NCBI GenBank assembly: GCA_036172245.1 | Contig: JAYWIR010000003.1 | Location: 248,001-312,000, forward strand | Origin: Raillietiella orientalis | Lineage: Eukaryota | DNA length: 64,000 nucleotides | Direction of reading: 5' to 3' | Shown here: piece after piece, positions 1 through 64,000 of the stretch | Layout of the letters: every line of letters begins with the position of its first letter | Position numbering within the stretch: position 1 is the stretch's first letter | The notes under the pieces: model-generated | Told to the model about the DNA's origin: nothing | The model's input: the letters and a program-made list of their open reading frames with translations, nothing else | The model's database searches: none | Program-made: the position numbers and the translations under genes

Positions 1-728
1 CGTACGTACCACGGAACGCGCACAAGGGGCCCCAAGACTCTCTTAAGGATTCCTCGGTCCTTCGCCTTTCCGACCGCGGGAGGGTGCAGGAACGACCTGA
101 TACGGCCCTCCCCTCCAAGGGAGGGCTTTTTCGGCCGCCTCGGAGTGGTCTTCGCCCCCAACCCGAACCTGAAGACGCAGCAGGCACTGGACCGCGGGCT
201 GCCGTCGCCGCGAGGGAGACGGAAGCTGAGTTTCCGGGAAGACGGGAGACCACTGGAGAGGAAGGGGAGAGGAGGGGGAAAAGCCTTTTCGTGAAAAAGC
301 CTTTTCCTTCTTTCCGAGTTCCGTCGTCCTCCCTCAGAGGATGAGGGCAGGGGAGCACCCACCGCGTGGGGAGACAAAGGATGCCACGCCTTCGTCCCGT
401 TGGTCCTGTCACCCTGCTCCCAAGGAAGGCACTCCCTCCTCGCAGAAACGGCTCCTGGGAGGCGTTTCCCTGCAGCCCCCTACCGTACCGCCCTGTCCAT
501 CCGTCCGCGGTGAGCTCGCATGATCCTCCGGAAGTAAGAGGAAGGGTAAGAAAGGGAGGAAGAACTTCGCGGAGGAAGATTGCTCTCCGACGCCGGGAAA
601 GCCGGGAGCGCCCTAAGGGGTACCTACCTGTCCCCGGGACCGGCTGCCGCATATCCCCCGGAAACGGAGGCAACAGCGGAAACGCGGAAGGAAAGAGGGA
701 GGGAAGGGGGAGCAGCGCGCGCCGTTAC

Positions 729-3584
729 CTCGTCCATCTCTCCCCACACCAAGATGAAATCCCCCTCGTTCAGGCGCAGCTCCGTTTCTGGATTCTCGTT
801 GGGGGAGTGCAGGAGCGGGTCGTAGGAGTACCTGGGGTCGGAGAGACGGTGTCAGAGGGACGAGGGAAACAGCGGGGGGGGGAGAGGGGAGAGAGTCCCC
901 TCACTTGGCGACGTAGACGTAGCACCTGCCGATCCCGGGAACCTCCAGCATGTCGATCTTGCACTGCAGATCCGTTGCCTCCGGGAGCGCTGGAAGTGGA
1001 GAGAGGAGGAAGGAATGGGGGAGAGCATTTCGCGCGATGGCCGGAGGGCGTCGCCCCTCCCGCAGCAGCTCACGGGTCCGGAGAGGGGCAGGAATGGGAT
1101 GACGGACGGGGAAAAGGATGATGGAAAAGGGGGGGTCACGCGTTCCAGGCGCGCGGGCAAACTGCCGCCTCCAGGCAGATGGGGACTACTTACCTTTCGC
1201 TCCCGTGTTGCCATGGGCGCTCGCTCCTGGTGGTTCCCTAGCGACAGTGATCTCCTCCTTCGCTGGGACGACCACCGAGAGCTCGGGGGCCGTCGCCACG
1301 TGCTTCTTGCCGGGAAGATCCGTCTGGCTGCAGCCTGCAAGGGAGGAGCAGGGCGGCGGGGGATTCCGAAACCGGGATGCGGAACGGGAGGGTGCAGCAG
1401 GTCTTCCCGGCTGGACCGGAGAAGGCGCGGGGAGAGACCGCAGGGTTGCCGCCCTCTCACCTTCGGTGGAGCTGTCCGGAAGCGGGCGCAAAGGGGGGGC
1501 GGGCAGGACCTGCCCCGACCTTCCCCTGGGCCCGCCTCCGTTCAGCTGCGGGGGCGGCGGCTCCATGCCGAGCTCGTGTCGCAGGCCGGTCACGTTGTCC
1601 AGCTTTCTGTCCAGTTCATCAGCCAGGTGGTTGACCCTGTCGATGCCCATGTCCAGGGCGCTGGGCAGCTCTGCACGGGAAGAGGGGGAAGGGGGGCAAG
1701 AGAAGCAGGGGGCCAGTGGGGAGCGTGGGGAAAGGTCGCAGGGGGCTGAGGCACCGACCGTGGTTGGACGAAGAGGGTAGCCGCCTCCGCGCTCCGTGGT
1801 CCACCGTGTTGCCTCCTCCTCCTCCTCCTCCTGGCTGGCACGCGAAACCTGAAGCACGCGCGGGACTGAAGAAGGAAAACGGAACCCCTCCTCCACCCCT
1901 CCCCGCCCCACCTGGACCCCTCCGCGGGCCCCGCCCACCTTTCTTGATGGCTGCCAGGTCCAGCATCAGCTCTTCGTGAAGCACCCCCTGCAGCTCGCTC
2001 CTCTTCTTCAGCTCCCGCATCCTGGACTGCAAGCAGGGGAGGGTAGGACCTCTACAGGAGGTCAGCGCGCGCCGGCGCACCCTGGGGAGGGGGAGGGAGG
2101 GAGGGGGAGAGGAAGGCGAAGGCTGACGCCGGGCCATCCGCAGGACCCTTCCCCACTCCCCCCTTGCTTCCAGGAACCCCCGAGCCGAGTTCCCCTGGAA
2201 CCTTAAGCGTCCCTTTCCTCAAGCGTCCTTCCTGGAACAGACAGCCCGCTTCCTGATTGGCGGGGGTCGAGAGGAGGCTGCTGAAGAGCAGCTCGCGGGC
2301 CGCTGGGCCGCCGTGCCGCATGCCCTGGCCATCCGCTAGGGAGGAAGCATGAACGGTGGCCAGCGTCCCCAGCGTTGCTCCTTAGCGCTCAGGGTGTCCT
2401 TGCCCGCTCGGAATCCTTTCGAGAGGGGGCAAGGGCAGGAAGGGGCCGTTGCCCTCCCCTCGCCTTGGTTCTCCTCTAGTTCGTTCGTTGTCCCGGTCCT
2501 CTCTCCCTCCCTCCGGGAGTCGCTTTCTCTCCTTCCTTCCTCCCCCCGCAGGGACCTAGCGACTACCTCGACGGATTCGATGAGGTCGCGGATCCTCTGC
2601 CGCTCAGCGCTGGTCTTCGCCTTCCGCAGACGCTGCTGCTGCTCCTGCAGCTGCCGACAGACTTCCTCGTGCTGCTGCTCCAGCCGCCTCTGAGCCTCCG
2701 TTGCGTCCCGGATGCTCTGGAAGATGAGAGGAAAGGAAGGAAAGAAGGACGTGGGGGTCTCAGACACGTCTCCTCCTCCAGAAGTCTCACGCGCGGGGGG
2801 GAGGGTAGGAGGAGCCACCTCCAGGCCGGGAAGCACCGACTTCCCTCCCGGATCCTCATTCTCCTCCCCCACGCGCCGCTCGCGGGCCCTACCTTGAGGA
2901 TGTGCCCGATCTGTTGGCTTCTCCCCTCCTTCGATGGCAGGAGGCCACCGTCCAGTTCCTCCTCCTCCATTCTCATTAGGAGCAGCAGCAGTTCCAGGAA
3001 CTCGAGCTCAATCCGAACCTGCAAGAAGGGCGCCCTCTGCAGAGCGGAGTGCGCCCCACCCCCATCCCACCCGCAGAGCGGGAAGAGGAAGTCTGCTGCA
3101 AGAATGGTGGGGGAAACGGCCTCCCGCCCGCGGCGAGCCACGGGGAGAAAAAGGGCCAGTTTCCAGGCTCGGAGCTGGCTCCCAGGCGTTCCCGGTCTCC
3201 CGGGGCAAACGGGTGCGTGCGAGTCGAAAGGCCCGCCCTCCCCGCAGGTGGAAGTGCTCCCCACCGACACGAGGGCGACTGCTGGCAGCCAGAAAGCTCC
3301 TTGCATCCCCTCTCCTCCTCCACCTCCTTCCTTTTCCTCGATCCGCTCGCCCCCGCTCCCGCGGGCGGGCGACCCTTGGGCGGGAGAAGGGTAGTGCTCC
3401 TTACCGCATGGAAGCATAGCTGCCCCTCAAGCTGGGCCCTCCACTTCAGCAGTCGAAACTCATCGAGCTCCGAGGAGAGGTCCCTCGGAGGACGGCACCC
3501 GGGGTGAAGCTCTCGGCGGAGGAGGTCCTCGGCGCGACGATGATGACCCCGGCGGCTACTGGCTCTTGGGTGGAGGCTGCAGCT
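729..3584 (-). CDS. RIMBP2: RIM-binding protein (Rbp/RIMBP2-like), 5' portion: N-terminal coiled coil and start of the first SH3 domain; gene continues off the left edge
   Basis: Phase-compatible exons 3018-2893, 2716-2567, 2026-1939, 1670-1461, 1334-1194, 989-905, 831-729, plus a putative upstream exon 3584-3405. Translation includes SIRDATEAQRRLEQQHEEVCRQLQEQQQ, SRMRELKKRSELQGVLHEELMLDLAAIKK and KIDMLEVPGIGRCYVYVAK/YSYDPLLHSPNENPETELRLNEGDFILVWGEMDE, the RIM-BP SH3-I signature (SPNENPE.EL....GD...VWG.MDE). I found no exon for the following DGF..GELL in 1-728. Start codon uncertain. Confidence 0.9.
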
Positions 3585-6159
3585 CTGCGGGCAGAGAAGA
3601 CACGCGTCGTGAGGCGGTTGTCCCCCTTAATAAAGGGTCCGGGAGGAGAGGACGGGGCACCATGCCTGGGGGCGAAGCTCCGAGGCGGTTGCGACGCCGC
3701 GGTCGACCCGCGCTGCTGCAGTCTGCCATTGCGGACCAGGGGCCGAGGAAGCGCTCGCGCGCAGAGTTGGAAGTCAAGTACAAGTTCCTCTCAGCCTCCG
3801 ACGCCTGTGGGGCACATCCCAGCCTCTCCTTTGCTGGGGTTCCCCTGCTTCACTGATGCCGGAAGGAGACGTGGGAGACCTCAGCAGCCCTCAGACGTGG
3901 GCGTCGCCGTCTTCCCTCCCCGCCGTGAGCGACCGTCGCCCGGGAAACGCTCTTCTGAGCGCACTCCTTCCCTGCTCCCTTCTTCTCCCCCTCCCATACC
4001 ACCATCCTTCCACGGCCGCCCTTGGCGTCACCCCCTAATGATCCTCCAGAGCGACAGGGAGCTGAGCGACTCCGGCCGAGGAAGGCCCGTACCGATCACC
4101 CAAGGGCACGCGGCGATCGTTTTCGCGAGGGTGCAGCTCCTGTCGAGGCAGAGGGCGCTCTCGTTGACGCGTTGACTCTGCTGCCGGGCATTCGGCGGGG
4201 AGAATCCGTCCCGGCAGGGATTGCTGAACTCGCCTCCCTTCTCTACCACCATCTCGCCCTCCCCCCGGATCCAGTAAGACGAACAAACGCAAAGCACCGC
4301 AGCCTCGAGAAGGCGAGGAAGGGGTTGGGTAAGGGACGGCCCCCTTGGGTGGGTAGGCGAGGAGACCTGAAGACACATCGACCTGAGTGCCGACTGAGCC
4401 CCCAGCGGTCTCCTGATAGATCTCAGGGAGAGAGGAGGGATCCCTTCCTCCATTCGCTCTGGGAGCTGCCCGTCCTTCTTCCCCGGAACAGGGGTCATGT
4501 TCTCGCCAAAGCGGCACGGAGGTGCGGATTTCCAGCCGTCTCCTACGGGACAGTAGGAAGCGGAGAAGGCGGGAAGTCCCTTCGCATCGTCGAGAGAAGC
4601 TTCTGGGGGGGCAAAGTGGATCGTGGCAGGGGAGCGGGGAAGGTCCCACGATCTGCCAGTAGGTGCCGGAGGGGTCCTTCTTCCGCCGGGGAACCTGAGG
4701 AGAGGTGTAAAGTGGGATGGAGATATATAAGGAAGGAGGGGATGGGAACGGATCACAGGAACCAGTTCTAGGAAAAAGGGGGGAATGGAGACCCTTTTCC
4801 ACTTTGCTCTAGAGTCTCCCCAGCTCCCCCGCAGTTCCTGGAACGCCCGACAGGGAGATCGCTCTCTTCTCCTCCGATGCTCCTCATCTGCGCGCCTCCT
4901 CCTTAACTCCTTCCCTCTTTCCTTTCGGGAACGGCGGAGCCTTGCGCCAGGTAGTTCACATGCTAGATCCTCTGCCTCTTCCCCATCACCCACCGCGAGG
5001 AGTCCCGGTTTGTGGAGAAAGTATCACGTGCGCATCCCTCCCGCGTCCTTTTCCGTCTTCGGTAGCGCTGGAGGGAAGCAGCAACGCGGGTGCCCTCGCT
5101 GTCCTAGCGGCCGCGACCCCCGCGCACTGAAGGCGCCCGAGAGGGTGACCCTCGGGCAGGAAGACACCACCTAGCTGGAGTGAAAGTGAGCCCATAAGCC
5201 ACTCCAGGGAGGGATCCGGACGGGTGAAGGCTGGCTCGCCCCGCTCCCCTTCCGGCCCGGTAGGAGGAGGAAAGGGGGTGCAAGTGCAGGCGATTCTCCC
5301 TCTCCAGCGCCCACCGTCCCTTACCTCCGCCCTGGTTCCCCGGGAGGGTCAGGAAGAGGAAGTGGCGTTCCTCTAGCCGCTTCCCTCCCGACGGGAAGTA
5401 GTAAGGAGGACGGAGAGGAAGGCATGGCATTCCAGGAGCCGAGCTCGTGGGTCGCCCTCCGTCGCCATCCCGGGAGGAAAGGATGACCCGGTCGCCCTAC
5501 CTCGCTTGCGATCTGAACCCCAAGGGTCGAACGGCGCCTCCCTCCCCATCCATCTCACTTCTGTGGAGTCGTGCGCGCGCACGGGAGGGGGTGGACGGGG
5601 AGCGAAGGTCGCGCTGCCGGGTGTCTTCCCGGCGTCGCCCGGATCCCTGCGTCCTGCCTGGCTGCTGCATCCTCCCCTTTCACGAGGAAACTTTCGCTTC
5701 CTTTGGGAGAAGCCGCTGAGGGAAGAGCAGCAAGCAAGCCCTCCCGGCTCCTCCTCCTCTTCCCTCCCTCCCCGCCTGCCCTACGCGCTCGAGTGGACCC
5801 AGCGCGACGCTAGGAAGGGACTCACCTAGGATCCACACGTCCGTCCCAGGAGCGGGCTGCAGCAACATTGAGGCCGCTCTCCGGGGCGATCGATGCGGCC
5901 GTGGCGGAATCGATAGGAGCGGGAGGCGGCGGCGGCGGCGGCGGGCGCCACCTGTTGCGGGTTCAGCGCAGGCGCGTGTCGCGCGCGCAGGCGCGTGGCT
6001 CCTGCCTGCGGCGAGGGAAGTGAGGCGGAAAGCGGCGGGAATTCTCTCGCTCTCGCACTTCATCCCGGACAACCTCGCTCGCCAGCGATCCCGGAGCCTC
6101 CTCCTCCATGCCAGCGAGCCGGATTTACGGCCGCAGACGCCCATGTGCTCTTGTTCGGT

Positions 6160-6300
6160 GGAGGAGGACGAAAGGAGGAAGATGGGAAGGAAAAGAGGAA
6201 GAAGAGAAAGGAGGAGGAGGAAGAAGAAAGGCGGAGGAGAAGGAAAGGAGGAGGGGAGGAGGAGGAAGGGAAGAGGGGTGGACGGGTGGAAAAAAGGAGT
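6160..6300. repeat. Polypurine (GGA/GAA-rich) low-complexity tract
   Basis: About 140 nt almost entirely A/G on the + strand (gaggaggaggaagaagaaagg...), upstream of a minus-strand donor at 5825 (TAG|GTGAGT) that may end a non-coding first exon of Rbp. Confidence 0.8.
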
Positions 6301-7589
6301 TTAAGAGTGTCGCCGAGATAAAAACTGTAGGAGTGATGAAGGGACACAGCAGTGAGGGAAGGGAAGGAACAGGACACGAGCGCACACGCGCTCGCTTCCT
6401 CTCCTCCCTCGTTGCCGTGGTGCTGCTGTTCGCAGTTAGGGGTAGCGACTCCCAGGTTTCCATGCTGCCCTGTGTGAAGACGGCATCGAGGACGCGCGCG
6501 CTCGAGGGGGAAAGGGGCCTCAAATGCGCGCCGAAATCTCCACCCTCCTACCTCCTCTTTACCCGTCTTTACCCAAAAGTGGCGCCCTTTGCCACCTCCT
6601 CCTCCTCTTTATATCTCCATGCGAGCTTCCTCGCAATGGTGCCCGGCGTGCTCCGAGCTCCCCACGGCGCGGCGACTAAGGACAAAGGCAAGAAGGGGAG
6701 GAAGAAAGGCGTACGCCCTTCGGTCGCATCCACCTGCAGCCTTGTCCCGCCCCCCCTCCCCATTCCCCACCTCCTCCGTCAGACACCACGGGAGCACTGC
6801 ATCGCTTCCTCCACGGAGGATTCCACTCGCAACCCTGCCCGCAGGAACCCTCGGAAACGCTGCAGGAAGAGTCCCGCTGGCTCATCTCCGCGGCACCTTT
6901 CTGGACGTCCACCTGCAGGGATGGGGAATGGAAAGGGGAGGGAGAGAAGCAAAAAGACCTGCAAACCGGATGGTAAAAGAGACTTTTGAGTGAAGGGGGA
7001 GGGCGATTTTGAAACGTCAACGTCGTCACGGAGCCATCTGCTTGAGATCTCCGCTCCCTAGGCAACGGCACCTGGACCGAGAGACCTGCAGGGCGTTCTC
7101 GAAGTGGGAAAGGAAAAATGAAGCCGAAGACATTCCTGAGACTCCTCGCTTCTCCCTCCTTTCCCTTCGTTTCTCGGGAGAAGAGGAAGCAGGGGAGGGG
7201 GAGGGAGGAGGAAGGAAACACGAAAGAGGAATCCGCGTCTCCTGTGTCGAGTCCGCATCCTCCACGAGTTCCATCTGAAAGCCACTCTGCTCGCAGAGGG
7301 AGTGAGGAGACGGAGGAGTAGGCGGAACCAGCCCACGTTTCCCTCACATCTGCGAGCAAGAGGGTAGGGGTGAGAAGAAGAGAGAGAGGAGGGGAAGGGG
7401 GGTCAATCGTGCGTTTGGATGATTTCATCTCACTGAGACGTAAGTGCTCGGGAGATCGGTCTCTCCTGCCCTCTCTTCCTGGGTGGTCACAGGTCGCGTT
7501 AGAGGAAGCGAGGAGGAGGAGGAGGTGGAAGTGAGCCGCATGCCCGTGTGAGCCTCATGCGCATAACCGCCACCACGGTGAGGAATCCC

Positions 7590-9478
7590 TCAGGATGGCG
7601 GCGGACTCCAGAGGAGAGCCCGCGGCCACTGCCGGGCGGCAGGGTCGTCACGCTCAGTGGTGCGGTGGCTGCAGCTCTGAATGCGCAGTTTGAGAGGCCG
7701 CCCCCGGGACGTTCGGTCTCTCTCAGTACCCCCTGGGGTGCACTCTGTTCCACGAAAACCATGAAGTCCCCTCGCATCTCTCCCATCCTCTTCCTCCTTC
7801 TCGGATAGAGGATTCCCATTTCCTCTCGGTCGCTCGGAGCTACAGGAGAACCCATGTCCAAGGGATCTCTCCCTCTGATTCCCGAGATCGAATGATCGCT
7901 TCGGAACCGTCACCCTATCTCTGTACCCTACCCTGCCTCCGGTTTCCCGGACTCCGGTTGCCGCGCTACAGGGAAGTTTCACCTCGTTCTGGGTCCTGTC
8001 CTCCTCTCGGACGCCTTACTGCTCGGCGGAGATGGAGGAGATCACGGTCGGGTCTACAGCCTCCATGTCTGCGAGTTTTTCCGCTCTCCCGGGCCGTTCT
8101 TTAAGTTCGCTCCAGGAAAGACCGGTGCCTCCCGACGGCGTTCTACCTCCTCCTCCCCCAAAAAACGCTTGTAGCAGATCCCGGGAGGGATTGCTCGGTT
8201 TCCAGGATGAACCTCGACTGCAACCATCAGTGTTGCTTCCTACGGCAGCGATAACGACATCCAGTCCAGAGCCAGAGCGTCTCTCGGCAACGCGGTGCTC
8301 GGAACGTGGGGTCACTCGTCGCTTTGAAACGGAAGGACAGGAAAGGGCGGGAGACACCGACCCCGAGAGGTTTTCCTGCACTGCTCGTAAATCTTGCCTC
8401 CCCTCCTCCTCAGACCGCTCCCCCCCCGTGGTCTTCCTTCCTAAGAGCTTCGCACTCGGCTCTGTCTCCCGGGCAACCGTTCTCCGAGGAGGAGGACCGC
8501 GCTTTCTCATCTCGGCGGCAGCCCCTCCCCTGAAGAGCCCATGGGGACCTGCTCCGGTCTCTGGTGCTTTTCTCGAGGATCGCACGAGTCCTCCGGGTCC
8601 CACTCCCGGGAGGAGCTGAGAGGCCGACTCGAGATGCATACCCCCGAGGGAGGAAGAAGCGAGGAGAACGGTCGCTGGATCCCTGGAAGCGGCGGCGGTT
8701 GCAAGGACCCCTGAAGCATCGAGGGGCGCTGCCGTCCAGGACGATTGCGGTGGACTTACCTCCTCAGAACCGCGGCCAATCCCCCTCGCAAGCCATGGGT
8801 CGGTCGCGGGGCTGGGTCCCAACCACCACGAGAAAGGGCAGCCCGGCAAGCGACCCTGTGGTACGAGTTGCGGGGATCGTCTTGTCGAGACCGCCTCCAA
8901 GAGAGTCCGCTGAGGTTCCTCTGGAGAGGTGAGTCCACTAGCCTCCAGAGCGCAGGCACACGAGGGGCGGCCGTGGTTCGAGGGGAAGGGGAGGGTGGAG
9001 GGTTGGATTTGAGACAGATCTCCCCTGCCAGGCTTTCGGGAAAGGTGAAGAAATGCTATCCCGACCCTTTTGGCAGAGACGGCGCTGCTGGCGTTTCCGG
9101 GGGGGCAAGAGGAGGGAGGGGACGCTCTGGGGTGCAGTCTCGAGAAAGATGCACCCCTTTTCCAGTCCGAGGACCATTCCCAGGTCGCGAGAATTCTGGA
9201 CTGCCCCTGCACCGCCTGCCGGAAAAGTGAAGGAGCGACAGCCGCGTTCCCCAGTATCCGTTGCCGGAGAGACCGCGAAAGTCATCTTCGAAGGGCGGCG
9301 CGCGAGAACGGCTCGGGAGCGCGGTGGAACTCGCAGGCAAGGCCACTGCGAACCTGACTGTAACCTCGCCCGTCTCCTCCGCCAAACCGCAAGGCGTCCG
9401 AGAGGAGGATCGGCGGGAGCCTGGTTGCCTGCCCATCAGGTCGAGGGAAGTCTGGAAAAGTCCGCCTCGGGACACGTC
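7590..9478 (-). CDS. Hypothetical Ser/Gly/Arg/Pro-rich protein, 3' exons
   Basis: Three phase-compatible putative exons: 9478-9365 (after CTCTTCTAG; weak donor GTTACA), 9215-8020 (after TTTTCCGGCAG, ends CA|GTAAGG) and 7965-7590 (after CTTCCCTGTAG, 54-nt intron). No recognisable domain; upstream exons unresolved. Confidence 0.35.
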
Positions 9479-12400
9479 CTAGAAGAGTCCACCATTCCCG
9501 GTAGCGAGGAGTTCCGGTCGGAAAGTGGGAAACTCTCGGGAGATGCGGGGAGAGGGGGTGCTACCGAAGGGTAAAGGGAAAAGGATGAGAGAGGGGGGGA
9601 GGCAAAGGGGTAAGCGAGGCTCTCTTGAATTTCCCTCCTCCTCGGAAGACCCCGGGACCCGCGAGATCTTCCCGGAAAAGCAGGTCTTGAGGAGGATCCG
9701 GGAGCAGATAGGTGGAGGGTCGTCCCCTTTGGCACGTCCGGATAACCACCTCCTACCAAACCCTCCATCTCGGAGAGAAATAGATGGAGACGCTTCGCCG
9801 AGAGCTTCTCCCGGGGAAGCTCTCAGCGAGTGCAGCCGATCAGGGCAACGATCCCTCCAGCCCCGGCCGGGTGCCACCCCCAGAGGCATCCTCGTCTCCT
9901 CATTGCCTGCGCGTTGGCCGTCAGGTCGCACAGCTCCCGTAGAGATCCCAGCGCCCTTGAAAGTGGCTCCGAGAGTGAACAAGCGCATGTTCACGGAACG
10001 AGACCCCAGGGAATCTTTCCCTTCCCTCTCCTTCCCCTTCCCGTCCGCGCGCACTGCTTCCGACGTCCTCACACTCGCGCATGGCGCCTCCCTTCCAGAC
10101 CCACCTGAAGGGCTCCTGCGTCCGCCATCCTTCTTTCTCCGTAGAGGGCAGGAAAGGGGAAGGAGGTGGGATTCAACGGACGAGGAACCCGCGGAAGGGA
10201 GACTCAAGGCCAGAGAGGGAGGCCGACGGAAGAGCAAATCGACGAGAAAGCGCACCCCGGTCCCGTCCGAGTCTCGGGAAGCGCGTTGAGGTAGCCAGAA
10301 GAGGACCCGAGACGAGTTCACTTCGTCTTCCGCTAGGGAGTCTACGCGCTGGCCCTCGGCACCGCCCAGGGCGCGCGGGGAAAGAACGCGGAAGACACTC
10401 GGGAGGAAGAGACGAGAGAGGGGAAGTCGACCAGGGGGTCTCTCGGGAGGTCCGGGGGAAACGAAGAGCGCGCGACGCTCGGAGTTCGCCCCGGAGGGGG
10501 AGAGGGCGGAGGGCTGGCGCTCCGAGAGGGAGGGGAGAGCGTGCGCCATGCCCGCAGCATCTCCCTCCTCGTTCTAGAATTCCCCGACTTCTCTCCCTGC
10601 CCTCGAGAGGAGGGAGCGGATGCAACGGCTCTGCAGCTCCGGTGCGTTGGCGGGGAAAAGGGGGAGGACTGGGAAGAGAGGCAAGGGGCGTGGACGCACA
10701 GCTGTAGGGTCCTTCCTGCGAAGTCGGGAGAGAGGGAAGGCCGGGAGGCGGCCCCTTGTCCCCGACTCCTAGCGCTGCCGCCCCCTCCTTTGTCCCCTGT
10801 TTCGGCTCCGCATATCCTGGAAAGGAAGAGTACGGGGCAGGGGATCGAACCTCCCTCACCCTTCCCCCCTCCCATCCATCCCACAGTGGAGGCACCGGTA
10901 GACCATTTTTTTCTCGCTTCTCAGCTGGGGGTGATTCTTTTCCCTGGACTGGATGGAAGCGAAAAAGGGCCAGCAGGGAAATCGCCCCAGATGTGCACTC
11001 ACCCTATCCTCTGCCACGAGCCGCCCTCTTACCCCTGAGCGGCTGCCCCTCTAGGAGTTGAAGAGTCCGTTCCTTCCTCCCTTTCTTGAGGATCTTCCGG
11101 TGTAAGCACCTCCCCCCCCCCCTCCCCGACCCGAAGAACCAGCGGGGAAACTCCCTCTTCTCCTATCTTTCCTTCCTTCCCTCTTCCCGAAGGACGACCG
11201 GCAGCCATTCAGGAATCCTCGCCACGCGGAGCGCCCGCAGGTGCCGAAAGCCTCGGCGCCAGTGCTGGACCGCTCCTCCCACTTCGATACCGGAGAAGGG
11301 AAAGGTCGCCTCTCCCTGGACGCTCTCCCCCCTCCGGCGGGAGCGGCAGAGTGTCCTCCCGCCAGCTCTCTCGCACGGAATGGGAAGCGAAGGCGTCGGG
11401 ACAGGGCCGTCCTCCTCGTCGCGTCGTGCTCCTCCGTCGTTCCGGGAGACAGACGAAGAGGGAGGGAGGGAGGGAGGAGAGAATCGGCGCTTCCTGATGG
11501 CGCGGGATTTCTTCTGTAGGGGCTCGGGAGGCGAAACATCTGCGGAGGGGGAGGACTGCGATGGGGAGGGGGATGGCCGTCGAGGGTTCCTCGCCACACC
11601 CCTCCCTCGCTAGGAGCCGCTCGCCGACTCTGCGGCGGCTTTCCGGAAACTCCCCGCAGAGGGAATCGTCGATCGGGACCGGGGACGTGAGCTTCTCGCC
11701 GGATTCTCCCCGTGCGGGCCTCTGCGGAGGCGGCTCTTCCCACGCTCATCGACGAGCCGGTCCAGATCATGTGCCGGACACGCTTGCATCCCCAACTCTG
11801 GAGCAGGAAGCCTTCTGCCCCGCGCGGTCAGTGGGTTTCGCTCCCGGAAGGTAGAACCTGGCTCAGGGTTCGGATCGGGGAGCGAGCTCCCGGAAAGTGA
11901 TCGGGTGCATGGAGACGTACCTCCATCCCAGATCGACAGGAAACACAGTATCCGCTCTCGGGTGCTCCCTTTCGGGAGAAGTCGCCGATCTGCCCCAGGC
12001 GAACCTGCCGGATTCCGAGAGGGCTCGTCCTGAAGAGCAGGGGGTCCGCTCTTCCTCCCTCTTCTCTCCTGCTTCTCAGGAGGAGCCTCTGGCAGGAGCT
12101 GCACTTCATGTCTTTGCTCGCTCTCCTAACGAACGCGCCTGCCTCTTCTTCCCAGGCCTCTGCGGGCGCTCGCCTTCACTGTCGTTCCCTCTGCGGGTTC
12201 TCCTGTCAGCAGCCGGCATCCCGGCACTCAGCGCTGCTCCTGCAGGCAGCTCTGTCGAGGAGGAGAGTTGCCATCAACGTAAGCAGCAATGACGGAAATC
12301 GCGGAAGCACAGAGTCCCCTGAGATTCCTTCTGGGAGGATGGGCGGAGGCATCGAGCACTCGAGAGGACTCGGACGAACAGGAAGCGCCCTCTCTTGGTG

Positions 12401-12756
12401 TGGGGTCACTGCTTCCCCCTGTTCACAGGAAGATTATCATCGTCTTAAGGGGAAACGTGCCTTCTCCGGTTGCCTGCTCCCTTCGAACCCGAAGGAGAAG
12501 CCATTTGCACCCGTAGGACTGTAGTTGCTGCGCAGTTCTTGTACACGTTTGTGGTTGAGTCATTCATCTTTGTTAATTTTCTTCGCCCATGTGATGCAGG
12601 AATCGCCAGCTTGATTAATCGCAGTGAATTCACTTCCATGCATCTTGGTACGAGCTGCCAACGCACGCCTGCAGGTATCGTGCATAATTCATCGGTTTCT
12701 CCGTTAGAAAGTTCCCAGCCTCAAGTCATTCCTCAGGGTTTTGCATAGGCACTTAG

Positions 12757-12955
12757 CGACGGCGGATATACACGCCTAACAATCAGGGGGCGTAGCATCC
12801 GCACCCAACAATGACAAGTGTCGTGCGCATGCCTAACAATGAGGAATGGCCCTTCTGCTGGCAACAACGGCGGATGGCGCACGCAGGCCTAACAATGAGT
12901 GACGCATCCGCTAGCAACAATGACGGATGGCGCAAGCAGGCCTAGCAGCGAGGGT
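12757..12955. repeat. Degenerate tandem array, ~28-nt subunits (~55-nt dimer), each ending in AACAAT or a variant
   Basis: AACAA(T/C) at 12778, 12807, 12835, 12863, 12891 and 12916 (spacing 29, 28, 28, 28, 25); recurring cggatggcgcaNgcaggccta and gcatccgc blocks. Confidence 0.75.
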
Positions 12956-14950
12956 CGGTGCACTTGTGCTCTTGATATATTTGCACCATGCGTTCGTCAA
13001 AGCAGCGTTTGCAAAGCGGCGAACCCCCGCGCATTTGCTCCTCAAGTATTCGCGTGGAATTATTTAACGGCGATTCGCTGAAAACAGTCCTCGCTGCCTG
13101 ATGTTTCCTGTGCTTCGTTCCATATGCATCGCTAACTCGCCTGCCTCCTATGACGAGCTGTGCATGACGTGCATCGAATTCATGAGAAAATTCAGTACTG
13201 CCTCGGCGCACGCACGCAGACTCTCTTTCTCTTGGGAAAGAAAAGTTTTCCCTTTGGCGACTGGGGGATGCTCCGCATGCCTTGTTGTGTGCACACCGGT
13301 TTTTTTTTTTTTTTTTCTTCCTCTTTTCGATGCATATTGAAGGAAGAAGGACTGAGTAAATCCAGATGCAGTTCGAAAATTCCTTCTTGTCCTCTCATCT
13401 TTTTCCGGTTTCGCCTCTATTCCCTTCGCCTTCCCGTCCTCCACACCTTCATTAGGCAGCACAGGTGGATTCCTCTCAGTGTTTGCTGGCTGATAGTTAC
13501 GTGAGTTAGCAAACAGTTCTCTCGAATTCGGTCACGCAACCAGTTTCTTGGGTCATCAAGAGGAAGTTCCTCGCTTGCCCTTCTCCAAATCATCCGATCG
13601 TTTCCAAGGCGTGAAATTTTAAGCAAACCAGCGTCTTCCTTGGAGGGTTTTTTTTGCTTTCCTGTTACTCAATGGATGAGAGCCACCTGAAGTTTCCAGA
13701 TGCACATTTCCACATCTTCCATCAGAAGATTGAGTCTACAGGAGTCCTGCACCAGAAAGGTGCCCAAAGCATGTTCACCTACGATTATGGGTCTCAGCTT
13801 TGCTTCCTCGGACCTTCTGACCACCGTATCTTCTGGAGATGCAGAAGGACAAGATGACTCACTTGGAAACCTGGAGGACTTCCTTCCTGCCTACATTGCA
13901 GAAAAGGAATGAAGGAATAAAGGAAGCGAAAGAGGGAGGGGAAGTCCTCCTCTCCATTGGAGATTCGCGGCGACCGTCCGGGACTGCTTCTCGGTGCGTG
14001 CATCCTGGCTTGGCCATCTCGCTGCAGAGGGGATACCTCCATCGGCAGGGAAGAGCCAATGAAGGCTTGTATGGGGAAATCTCCCGGGCGCGCCTCCATC
14101 ACTCCCCAGTTCGCCTTTCGCAGAGGTGCGACAGCGACGGGTGAGTTCCTCGGTCCTCTGATCCCTTTCCTGTTCGCTCTCTCGAAGCTACGCCTTCCTT
14201 CTCCTTTCTGTCTTCCTCCCCTCCCCCGCACGAGGATCGATCTCTCTCTTCTGTGTCCTCCAGAAAGGATTCTCTTGCAGAAAGGAGGTGGGTAAGCAGG
14301 AGGGAGCGAGCTGATCCCGCCGTTCGCCTTCTCTCGACGGTCGTGGATGGGTGAAGCGGGGCGCATGCACTCCCCGGTAGGAGGAGGAGAGGGAGGAAGC
14401 AAGCTCTATGGGAGCGAAGAGCCCGTCGTACACCTTCGCCCTTACTTCCTTTTTGACAGAAATCGGGTGAACAATCTGCCCATCTTCCGGCTCCCTATCG
14501 AAAGAACCCGGATCCAGGAGTCGACCGCACTTTTCAGGGAGAGTGGGAAGAAAGAAAGGAAAAGTGGGAAGCAAAGTGGCGAGATGATCGAGCTAGGAGT
14601 AGGGGCAACAGTATCCCGTTTGACGCCGTACCTCGTGGTTGTCTAGACACCGCATTGTCCTACCCCGGAACTGCAGATCCGTTTGTTGCACCCATTCCCC
14701 GCCCACTCCATCCTTCAGCGGTTTAACGACCCCTGGTAGAAACTGGAGGGGAAGGAGGGGAGAAAAGAACAGAAAGGAAGAAGGGCTGCTTTCCCGCGGG
14801 GAAGGGGGAAGAGGGGGGAATCTGGGAAGTGCTCGTAGAGTCTATCGGAGGAAGAGTGCCGGTAAAGAGGGAATAGGGAGGAACAGGGAGAAGAGGGCGA
14901 CATCCAGGAGAGGAAGGCGCTCCCGGAGGGAATGAAAAAGCAGGACTCAC

Positions 14951-16456
14951 CGAATCGGTCGCCTCTCCTTTGTCCGTCGGGGCGGTGCCCTCCCAGTCCC
15001 AGGCCCCGTCGTCCTCGACATCGATCACGGTGACGTAGTAGGGGATCCGGAAGCAATTTCCTCCCTCGGAGGGCAATCTCGGAGAGGGATTTCCTCCTTG
15101 CGGAGTGCGCCCGTCTCCGGAGAGCTTCTCGGTGCCTCCCCCGCCTACTCCGTCCTGGCTGCTCCCTCTGTCCTCCTCCGGACAGCACGGGAAGCTCTCG
15201 GCGGGTAGAGACCCCTCTGCTCTGGGCAGGGAACCTCTCCTCTGGCCGGCTTCCCTGACGTCCGCGACGATGTCCGGAAAGCTGACGCACAAGAGGGAGG
15301 GATCCTTGGAGCTTCCTTCGAAGTCGAAGACGTCGTAGCCGCGCCGGTAGGAGCAGTCGTCTTCGTCGCCCAGCGGGAACTGGACGCTGTAGGGCCTGCA
15401 GTTCCCCCCCGGACCTTCGAGTTCCAGGGAATAGGGACCGTCGTCCTCCGAACCCCAGTCCCCGGGAAGGGACAGGAACGCGCCTTCGTCTCTGGCAAGC
15501 CTGCCTCGTCCTCCCCGACGCGAAAGCCAAGCGCCGGTTGCTCCGTCGACCTTCCAGAAGGGGACATCCTCGTGGTACTTCAGCGCCGCGCCAGCCGGCA
15601 TGGTCCCTACCCTCTTGAATGACAGCAGAGATACCACGTCTTCCGCAATACCCTCGACGGAGGAGGCGTGCTCCTCAGGGATAGAACCTTCCAGGGGAGG
15701 CGGGACCAACGAGAAGTCTGGCGGCGCCGCCGACGCCGATGCTTCCGTCTCCACATTGTACACGCGGTGCCTGCAGAATAGTCTGGGGCGACGCTTGCGG
15801 CCCTTATGAACCATCTTCACAAGGACCCTCCACGAAGGGATTGCGTCCCACCTTCTGGTCATGATTCGAGGGCGAAGGGGTTCGCCACTGGGCCGGGGAG
15901 AGGAAAGGGAGGGCGGTGGCGGGAAGACTGAGGGAAGAGGCCGCGCGACGCCATGCGCATCAAGAAGGCTTCTGAGGTGCCTTTCCGCTCCTTCTCCGAG
16001 GAGGAGCGTCTTCGCGCGCACGCGCGCGTGACCTTGAAGCTGCTCCGCGCCATGAGTCACCCGCCACCACCTGCCAGCGCGCTGTTGCTGCTCCTGCCTT
16101 TTAGGCGCGTGCGTTCCTCCTCCCTCCCCCGCCTCCCTCCCTCTCCCGCGAAGGGAGACGCGCGCGAGCGCACCTTCCTCCCGTGCAAGACACAAAAAAG
16201 GATGAGGAACGGAGGGGGGGATGACGGAGGGGGAACCACCTGTTCTGCTGCCACCTCCCTCCTCCCGGGAGGGAGCGTGGGGGCGGCCCCGACCGGGGAA
16301 ATCCTCGCGCTTGCCATTAAGGACCTCTCCCACGCGCGTTGAGCAGCCCCAGGTCTGTACGCGTTCCGCGGTTACCCCTCTCCGTTTCTTCATCCTCCTC
16401 TCCTCACGGGTGCAGGGAAACCTCTCGGTTCCCTGGAGCCGTCTTGACCGGCCCAT
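14951..16456 (-). CDS. Hypothetical acidic protein exon (orphan)
   Basis: Part of the longest ORF in the window (14723-16456). From ATG 15862 (MTRRWDAIPSW...) to the phase-0 donor TCG|GTGAGT at 14950 it shows strong third-position G/C bias, like the Rbp exons (GAC TGC TCC TAC CGG CGC GGC TAC GAC GTC TTC GAC TTC). No family recognised; start and downstream exons uncertain. Confidence 0.45.
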
Positions 16457-19238
16457 GTTCTCACCGGCGCCACCACCGGCGTCTCTCCCGGGAGCGAGTG
16501 TTCCAGACGCTCCTTTCCTCCCCTCCTTTTGGTCAGCGGTACCCGACCGCCCTAGTTCGAGTGGGCGCTGTCCCCCTCTTTAGCTAGCATGGCTGGGGAC
16601 CCGCCAAGCTCTCGGAATCCAAAGAGGGGGACGTGAACCGGCAGTTGGGGATAGGAAGGGGCTCCCAGCCCTCACTCTTCCCCATCTGGGAACGCCAACG
16701 GACTGCCGAAGGAAGGGATGCCCCGTTCCGAAGAGGAGGCTCCCGGATGGGACAGAAACAGGAGTCGGCACCGCGAGGCCCCGGTCCTCCCCTGCCTTTC
16801 TACCCCACAGCCCCATCAGACGCCGTCATCGCCCCTTCCTTCTCTCCTGAATCCTCTGCTGGAGAGGAGACCGAGGTACTCCCTTGGGTCCGAAACGGGG
16901 AGGTGGAGAGGAGGGAGAGAAAGGAAAAGGGGACGATCCTCTCGGACGGGTCTTCTTCTGACGCCTTTCCATCCTCCGTTGGGTGGGGAGAAGGAGCACT
17001 CCGGAAGGCTCCAATAGCTTTCCCTCCCACCCTTGTCCATCTCCCATCGAAAGACCCTCATCCACCCGGTCCTTCCCCTGCGCATCGATCATCCTGATGG
17101 GATCCCCGGATCCTGAGGGCCTCTGCGGATCCTCGTGCTGGCCAGTGTAACCGGACAGTCACGCCGAGTGACACCGCTCGTGCCTTCGGCTCTTACTGCG
17201 TCTCCTCCAAGCGAAGATCAGCGCTTCGGGGAAGAGCAGGGAGGGATGTAAGGGTTCGGTGGCCCCTTCCGAGCCAGTAGATTCTGGGAAGGGGTGGGGG
17301 AAGCATCGGGCGCCCGTATCTCTCCTCGCGGCACGGGACAGGCCGGGAGAGAGGAGACCGCCTCCTGGAGGATGACGGTGCCTGTGAAGTGAGGGAAGAG
17401 CGCCTCCGAGGTCACATCCCTACGAGCTCATGTCAGGAGCTACAGCCGTCGTTGGGGGCTGCCAACGAGACGATTTTCTTTCTTCCCTCCCTCCCTTCCC
17501 CCATCCCTGGTTCTCCAGCCTTCCGATGATGCACGAGCGACGTCCCTAAGGAGTGCGGCGGGTCTCGGGGACGAGCCAGTAGCAGACGTCGGCGGCGGCG
17601 GCGGCGGCTTCCCGCGGAGAGTCGACCCACCCTCATCCCGCAGGGTCACACCGGGATCGCCAGACCCACTTTCCAGGACAGCATCGGGAGCGCCCCACCC
17701 TCCGCGACAAGAAGGGTTTCCTGGGCGAGCGAAGTTGCAGCAGCGGCCAAGGGAGGGAAGCCCTATCGCGCCTCGTCCCGGCCGCTCGCGGGCATAAGGA
17801 GAGAGCCGTCGGGGCGGCACTCTCGCGCCCCCCGTGGAAGGAAGCCGCGGAGGAACTTCGGGAGGAGGAGGATGTCACCGAGTCTGAGACCCTCCGTTCC
17901 CACCTCCTGCGAGCGGAGAGCCCCAGATGGGACGGCGAAAGCGCGCGTTGCGCAAAGCGGCAGACGCGGAAGAGGCCTCGCCCTACTTTCGCGAAATGGG
18001 TCAGGAGTCTTTCCTTCCCTCCCTCTCCCTCTCCTCTCCCCTCCTCTTGGCCACGCGGATCTGCCTACTTTCCCCTCCTCCTCCCCCTTCCCTCGCCGGG
18101 CTTCCCTCTGATGCCAGCCAGCCAGCCCTGGCCGCTCTCGTCGGGGACCTCCGGGATTCCGCGCAGCCCGCAAGCTGCAGGCTCCCTGGCGCAGCGCAGC
18201 TGCAGGTCCCACGGTTCGCACGCAGACTCGGCCATCTCGCACGCGAGAGCGCTCACGCGCCTTCCCCGGACGCTTCTGAGGGCCGGCAGGATATTCGCAG
18301 AACGACCGGAATGGGGGAGGAGTGGAAGGGATCGCCGGTGCGCTGCTCCTGTTTCCGCCTACGGGAGCCGGGAGGGAGTCGCGCCTCCGGCGATGAGAAC
18401 GGGAAGTTAGCAGCGGAAGAGAATGAGAATTGCCTCCCGGGGGTGAGAGGAAGCAGGGGGAGGAAAACTGGAGGAGGAGGGGTCACCAGAGCCCTCCTTC
18501 GTTACGGTCGGGAAAGAACCCGACTCCCACTGGTGGCGGTGGCCTCCAGGACCTGGAGGTCCCCGCCGCCTTCTCGGTGAACGAACGGAGACAACTGGGC
18601 AAGAGAGCCACAGGGGGGTAGCCGGCGACGGAGGAGGAGGGGGAGGGATCACCGAGGTGGAGAAGGAGGCCCCAGGCCATCGGGTCTCCAGATGGCTCAA
18701 GATGGGAAGAGGGGAGCAGAGTGAGACCAGAGTCCTCGCTCCCTTTTCCCACCCATGGAGGCAGAGCACATTGGCAGCAGGATGATGAGGGGATGTACGG
18801 AATGGTCCGGAGGAGAGGATGCTGAACCGAGAGCCGTTGCCCAGAGCTAAACGGGAGACGAGGATACCTGGTATACGAGAACAAGGTGGGCCGAAGCTGC
18901 AATGCGCCCTCGGACGGGTGGGAGTGGGAAGGATGGGGGGTTGACCGACCCGGAGGCGACGCGAGAGGATGATGAGCCCCCCTTCAGGGCGAGGGGCCAG
19001 GATGCGCGCCGATATGGAGCTGCTGCTGGTCCGCAGGTCTTCCTCCGGACAAGGAAGTCGCTGGGCGGCCTACTCTTCTTCCTCCTCCTCCTCCTTTTAC
19101 TACTACTACTTATTTTCCTACTACTACGCTGCTGCCTCCAGTTGCTCTCTTCCCGTTCGTTCCAGAAGGGCAGCAACGGCACTCGCTAAGGTTGCGACTT
19201 TAGCCGTGGGGACTGGGATAGCTTCTTGATGCAGGTCG

Positions 19239-19946
19239 TTGGGACGCGAAGGGCGAGCCGGGGGTCACGGCGTCGCGCGTCTCTTTCCGGAGCCGCTCTC
19301 TGGATGTCGGGGACTCCGAAAGGAGGATTCTCCTGGATCTCAGGCCTTCGGGAGCCGCGTGGGCCCGGACAGTGCCTCCGGCGGCCTTAACTCCTGCCAC
19401 CCACATGGCGTGGTCGCCCCCTGCTCTGCGCGCTCGAGTCCAGCCAACAAAGAGGAGTGTGCGATGGCCTTCGGGGAGGACCCAGAGGACATTGTCCGGG
19501 AAAGGGGACCCCTCGCCATTCTTCCTTGGGGACCAAATGATGTGGATCGTGCTCTATACCTCAGAGACTCTCCCCCTGGGGTGAACATCGCGATCCCGGA
19601 AGGCTCTGAGCGGTCGCTGCTCACAGAACTCCCTTTCCTGAGGGAAAGACTGCTGCCTCTCGCAGCTTCCAGCCCTCCGGATGAGGCACTACGGAGATGG
19701 ATCCGGGAGCAAAATCAGGAAGCGGCAGACCTGCTGCTTCCGCGGATGCTCCTGCCGGCTCCGGGCGCGGAGGAACTGCTGCAGGCGACGCCCAGCCGTG
19801 ACTGGAGAACAGAGGGGGAAAAGGCCAACCTCCCTTCCTCCTTCTCGGTTCTCTGGACGAAGAGGGCGGGAAAGGAAATGGATGGGAAGTGCGGCTCGCG
19901 GCGATCCGCAGCCCCCTTCTTCGCCTGTCTGGAAGCTACTTCGTGA
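19239..19946 (+). CDS. Possible hypothetical coding exon
   Basis: 235-codon ORF; the part after ATG 19464 (MAFGEDPEDIVRERGPLAILPWGPNDVDRALYLRD...) has protein-like composition. No homolog recognised. Confidence 0.2.
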   Translation: MGREGRAGGHGVARLFPEPLSGCRGLRKEDSPGSQAFGSRVGPDSASGGLNSCHPHGVVAPCSARSSPANKEECAMAFGEDPEDIVRERGPLAILPWGPNDVDRALYLRDSPPGVNIAIPEGSERSLLTELPFLRERLLPLAASSPPDEALRRWIREQNQEAADLLLPRMLLPAPGAEELLQATPSRDWRTEGEKANLPSSFSVLWTKRAGKEMDGKCGSRRSAAPFFACLEATS

Positions 19947-22658
19947 GCGAATCCCCGCAACGTTCGTGCCCGTCCTGACCTTCCGCCTCCCATGACTGTT
20001 ATTCCTGGTCCTGAAATCCGGGACAACTTCCTCCCTTTCCCTCGTGGAGGGGTAGGGAGAGCTGAAGAGGGAGCGGTTGGCGGAAGAAGACCACCGAGAT
20101 GGACGCGCCGGAGGCACCCTTTCACGTGATCTTCCTCTCCTTCGTCGGCGAGATCTTCTTCCGGCTGCCCTTTATCTGATGGGTTGGATGGAGTGGTTGT
20201 CCGACAAATTCCCGGCCGTCCTCCGAGGCGCTTCCGTGCTGCGCGCTTCCTGGAAACCTAGCGCTTTCTCCCCGGCCCTACCCCCGCAACGTCCGTGCCC
20301 TACTTTCTGGCTTACGGGACGGCTTCCTCCTGCCCCTGCTCCCTTTCCTCAGTAGGTGGACCTTTCTCCCACACACTCACACCATGCACCCCCATCCCTC
20401 CCATCCTTTCATCAGGGCAGGAGGCTCCCTCTCTTTCTCCAGAGGAAGAAATAACGCTGAACCCGAAAAATGGAACCCTTCTGAACACTTGGCCACTGTC
20501 CAAAGCGGTCTCCGAGGGAAGACCGGATGCTGGTCGAGATGGATAGGGAGAATTCTCCCTCTGCGCCGTCGGGAGAGTCACGGAGCTTCTTGACGGGCTT
20601 GGAGTCCCTGCGCTCTGTCGGCCGATGATGCTCCGAGCACGCGAGCCATTGGGTCTTCTCCCAGAGGGACGGGCTGTCTCCCCACCCCTTTGGCTACTGC
20701 ATCCCTGCACATCTCCCTGATCTCCACTTCTCCAGCGAGCCGCTCTCTCCTCGGCGTTGGGACTCCTCCCTCACTCATCCCGATTGCAAGAAGCTTGAAC
20801 GTCCGTTGCCTAGAGTCGAGGCGCTAGGCCGGAGGGCTTTCTCCCCCACCCCCGCTCCAAGGAACCTCGCTCCACGTCTTCCTCTTGCGTTGAGACGGAG
20901 AACGAGAAAGGTTCTACTCCTCCTCCTTCTCCTCCACCCTTCCACCTTTCCTTCTCCTCCTGCTAGCTATCCAAGCGGTCTCCAGGCTGCTGCTGCTGCC
21001 ACGTATAGGGAGAATGTGACCCCTTTTGACCCAACCATAGAGGGGTCTCGACCCTCATCGCTGCTCGTGGAGCAGGTGAGAGAACCACGGAGGTCTTTCC
21101 TCTCCCCCTTTCTGACCCTTTACCCCTACGTCGCTCCAATGCCCTCTCTCAGACCCGAATGCACGCAGCACGGCGCCTCCCTTCACTTCCCACCCATCCC
21201 TCAGGAAATTCCCAAGGAGGAGTGTGGACGGACGGAACCTCACCCCCTCCCTCTCTTCCTAAATCCTGCTGGATTCCTGGATGACAACGACCAGCCGGGT
21301 CGTTGGCAACCGGGTGAGGGGGGGGGGGGGGGAAGAAAGAAGGAAACTTCGCCAACCCTCGCAAACGGATCTAGACCATTCCTCCTTCTCCTCCTATGCC
21401 CTCTCCCTCCAGCCTCGTCTTCCCCAAGTGAACTCTCGCACTGCCGCGAGACGGGCGCGGCCAAGTCGGAAGTCTCCCCCTCTGCGACCCCTCCCTTCCT
21501 GCGGGAGACTCGGCGGTGCGGTAGCGGCAGCGGTTGCGTGCTCTTCCCCCCTTCCTTTCTGCGCTTCCCTGCTCCAGCCTTTGCCTTCCCTTCTTTTCAT
21601 TCTCGAACTCCCAGACTCCGTACCAGAATTTTTGATCCTCCTGGGAAGGACCGCCCGTTTGCGACCGGGAGCTGGGTATGTTTCTTTTATCGAAGGCGGT
21701 CTTAGGCTACAGGAAGAGATCTGGGTCTTCCTGGCTAAAAGGCAGGCGACACTCTCTCTCTCTGGAGCAGGTGCCTCCCTGTGAGAACAGGGGGACCTCC
21801 TCCCCCTCCTGCTTCTGCTCTTTCCCTTTTTCGCTCCACCGCTCTCCGCCTGCTTCGCTGGGGAAGGCGGGACCACCCCTGCCAACCGTGTCCCTGTCGG
21901 TCTGAACAGATCCACTCCTGGACCGGCCCTCCGGAAAGACGGAGGACCAACCGCCTCCAAGAAAAGGGAAGAGGAAGAGAAACGGGTTGGGTGGAGGAAT
22001 GTGGGAGACGAGGCGCTCACGGGAGAGCAGGCGTTTCGGTCTCAATGGTCACTGTCTTTGCACAACCGAGAACTGATGAGGGGGTGGGAGAAGTCCTGAG
22101 GACTGTCACAGTTCGAGTGGTCGATCCTCCCCTAATTCCCCCTTCCGCTTCGAGGTGACACCCTCTCCTCCTCTTACTCTGCAGCTCCCACTGCATGCTA
22201 CGTTCCGCTGGAGGCGTCAAGGAGCGCCGACTCTGGGAGGACACTGACGCCCCTTATCCCTCTCTCCGCCTGTTGACCTTCCCTGGTAGAGGTCAATCCT
22301 GGAAGGAAAAGGTGAGCCCACTTGCTCCCAGCCCCGGGTCAGGTGAGAAACAGAACCAGATGTCCTCTCCTATTTTCTCCCTTCCTCCCCCTGCAGGAGA
22401 GCTCTACGCTAGGGGAGCGCTTCCCTGTCAGGCGAGATTGGTGGATATGGATCGTTGGGAGTCAACCCTTCCCTCGTCTTTGCCCATCCCGCACCCCACC
22501 AGCAACGATTCGCTCCCTCCTTCCTACCTCGTCCTCAGATATTTCCGGAGCCCTCCCTTCCTGCCCCGCCGTATGTCCCTCTTCTGGCCGGAAAAGGTGG
22601 GAATGAAGGGGGAGGGGAAGCATCTTGCAGGGTGGGATTGTGACACCGCTCCCCCGGT

Positions 22659-25600
22659 TTATGCGGTTCTCCGCGGGGGTCTCCGCGTCAGCAAGGGGAT
22701 CGCCGCTGCATCTGCACTCCTGGACGCCTCGAACCTGCGGACGAGGTCGATGACTGCGGCCACGTCCTCCATGGAGTTGCCGACCGCTCGCAGCTGCCGC
22801 CTGGACTCGTGCGGGCCGAGGTCGGGCACGCGCGGCCTGCCGGACACCTTGAGGAAAGCTCCCAGGACGCTCATCCGGAGGGTGCCGGCCTCCAGCTCCA
22901 GGGAGGCGCACGTCTTGCGGATGCGTTCCATCTCCGACCGCAAGCCCTCGGTCCTGGACTGCTGGCGGTCCAGCTCCAGCAGCAGCCTTGACAGAGCGTT
23001 CTTCCGGTCCATGACACCGTTCATAACCTGCAGGAGAGGAGAGAGAGGGGGAGAGGGGAGGGGAAGCAGGGAAAGGAAGAGGCGGAAGAGAGGAGAAAGG
23101 ACGTTCCGGGCTAGAGAGCGTGCATTCCCCCTGGCAGATTCCTGCAGAGGGGATGGAATCTCGGAAGCGGGGAACGCGAACGAGAGATACTCCCTAGGAG
23201 GACGGGTTAGGTGGGGGAGGGAAGGCAGGAGACTCCCTTTTTCTTCCTGTCTCCTGCACAGAAGTCGTCTGACCTCTTCCTCTGATGCCGTTTGCGCTAA
23301 CCCGACCCCTGGATCCGCCTGCCCCCCCCCCGTCCGACCTCCGACCTCCAGGATTGAGAGCGCTGGCCTTTCTCCAGCTGTCCCGTCGGCGGCGACGGAC
23401 GGGAACGGGAAGCTGTGAATTCCCTGCAGCTCCCAGGGGCGAACGAGGGACGTGAAGATGCCTGCAGGGGCTCTCCAAGAAGGGAGGCTGTCCAAGGACG
23501 CATCAGACGGGTCCAAGGAAACCTATCCGGGGGGGACTCTGCCAACCCCTTCCCTTTGAGAGGAGACCGTGACGACGAGTCTTTTCTGCGCTCTCCCCTG
23601 CCTCCTCTGCTTCCCCCTTCGACCTCTTCACCCTCTCCTCCCTCCCCATCTTCGCCTCCTTCGTCCCCCGGTTCCTTTTCTCTCCTTTTCCTTCTTGGCC
23701 CTCTCCTTCTCTCTTTTCCCCTCCAAGTTAAGGAATATCCCGGGAGGGGACCACCCTGTGGATCCAGAAAGGGCTCCCCTTACGCTCGGTAGGGGAACCC
23801 TTGCCCTGGTTGTTTCTGAAGGGTGCCCAGAAGGGAGCCATACCTCCCTCGTTCTTTCCGGAGCGACCCCCTTTGTTGGTGAGGGGCTCTTCGCGTTTCT
23901 CCGCCAGAGGGAACCCGGAAGGGATCTGCTTCTGGAATTTCTCCTCCGGAGGGAACCCACCCGCAAGGAAACCACTCCTGGTTTCCGCCTCCTCTGAAGA
24001 GAACTCCTCTTAGGGAAGCTCCCGAATTTACTCTGAAGGGGCGCTCTCTAAAGGGAGCAGCGCGCTCCTTGACGCTCTGGAGAGCCAATCCTCCCCTTCC
24101 CCCTCTCGGAGGGAGGGGAGCAGCTGTCTTTTCGCAACCGGAGGGGGGAGTAACCCCGAAAGCTTCCTTGATTCCTGGAAGGACCACGGAGGTGCAACTT
24201 CCAACTCCTTCCAGACGCGGAAAGGGGGAGGATCGAGACCCAAGGACTAACCCTCATTTTCTCGACGTCGATCCTTCCTCTTTCCTCCCGGAAGGGATTC
24301 GAAACCGAGACGACTCCCGGTGCCGCGGGAGTCTCCTCCTCCTCCCCACCCCATAACCCACCCTCTTCCCGCGGCAACCGGCCTCACTGCCTCCTCCCCT
24401 CCCCGAAGCTACCCCACCTTCAGAAGCCGCTCTCTCTCCTCCTCCTCTCCGATCGCCTCCTCCTCCAGACTCTCCTGCCTGCGCACGAACTCCTCCTGCA
24501 CGGCGAGCAGCAGGTGGTACCTGCGCGGCAGGTCGGCACTGTGCGTGCGCCGGTCCGAGCACTTGGCAACGTCCTCCAGGAACCTCTGGAATGGCGAATA
24601 GGGGGAGAGGGAACGGTGAGCGACGTGGCGCCCGGAGCTCCCCTCCCTCCCTTCCGCCCGCGTCCCAAGACAAGAAAGCCAGGTGCCCTTCCTTCCGCTT
24701 CCACTCCTCCCCTTCCTTGCTCCCAAGACACGACCCAGAAGGACCCGCCCAGCCTCCGCTCCTCCTCCGGCATCCCTGCGAGCCCGCGCCAAGGAAGAGA
24801 GGGAGGAGCCCTAGGAGCTGGACACGGGGGAAGGGAGCAGGAGAAGCCGGCCGATCGCCCTCTCGTCACCCAGTGTTCTCCCTGGAGACGCTTCCCACTT
24901 CGGCGGCTCCTGCCCGGCCTTTCCCGGTTATGCTGATGTCCAGGACCGATCTCGGGTGGCTTCCCGGAAAAGTGGCCGTCCGGGAAAAAGGGGGGGCGGG
25001 GGCACGCCGAGAGGCCAAGTCCTTCCGAGGGAGGGAGGAGGAGGATCTCTTCCCGATCGGCGGGGAAGGCAGGAACACCCACGGAGGGTGACCCTTGGTC
25101 ACTGCCATACTCGTAGCAGGGAGCTTGGCCCGAGCAGCCGAGGTACGTCGTATGGAGGAGATCGTACGCCGTATCCTTCCCCCCTTCACCGTAGGAACTT
25201 CCTCCCCCGCAGAGGAACGACGGCGCCGGAAGACGTCGCACAACTCACCTCGGAGTCCCCTCGCAGCCCCCCACCGACTCTGCAGCACTTTTAGAGTCCT
25301 GGAAGGAGAATGCCACCCCCCTCCCTATCTCGCGGAGGCAGAGAAAGAAAGATGGCGGCTCCCACCCCGTGAGCGCGCTCCCGCTTCGTAGAGAGCAATG
25401 CGTTCCCAAGGCAACCTTCGAGCGCCGGGAAGGAGTTCGCAATGCAGCTGAGTTTGCGAAGGTCCGCCTGAACCCTCGCGGCTGCTGCCTCATCCCCTGA
25501 GGAAGAAGGGAAGGAAGGGAAGAAAAAGTGCTCCCCCCCTTCCATTACTCCTTATTCCGTCCTCCTCCCTCTTCCTGATTGTGGTGAGTGAGGAACTCTT

Positions 25601-27686
25601 TTTTTCTTCTCGGGGGGGAAAGGGGATGGAGATTCTACCCTCCCAGGAGACTCTCCTTTCAAGTCCCGACCTCTTATCAAGCCCCGGGCCGCCGAGTTTA
25701 CCCCTGCAGGGAAGAATTCAAGGCTGCATCCTCCCTCCCCCTGAACGCTGGAAGCGTCATCTCGAAAGAGTAGGAGCTCGTCTGCATGCATGGAAAGGAA
25801 AGGAGGAATCCTCCATCCGGGAGAGGAGAGTCAGTGGCCCCAACCAGCCCCTTTCCATACCCGGAAGCAGGTTCAGAGGAGCCCCGTTTCCATGGGACAG
25901 CGGAGGAAGCTGCTGGAGGGCGAACCCAGGAGGACTACAGCCGAAGGGCGCAGCGGCCCGCGGTACCGAAGAACGGAAGAGAGGCAGAGCGAGAGAATGT
26001 AGAGGGCGAAGAGCCTGGATGTGCATTCGAACACTTCCCTCGCAGTCCCGGGAGCGTCCACATGCGGGGGCTCAAGGGAGGAGGCTGAAGGAGGTGACAT
26101 TCCGGAAAAAGAAGCAGATAGTGCCCCACCCCACCCCTCCATCTTCCCCCCTCCGACCCAGCCCATGCCCCTGAAGCGCGGTCTCGCTCAGGTTCCACTG
26201 CAGATCGCCGCGCTCAACCTTGTGGAAGACGAGGAGGGGAAGGGAGGCTGAAGGGGGGATGCTTCTGGGGGGAAGCGTTCTTCACGGCATACCGAGTTTT
26301 CCCGTCCTTCTCTTCCCGCTCCTCCCCTCCGCGGCGACCGGGGTCAACATCCTCCGGCCCCGAGTGCTGCCCGCCTCTCCCGAAAACGAGCGGCTGCTCG
26401 CGTGCAGGAAGGGTTTTGCCCCACGATGGGCCGCGGAACCCAAAGGAGAGTAGGTCCGGCAGGCCCCCATCTCGTGGACCTTGAGCAGACCCCTGGCAAG
26501 AGGTGGAGATTGGCCGAGAGACCTCTCCTCTTCTTTCACTGTGCGCCCGAGGGAGGCAGAGTGAAAAGGTCAAGAGGTCTCTCCTGAGGAAGAAAGAAGG
26601 GGGAGGGAGACAGGCACAGGCGGAGAGGGAGGTCGGTTCGCGCCGACGCTCCTGTTGCTTCCTTTAGCCAGCGTGCGGCCGTCGGCGACAGTGATCAGGG
26701 GCACAAGTCAGGTTCGGAGGAGCAAGGAGTCCCTCCTCCGAACTACTCCTTGCTCCGAGAATGGCGTAAAGTCACCGCTGACCACTTCCGCACATGGCGC
26801 CACGCACGAAAAGTCGTCCCTGCCGCCGCCGTGATCCTCGAGATGTGGAAGCACCTGCGACTCCGACGAGCAGGAAGGAGGTGGAGGAGGTGTCCAGGAA
26901 GAGAGACCCGTCATATAGAAGGGTAAAGGGAGAGCGGAGGAGGGCGAGAAGAAGAGGGTACATACCGCCATGCAGCCGCCCCATTTCCTTCCCCTTCCCT
27001 CCAGCCTTTCTTTTCCCCGTCTCATCGCAGCGTCATGAGCCCGCGCGAAGAGCACATTGACTCTTCCAGGGAAGAAGGCGGACGCAACATCGTCCGTCGT
27101 CCCGGACTGACCATGTACGTCGCGTTCCTCCTCACTTTGCCCTCCGTTCTGGTCTTGAGGAGCTCCAGCTTGTCCACCGTGTCGAGCAGTCTCGTTACTT
27201 CGGCGTCCTTCTCTCGCATCCTCTCTCTTTCCTTCTCCACGGTCTCGGCCGCCCTCTGCGACCTCGAGCGATTCTTCTGCAAGCACAAAAGGTCGAACCC
27301 TTCGGCAAAAACGCTGTCCAGGTGCCCGTTCTTTCTTTCCCTTCCGACAGGCGGAGCTGCTCCGTGACATCACCTGGAGGAAGGACTCCAGCTTGACCAA
27401 AACATCCTTCAGAAGGATCTCCTTTTCCTCGGCTTGCCTGTTGCGTTCGGACACCCTCGCTGACCTTTCTCCGTACCTCCTCTTCTCCCTGTTCAAGGCT
27501 TGTCGGGAAAGAAGAGAAATCAGCAGCGCTCACCAGAGCCCCAGTCTTACTTTCCTCGACGTTGAGCAGCTCCTGGACCCTGCGCCCCAAGGCTTCTTCG
27601 TGGAGACCCGAAATCTCATTTCTAGGCACCACGCTGCAACCGTTACAAGAGCGCATTTCACATTCTCGTGTGGATTTCAAAAGCAT
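22659..27686 (-). CDS. CCDC42: CCDC42/CFAP73-like coiled-coil protein (DUF4200 family), ~320 aa
   Basis: Exons 27686-27551, 27498-27374, 27276-27112, 24585-24418 and 23027-22659 (963 nt, all phases compatible). Motifs EKEILLKDVLVKLESFLQKNRSRSQRA, YMRFLEDVAK...RYHLL and LEAGTLRMSVLGAF...QLRAVGNSMEDV follow the family order (LKESLLKFDKFL.EN..KR.RA; Y..YLE.V; LLLG.IKMA...QL..I...I.DL). Divergent; start codon inferred from an in-frame TGA at 27719-27717. Confidence 0.75.
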
Positions 27687-27725
27687 AACGGAGCACTTTT
27701 GCTTCAACCCTCGGTGTCATCTTTT

Positions 27726-27950
27726 CTGTCCTTGTTTTTGCGATTGTCGTCAGTCGTCGTCTTCAGAGTTGCCCTCCTTGCTGTCCTTGTTTTTGCGATT
27801 GTCGTCAGTCGTCGTCTTCAGAGTTGCCCTCCTTGCTGTCCTTGTTTTTGCGATTGTCGTCAGTCGTCGTCTTCAGAGTTGCCCTCCTTGCTGTCCTTGT
27901 TTTTGCGATTGTCGTCAGTCGTCGTCTTCAGAGTTGCCCTCCTTGCTGTC
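27726..27950. repeat. Minisatellite: 4 perfect copies of a 55-bp unit plus a 5-bp partial copy
   Basis: Unit ctgtccttgtttttgcgattgtcgtcagtcgtcgtcttcagagttgccctccttg starts at 27726, 27781, 27836 and 27891. Confidence 0.97.
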
Positions 27951-30900
27951 TTTGGCTTTTGCAGTTGTTGTCGTCGCCGCCGCTATCGTTATTGCTGTTG
28001 CTCTTGTCGTTATGAAAGGGAGTCTGTGCTTCACGGGACACAAGGCAGACTTACAAGAACTCTCTGGCTTCGCTCCAGGTTCTAAAATACCAGCTGAGCG
28101 CCTGCTCGTCTCGCAAGCGGAAATACTCCAGAGAATCCCCCATGTCTTGTTTCGCGGGTGCCCTATTCCCTAATCTCGGTCCGACATCCGCGAGAGAGCA
28201 GCAGCACTTTCTTCCGAGTTCCTGCGCTCCTCCGACTCTTGGAAGCACGAACCACCGCACGTGACCCGTCACGAGCCAAAACCCACCTTCCGCCGGCTCA
28301 TGCTCTGCTCGGTCTGCGAAAGGCCGTCCGTCAGTCACGCACGAACAATGCGGCATTGTCGATCCTCCAACAATCGGAACGCTCGAGTGGCTTCGACGCT
28401 CACCAGTCCGATCGAAGTTTTTGGTCCAGAGTCACGTGATCGAAAATCCTCCTTCGAATTGGACTTCTGGTTGCGCGATGGACCGCAGCAGCAGCTGCTC
28501 TTCAGAATGCGCCTTCAAGGTGAGCTCTTCCCTCTGCTTGCAAGGAAGAAAGAAAAGAAAAATGGACTGGACTGTGGAGGACGCAGTCTCTCGCTTGGCT
28601 GCCGTCTATCGAAGGGTGCGACCTTCTTCCCAGCCAGCCTAAAGTCCTCCAGCACATCAGAGCCATTTCGACCAAGACCATCGACGTCACAGGGGATGCA
28701 AACCCTTCTGTAGACTGAACCACGGCTTATTAGGTATCCGGTTCCTTGGTACTCGGTCACGGAAGGATGCTCGCGTCCTGCATCACGGACGACGTCTGGC
28801 GATTATTTCGGTTGCATCATCTCGAGTCCAAATCCGTTTATCAGAATGAAGATTCAATCCGATGACGATCCACAGCTCGGGAGGAAAAAACCGGAAGGCG
28901 TGACATTTCGTTTTCCTAAGGCAACAATGGAAGCGTGTGTGTTTTCCCGGGGTTGAGTGTACAAAGTATCACAGCAACAATTGTGTACACATAGCAAGAG
29001 TTAGGTTCGCTCAGGTCAAAGAAAAACAGTCAAATCAGAACACAGTGGCTTGGGGCCGTCTCACTCTTCGTGTGCACGATACGGCGGCTAACTGCAATCG
29101 CAGCAGCCAAATTTGCCTAGCAGATTCTGTAACATTTCTCTGCCTTCCCCTCTTGCCTCCCCCAACAGTCTACTGTGGTATCCTCTTGCGTCTGTGCCTG
29201 GATGTGGTAAGCTCACTTTACCTGCTCACGGAAAGGCATGCGGAATCTCATAACCGCCTACGAGTAAGATCAGATTGAAGAACAATGGTCAGCAAGTAAT
29301 TATTTCGAAGATGAACGCGATTTCCACCTTTTTCCTTGTACTTCCATACACTAATCATCCACGATGTTTTCTTAAGTCACCTCAACACCAAACTCAGATC
29401 TTCAGGTACGAACAAAGTTACGCTGAATCTTGAAAACTCAGAGGAATGAGTTCCGTGTTTACTAATTCTGCTAGTGTTACTGCTATTAGATGATGATTAC
29501 CGAGTCGCATACGCTCTGCATCACCTTTACTGTCATTACGGGGCTCCTTAAACGGTTTAAAGCACCTTTTTCACGTGGGTCCCCTTTTCCGATTCCAGAA
29601 GTGGGTGACCATCCACCGATGTACATTCGATGAACCTAGACGTCAAGACCTCTTATCATTTCGAAAAGTAACTGGAATTCTGACATGTGAGAACAATCCC
29701 CAAAATGTTGCCAATGTGTTAAACCCTGGTAGACAAGGGCTTTCGTGCCAAAAAAAAAGAGCAGAGGTTTTGATAACTTGGTCCGACTGCTTCCACGTGA
29801 TTCGTTCTTGTAAGCCAGATGAGACCACGAGAGAATGCGCGACTGCTTCGAAGAGGACTTATTTTTCAGCCGCCTGCGTGAACCGTGCATTGTCTTTCAG
29901 GGCACAGTAATACAAATTCCACATGTAATGTAGGATTATGTGCTCGCAAGAGCCGTTACAGGAAGCAAAGTGTTCGTGTTGCACGGCACGGCACGGGTCA
30001 CGGGATTGCGGAGGATCGAGGAGGATGTGTATGGAAGCCCCCCCCCCCTGTTGATCCCGGCTCACGCGCACGGGAAGACATGCAATGGGTGAAATTCCAG
30101 AGCTTTGCAAAACGAATTTGTTAATTTGCCTCGCAGTCATCTGAGGCACATGTAAAGTAAAATGGTGATGATTTCGTGTCCGTGCACTGCCCACACGAAG
30201 GAAAAATCTCTATGAGAATTGAACTTCTCTATAAGAACCGAAATCTTGGAGGTATCACAGCATGAATCACAAATGTGATGCTGTTTATGTTCTTACTGGA
30301 AGAGATCGAATTACTCTGAAGAAATGTTAAATTATGATACGCTTTTACAATGAAATTCCGATAGCAGCTACTACAGAGGGGGGGAAAACACACACACAGC
30401 TACGCAAAAGGAGAATAACTTCTCGCAAACTCCTAATCAATGGGATGCTGATTCTGAAAGGACCCTTAGTAATTTGATGAGGAAGCCTGTGAGGAAGATG
30501 AGGAATTTCACATTTTCGTGGCAACACACACGATGGGGCTTGAGAGCCTTTGGAGGGCACGGATACAAGGGGACATGGCAAAGTAATACGTCAAGTCCAT
30601 CCAGACATTGGTCCTCAGCAGCTGTACTTGGATCTTTGTGAACTGTGCACTAACTTTATCCAAAATCATATGCACATACGTTATCCAGCGTTAACATGAA
30701 AGAAATGATGGAAGGAATAGTCTTCACTGCTTATAAAGTAATTAAATTTAAATTAAATATTAATTGAACTTCTCATTAGAACACCATCCACAAGTACCAG
30801 GAATTGGTTGCATCCATCAGATTTAGAAACTCCCATCATTGGATTACCATTAATTCTTAATTAATGGTTATCCATGCAAAAATTACTTCCAAATGTGTGA

Positions 30901-31573
30901 AGATGTGTCAGGGTGCAAAGTGACTGATTGCAAACCTCAAAATCAGCCAGTAGTGAAATTAACCAGTCTTTACTGATCATGCATCGGTAATTACAATTTT
31001 GTATCAAAAGGAAGTTCAATTCTAGCCAATTTTGCATTGAAGGGAAGTTACAGACAAACCTCCATTTAGAATTTCTTTTCTCATTTCAAATTTACCAGAT
31101 ACAACATTCACGAATTATCCACATTGTAACTTGCCTAGTTACTACAAGTAATTATTATTGGTCAATAACTTTGACTTCATCAACACAGTATGAAATCCAA
31201 GATTCAAACAAATCAACTTCTAATCAAGAGTGTGATCCAAAAAAAAAAAAATCAATGCAATTTTGTGATTCTTACCAAGCATCCATTGATATATCCAGAT
31301 TTCAAAAGTTGCAGCATAGGAACTAGAGAAAAACAAACCCACTGAAACTGTGAAGCTGATGGTTCAAATGATACGAATATTCATAAATGGATTAAGTTTG
31401 TTAATTGCTTTCCAAATACAATGCTATTTTTATTTATGCATGACATTATGTATTTATGGGATCCTGAGCTTCTGCCATGCGACTCCTGGACTTGCATTCT
31501 GCTAAAGATGGAACCTCAAATTCGGCATTTGCTGACATTAGCTTGCATAAAGCACCATAGGGACTTTAAACTT

Positions 31574-32244
31574 TCAAACTTCGTAATCATCTCTCTGAAA
31601 ATCACATCAGCATTTACAATCCACAAGCTAACCCACCATTTCATTATATTCAAGCACATGACGTCTAATCGCAGAACTATCCACCCATGTGATATAATCT
31701 TCTAAATTCCTTGGCACCAAAACTGCGGGATCTGTTACCAAATCTGGTCCAATGCGTACATGGCCTTGTTCAATAAACTGTGTGGCCATACGGACCGTGG
31801 GAGCCATTTTCAACCGCAACATAATCACGGGAAGTCGACGGCGGCAGAAACTGGATGCAGATACATTGTTACACAACTGAAGATTCAACTTTGTGGGAAT
31901 CAGTCCTAACGGATACCTAATCACTTGAAAATTTTTCGGGTTACTGTTTAAAAACTTACAATTTGTTCAACAGTAAGGCACTGGCTTCAACACGAAAATT
32001 ATCCTTGGGATCCAAGTCGTGAATTAAACGCGCCAGTTCCCTAATTTCCCTTGATAATTTGTTATACCTGCAAAACTTGAAGGAACGCAAACAAACGCGT
32101 TTCTACTCACGCTGTGTAATCCTCGCGGTTCTGGATGCAAAACCTTCGCATAATTTTAACTTCCTTCAAATTCCTATCAACCTCCCAATTAATGAAATCC
32201 ACTTTTTTCAATAACTTCTTTTCATGATATTTCAGCTTCCTCAT
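31574..32244 (-). CDS. IMP3: U3 snoRNP protein IMP3 (S4 RNA-binding domain), 180 aa
   Basis: Exons 32244-32111, 32067-31960, 31916-31637 and 31594-31574 (543 nt); introns 43, 43 and 42 nt. [20 protein letters not shown]...[18 protein letters not shown]...[14 protein letters not shown]...[11 protein letters not shown]...[28 protein letters not shown]. Confidence 0.97.
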
Positions 32245-32363
32245 ATTTATGCAACTTTCGTGGGTTTTACTGTCACGTTCACACGTATCCCAGACGAGAG
32301 TCCACACAGCATTACCACTGAACATTGCACAAATATAGGAAAATATACCTCGTTACTCGCAAG

Positions 32364-32384
32364 TATCGATCCTCACTGGCCAAT
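32364..32384. promoter_or_regulatory. Candidate IMP3 promoter elements: DRE-like TATCGAT and CCAAT box
   Basis: TATCGATC at 32364-32371 (one mismatch to DRE TATCGATA) and CCAAT at 32380-32384, 120-140 nt upstream of the IMP3 ATG. Confidence 0.35.
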
Positions 32385-33345
32385 AAGGGAACCACATTTA
32401 CATTTATGATTTATTTTCTTGTCGTTCATCTTTGGAAACTACCTGAATTCATGAAATCATGAAGATCTTCAGGCAATGCAAATTTATTCGTTCTTTTTCA
32501 TATAAAATATTTGAAATACTCGTTTTCTTGGTCTCGGTATGCTTATGTATATCTGATATCAAGTGAAGAGACACACATTTAACGGTTCCTTAATGCTTAA
32601 GACCTTAATGCTTCTGTATTGTTACGCCATGCTATCTTCAGAATTCAAATCTGTGATAGTCACACACAAAAAAGTTCTCGTACTCTTTTAACATACATGC
32701 ATGTGTGCATATTTGTCGTTTGTCGTTCCACAAATGCTCACTGAAGATGATTTTTGGAAATAAATACCCAAAAATCCTAGTATGAAAAATTTAATAGTTT
32801 CCTACTGTTAAATCCTAGTAGAAGATCTTGATTTCTTCGGTCTATAAATTTGCTTTGCAAGAATTCGTGCACAACAAATGCAGGAAGATATTGTTAGTGT
32901 CTATATTGCTCTTGACATTTCTCGTACTGAACATTTCCATACTTGTTCACAAAGGTATTTAGAATTAAGTGACTGTGATCAGAATTTTCATGCGATTTAA
33001 AGGGCACGACAAAATCCATTCTCTGACGACACATAACTTGCACTTCAAAGGAGATTTCATGATGCTTGTTATATCTGCAGAGTATTCAGTTCCTAAAATA
33101 ATAGTTGCTACACTCTTATGAGTGCAGAGCATGCTCTGATACTTTGCACTAAAGCGCTTAGGCTTTCCTATTCAAAGACTTGAATGCATCCGTTTAATGG
33201 CGAACTGATGTAGTGTTACTTTCTATTTCGAATTTCTCTCTGCACTGTCACAAACTTGAGCGCCCAGTTTTTCGCCTTCTTATGTTCATGTGAACTGACG
33301 ATCACTATCGCACATGACGTGCTCTGTGATTGACACTTGATTCGA

Positions 33346-33938
33346 TCACTTCAGTAAATGGGATTCACAGAGCCTCCTTCGGAGCCTCCACAGAACCAAA
33401 TACGAAAGCGTGGCACTGAAGAAGGATGCTTTCCGGAACAGTTGCATGGAAGATTTTCGCACTCGATTTTCGATAGCCTCTGCACATAGATCCTGAGTTC
33501 GGAGAGTGAAGCATGGGTCCACTCTCCGAATCATTTGACCTATACCTATACCGACCTCGGACTCCAAATCGTTTCCCATTGGACTTTTTCTCGGCTACTT
33601 TCGAGGTGACTCGGAAAGTCTCGTTAGCTTACTCCCCAACTCGGTCCGTATCGCTGAAATCTACGTAACTTCCAAGCAACTTTATGATTTGGACTTTGTA
33701 CGAGGTCGATTTTGTTTTGGCTTGTTTTTTCGAATTGCTGCCTGCCGTCATCGTGCATCCTCGGAGTGGGCTCTCGGAACCAGGACACGTGATTTCCGCT
33801 CGTTTCCTCCTCCGTGGGAGCACCAACCGCCTCTGCGTGCGGCTCTGACGAGCCTGCTTCTCTCTGTGATCGGCTTCCCGTGCCATCAGGGAAAAGAAGA
33901 AAACAAAATTCTTCTTCCAAACCCCAGAAAATAAGCAC
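33346..33938 (-). CDS. Possible small hypothetical gene between IMP3 and HIG1/NAF1
   Basis: ORF 33624-33938 ends at a phase-0 donor GGA|GTAAGC. A 38-nt intron (33632-33595) would join it in frame to ORF 33346-33594 (PRKSPMGNDLESEV...). No homolog recognised. Confidence 0.2.
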
Positions 33939-35377
33939 GTATGGATTTATAGATTCTTCACCAGATAGTCCACGCTGGAATTGGAATCACTGCTGTTCCT
34001 TTGACAAATTGGTGGATGGAGAAGCTTATGCGTGCTGCTTTCTTCGATGCTGTCGGAATGAGTGCAATTTCTCTTCTCGGTGCTAAAGGAAAGCAGTAAA
34101 TTATGTTGTTGTCTTCGTTTTTACATAGGTAAACCAATAGGTCTATCGTGAAGCGGAGGGTGAGAAATACCGCCTTTCAGACGGAACAGGGGAATTTCTC
34201 GAGTGAAAACGTGGGCAAATGCTGTTCACGGAACGGAAGTACCACTCTGCCTGAAGTGACAGCCAAGTCATCCTACAATTCAACTGTTTCGAGAGTTTGT
34301 GCGTAAAAAGAAGTACTGTTGTATAGAGTCCTGTCAGAGCTTTATTCTCCAGCGGCAAATGCTGGTATAGGAGGGAACTAATCTTCTATGTATTCATTTA
34401 GGCAAAACTTGCTTTATATTACTTAAACATACCGACATCTCTGCCTACTATGGAAAATGCACATGAGGGAAATTCACAGTTTATAGTGGTTACACCAGAT
34501 TAAGGAGTTAAAGTTTAGATAACGTGTAAAGCAAAGTTGGAGCAACTATTTTTTTTTTTACATAGCAAGTGTGAATAAACGTTTGTTTGTTTATTTTTTT
34601 CGAAGCAAAAAGTTTGCAAATAGTTTTATTAAGATGTGAGGAGTTATTCTTGAGAACATAAAATAAATCTTTCAAGATAAAATGAGATTTCTGCTGTTTA
34701 CGAAAAAAAAGGAATTTTTCCATCTTTGAAGTCATAATCACATCCTCCGGTTGCAAAAATTTGAATGGTAATGAAAACTTTAATGCTGTGCTTGAGCATC
34801 ATTCTACAGCTATACAGTTATTGCTAAATAACATTTAAAATGTTTTAATCTTGCGAAACATCAATTTGATAATGAAGTAGAGTTAATGGCATCATTTTGG
34901 TGTTTGATTGAGAATATTGCTTTCATTTGGAATGTGTACTGATAGGCTTGTATGGAGATATAGTTGGAATAAGTGGCAAAATGCGGTAACGTGAGCTTAC
35001 ACGAAGATCGAAATTGTATTTCAATTTCATGTAAGTCTATATTTGGGGGAATAATGACTGTTTCTTGTGACCATTTTTCTAAAGTAGGTCCCCACTTATA
35101 TTAGTATAACTCGGTTTATTTATGCCACGATCGTGGTCTTACGAGAAAAATTTCTCATCGATGTTTCCGTATTGCGGCCCCGTACTTGGAATTTGGAACG
35201 CATCCCCAACCCCAGAATAAATTATCTTCCTTTAGAGTTTGGAATATATGTATAAAAAAAAAGTAAAAGTCAGTTGAGTGAATTTTGACGATAGTAGTTC
35301 TGAATGTGTAATTATCTATATTGAAAATCTTAAATCAAGGTAGTAAGTATAGTATGCACTAACTGTGTTAGTACGGA

Positions 35378-35806
35378 ATGAGTACGAATGCAGCTGATAC
35401 CAAAGAGGAGGTGTCAAAAGTTGAACAATGGAACCAGATTCTTCAAACATCCATGCCATCAGAATGGAATCAGAATCAGACTGTGATCAAAAAACTCATG
35501 TCAAACCCTCTTGTGCCACTGGGGATGCTGGCAACAACAGGTACATGAATGCTCTGAAACCCATCATTTCTGAATTTAAATTTTATTACAGCAGCCTTAG
35601 TGATGGGTTTAAGAGCTATGATGCAAAACAATCCCCAGAAATCTCAACTGATGATGCGTTTCAGAGTAGGAGCTCAAGCATTTACGATTCTAGCAGCCTT
35701 AACAGGGATTTTGATAGGATTGACCCCACCTCCAGGGCTTTCCAGGAAGAATGCTGCAAAACAAAGACAACAAGAATCGATGCAACAGAATCAGCATGTA
35801 CCTTAG
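35378..35806 (+). CDS. HIGD2A: HIG1-domain protein (HIGD2A/Rcf1-like mitochondrial inner-membrane complex IV factor), 125 aa
   Basis: Exons 35378-35540 and 35592-35806 (378 nt), 51-nt GT..AG intron. Product MSTNAADTKEEV...KKLMSNPLVPLGMLATTAALVMGLRAMMQNNPQKSQLMMRFRVGAQAFTILAALTG... carries the HIG1 hallmarks NPLVP.G...T...L..GL and SQ.MMR.RV.AQ.FT, with two hydrophobic segments. Paralog assignment (2A vs 1A) tentative. Confidence 0.92.
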
Positions 35807-36996
35807 AACCACATATCTCACAGTGTGAGCAGGGCACAGTGCTTCTAAGTTTTACATCAGATCATGTCACTGACCCCGTAGGAAATCAAACTGAAATAGC
35901 AAATGCATATGCAAGAGAACAAGACAGTTTTCAAATGGACGCAGAGAAAGATGCACTGTTGGAGTTTAACGATGTAAAATCTGCTGATACAACAGATGAC
36001 TGGAAAAATGTACAGAACTCAGATTTGCCATCACAAAATCTTGCAAACTTGTCGAATTCACAAGAGAGAAAACTCATTACTGAGCCACAAGAAAACCAAG
36101 CAGGAAGTTGGAGTCCATGCACAGAACAGCATCAGCAAGATGCAAACAAGGAAGAAAAAGTGACTGTCTCCATGCCTTCAAGTATGGGATTGCTGCTTTT
36201 GCAAGAATATGATAGTGAATCCGAAGAGAATGTGACCGTGAATGATTCACTTACATGGCGTGAAACAAATGAAGAGTGTGAACCTGTTTCTTCCCAAAAT
36301 GATGAGAGTGATTTGGATGAACCAGTAATGAGAATTATGCCTGTTCATGTTCCATTAGAACCTCCCCCTCGCACCAAAGGGGAATTATTACCTGAAGATC
36401 TTCCTCCCATTGAGCAGTTGCGTATTTCGGTTTCCTCTCAAGAATGTGCATTGTTAGGAGAATTGAACAGTATTGTTGGATCTCTGGTTGTAGTGGCAGC
36501 CTTACCAGGAACTCCAGCATTAGATTTGGATTCGGTTCTGTTTATTGAGGAAGGAAAAATTGCATTAGGCAAAGTGTTTGATGTGATGGGACCAGTTGCA
36601 AGGCCATTTTATGTTGTGCGTTTCAACAACACTGCAGAAATTCAAGAATTGGGTCTTGCTCCCGGTGTGCCAGTATATTATGCTCCTTATAGCCCATATG
36701 TCTGTTATGTGTTTTTGGAACACCTGCAACAAATAAAGGGTAGTGATGCATCATGGGAAGATAACAACGAACCACCACCCCAGTTCTTGGATTATTCTGA
36801 TGATGAAGAAGAAGCAAGATCTCGGAAGAGAAATGAGCTAACAAATAAACGCAAATGGGAGGAGCGTGGTGCAGATCCCCGAAACCTGCGTTACCTGGGT
36901 CCAACCCAGGAAAATACTCCGCAGTTCACTTTGTCATGCCCATCACAAAGCGGGCCACCACACTCCCTACTATTCTCCAGCATGACATTTCATTAG
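35428..36996 (+). CDS. NAF1: H/ACA ribonucleoprotein assembly factor NAF1 (Gar1/Naf1 domain); 522 aa unspliced, 505 aa if 35541-35591 is spliced
   Basis: RTKGELLPEDLPPIE, LDLDSVLF, LGKVFDVMGPVARPFYVVRFN and KGSDASWEDNNEPPPQFLDYSDDEEE are NAF1 motifs, preceded by a long acidic N-terminus. True start uncertain (35428, 35545 or 35935). Confidence 0.93.
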   Translation: MEPDSSNIHAIRMESESDCDQKTHVKPSCATGDAGNNRYMNALKPIISEFKFYYSSLSDGFKSYDAKQSPEISTDDAFQSRSSSIYDSSSLNRDFDRIDPTSRAFQEECCKTKTTRIDATESACTLEPHISQCEQGTVLLSFTSDHVTDPVGNQTEIANAYAREQDSFQMDAEKDALLEFNDVKSADTTDDWKNVQNSDLPSQNLANLSNSQERKLITEPQENQAGSWSPCTEQHQQDANKEEKVTVSMPSSMGLLLLQEYDSESEENVTVNDSLTWRETNEECEPVSSQNDESDLDEPVMRIMPVHVPLEPPPRTKGELLPEDLPPIEQLRISVSSQECALLGELNSIVGSLVVVAALPGTPALDLDSVLFIEEGKIALGKVFDVMGPVARPFYVVRFNNTAEIQELGLAPGVPVYYAPYSPYVCYVFLEHLQQIKGSDASWEDNNEPPPQFLDYSDDEEEARSRKRNELTNKRKWEERGADPRNLRYLGPTQENTPQFTLSCPSQSGPPHSLLFSSMTFH

Positions 36997-37024
36997 TGAA
37001 TTAAACGTGGATATTCTTATAAAA

Positions 37025-47512: not shown

Positions 47513-50214
47513 GCCTATCCTTGTTGAGTGAGAAGGAGCTTTTCTTGCACACGGCGCATGTTGGGCACGCTCGTGCCTTCGAGCAGCATTTCGTAAGTCG
47601 TCCCCAGGAGCAACGAAAAAGCATTGAACTCTCGAATTTGATTACGTCATAACGCTTATTGCAATTCGTGAGTTACCTCTCTTTTTCTGGTGGCTGCAGC
47701 GTTTCTTTCCTTATTTTTTTTTCCCCCCAAACAGATATTCAATAGGCGAAGGAGAACGGGTTCCCTGCTGTGGTGGATAATGGAGCTGTTTGTCTCTATT
47801 CCTTTGGGTGCATCATTGAATTTAAGCTAACCATTTTCCTCATTATATTGTAAGTTTCGTAGGCATACCGCAGTCTCTTGATTTCATTCCCCCCCCCCCC
47901 CTGTGCCCCTCCCTTTTCAAATGAGACACAAAACTTCGAAATGCACTCGTCTCTTCATTCTTTGTCAAATACGGAGCGCGCATTTGTCATCATCAATACA
48001 ATGCTCTCCGCAGAAGCTTTCATTGCATCTTCCTTCCTCAGAGAAAGCGTTTTGCTTCTATTTTGCACAGATACTCATAAAGCTTTTCGGTAATTTGCAG
48101 TTTGCATTCGTATTAATTAAGCACGCGTTACTGATAGAATAGCATTCGTATGAACGCTTTTCGATCAGCAACGCGTTTCACGGGTAAGCTACCCGCCCTT
48201 TCTCAGATTGGGTTCTCAGCATCCTTGTTCCGTTCTTACCAAATAACCAAATCTCGAACTTTTATCTCGGGAAACTCTTTGCTCAGCCCGTAGCTCAGTG
48301 TGTAGAATATTCCATCTGTTGCTCTTTTCCTTCCCAATTGGGCTGTTAAACGTGCGGTTGAACGCCACAGGAGAATTGCCTATGATGGGATGATTGCAGC
48401 GGATGCTAGAAGCCATACTTCCAGGATAATGTTTCCGTCTGTCACGAAACATGTATCTTTTCAGATAATATCCTTGCCTGTGTTGTTTCGGAATTTTTAA
48501 GGTGGCGTGTATGTCGGCATCCCAAACGCCTGCATTCTTACTGATTAAGCCGAAGGTGTGCTTCGCTCCAGACAGAGTCTGCAAGAGATGATGGATAGCT
48601 GTGTTTGCGAAGAGGGGGGAAGTCACGCGGATCTTCGACCACCTCCCTGGTTCCGAGAGATCCCTCAAACCCGTTCCAAATCTCGAAACCTCGTCCGGCG
48701 AGATTCCTGTGGGGAACCTTTGCTCTCTCCCTTTTATTCATTCGCGCGCTGCTGTTTTCCCGTTTCCGTCATTTCTCCGTTTCGGGACTCATTATTTGTT
48801 GGCCGGTATCTTGTTTCACTCCAACTTGCAACTTTTCGTATTTGATTCCCGACGTCTCTCGCAGGACAATTATCCGCCTGCTCTAACGAAGCGCCCGACC
48901 ACACACATTCCGTCCATTTTTCTCAGTCTCGAAAGCCCACGCGCGGGTTTGTTTTCTGCGCCAGTCTTGAGAGGCACGAGGGCTCCATGTCAACTCGTCT
49001 GGAGCCAAATCGCTTCGAACCGCTCCGTGGAACGAAGCTTTGGTTTGGGGAGTTCGGGAGGAGCGGGTTCCGCTTCTGCGTCCCTGACGTGAGATCCACG
49101 CCACAGAATGACTCGTTCAAGGAGGTGTGCAGCCTACCTGGAGCCGAATCTGCCTCGTCTACACTCGTTTACTCGTGAAAGCTTCCTCACCGGAAAATGT
49201 TTCCTCGTTTCCAGAAGATTCGAATCTGGGATGCGAAGTAACTGTGAAGCAAGTAAAGTGGGAAGGAGTGCTGAAGGCTAAAGTGCGCTAGGATCTCAAA
49301 TCCGGTGAGTGACGGAGGAGTTTTGTACCGCTTCGGACGGTTGGTGTGGCTGCTTCTCGACTTCCCGAGATCAACTCGAGAAGAGGATGTCAGAAGATCA
49401 TCAGAAATAACGACGCAAGATTTGACAGAACCACGCACAAGCATCCAAGAACTGCTGGGTGATTTTTGGTGCTCCTCGAGGGATGTTGCAACCATGAACT
49501 GTTTTCCCATGAGAGAGTCATCTCGCATTCCTCCTCCGATGGGGATGTGACTGTACCAGCTTTACAAATTAACAAAAGCTGTGTACTCTGGGTGAGTCTT
49601 AGCCTCAGGAGCATTCTGTAAGTCGAAGATTTCAAGATCAGGCCTGATCTCAAGCCCAGATGTTTGTGCGCGCTTAAAATTTATCGACCAGCACTTTTCT
49701 CACATTTTATCATTTCAGTTTCAAAGGGTGCTGCATTTCTTTATGTGTAACGTTTTTTGGTAAAGGATTGGAATGCAAGTTTTTCTAACTTGTGATTCCC
49801 GACTTGGAACTTTTTTTTTTTTTTCCTTTCTACAGATTATCATTATGTGTCTTCCCTCTTCGTGTTTCAATAAAAGGATAGGATAGTGTTTGCTCGCACA
49901 CACTCCGACTTCTTCGCCTGATGATCACAGGATCTCCATGCTGCTCAAGCAGACTAGGGGATTCGTTCCATCGTTTCTTTCCCCTCCTTTTTTTTTTTTT
50001 TTTGTTCTTTTCATTCCCCCCCCCCCTCCCCTTAAGAATGCATTTTCTTGCACTTGCGTTTGTTTGCACGAGCATTTTTCTTTTTTTTTTTTTTTTCGGT
50101 GCAGAGAGAGCAAATTATTTGGCAGTTCCACACTGCGAATGTGCCGAATTGCCCGAAAGCTGCGTGAAAAGGCGAAGGGCAGCCGCCTGACTTGTTGTGC
50201 AACATCGCAGAACA

Positions 50215-51639
50215 ATGGCCTCCGTTTGCCCCCTAACGTTTCAAACACTTCTGTGTCTGCTTGTTGCGCTGTGCACGGAAAGGGGTAAGTTTTATTGACA
50301 GATGCGCGCGTGTTTCCAAGGGAGTGTTTGCCAGCCACTCCCTGGCTCTTGCCTAATCGGTCTGTCCGAGAAAAAAAAAAAAAAAACGAAACAGCATCTC
50401 AAGTACCAGTGCTGTGATGATGATCTGTTTTTTCACTTTTGCTGTACGTCTTTAGGAATGTTGCGTCCATACACATCGTGGGCACAGAGTAAATAAATGG
50501 AAGTCGGGAATTCGATGCTTTTGTGTCCGAGAAGCATGCTGACTGACAATGCGCAGACACACAAAGCAGTAGCTGCTGCCGAGTCCAAAAAACATTACAA
50601 GTATCGTTGAAGTGCTAAACTGTGGTTTTGTTTTGTTGTTTTTTTTTTTTTTCTTCACCTTTTTGAACGGCATACTTGTGATTTTGTTTTTGAGGAAAAG
50701 CATGCTCCCTGCCCCCATGTAGATCTACTTGAGGGACGTTCATTGTACGCACTTCATCCTTCATCCTCAAGTCTCTTGATCTTTTGCCTAGTTGCTCCTC
50801 CCGGATATTCCCCGCTATCATTACCGTATATAATATTTTGGGGATGCATGCGGAGCATAGTAATCAGATTTTCAGAAGATCTCCACCAGTAAGTATTTTA
50901 GTTTGAGCTAGGTGGCTTCAGCATTTGCTTCAGCATATGTGCATATATGAAAATGATGTGATTTGTAGCATGCTGTGATTTTTGGTTTCGATTATTGGGC
51001 TACTTTCATATCTGTAACCCAATTTTTTGCTGGAAAGTAAATATGTGTGCGCGCGTGTGTGTAAGTTTCCTGCAGATGTTTTTGCATTCATTACCTTGCT
51101 TCCCTCATGCATCTTGAATATTCATGAAAGGTGTTCAAGATTCCCTGAAGGAGAATCTGAAGGCTTGTTTTAACACATTTCATAAAGATGCGTTATGAAA
51201 TGTGTGACATGAAACTTACTGTTTTTAAAAACTGATTTCACTTTTAGCAAGCAGCCTGCTATGTTACAAATGCAACTCAGCTCATTTCTTGAATGGCTCA
51301 GAATGCCTTGACCCATTCCCTCCTATGGACAGAAAGCATTTCCTTGTCGATTGCTCAGCAGAACATCCCAACTCCACTTATTGTCGGAAACAACATCAGC
51401 AATGTGAGTTGTTCTGTTCTTTTCTTCATCTGTAGTTTTTAGTTGGAGAAAATTTGCGTGTGATAAGAAGTTGTGGATGGGAGGAGGACCGTTCAGAGCA
51501 CAACTGTTACTTAAATCCATCTGAAAATTATCAGATTACTTACTGTCATTGCTCTGAAAGTCTTTGTAACACTGCCCCAATTTTGGAATACTCAATGGCA
51601 TTAAGTGCCCCAATCATACTCTTGTTAGCATTTCTGTGA
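50215..51639 (+). CDS. Ly6/three-finger GPI-anchored protein (crok/crim/quiver-like group), 140 aa
   Basis: Exons 50215-50284, 51248-51403 and 51443-51639 (423 nt). Signal peptide MASVCPLTFQTLLCLLVALC; LLCYKCNS...CLDPF...FLVDC...YCRKQHQQFGENLRVIRSCGW...CY...YCHCSESLCN (10 Cys); hydrophobic tail ALSAPIILLLAFL*; AATAAA at 51790-51795. Confidence 0.9.
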
Positions 51640-53847
51640 TGCTGCAAGAGTGCTTGTGTAGTGCCTACTACTTTTACAGCAAATACTCATCAAAGTGACG
51701 ACCTTCGTGGATGTAGAATTATCAAAGATGTAGTGATTAGAAATGACTGACCCTGATTGAGAGTTGGGTCTTAATTAGTATTTTCATATAATAAACTGTT
51801 TGTATTATTTCATTGGGTACAGTCTCCAAACACAGTGCTTAACGTTTGCCAAAAGGTGATCGTTCATTGCAGATTGGATCTTTTACACAGTGTGCACCAC
51901 TGTGACTGTAGTGAACACTGCATTTTCGCGTCCACTGTGGATGGTTTCCGCGAAACTCAGTTTTTGGGCGCATTCATTCAAGGCACTCCCTGGCGCACTG
52001 CAAGTACCTGCGTGCATCCCATGTGTGTTTAGGTCAGGAAGGCAGCTGCCAAGTACGGCTGCCAAGGATGATTATGCCAGGAAGAAGCGCATGACAAACC
52101 GGCGGTAAAAAGTCAAATGTCATCCCAAAGGCAATGGCCACGGCAGGTCGGGGAGACTCTAAAAGGAACTTGTAGATGGGTGGCAGCGACTGGGAGGAAT
52201 GCACCAAACGTGCTTCCTTTGTCGGCTGCAAAGTAGAAGAATTGTTTGGAGAAACCTTCTCGCTCGTTCGCGTTCTCTCGTAATTGTGAGGTAATTTTTG
52301 GGAGGGAGAGGGAACTTTTGCGACGGCATTGCTGCACCTCCTCGTATCCCGCGCTCCGGACGACCAGATGACCGTCGCCGGGAGCAACTCGGGGTGATTC
52401 CCAGATCGGTGTTTCAAGATGGGGAGGAACGAGGACAGCAATACAGGGATGAAACTTACTCGTGATGAGCAGTAAATCACGCAAGTAAAGCAACAGCAGA
52501 AGACAAGAACAGAATTCGTTATTTTCCAAAGTCTTCGGGGTGGTGAGTTGCGCTCCGCGCACGTGGATGGGCGTCTCCGAGCAAGAACTCTGAAGGCCTC
52601 GCTCGGAAAACGCATCTTGGGAAACGCATCTGCAGCAGGTTGCCAGATGAAACCGACTGCTGTGTGTGTGCGTGGAATCCTACGTATGCAAAAGCAGACC
52701 AATGTCTCTTAATGAGACAACCGATGCGGAATGAAATTCGTCGGAGGGAACGTCGGTCTGCAACTCCACGACTCTCTAAACATGCAGTCCGATGAACACG
52801 CATCTTGACGTGAAAATATGGAACGTACTCATTGAAACTAGTTTCAACTTTAGTGGTCAGGGAAGGAAAGGGGGGGAGGAAACCTGCAATTTTGCTGTTT
52901 TTTTTTTTTTTTTGGCAGAGCTTCGAGATTCGCGCAAAGTTATGTACGGAGAGAGCTTTTTCCGCTACACGATGAACCAAAAAAAAGAAAAAGAAAGCGG
53001 AGACATCGAATGAACCGTGTGGATCGAAAAGGGCAACGAATCACTTTCGTCTCGGAATACGAACGAGTGCACTAACCTGCAAATTCAACGGGACCAAAGA
53101 GCATCCGCATGCATCCCCAGCCATCACTCTGCGGTGAAAGACTGTGTGGACTTCACCGCCAACTCCTGGTGAGGTCGCCATTCTGAAACGAAAGTTCACT
53201 CACAGGAGCTCAACACCTGCAAATCGATATTCGCTGATATGTGGAAATTATGGTCCGTAGCGTGGAGACGATGCTGGAGACACCAGACAGGCTCTTCGGG
53301 GCAACGCGTGCTGCCGAGACTGCCTGCCCGATTCGAACTCGGACCAGTGAAGTGGACGCGGACCTTTGCTCTGAAGGGGTCAGTCTGGGTTCCCATTTCA
53401 CGTGCCTGCCGGAACATTCACAAAGTCGTGAACATTTCGTGCGTCAGAAGCTTGCCGGGAGACGGATGCTGACGCCTTGGCTTTCCCGTCGAAGCTCTCG
53501 CAAAATCTGAGAAATAAAGAGGGCGCGCACAGTGTTCTGTTCACCGGAAATGGAATTACATCCAAGTGAAACTTCGCTGATGATGAACAAGCAAGCATCC
53601 GGAATGCGGTTGTCACTGAAATTTACATTTCACCTTTAGTGATCAAATGGAGAGAAAGAAAGAAAAACAAGGGCAGAAACGTGCAATTTTTCTTTATTAG
53701 AATTTCGAGAATCGCGCAAAGTTTTTGTACGGAAGGAGCCTTTTTCGAGATTCTGATCCCTCTCTCCAGAATGTGGTTGTCTATCAATACTTGAAACTAA
53801 AATAGTGATACTTCGAATTCTTTTTGCGCTGATCAATAAAATGAACT

Positions 53848-56800
53848 TCAGAAAGTGATCTCGAACGGCAGATTGGGGTTTCTTGAGCCACTTCCTACGT
53901 ACACATTCCCGAAGAACGGCGTTAGAGGACGGTGGTAGAAGGTTAGTCCGGGCCATATCAGATTTTGAAGAACTATGGAACCTATGCTGCGTTCCCACTG
54001 TAGTGCCCAGGATCCTGGTAGTGCGAAAGATGGGAAGAGACGCATTTCAATTCAAGAAAGGAAAAGCATTTCCAACAGCGTAATTACCTTGAAGGCCATC
54101 CTTGTCGACCGACCGGTTAGCATGGGTTGGTGCACCTTCGCATATTGAGGAATTTGGCTCGAGAGAGTAGCTTGATTGATATTGTGGATACAGGTAGAAA
54201 TAGGATGTAAGACTTGTTGCTTCTTCCAAACTTAAACCTGAGGATGCCATCGAAAATTGTGAGAATAAATTTCATTCAGACTTATCCAAGAAGCAATGCG
54301 CGTGCCTTATTTAGACATGCCAGCACTAACAAGTGGTCACTCTTGCCGGCCCCGCGAGATCCCCAAACTCCTTCCCCGTGACGCCAACTGCAACTACTCG
54401 AAAACTGATACTTGGACGAAGGTCATCAATAAATAAACAAACGACAATTCCCATCTCATGGTTAGTGAGTGGGTCCGGCGGACTGAACACTCATTTCTAT
54501 CAATTTGTGTGAAATCTTCTCGTGTCAGTCGTTCCACTGAGCATGCAGGGCAATTCAGGACTTTTTTGTTGTTGTTGTTTTTTCCATGCTGCAAACTATT
54601 TTTCGAACATCCGTCCCAGCTTCGTTTTTGTGAAACTTGATGGAAACGTCGTGCTGTATGCTAGTGTGTTTAATGTATGCTTGGATCTACGATTGATGGG
54701 TCACTGAAAGCGCTCCTGAGAGATGGACGGGAAAAGAAAATGCCTTTACCCTCGCAACACCACGGCCGTGATAATGCCTTCTATAATTGGTTGCCTTTCG
54801 TCAACTTCACGTGTGCGTGTGCAGTTGAAGTCGGGAATCGTATTTCCGATCACTGAGCTCACAGCAGATATGTGCTGCGGAGAGGTAACTGATATCCAAC
54901 GCTGCGGAGGCCAAACGTTGCTCGTGCCCAACTGGTAAGTGCAGAATCGCAGCACACTTCGCGCGATCTGTCATAGAGGTGGCAACGATGTCGGATTCTT
55001 TGTCCGTGAGCATCTTGGAATGCTGTCTTGTGGCATAGTCTAGGTTGGCATGGGCCACCACATCTTGATCTACACTCCCGTTTGGCTGGTAGTAGCGCTG
55101 GGAAAGTTGGTTCGCACGTGCGTGCGACGCTGAAGGCTACAAAGGTGCTGGTGGCAAAGTGCTACAGTCAACAGATGAGGGTGAGTAAAACGAAAACAGG
55201 CTGCCTTCCCTTCACTCTTCCTCAAGGGTAGATCTCTGAGAGTATTGCGATTTCACCCCACTAATGGTTTCCTTCGAATGGTAGTGAAACTCGGAAGCAC
55301 TCTCGAAAGCAATCTGGGGTTCTATCTTTAGTTCAGTGCAGACATTCAAGAGAAGGGTCCGCGTATCTTCACTGCGAGAGACATTGGCGAACCCTCCTTC
55401 ACTGATCTCCTTTGCGGAAATGTTTTCCTTTCCCTCGTAAACTGCTTCTTCAGCACATCTCAACCTCCCCACCTTATCGCTTTAGCCGTTCAGGTGATCT
55501 CTGACGCCATTCGAATCCCATGGTAACTGGGGCTCCTGGTTCTCTCATGGTCCAGCTGCAGTAGCTCTCCCAAACTTAAACCATCAGTGGCTCTTCGGTC
55601 CGTGCATCTTCGGTCACGAAAGCTCCTTTCCTCGAAGATCTTGTCCCAAGGACCAATTCTTCCGAGACACCTTACCCTCACAGCACACTCTTGTGCTCTC
55701 TGAACTCCTTGAGTCCATGTGAAAAATCTGGAACCACTGACATTGCGATGGGTTGTGTAAGAGAAACTCCCACCAGGTTCATAAGGCTGCTTCTGACCGA
55801 GAGTCACCACACGAAGCAGGCTGGAGAAGGATGACTTGGAATATCATGCGAAGAGCTCCACCTGGTTTCCGTGTCGCTAATCTGACCAGTCCTGGAGATC
55901 ACATCGGTTGCCTCAATTCGAATTCATCCCAGCAGCATCACTAGACTTCTTCTTCGTTCCCCGTGCTTCGAGGTGTCTCTTGAAACCGTGCTCTGCCGCC
56001 CTTCTGCAGGACTCGAGGATCGCAAACTGTGCATCACTCTTGAAGCAGTTTGCCGCACTTCGTGCCGCGCGCTGTTCCTCTCAAAATGGTACCAAAAACA
56101 CGAGTGTCTTTTGTTGCTGTTGTTTTTCCCCACCTTGCTATCCCGGTTGCTGTCTACCCTGAGCCCCACCTTCAGGGGAGTCCAGTGATCACAGGCGTGA
56201 AAGAGTAGCGATACTTTGTACGAAGCGAACTCTGACGGCCTCAACTGGGAAACACGTCAAATTAAGCGGAAGGCTGGTCGACGCGGATAATGACATGTGT
56301 CTTCGACAGCATCCCTTTAAAGAGCGATCTACGAGGAAAAAAATCTCCTCCTGCTCACCTTTCTTTTTTTTTTGGTCTCGATTCTAGTTCATGTGATTTA
56401 TTCTTGCGCATATTCCCGAAAATACTAAAGTAATACTAAAGTCAAAGTCCTTCGGAGGACACTCTTAGACTCTATTAGAGCTGCCCGTATCGATAGAGAA
56501 GCTTTTACGGGATGGCGGAGCAGGAAGTCGCTAGATAACGGATCTTCGAATACACTTTTCCAGTCCCTGTTTTGTGCTCCTTTGAAGTAGAGAGCTCTTC
56601 TTGGGTTGTTTGTTTTCGGAAGAGTGAATGTGAGTGGAAACCAGACGGGACCATCAGAGTAAAAAGTGCTGTGGATTGAGAAAGAGGATTCTGCACGCTG
56701 TGCTGTGACTCCCGCGGCAGCAAGAGCACGCATTTCCCTCGATAGCTCCTTTTTTCATGTACAAAATTTGTGGATGAAGAATGATATGGTGACTCCCTTG

Positions 56801-58367
56801 GGAGGAAAGGTAGGGGAGAGGACGGCCAAGAGAAACAGCCTTGCGGAAACTGCGATCTTATTCCGTGTCGCTCTTCCGCGTCGAAAAATGTGGAACACGC
56901 CTCAAGAATCACTCCAGTCTTCGAGAGTTGCGAGGCAGCGTTCGGATGTGTGCACGTCCTGAGAATGACAGGTGGGAGAAAACTGACCCGTCGAGAGCCG
57001 AAGGCAGAAACTCGAAAACACACACAAAAAATACTCTTCCACTCTCCTCTGGAACTTTTTCCTTTTGTGAACAGACAAGGGGAAGGATAATCAGGCTTAA
57101 GAGTCTTCGTAGTGACAGCAGAAAGGACCGCATAGCATAAACGAGAAAGCAACTGTGGCAAAGGTCATGAAAAAATCGACTGTTTCGACTGACACCCCTG
57201 AGTTTTCTCTTCTTGGGGGAAATCACTGTTCTGGTTCATCGTATGCTGGATGTGAATGGAGTTTGGGGGGAAACCAAGAATGTGGACCGCTTTCTTTCAA
57301 GTTCACAACTCCACTCAAGACGAAACTTTGGTTGTGGAGGCCTTTCATCCTCGCTCCATAAGATCAGAACAGCTCAACGCAAAAACGTAAACTTCACCGA
57401 CGTCTCCCGATTTCATAGCCTTTTCAAGCCGCTTCTTCTTATACATTTCCTCCTTTGGCTTCTCCCTGTCGACGTTCTCATTGAGGAGCTTCAACTTGAT
57501 GTCGCGTTCTGTACTGCGGTGACTTCCATCCACTGCTGCCTGTTTTCACCCTGAACATCCATTTCCCATCAAGGTGAAACAGTAAGCCTCCATTAAACAT
57601 CGAACGTCGTGACTTTGGATGATCTTCCACCCATCTGCTGCTCGCATCTGTGGCTATGCTTGCGCATCATATCCTTCGAGCCCGTTTGGTAAATGGAACC
57701 GGTTAATCTCTACAGCTGTTCAGTCGTTAGCTGAAGAATCGGAGTCAGAAGCTTGAGCTCTTCAACAGAGGGCAAACGCTGTTCTTTGGACTGCTCCCAC
57801 CAGTTGAAGTCTGCAAAGGAACCCATGGAGGTCGCAGTAATTCCAGGGTTCCCTCCGGGGTTCCATACATGCATCTACGCAGCTTGAGCAAGTCAGAGAC
57901 AAGCAGGAAAAATGTTGTCCTCGAATGATCCGCCGTAATCTTAAAGAAAAATGAAACCATGGCAGATTTCCAGCACATCACGGAAATGTTCCGATTCAAC
58001 CGTGAGTTCGCTTCACCACTTTCCCCGTTCCATCATCGTGGCACATACGCCGTTTCGTCCTTTTGGTCGTTGCAACTGGTTGTGCCGACCGTTCCAAAAT
58101 TTTATTCCCGGCCGATTTGTTCGATGGGATCCGAAAAAAGCAGTTGCGAGGTCGCTTTCGATTCTCAAAGTGCTTCCGCACTTCCGCTAACCTCAGTCGC
58201 GTATCGAACCGGGAAGGGCATGTGCGCAGTGTTCTCGGGGAGAGCATGGCGTGCGTGCTGAGCACGAAAAGCGGGCGTGCCCCACCCATCCTTCTGGATT
58301 GCAAAATTACGCGTCGGATACAGTGTCGTATGTTCGTATGATGTGCATGTATGTGTGTATACATTGC

Positions 58368-58403
<36 letters not shown>

Positions 58404-61400
58404 ACTCTGTCGCTTCCTTATGGGGGACAACAGAACAGCCCGCTAATAAACGTCGTGGAGTTTGCATCTAATTTCCAGCGAACTTGGGTTCTGTTCGGAC
58501 CGGAGCTGCAGAAAGGCCACAGGGATACCCATCTTGAGTAAACAGTCTTCGAAGATTCGAAAACACATACACGCGGAGGCGAGGAACTCGGACAACAGGG
58601 ACGGAAAACCAAGCCATTCACTTCATTTTTGCAAGAGTAAGAACTTCGAGTTTGAACTGTAGGTATGTTCTTATTGTGCCATCATGTTAAACAGTATAAA
58701 TGCTAAAACCCACGCACACACACACGCACGCACGCACATGCATGCTATGCACATCCACACGCAAACTCACATAGCAGGTCTAACTTTTTCTTGTTGTTCG
58801 GATCTTTCGAATTCGACAGAGGGGGCGCAGGACAACCAAGACGGAAATTCAATATTTCGATGTGCCTGCTGGGAAAATTATCCCAACCCACGGAGTGTGA
58901 AAGTACATTATTAAAACCTCGCTTGAAAAAATACGATAAATTCCTTCGGGGCTTTCCATAGCGAAGAGTCGAATATGTGAACCCACTTCCCAGTTGAGCG
59001 CACGGGCCTTTGGGTCGCGAAACGCAAGGCAGCGCAAACTGCCCGCCCCTTCCCCGCGCGGGGGCCCACGACTTGGCTCTCGTCGTTGCAATGAGCTCAA
59101 TGCCTCGTGCAATTCAGAGAGGATCATGTGCTGATCTGTTTTGCTGTTTGTTCTGGAATAGGGGACTAACGCTCATGACTACACAAGTTATGCTTTACTT
59201 GGGCTGCACCGTGAACTAATGGGTAAATTTATTTTCAGTATGTTTCGTGCTTAATGTATTTTTATTTCGGTTTTTCCAGTCGTAATAGAATATTCATTGG
59301 AATGTCGAAACTCTTTCTCTCCCCGTTCCGAGTCCGCCGTGAAACCTAAAGGCAGCAAGGTTGGCGGTGAGGTCAAACTGAGCGGAGAGAGAAGAACTTT
59401 ACAACTGAAAGATGAGGAGGAGGCACCCTACGTCTTCTTAAACACACTTAGATTCTGATTCGAACGCATTTTACCCTTTGTATACTTTAGCTATATATGC
59501 CGTTCGTCTCTGATAAAAACAACCCTTCCTTCGAAATCGTCTTTGATGAAGCGGATTTGTGAGTGCAGGGATATTGCTTTTCAACCAGAATAGAGGAAAT
59601 TTGGTGTCCGACCGCAGCTTATTCTTCGCGGAATGAGGTGCCGCCGTCGCCCTGATGTACGACGCGTTCATTAGCAGCAAGGAGAGCTAATAGAAAATTG
59701 CGATCTCTCTCTATTCGTCGGCTGCGGAAACCGGGATGCGACATGCAGTCAGTCGTTCAACTGCTTCGACTGCTCGAATCTGTCTGGAAGAATCCAAGCA
59801 TGGCAAGAACAAATTTGCCCCCGCTTATCAAACCGTGCTCAAGAAGGCCGATGTTTTACTCCCGGAGCATCTTTTGAGACCTTAGTTTGATGTTCAACCA
59901 AACTACCTGAGAACAGTTGGTTCCTAGTGGGATCCGTGGTTGGTTGAATCAAATACGAGCCACGTGGAATGATAAAAGAATTTTGGATCTGAGTAACAAC
60001 AGCACTCAAGCGTTCTTCTTCTTGAAGAACTTCATTCACCTATGTGGAAAAGAATCACTAATCTAATGGCATATTCACAGTTAGTGGAATTCTTTCACAA
60101 TGGAATGGTGGGAGACTTTGTTCTCATGAAACGTTTCTCCTTAAAAAATGGTTTGGGATAGAAAATGATTTTCTCAAGTGAAAACGGGTCTCAAGAAAGC
60201 AAAATAAAGGACATCGAACTTCTGCAAGTGAAAAGATAAACTTCGAAAATGCATTCAACAGACACGTTCAGCTTCAGCACATCGAATAAGAAGTGCGTGT
60301 GTGACACATCCCCATCGACGTCACGTACGCATACCCGGAAACACCTCAAAGTGTTTATGAAAACACGACAGAGGGTGGTGCGTTGTACCAGCTCAAACCC
60401 CAAAAGTGATTTTCCATGCTGGAAACCCGGAACTTGCAATTTGGATGGAAAGTAAGCCGTTTGGTGAGGAACTAAAGTACGACCTTCGCTTGTGAGCTAA
60501 AGAACACCAATGATTCTTTCTGCTTTGATGTACTCCTTGTAAACATTCGGAACAAACACCAGCAAACATAGGTCTGTCTGGATCGCGAATCTTGTCAGAA
60601 CCAGTGTCACACAGATCACGGAATTTACTTTGTCCTCTACATCACGGATCTGTTCGTGGCGACCGTCCACTTGAAATACACAATAAACGACTTTCTCCCG
60701 TCTGCGCACTCTCTCCAGGATGGTACACAAACCGTTGGGATTGACAGAGATGGAAGACACTGCACATCGGTATTTGTTAAGCTTTTCGTTTTTATTGCTT
60801 GCACGCTATTGTTCTCGGCCTCTTGGTATGGGTTTCCTTTAAAATTGGGGAAACACCTCCAGTTTCCACTTTTCTGCTGTTCTTGCAGTTTCGAAAGGAG
60901 TTTTTATTTAACAGTCTCGAGTGCCCTCTTGCCTTGACCCAGCTGGATACTGCCGTGCAAACTGCGAATCCTTTACAAGCACAAATCCTTTCTTGGCACT
61001 GTCTATTTGATCGTTCTCTTGAGCAGACAGCTGACCTTCTTTGGCTTGCTGCTTGCATTTCAATTACGCAACTACGTTCGTATTTGCTTTCTGATGACGC
61101 TTTCTCAAGTTGTGCCTCGCTTTCGACTGCATTTCTCTTGTGTATTTGCGACGAGTCTCTTTTCCGATAGGACGCTGTGCAGTTGGCGCATGTTTCAGGA
61201 CGATGCAAAAGATTTGACATTGAGGCGAGACGTCCTAGTAGCAACTTCCATCCGTATTGGTTAGGCACCTTGCTGAGTGAAGACCTGCAGCTTCAACACA
61301 CGCAGATACCCATGGCACTTGAACCCGCTGTGATACCAACGCAGATTACTAAGCGTATCCATTCGCTCGTTGAGGATGGAACCCAGGTCAAGTCGTAGAG

Positions 61401-63537
61401 TCGCTCGCACCCTACAATCAACCCAAGCAGCTCGAATGACAGCATAGGGGGATCGTGGTGCCTCAGGCGGTAATCGGGAATCTGTACCGAATATGCTTGA
61501 ACAAGCCAGAGTTCAAACCAATGCCTTTAAGGAGTCACCTTAGCTCTTCCACGCTAATGCAAGCGTTAAAAGGTGTAGAGTTTTCAAGCTCTAAAAGCGA
61601 AAAAAGCACCCAGCCAGAACAAAATGTCTCGAGCACTGGAATCAGTAAGATGGCATGGTGTTGACCCTGGCAAGATGGTAAAATACTTCCAGCTTTGTTT
61701 TAGCAAAGTCAGAGTGGAACATAAAAAATCAGTGACAATGCGAGCTCAGATAACCAGAAAATACCCTAACAGATTGGAACTGGAAGATAACAGACGGGGA
61801 AGTCGTTATCAAGTAACCTACTATACGTGATTTACACTCAAAGTATAATTGTGTGTCACGACTGAAATATTTGAATTGTATCTCATCATATCATTATGCT
61901 TCCCCGAACGTTCGATCCTCCGTTCACGAATCCGGAAGTTTGCAACCTCATTGGAAAATGTTCCATCGTGATTCTTGTTGCTTTGGAGGTGATTCCTTAC
62001 GAAATATGCTCTGCCCTTGGCCAAGCCAAAAAAAAAAAACACTCCGTTACAGCTTTTTAATTCTGTGACCACGGAGCACAAAACGGCACAAGAATAAAGA
62101 TGACCTCCTCGTCCAAGAGTGAATGGCAGACCTGCGGAACTCTGGCGCTGCTGGAAGATATTCATACATGAAACACTGGTTGATCACGTGGGATGTTATG
62201 GATGTCGGTCCTTGCTTTAATGGATAGGGAGTCATCAACTCTGTTTACTACTCTCTTAACAAAAAGTGAATTTAATGTTTTTCCCTTCAGCCGTTCGAAG
62301 TTTCCTCCCCAGACCTCAAATCCGGATTGATTCGCAAGAACATTCCGTTTCCGATAACCATTTCCAGCACCCAAATTCCCTCATATTTTGAGAATACCGA
62401 GTGTGAGTGCACCTTGCATTCTGATGAAACCCTTTTTGGTCCTTCGGTTTAAATTGTGCACGTATCAGTTAAAATCCGCTAATTTTGGGGTCGAAAAAGA
62501 TGGAGGTGCGCCCCTATAGAGTACCGAGATCTTTCGTCATTATTATTTCTTCAATTTCGCATTCTGTTCTTTGCCTTGAATAATGAACTCCTAATACTGA
62601 GATCTCATAATGTTATCTAACATCTGTCCGAAGATTGAATTCCAATTCGAAAAACGCGTTCTTGACTGCTTGCGTAAGTTAACAGACAAATGCCGAGGTG
62701 CCACTTCCAATGTTTCATCCTACAGTGAATGAGTGATCTCATGGTTTCTCCTCCTCTGACTGTTTTCCATGATGCCTCGGGGTGATCTTCATTTGAAAAA
62801 AAAAAATTAACACTGCATGCTTAGTGCTGTATTTAACCCAAATTCTCCTTTGCGTACGTATCAAATACATATTTTGCAAGCCAACGAGATTTTATATAAG
62901 CATTCTTCCACGCACGAGCAAATTAGAAGGGTTTTCTCGAAGATCCATTGATTTGCTTTCAGATCTCTGAAAGCAAATTTCCTAAGGGCAAAGTAAACGT
63001 TTAATTCAGTAATAATTAATACGGATCCTTTTTGAAAAACCGAATGATAAAGGCCTTGTTTGGAACACTGTGCTTTTGCACATTTCGATTTGTACAAATG
63101 AAGATGGAGAGATTTGCATATTTCAGATGGCTTTGGAAAATTCCATGGACAAAAGAACGAAAAGTTTAGTTTTAAGAGTGCTTACTTGTTTTGCAGAGGT
63201 GTGGATGGCGTCGGAGATTCGAATATCCGCCTCACCCCTCAACGTCTCGTCGGATGCAGGTCGGTTCGGAAGGTCGTGTCCGTCGTTCCTGTCAATCTGC
63301 GGCTTTCGCTTACTGACTGATGGTTGATTCTTCGACGTTCCGGAATTTAGGAATGATGTGATTACTGATTCATCAGATGATTTCAGCACTTCTTCGCTGA
63401 CTGCTTGTACAATCTCAGGATTCAGAGTGGTGAACTCATAAGTGGGATCTCCCGTGAACCGTTCCATGCACAAAAGAGATTGCATTTGCGCTCTGGGAGA
63501 TGCATCTTGTAAAATACCCCAGTCTCTGCAGTCGGTG
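53848..63537 (-). CDS. RSPH9: Radial spoke head protein 9 homolog, 5'-partial
   Basis: Exons 63537-63186 (or ending at 63366), 60039-59907, 54237-54088 and 54014-53848, all phases compatible. Motifs C..W..L...RFTGDPTYEF, EEERLSAVVTQI...IIPRG...N.LFSGLSLEEA..L.SYF and GSWALQWER....VLQNLIWPGLTFYH.P....FGNVYVGSG..N.NLPF match RSPH9. No exon for the N-terminal FWG..G...DYYI motif seen in the window. Confidence 0.9.
58371..58400. repeat. (TC)15 microsatellite in an RSPH9 intron
   Basis: Read directly from the sequence. Confidence 0.95.
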
Positions 63538-64000
63538 CTGCAAGGAAAACGGTAGCAGCGAGCGAAACACTGTTTTTAAAAGCTCTTTGCTTTGTCTGCT
63601 AGGAAAGCCGTAAGGACTTACTTAAAGAACCGAGTTCACTCGCATTCAAAATACGGCTTAATTGAAAGGGACGGCTGGATTTCCGTATTTATTGTCTACA
63701 ACTTCTTCGAGGTCGACTAACTGAACCCCAATGAATAAGCATTTGCAGGAACTTGCGATCGCTAGCAAAATACCTGAGTGTACCGTGTTTGCAACGAGAT
63801 CGTGTCGAACGATCATCGCGAGGAGTTTCTGCGCACCGAACGCCCCGCGGCCGCAAAGGGATGCCGCAAAGGGCGGGCCCGGAAAATGAGATCTGGGTCG
63901 AAAGGGAGACGCCAGTGTCCGAGGTGCCCATGGTCCGCGAATGGGATGAATTTCACGCCGTGGGGATCGTTTGGCTTTTCAAGGTTTCACGAATCAAATA

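Follow-up and report, generated by a model that had tools for sequence, protein, structure and literature searches.

At the mammalian GNAS locus, XL-alpha-s and ALEX are encoded by two long same-strand frames, which are read from one mRNA starting at nearby AUGs. In dual coding of this type one of the two frames usually specifies a young, lineage-restricted protein, and to our knowledge the partners in most known overlaps differ in age, one gene being old and the other young. [quoted passage not shown] For the polycistronic nuclear mRNAs of green algae, leaky scanning has also been documented (Gallaher et al. 2021, PMC7896298).

Here we describe a locus of Raillietiella orientalis, found in a window of 64,000 nucleotides (contig JAYWIR010000003.1, positions 248,001 to 312,000 of the forward strand; positions below are counted from the first letter of the window), where the frame of a HIG1-domain protein overlaps that of the RNP assembly factor NAF1. 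Unlike GNAS XL-alpha-s and ALEX, HIG1 and NAF1 both belong to ancient families, and it is the variable N-terminus of NAF1 that overlaps the conserved domain of HIG1. Like the arthropod pair sloth1/sloth2, the locus is a nuclear one, here of an arthropod-like genome, with a small protein of the mitochondrial respiratory chain specified by the upstream frame, and here, too, a single mRNA would carry both frames (PMC9681215). However, the sloth1 and sloth2 frames are 5 nt apart and do not overlap, whereas HIG1 and NAF1 overlap by 328-379 nt; moreover, sloth1 and sloth2 are paralogues that act in one complex and whose linkage is widely conserved, whereas HIG1 and NAF1 are unrelated and none of the 63 other NAF1 loci compared shares the layout (PMC9681215 for the sloth genes). 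The arrangement proposed here would share three traits with the algal mRNAs: a single mRNA with one cap, a small and often mitochondrial gene in the upstream position, and a ratio of the two proteins that a Kozak-like context can tune (PMC7896298). The algal cases come from another kingdom and were proven by Iso-Seq, ChIP and proteomics, with many of the pairs conserved between species, whereas the HIG1/NAF1 message is a predicted one (PMC7896298 for the algae).

The HIG1 and NAF1 genes

The two genes lie on the same strand and comprise the following features:

35378-35806, plus strand: HIG1 gene; spliced coding sequence of 378 nt (125 codons and stop)
35378-35540, plus strand: HIG1 exon 1; ATG at 35378, 54 codons plus base 1 of the codon that the intron splits
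35541-35591, plus strand: HIG1 intron; 51 nt, GT..AG, phase 1, its removal restoring the HIG1 reading frame
35592-35806, plus strand: HIG1 exon 2 including the stop codon; bulk of the HIG_1_N domain
35422-35424, plus strand: TGA closing the NAF1 frame on its 5' side; in frame, with one codon between it and ATG 35428
35428-36996, plus strand: NAF1 reading frame; 522 codons, stop at 36994-36996, no intron needed
36451-36690, plus strand: Gar1/Naf1 RNA-binding core; residues 342-421, Pfam PF04410

The HIG1 frame has a stop two codons 5' of ATG 35378 (the stop-to-stop frame opens at 35372). Its intron contains a HIG1-frame stop, TGA 35546, and is stop-free in the NAF1 frame. The two exons were scanned against Pfam as separate pieces, and exon 2 alone matched PF04588 HIG_1_N with an E-value of 7.2e-12 and 45.8 bits (cut-off 22.4), covering profile positions 15-51 of 52. 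The exon 1 frame matched a profile built from homologues with an E-value of 0.0018, the end of the exon corresponding to the start of the domain, and its final residues, aligned by eye, match the N-P-[LF]-V-P-[IL]-G block of the homologues. A HMMER search of 1.84 billion representatives returned 13 homologues of exon 2 at E<=0.001, which came without names or genomic context and served only for profile building; a word search using exon 2 gave zero candidates. The length of 55 residues ahead of exon 2 agrees with five homologues, to which exon 2 aligns from residue 54-61. Nine columns are invariant in an alignment of 12 sequences (G, Q, M, R, R, Q, F, T and A). They include Q18, R22, R24 and Q28 of exon 2, so that the protein carries Q-x3-R-x-R-x3-Q, the conserved motif of Rcf1/HIGD2-type members. 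Proteins of the Rcf1/HIGD type cross the mitochondrial inner membrane with two helices and associate with complex IV, and HIG1 of this locus is predicted to be one of them.

NAF1 proteins are H/ACA RNP assembly factors, binding dyskerin/Cbf5 until GAR1 takes their place. The core of the predicted protein matched PF04410 with an E-value of 3.6e-17 and 62.4 bits (cut-off 29.3). Across 12 NAF1 proteins 48 columns are invariant, nearly all of them in residues 316-462, and all 48 are kept here; a NAF1-specific block 3' of the core, S439-W443 (S-D-A-S-W) and Y456-E460 (Y-S-D-D-E), is invariant in the 12 proteins. Unlike GAR1, with its Gly/Arg-rich flanks, the translation contains no RGG run. Among the 120 matches listed, the named proteins are almost all NAF1, mostly from arthropods, at most 60% identical and matched in the core only, and one JGI entry is labelled 'rRNA processing protein Gar1'. 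The best of 160 NAF1 matches is 60% identical across only 34% of the query. Residues 1-310 did not align with the other NAF1 proteins in the alignment of 12, residues 1-169 found no usable match in a protein-atlas search, and the C-terminal tail is shorter than in the 11 aligned NAF1 proteins.

The Pfam matches, the homologues and the conserved core block indicate that both genes are real. The coordinates that a sequence-only reading of the window had assigned to HIG1 and NAF1 all held, as did the 379-nt overlap between them and the in-frame TGA two codons before ATG 35428, and both family assignments are now backed by Pfam.

In the surroundings, the neighbouring IMP3 gene has best named matches of 74-77% identity (barnacle, tick, amphioxus and thrips), its top match, P0137, scoring high only by way of an internal duplication; taken as a marker of the taxon, IMP3 points to an arthropod-like genome and to no narrower group. 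No Pfam match was obtained for 25 long ORFs outside the two genes, in the GC-rich flanks and other stretches.

The layout in other NAF1 loci

A tblastn search of relatives for a conserved overlap had been proposed along with the first reading. We compared 63 NAF1 loci from metagenome contigs, in which the closest NAF1 was 56% identical and thus no close relative, and no HIG1 domain was detected in any of them (tblastn E<=10; the best locus by HIG1 profile had an E-value of 1.7). With both HIG1 exons and two N-terminal pieces of NAF1 as tblastn queries, the 63 loci gave nothing under E 1. Over 9,974 six-frame ORFs the HIG1 profile matched solely the two HIG1 exons of the present locus, a positive control that is circular since the profile includes exon 2 of this locus. 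An in-frame stop was found 5' of the NAF1 frame in 21 of 23 NAF1 loci checked, and the other two run off the 5' end. In the collection of papers searched, none has NAF1 and HIG1 together, and the two with NAF1 and HIGD2A are off-topic by title. At best, the HIG1-NAF1 layout is confined to one lineage.

Openness of the NAF1 frame through HIG1

The region in which the two frames are superimposed and the stretch that follows it are arranged as follows:

35428-35806, plus strand: putative dual-coding overlap; NAF1 frame at +2 with respect to HIG1
35807-35934, plus strand: spacer from the HIG1 stop to the next NAF1-frame ATG; open only in the NAF1 frame, no poly(A) motif
35935-35937, plus strand: rival NAF1 start, Met169; context CAA-ATG-G, C at -3

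The NAF1 ATG lies 50 bases inside HIG1, and the overlap amounts to 379 nt in the genome and 328 nt after splicing. Since the 51-nt intron is a multiple of three, the NAF1 frame is undisturbed by splicing. All 169 codons that precede ATG 35935 in the NAF1 frame are stop-free, and the third frame of the overlap contains 13 stops. The local GC content is 41.6%, close to the ~40% on which the sequence-only reading had based an expectation of roughly 10 stops. That expectation overshoots: for an unchanged HIG1 protein, the spliced overlap should hold 3.2 stops in the NAF1 frame, and open-frame probabilities give ~2.7 for the 42 post-HIG1 codons and ~1.4 for the intron codons, about 6-7 in all.

When HIG1 codons were permuted among synonymous positions, leaving the protein fixed, the NAF1 frame was open in 1.3% of 20,000 and in 1.26% of 40,000 permutations; with codons drawn from pooled usage it was open in 1.1% of trials. 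HIG1 codons ending in T occupy none of 19 stop-risk positions, against 23 of 90 positions elsewhere (Fisher p=0.0068). The 42 spacer codons hold no stop in the NAF1 frame and three in each other frame (P(open)=0.064 by shuffling), and for the intron-spanning codons the probability of being open by chance is 0.25. The combined chance of openness is 0.0126 x 0.064, or about 8e-4, with the in-frame length of the intron uncounted. This value is modest for a finding chosen from a very large scan. The codon score of the spacer is also best in the NAF1 frame (-0.13 vs -0.46 and -0.64 bits per codon), under a model trained on 36358-36993, 212 codons only.

In composition the overlap product resembles the acidic, polar NAF1 stretch just 5' of the core, residues 169-310. 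Acidic residues make up 19% of it, Ser/Thr 26% and polar residues 71%, the corresponding values for residues 169-310 being 22%, 17% and 70%; the acidic share is 2% in the third-frame product and 5% in HIG1. The residues encoded by the intron are hydrophobic and basic, in contrast to those flanking them.

The openness of the NAF1 frame through HIG1 is unlikely to be due to chance, and one DNA stretch probably encodes parts of two old proteins. Within the overlap the HIG1 frame is constrained, as judged from homology, and for the NAF1 frame the signs of constraint are stop avoidance (p about 0.007-0.013) and composition.

These results bear on the possibility that HIG1 and NAF1 are two ordinary adjacent genes, NAF1 being transcribed from a start in or just after HIG1 exon 2 and translated from Met169, with the 169 upstream codons open by chance. 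A start at Met169 would leave about 141 residues ahead of the core, inside the range found in relatives (56-340, mostly 100-340), and the extension has no homologue. Gene spacing here is tight, the convergent stops at the 3' end of NAF1 being 62 nt apart, so that a promoter inside HIG1 is conceivable; in addition, the layout is missing from all 63 other NAF1 loci and the number of stops to be explained away is about 6-7, not 10. Against this, the adjacent-gene arrangement has to accept the low chance of openness given the HIG1 protein, the avoidance of T at stop-risk sites, a NAF1-like acidic composition in what would be an untranslated frame, and a spacer that scores best in the NAF1 frame. 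Together with the transcript signals described below, these observations make us regard it as unlikely, though deserving serious weight.

Start codons and transcript ends

The following signals were located around the two frames:

35245-35275, plus strand: candidate core promoter; TATA-like A/T-rich run at 35245-35262 and TCAGTT at 35270-35275, by eye
35304 (6 codons) and 35354 (2 codons), plus strand: upstream ATG mini-frames between the candidate promoter and HIG1
35388-35486, plus strand: third-frame ORF of 32 codons from the sole ATG that intervenes between the two starts; poor context, with C at both -3 and +4
37000-37030, plus strand: poly(A) signals 3' of the NAF1 stop; ATTAAA 37000, TATAAA 37018, AATAAA 37025

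The candidate promoter, whose motifs were picked by the TATA and Inr consensus, lies about 105 nt 5' of the HIG1 ATG. A sigma-70/terminator scan, irrelevant to a eukaryote, stayed at shuffle level (6 found vs 6.4 expected). ATG 35378 of HIG1 has the context GGA-ATG-A (G at -3, A at +4) and ATG 35428 of NAF1 the context ACA-ATG-G (A at -3, G at +4); which of the two is the weaker would depend on the context preferred in this organism. The only ATG between these two is weak, whereas 19 ATGs lie between the HIG1 ATG and ATG 35935; leaky scanning could therefore reach ATG 35428 and not ATG 35935, which moreover has C at -3. AUG 35388 and the two upstream mini-frames would lower the flow of ribosomes to AUG 35428, which speaks against leaky scanning.

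It had been claimed that no AATAAA lies between the genes and that the first one follows both. The former stands; the latter overlooked two copies inside the NAF1 frame, as AATAAA occurs in 35300-37200 at 36732, 36844 and 37025 only. None of the motifs AATAAA, ATTAAA, AATATA, AGTAAA and TATAAA was found from 35300 to 36732, so a HIG1 mRNA that ends at such a motif must carry most of NAF1, which also argues against HIG1 and NAF1 as ordinary neighbours. A convergent QVR-like gene on the minus strand has its stop at 37058-37060, at a distance of 62 nt from that of NAF1, which places the expected end of the NAF1 mRNA near 37045.

We give roughly an even chance to a lineage-specific bicistronic, dual-coding mRNA that is read by leaky scanning. 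Transcription would start about 100 nt 5' of 35378 and end near 37045, yielding one mRNA with both frames. Initiation at the first AUG of a long frame (35378) would produce the 125-residue HIG1 once the 51-nt intron is removed. Ribosomes that bypass AUG 35378 and the weak AUG 35388 would initiate at AUG 35428 and, staying in the +2 frame, pass through HIG1 to make a NAF1 of 505 or 522 residues, the first roughly 150-170 of which would form an acidic, polar extension overprinted on HIG1. The start-codon contexts would then set the HIG1:NAF1 ratio.

A variant in which the 51-nt intron acts as a switch, its splicing deciding how much respiratory-chain factor is made relative to the nucleolar factor for RNP assembly, is a long shot. 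In such a scheme the spliced message would give HIG1 and NAF1; retention of the intron would cut HIG1 to a 56-codon upstream frame ending at TGA 35546 and leave NAF1 in frame with 17 additional residues. Retention would be governed by pairing between intron and exon 2, of 35544-35566 with 35601-35623 or of 35552-35567 with 35651-35666, either of which would loop out the 3' splice site. The predicted folds of 35530-35680 and 35272-35480 were not significant (z-scores -1.43 and -1.68).

Possible separate messages or a non-working partner

The DNA could also be dual-coding and yet be expressed from separate mRNAs, through a dispersed promoter with starts at 35391-35427 or through operon-like spliced-leader trans-splicing. 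This arrangement shares the open-frame statistics with leaky scanning, and starts in 35391-35427 would make AUG 35428 the first AUG, so that ribosomes need not bypass two others. Some crustaceans use spliced-leader trans-splicing, and a barnacle and branchiopods are among the best named matches of IMP3 next door; the best named identities, however, are just 60% for NAF1 and 74-77% for IMP3. Nor is there a poly(A) motif that would end an upstream HIG1 message, or, by eye, an obvious acceptor directly 5' of ATG 35428. On balance we find separate mRNAs distinctly improbable.

That one partner does not work, NAF1 being a young intron-less retrocopy in the 3' region of HIG1 with the real NAF1 elsewhere, or that a fused HIG1-NAF1 chimera is made through the exon 1 donor, we consider hardly credible, even though Su(var)3-9/eIF2-gamma is a precedent for such a chimera. 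NAF1 is intron-less over 1569 nt, whereas introns interrupt HIG1, IMP3 and the QVR-like gene and, in ten NAF1 loci (L045-L054), the core match is spread over 760-2260 nt, taken as introns; the short C-terminal tail would fit a retrocopy as well. On the other side, the 522-codon frame is intact with 48 of 48 invariant columns kept, and NAF1 is flanked by neither a target-site duplication nor a poly(A) remnant. A direct-repeat scan of 35200-37200 returned 16 short families, in which the only pair flanking NAF1 was D12 (11 nt, 91% identity). As a candidate target-site duplication D12 was rejected for being at chance level, about 16 such matches being expected in 2 kb by our estimate.

Discussion

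The proposal from which this analysis started, that one mRNA makes both proteins from a dual-coding stretch, is borne out to the extent that the genes are real, that the NAF1 frame is open beyond what chance would readily give and that no poly(A) signal intervenes; as a general layout it fails, none of the 63 loci having it. The suggested coupling between respiration and H/ACA RNP assembly finds no support, as nothing points to a functional link between HIG1 and NAF1, and confirmation of the bicistronic mRNA by itself would not show such a link. The layout may reflect simple gene packing, or an intron-less copy of NAF1 that has captured the promoter of HIG1.

If confirmed, the locus would show how annotation mishandles such arrangements, since a pipeline would probably cut NAF1 to Met169 or merge the genes. 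It would also be a clean natural test bed for the tolerance of a conserved membrane-protein domain to a second frame, and for the way in which the relative amounts of two proteins follow from start-codon context. Above all, it would be a rare animal case of two ancient, unrelated families sharing more than 100 codons in different frames.

HIG1 and NAF1 overlap in different frames of one strand

Coordinates and Pfam matches to both products bore out the sequence-only reading that two frames on the same strand overlap out of frame at 35378-36996. The locus and its neighbours comprise the following features.

31631-32352 (31.6-32.4 kb), minus strand: IMP3 (U3 snoRNP), several exons, from database matches
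35378, plus strand: HIG1 ATG, from sequence
35378-35540, plus strand: HIG1 exon 1, from sequence
35541-35591, plus strand: HIG1 intron, 51 nt, GT..AG, from sequence
35592-35806, plus strand: HIG1 exon 2, stop codon at 35804-35806, Pfam HIG_1_N
35428-36996, plus strand: NAF1 reading frame, 522 codons, uninterrupted, Pfam Gar1/Naf1
37058-37060, minus strand: stop codon of a QVR/Ly6-like gene convergent with NAF1
37899-38339 (minus strand) and 51229-51636 (plus strand): QVR/Ly6-like ORFs, matched weakly (E 1e-5 to 9e-4, under the curated Pfam threshold)

HIG1 is 125 codons long and has no earlier start in exon 1, because an in-frame stop lies two codons 5' of ATG 35378. The exons were scanned each on its own, not as the spliced chain, and exon 2 alone matched Pfam HIG_1_N at profile positions 15-51 of 52 (E 7.2e-12, 45.8 bits, cut-off 22.4). 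The start of the domain, absent from exon 2, is the end of exon 1, the frame of which matched a homologue-built HIG1 profile (E 0.0018). Exon 2 is preceded by 55 residues, which agrees with its alignment from residues 54-61 in five homologues. Nine columns were invariant between exon 2 and 11 homologues, including both Q and both R residues of the Rcf1/HIGD2-type motif.

In the NAF1 frame, an in-frame TGA and one further codon precede ATG 35428 (Met1). Pfam Gar1/Naf1 matched residues 342-421 (E 3.6e-17), and 160 database matches were obtained. Among the 120 matches listed, almost every protein with a name was a 'NAF1', mostly from an arthropod, with identity of at most 60% and coverage of about one third of the query. 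A 12-protein alignment contained 48 invariant columns, nearly all at residues 316-462, and the residues before ~310 aligned to none of the other proteins in it. NAF1 is intron-less and the neighbouring genes bear introns, which suggests that it arose by retroposition or intron loss; a search around it revealed neither a target-site duplication nor a remnant of a poly(A) tract.

The window is a sharp GC mosaic. Flanks of 60-66% GC (1-28000 and 40000-45000), in which no coding could be recognised, surround an island of 37-45% GC at ~30-38 kb, and all genes recognised in the neighbourhood of HIG1 and NAF1 lie in this island. Pfam gave no match for 25 long ORFs from the GC-rich flanks and other stretches outside both genes. 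At the edge of a GC-rich block lies a 55-nt tandem repeat (27726-27976, 4.6 copies, 96% match). IMP3 is divergent to HIG1, 3 kb upstream, and two nucleolar RNP factors, IMP3 and NAF1, lie within one 6-kb AT-rich island. P0137, a database protein met in the IMP3 search, was rejected as a close relative of the window IMP3: it is a 151-residue IMP3-like protein with an internal S4-region duplication that inflated its score. The further weak QVR/Ly6-like ORFs, of which those near 51 kb sit in a 42-49% GC stretch, suggest a small gene family in this region.

The NAF1 frame is open through HIG1 and the spacer

The main alternative to dual coding is a separate NAF1 start at ATG 35935 (Met169), with the frame upstream open by chance. 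The earlier expectation of ~10 stops was too high: with the HIG1 protein fixed, synonymous permutation predicted 3.2 in the spliced overlap. The NAF1 frame was open in 1.3% of 20,000 and 1.26% of 40,000 such permutations (with the exons taken singly, a fraction of 0.21 in exon 1 and 0.069 in exon 2), and in 1.1% of trials with codons drawn from pooled usage. A stop in this frame requires a HIG1 codon ending in T before a codon starting with AA, AG or GA, and T occurred at 0 of the 19 stop-risk HIG1 positions versus 23 of 90 elsewhere (Fisher one-sided p=0.0068); this avoidance of T is what leaves the frame open. The 42-codon spacer between the HIG1 stop and ATG 35935 is stop-free in the NAF1 frame (shuffling p=0.064), with three stops in each other frame, and the HIG1 intron has a length that is a multiple of three and adds no stop to the NAF1 frame (p=0.25). 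The combined probability, in which the intron phase is not counted, is 0.0126 x 0.064 = about 8e-4, and this argues against a start at 35935 with chance openness upstream. For a finding chosen from a very large scan, this is solid evidence but not overwhelming.

The overlap product in the NAF1 frame (19% acidic, 26% Ser/Thr, 71% polar) is close in composition to NAF1 residues 169-310 (22% acidic, 17% Ser/Thr, 70% polar) and unlike the third frame and HIG1, which are 2% and 5% acidic. A codon model trained on 36358-36993, a small set of 212 codons, scored the NAF1 frame best in the spacer (-0.13 bits per codon, vs -0.46 and -0.64). Within the overlap its scores for NAF1 and HIG1 were nearly the same, and that of the third frame was clearly lower. 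N-terminal length does not discriminate between Met1 and Met169, from which ~310 and ~141 residues precede the core; relatives have 56-340, mostly 100-340.

Transcript ends and start codons

That no poly(A) signal separates HIG1 from NAF1 held true for all five motifs sought, none of which occurs between 35300 and 36732; beyond the NAF1 stop, the first signals are ATTAAA (37000) and AATAAA (37025). Any HIG1 message that ends at one of the five motifs must thus include most of NAF1. A TATA-like run and TCAGTT, ~105-130 nt 5' of HIG1, form a candidate core promoter. The NAF1 and QVR/Ly6-like stops are 62 nt apart (36994-37060), and their AATAAA signals stand back to back, that of NAF1 at 37025 and that of the QVR/Ly6-like gene at 37041-37046, where it reads TTTATT on the plus strand. 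An overlap of about 25 nt between the 3' ends of the two genes is therefore expected.

Positions -3 and +4 are G and A around HIG1 ATG 35378, A and G around NAF1 ATG 35428, and both C around 35388, the sole ATG between these two, which opens 32 codons. From the HIG1 ATG, 19 ATGs (17 once spliced) come before ATG 35935. If the mRNA is shared, 35428 is thus within reach of leaky scanning and 35935 is not. Initiation at 35935 would require a separate promoter within HIG1, which is conceivable because the convergent neighbours are packed so tightly; overall we consider this start rather unlikely. Dual coding is the best supported of the readings. Within it, production of HIG1 and NAF1 from one mRNA by leaky scanning appears to us about evenly poised between true and false, and expression of the same dual-coding DNA from separate mRNAs seems improbable. 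Nothing in the analysis supports the proposal that the arrangement ties assembly of the respiratory chain functionally to biogenesis of H/ACA RNPs.

Bicistronic leaky scanning is a known kind of mechanism: it has been demonstrated for small mitochondrial proteins, Drosophila sloth1/sloth2 (PMC9681215), and in green algae the Kozak-like context has been shown to set the ratio of the proteins (PMC7896298).

The arrangement in other genomes

Conservation of the overlap in relatives, raised by the sequence-only reading, was not found: the HIG1 domain was detected in 0 of 63 NAF1 loci taken from metagenome contigs, none of them a close relative (best identity 56%). Over these loci HIG1 tblastn gave nothing below E 1, and the homologue-built HIG1 profile reached only E 1.7 at the best locus. 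Among 23 NAF1 loci checked for upstream openness, an in-frame stop was present in 21 and the contig 5' end was reached in 2. Judged by database searches with NAF1 and IMP3, the organism is arthropod-like, and these searches returned no close relative of it. A literature search did not find NAF1 together with HIG1, the two co-mentions of NAF1 and HIGD2A being off-topic by title, and the HIG1-NAF1 gene pair appears new.

The HIG1 intron

The 18 intron-spanning residues in the NAF1 frame are 56% hydrophobic and net basic, and for this reason the 51-nt intron is probably spliced from the NAF1 message too. Intron positions 35544-35566 are complementary to exon 2 at 35601-35623 (23 nt, 83%), and 35552-35567 to 35651-35666 (16 nt, 94%), the two exon 2 segments being alternative partners of one intron segment. 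In the minimum-energy fold the intron pairs with exon 2 and the 3' splice site is looped out; the overall z-score is only -1.43. Retention of the intron would end HIG1 yet leave NAF1 in frame.

Follow-up and report, generated by a model that had tools for sequence, protein, structure and literature searches.

In the window, that is, the whole 64-kb stretch of DNA analysed here, the genes for two unrelated proteins, HIG1 and NAF1, overlap in different reading frames of the plus strand, and this overlap is statistically real, exceeding what is expected by chance. The analysis established the anatomy of the locus and the family to which each protein belongs, and found the NAF1 frame to be both more open than expected and coding-like in its codon usage. 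Our preferred reading, to which we assign a probability of roughly one half, is that HIG1 and NAF1 form a dual-coding, dicistronic unit read by leaky scanning, with an ordinary HIG1 intron and with the start of NAF1 in HIG1 exon 1. One compact transcription unit of ~35.27-37.05 kb would encode, in frames that overlap, two conserved proteins unrelated to each other, presumably on a single mRNA. Production of HIG1 (125 aa) would require removal of a 51-nt intron. The start of NAF1 would lie within exon 1 of HIG1, with ATG 35428 as the likeliest candidate and ATG 35464 as the second, and from there the NAF1 frame, at -1, would cross the splice junction and the whole of HIG1 exon 2. HIG1 would be the product of most ribosomes and NAF1 that of a minority.

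The coding part of exon 1 of HIG1, a HIGD2A-like gene (35378-35540, plus strand), consists of 54 codons and the opening base of an Ala codon that the intron splits. It begins at ATG 35378, the first ATG past a HIG1-frame stop at 35369. Exon 2 (35592-35806, plus strand) ends with the stop TAG at 35804-35806. We scored the HIG_1_N domain (PF04588) on the two exons separately rather than on the joined spliced protein. Exon 2 matched profile positions 15-51 (E = 7.2e-12, 45.8 bits, cut-off 22.4) and exon 1 matched positions 2-13 at residues 43-54 (13.8 bits). Since positions 2-13 close exon 1 and positions 15-51 open exon 2, on either side of the intron, the split codon corresponds to profile position 14. 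Exon 2 also aligns with residues 59-99 of the human HIGD2A chain 9i6f_N in the PDB (E = 2.7e-6), and its translation contains QLMMRFRVGAQ, which fits Q-x3-R-x-R-x3-Q, which we take to be the HIG1 type 2 motif. The domain match and the HIGD2A alignment together identify the product as a HIGD2A-type HIG1 protein. Homologue searches with the exon-2 peptide gave no match, using a word index that is weak for queries of 70-82 aa, so that absence of homologues is unproven.

The intron between these exons (35541-35591, plus strand) is 51 nt, or 17 codons, long, runs from GT to AG and interrupts the HIG1 frame in phase 1. It has the donor CAG/GTACAT, two CTGAA branch-like motifs and the acceptor TTTTATTACAG. 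Judged by the HIG_1_N profile, which is split at this point, it is a genuine HIG1 intron. When it is retained, the HIG1 frame reads GGT ACA TGA and stops at 35546-35548, giving a product of 56 codons that ends in ...ATTGT. This TGA overlaps a NAF1-frame ATG at 35545-35547, forming an ATGA (35545-35548, plus strand) that exists in unspliced RNA only. With the intron present or removed, the NAF1 frame (coordinate mod 3 = 1) remains stop-free across 35425-36993. The sequence-only reading that drew attention to this intron had its coordinates, its 51-nt length, the GGT ACA TGA stop and the ATGA overlap correct to the base. It also held that NAF1 stays intact whether the intron, free of NAF1-frame stops, is spliced or retained, and that splicing gives full HIG1 and retention a truncation at codon 56; these structural premises hold.

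The second gene, NAF1, occupies an open frame of 523 codons from stop to stop (35425-36996, plus strand) that closes with TAG at 36994-36996. In-frame ATGs lie at 35428, 35464, 35545 (in the intron), 35935, 36172 and beyond. The Gar1/Naf1 RNA-binding domain (PF04410) was found at 36451-36690 on the plus strand, at residues 342-421 counted from ATG 35428 (E = 3.6e-17, 62.4 bits, cut-off 29.3), and matched PDB entry 2eqn_A (E = 2.1e-14); the protein in that entry is LOC92345, which we take to be human NAF1. Among 7,999 scored candidates, 160 proteins were homologous at E <= 0.001, and the best 120 of these 160 were NAF1 from protostomes, insects among them. At best, identity was 60% over 34% of the query, and coverage was at most 42% among the 120 listed. 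The N-terminus could not be aligned among 10 homologues (the top matches and named insects, picked from the 120 listed), and the 246 NAF1-frame residues encoded by 35593-36330 had no relatives among 1.84 billion representatives. The N-terminal region thus provides no conservation argument either way. NAF1 is intronless here, and it is conceivable that this copy arose by retroposition beside HIG1.

The two coding frames overlap at 35428-35806 on the plus strand, which amounts to 328 nt after intron removal, with the NAF1 frame at -1 relative to HIG1. We estimated how often such an overlap would be open by chance by holding the HIG1 protein fixed and redrawing its synonymous codons according to the codon usage of NAF1 35935-36993 (20,000-40,000 draws). 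The NAF1 frame was stop-free in only 0.94-1.2% of these redraws, where 3.2 stops were expected on average; the real overlap has none in the NAF1 frame versus 13 in the third frame. Taken by exon, the chance of an open frame was 0.060 for 35428-35540 and 0.170 for 35592-35803. The signal stems from codon choice in HIG1: codons ending in T are found at none of the nine positions where a T would create a NAF1-frame stop, versus 28 of 77 elsewhere in HIG1, and T endings make up 113 of 271 in downstream NAF1. These overlap statistics are post hoc, the locus having been picked for looking unusual.

The NAF1 frame is also coding-like in the run of 42 codons (35809-35934, plus strand) that separates the HIG1 stop from ATG 35935, the next one in frame. 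The three frames of this segment, NAF1 first, contain 0, 3 and 3 stops (stop-free P = 0.105, dinucleotide shuffling). Its codon log-odds in the NAF1 frame are +10.25, within the leave-out range of 3.4-23.4 for true NAF1 windows, as scored with a codon-usage table of 353 codons only. This value is higher than that of stop-free shuffles (P = 0.021) and than that of 1,087 windows from non-genic flanking DNA that likewise lack stops (P = 0.038). Together, these results make it very probable that NAF1 is coding upstream of 35935 as well. No NAF1-frame ATG occurs in 35546-35934, and HIG1 exon 2 contains no CTG, GTG, ACG or TTG in strong context that could serve as a NAF1 start. Given the coding signal upstream of 35935, the start of NAF1 thus most likely lies inside HIG1.

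The contexts of the candidate start codons bear directly on leaky scanning. At the HIG1 ATG (35378, CGGA ATG A), positions -3 and +4 are G and A; at both exon-1 ATGs in the NAF1 frame, 35428 (AACA ATG G) and 35464 (CAGA ATG G), they are A and G. The HIG1 context differs from those of the two NAF1 ATGs in the direction that leaky scanning would predict. ATG 35428 is the second codon past the last upstream stop in its frame (35422), and the 47 nt that separate it from the HIG1 ATG hold a single ATG, at 35388 in the third frame, with C at both -3 and +4. Ribosomes would skip the HIG1 ATG and the weak, out-of-frame ATG 35388 and reach a strong-context ATG 50 nt on. Several features count against this scenario. 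With its purine at -3, the HIG1 ATG is not clearly weak, and ATG 35388, together with possible upstream ATGs at 35304 and 35354, lies in the scanning path.

Sequence motifs point to one transcription unit for both genes. A motif scan revealed a putative core promoter at 35251-35275 on the plus strand, consisting of TATAAA (35251-35256) and an Inr-like TCAGTT (35270-35275). The plus strand of 35000-35950 has no other motif of either kind except an Inr-like TCATTT inside the intron. The TATAAA and the Inr-like motif are ~21 nt apart; the canonical spacing is longer. Poly(A) signals occur just past the NAF1 stop on the plus strand (37000-37030), with ATTAAA at 37000 and AATAAA at 37025. Neither AATAAA nor ATTAAA occurs in 35216-36732, that is, to 926 nt past the HIG1 stop, where only weak variants are found. 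A QVR/Ly6 gene on the opposite strand ends at 37058-37060, so that the HIG1/NAF1 unit is tightly bounded. On the strength of these motifs, we infer a single HIG1/NAF1 transcript.

The alternative that best survives, and which we consider unlikely, is that NAF1 has an mRNA of its own, either from a transcription start inside or upstream of HIG1 or through an alternative 5' exon joined to the acceptor before 35592, as in CDKN2A. The first good ATG of such an mRNA would be 35428 or 35464; the DNA would still be dual-coding and each mRNA would be monocistronic, as is the rule in animals. The overlap statistics fit a separate mRNA equally well and, with the HIG1 and NAF1 ATGs just 50 nt apart, modest heterogeneity of the transcription start would suffice. 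However, there is no TATA or Inr motif in 35276-35563 from which it might start, and no canonical poly(A) signal to end a HIG1-only mRNA before 36732.

A further alternative, which we regard as improbable, gives the intron a regulatory role. Unspliced HIG1 would become a 56-codon uORF, and ribosomes ending at TGA 35546-35548 would reinitiate at ATG 35545-35547 to make NAF1, splicing favouring HIG1. In 20,000 shuffles of the intron interior, a HIG1-frame stop was present with a probability of 0.73, the NAF1 frame was stop-free with a probability of 0.27, the first HIG1-frame stop fell in an ATGA with a probability of 0.035, and the last two features occurred together with a probability of 0.011. 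The stop-free NAF1 frame and the ATGA argue for the switch. So does the length of the intron, a multiple of three, which contributes a further factor of ~1/3 and brings the joint probability of the three features to ~0.004 (0.011 x 1/3). These features were chosen post hoc, so that the small joint probability is suggestive only; the leaky-scanning reading can account for them only as chance. Retained introns of 3n length within a coding frame are described as exitron-like, and the 51-nt intron has both this length and no NAF1-frame stop, for which the chance is ~1/3 x 0.27. The five neighbouring modelled introns are 42, 43, 43, 47 and 86 nt long, one of the five being 3n.

The splice signals of the intron can be read both ways. 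The donor GTACAT departs from the GTRAGT/GTGGGT of four of the five neighbouring modelled introns (the fifth starts with GTTGGG), and short introns spliced under intron definition are frequently retained; both points favour a switch. An exon end of CAG, on the other hand, pairs fully with U1 by consensus, so that the donor is not clearly weak overall. When the intron is read in the NAF1 frame, its codon log-odds are -2.96, which is non-coding-like and counts against the switch. In the leaky-scanning reading it would be a short intron of the ordinary kind, routinely removed by splicing.

The start codon also counts against the switch. ATGs 35428 and 35464 in exon 1 already open the NAF1 frame in good context, which makes the intronic ATG 35545 dispensable. 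A start in the intron would also leave unexplained why the NAF1 frame in exon 1, if unused, is open (P = 0.06). ATG 35545 itself is in poor context, with T at -3 and A at +4. Coupled termination-reinitiation does exist in cellular mRNAs with overlapping ORFs. It was apparently needed in 5 of 24 tested human transcripts of this kind (Gould et al. 2014, PMC3923131). One of the human cases described there needs an Asp-rich C-terminus of ORF1; truncated HIG1, ending in ...ATTGT, has no such motif.

The ATGA resembles the TURBS systems of caliciviruses and influenza B in the overlap of a stop with a start codon, which in the viruses is UAAUG or of the AUGA type (PMC5972666). Unlike those systems, HIG1/NAF1 has neither the UGGGA motif 1 nor a supporting structure. 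The UGGGA core is absent from both strands of 33820-36184, the nearest sequence being a TGGGGA at 35520-35525. The 151 nt of 35450-35600 have a folding energy of -28 kcal/mol (z = +0.37), which was matched by 118 of 200 shuffles. By this measure of overall folding, which is not specific to the motif 2/2* stem that presents motif 1, the region has no more structure than shuffles. The overlap here, moreover, exists in unspliced RNA only, and upstream in-frame ATGs make the ATGA dispensable. For uORFs that permit reinitiation, PMC5972666 quotes lengths of <30 codons for mammals, 16 for plants and 10 for yeast. The 56 codons of truncated HIG1 exceed all three limits, none of which is for arthropods. 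The termination-reinitiation that the sequence-only reading had proposed at the ATGA is thus unsupported, given the missing UGGGA, the lack of structure, the excessive length of the 56-codon ORF and the poor context of the ATG. If the switch were nevertheless true, splicing of a 51-nt intron would select the gene, HIG1 or NAF1, that is expressed from an mRNA, and the assembly of snoRNPs and telomerase RNP would be coupled to mitochondrial state by TURBS-free termination-reinitiation.

Translation of NAF1 might instead begin at ATG 35935, 129 nt past the HIG1 stop, the open frame upstream being an untranslated product of chance or a relic. We find this quite improbable. The resulting protein of 353 aa would keep the entire Gar1 domain, several of the listed homologues (best 120 of 160) are equally short at ~290-360 aa, the N-terminal region that would be lost is the one without relatives among the 1.84 billion representatives, and the ATG has G at +4. 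However, the open overlap (0.0094), the stop-free segment 35809-35934 (0.105) and its codon usage (0.02-0.04) would all have to be coincidental, with a joint probability of ~1e-5. ATG 35935 is also in poor context, with T at -3, and to reach it ribosomes would have to reinitiate after a 125-codon ORF or scan past at least nine ATGs.

Delayed reinitiation would be another route to the exon-1 starts, and in our judgement a very improbable one. Two mini-uORFs lie upstream of HIG1 on the plus strand; they would belong to the mRNA only with a transcription start near 35272, as the putative promoter suggests. One runs from ATG 35304 to TGA 35322-35324 with six sense codons, and the other from ATG 35354 to TAA 35360-35362 with two; both have lengths that permit reinitiation. 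After the two-codon uORF (35354-35362), ribosomes would not yet be competent at the HIG1 ATG and would reinitiate at 35428 or 35464, and NAF1 output would track the supply of ternary complex, as in GCN4 and ATF4. In favour of this route, the HIG1 ATG lies 16 nt past the stop of this uORF, ATG 35428 66 nt and ATG 35464 102 nt. Against it, the scheme rests wholly on the inferred transcription start near 35272, and the two uORF ATGs have weak to moderate contexts, with T at -3 in the case of 35304 and A at -3 in that of 35354.

We rejected programmed -1 frameshifting at GGGTTTA (35605-35611, HIG1 zero frame), which would yield a HIG1-NAF1 fusion protein and is most improbable: the heptamer has the form X XXY YYZ in the correct frame, with -1 leading into the NAF1 frame, but two heptamers were found versus ~0.5 expected by chance in 125 codons, no structure follows downstream (z = -0.77, -0.05), and a nuclear assembly factor fused with a membrane helix seems implausible.

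The best-supported reading is that HIG1/NAF1 belongs with known dual-coding or bicistronic animal genes, with both partners being ancient, unrelated housekeeping genes. The classical dual-coding animal genes are MOCS2A/MOCS2B, CDKN2A (INK4a/ARF) and GNAS (XLas/ALEX), which use leaky scanning or alternative first exons, and in most of them at least one product is lineage-restricted. Like MOCS2, CDKN2A and GNAS, the HIG1/NAF1 locus would encode two proteins in different frames of one stretch of DNA. Unlike them, it has two ancient partners, and only the unconserved N-terminal tail of NAF1 is overprinted on HIG1.

The Drosophila genes sloth1 and sloth2 offer a precedent for the proposed mechanism. 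Reporter mutagenesis there backed leaky scanning past a suboptimal first Kozak context (PMC9681215). The likeness lies in an animal nuclear gene in which a small ORF for a mitochondrial-membrane protein comes first and the first ATG is poorer than the second. In contrast, the sloth1 and sloth2 ORFs are 5 nt apart, do not overlap and are mutually related, whereas the HIG1/NAF1 case, known from DNA sequence, involves unrelated proteins, an out-of-frame overlap of ~328 nt and a second product that is a 500-aa nuclear factor. Green algae have bicistronic loci that are likewise translated by leaky scanning, with exclusively polycistronic nuclear transcripts, a weak Kozak context at ORF1 and few ATGs before ORF2 (Duenas et al. 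2024, PMC11291117). These are from another kingdom and come with transcript data, whereas HIG1/NAF1 comes with genomic sequence.

If dual coding is true, the cytochrome-oxidase-associated HIG1 and the H/ACA RNP assembly factor NAF1 share ~330 coding bases and probably one promoter. The locus would then be a case of overprinting, with the fast-evolving N-terminal tail of NAF1 laid over a conserved membrane-protein gene, and it would indicate that an animal mRNA can express a second long ORF. The output of a mitochondrial protein and of a nuclear RNP factor would be tied to one transcript. The arrangement is also relevant to annotation, since standard gene callers would cut NAF1 at 35935 or miss one of the two genes.

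We searched for the same gene pair in 63 metagenomic NAF1 loci with the spliced HIG1 protein (tblastn). None of the 63 contained HIG1 at E <= 1, the sole match having E = 6.9 on the opposite strand of one locus (L015); at least 1,000 nt upstream of the domain match were available in 36 of the 63, and all are distant, with 31-56% identity. The arrangement is thus not general. The literature on NAF1 with HIG1 or HIGD2A yielded no description of the pair, which leaves its absence there unproven. The 64-kb window contains no paralogues, and Rfam gave no match at E <= 0.1 in 30000-39000. As a separate observation, the NAF1 match in three termite-gut metagenome loci (L045-L047) is spread across ~2.26 kb.

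The HIG1/NAF1 genes sit in an AT-rich island of ~30-38 kb with 37-45% GC, and the flanks have 59-67% GC. We scanned 208 ORFs of the window against Pfam. A first set of 99 comprised 97 of the 237 ORFs of at least 110 codons, chosen by length or for their AT-richer location, and two shorter ones. The other 109, each 70-109 codons long, lay in 28.0-35.3 kb or 45.5-64 kb. The only matches in this context scan were an S4-domain gene at ~31.6-32.3 kb and two QVR/Ly6 genes at ~37.06-38.41 kb, all three on the minus strand.

Past the splice junction that it shares with HIG1, the HIGD2A-like gene (35540/35592), NAF1 continues on the forward strand as one uninterrupted exon (35592-36996), whereas the NAF1 match spans ~2.26 kb in three termite-gut loci (L045-L047) among the metagenomic loci retrieved for comparison. 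This difference raises the idea that the NAF1 copy in the window may have arisen by retroposition beside HIG1.

Two features could bear on how the overlapping HIG1 and NAF1 frames are translated. First, two mini-uORFs lie on the forward strand at 35304-35362, between the putative initiator motif (Inr, 35270) and the HIG1 ATG, with six sense codons in the first and two in the second. From the end of the second uORF it is 16 nt to the HIG1 ATG and 66 nt to the first ATG in the NAF1 frame, a spacing that could favor delayed reinitiation on NAF1. Second, a heptamer of the X XXY YYZ form, GGGTTTA, is found in the zero frame of HIG1 at 35605-35611 (forward strand), and its -1 frame is that of NAF1. 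We found no stable structure downstream of this heptamer (folding energy relative to shuffled sequences, z = -0.77 and -0.05), and its occurrence is therefore probably due to chance.

Downstream of NAF1, Pfam matches identified two tandem QVR/Ly6 (quiver-family) genes on the reverse strand (37058-38413), each read from the sequence as having a single intron, of 47 and 86 nt. The gene proximal to NAF1 has its stop codon at 37058-60 and an AATAAA at 37046-41 (minus strand), and thus its 3' end converges, and probably overlaps, with that of NAF1, which has poly(A) signals at 37000 and 37025.

On the reverse strand at 31590-32250, a gene with Pfam matches to S4 and to the Ribosomal_S4 N-terminal domain presumably resembles the U3 snoRNP protein IMP3. 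Our exon reading gives it three very short introns (43, 43 and 42 nt). Read as IMP3-like, it would be an RNP and ribosome-biogenesis factor, as is NAF1.

The composition of the window (1-64000) is a sharp mosaic. An AT-rich gene island at ~30-38 kb (GC 0.37-0.45) is set within DNA of 59-67% GC, in which the long ORFs scanned gave no Pfam match. GC is intermediate (0.42-0.49) at 46-64 kb, where the ORFs scanned against Pfam likewise gave no match. Tandem repeats are present at 27726-27976 (55-nt unit, 4.6 copies, 96% matches) and, more weakly, at 12826-12944 (53-nt unit, 2.2 copies).
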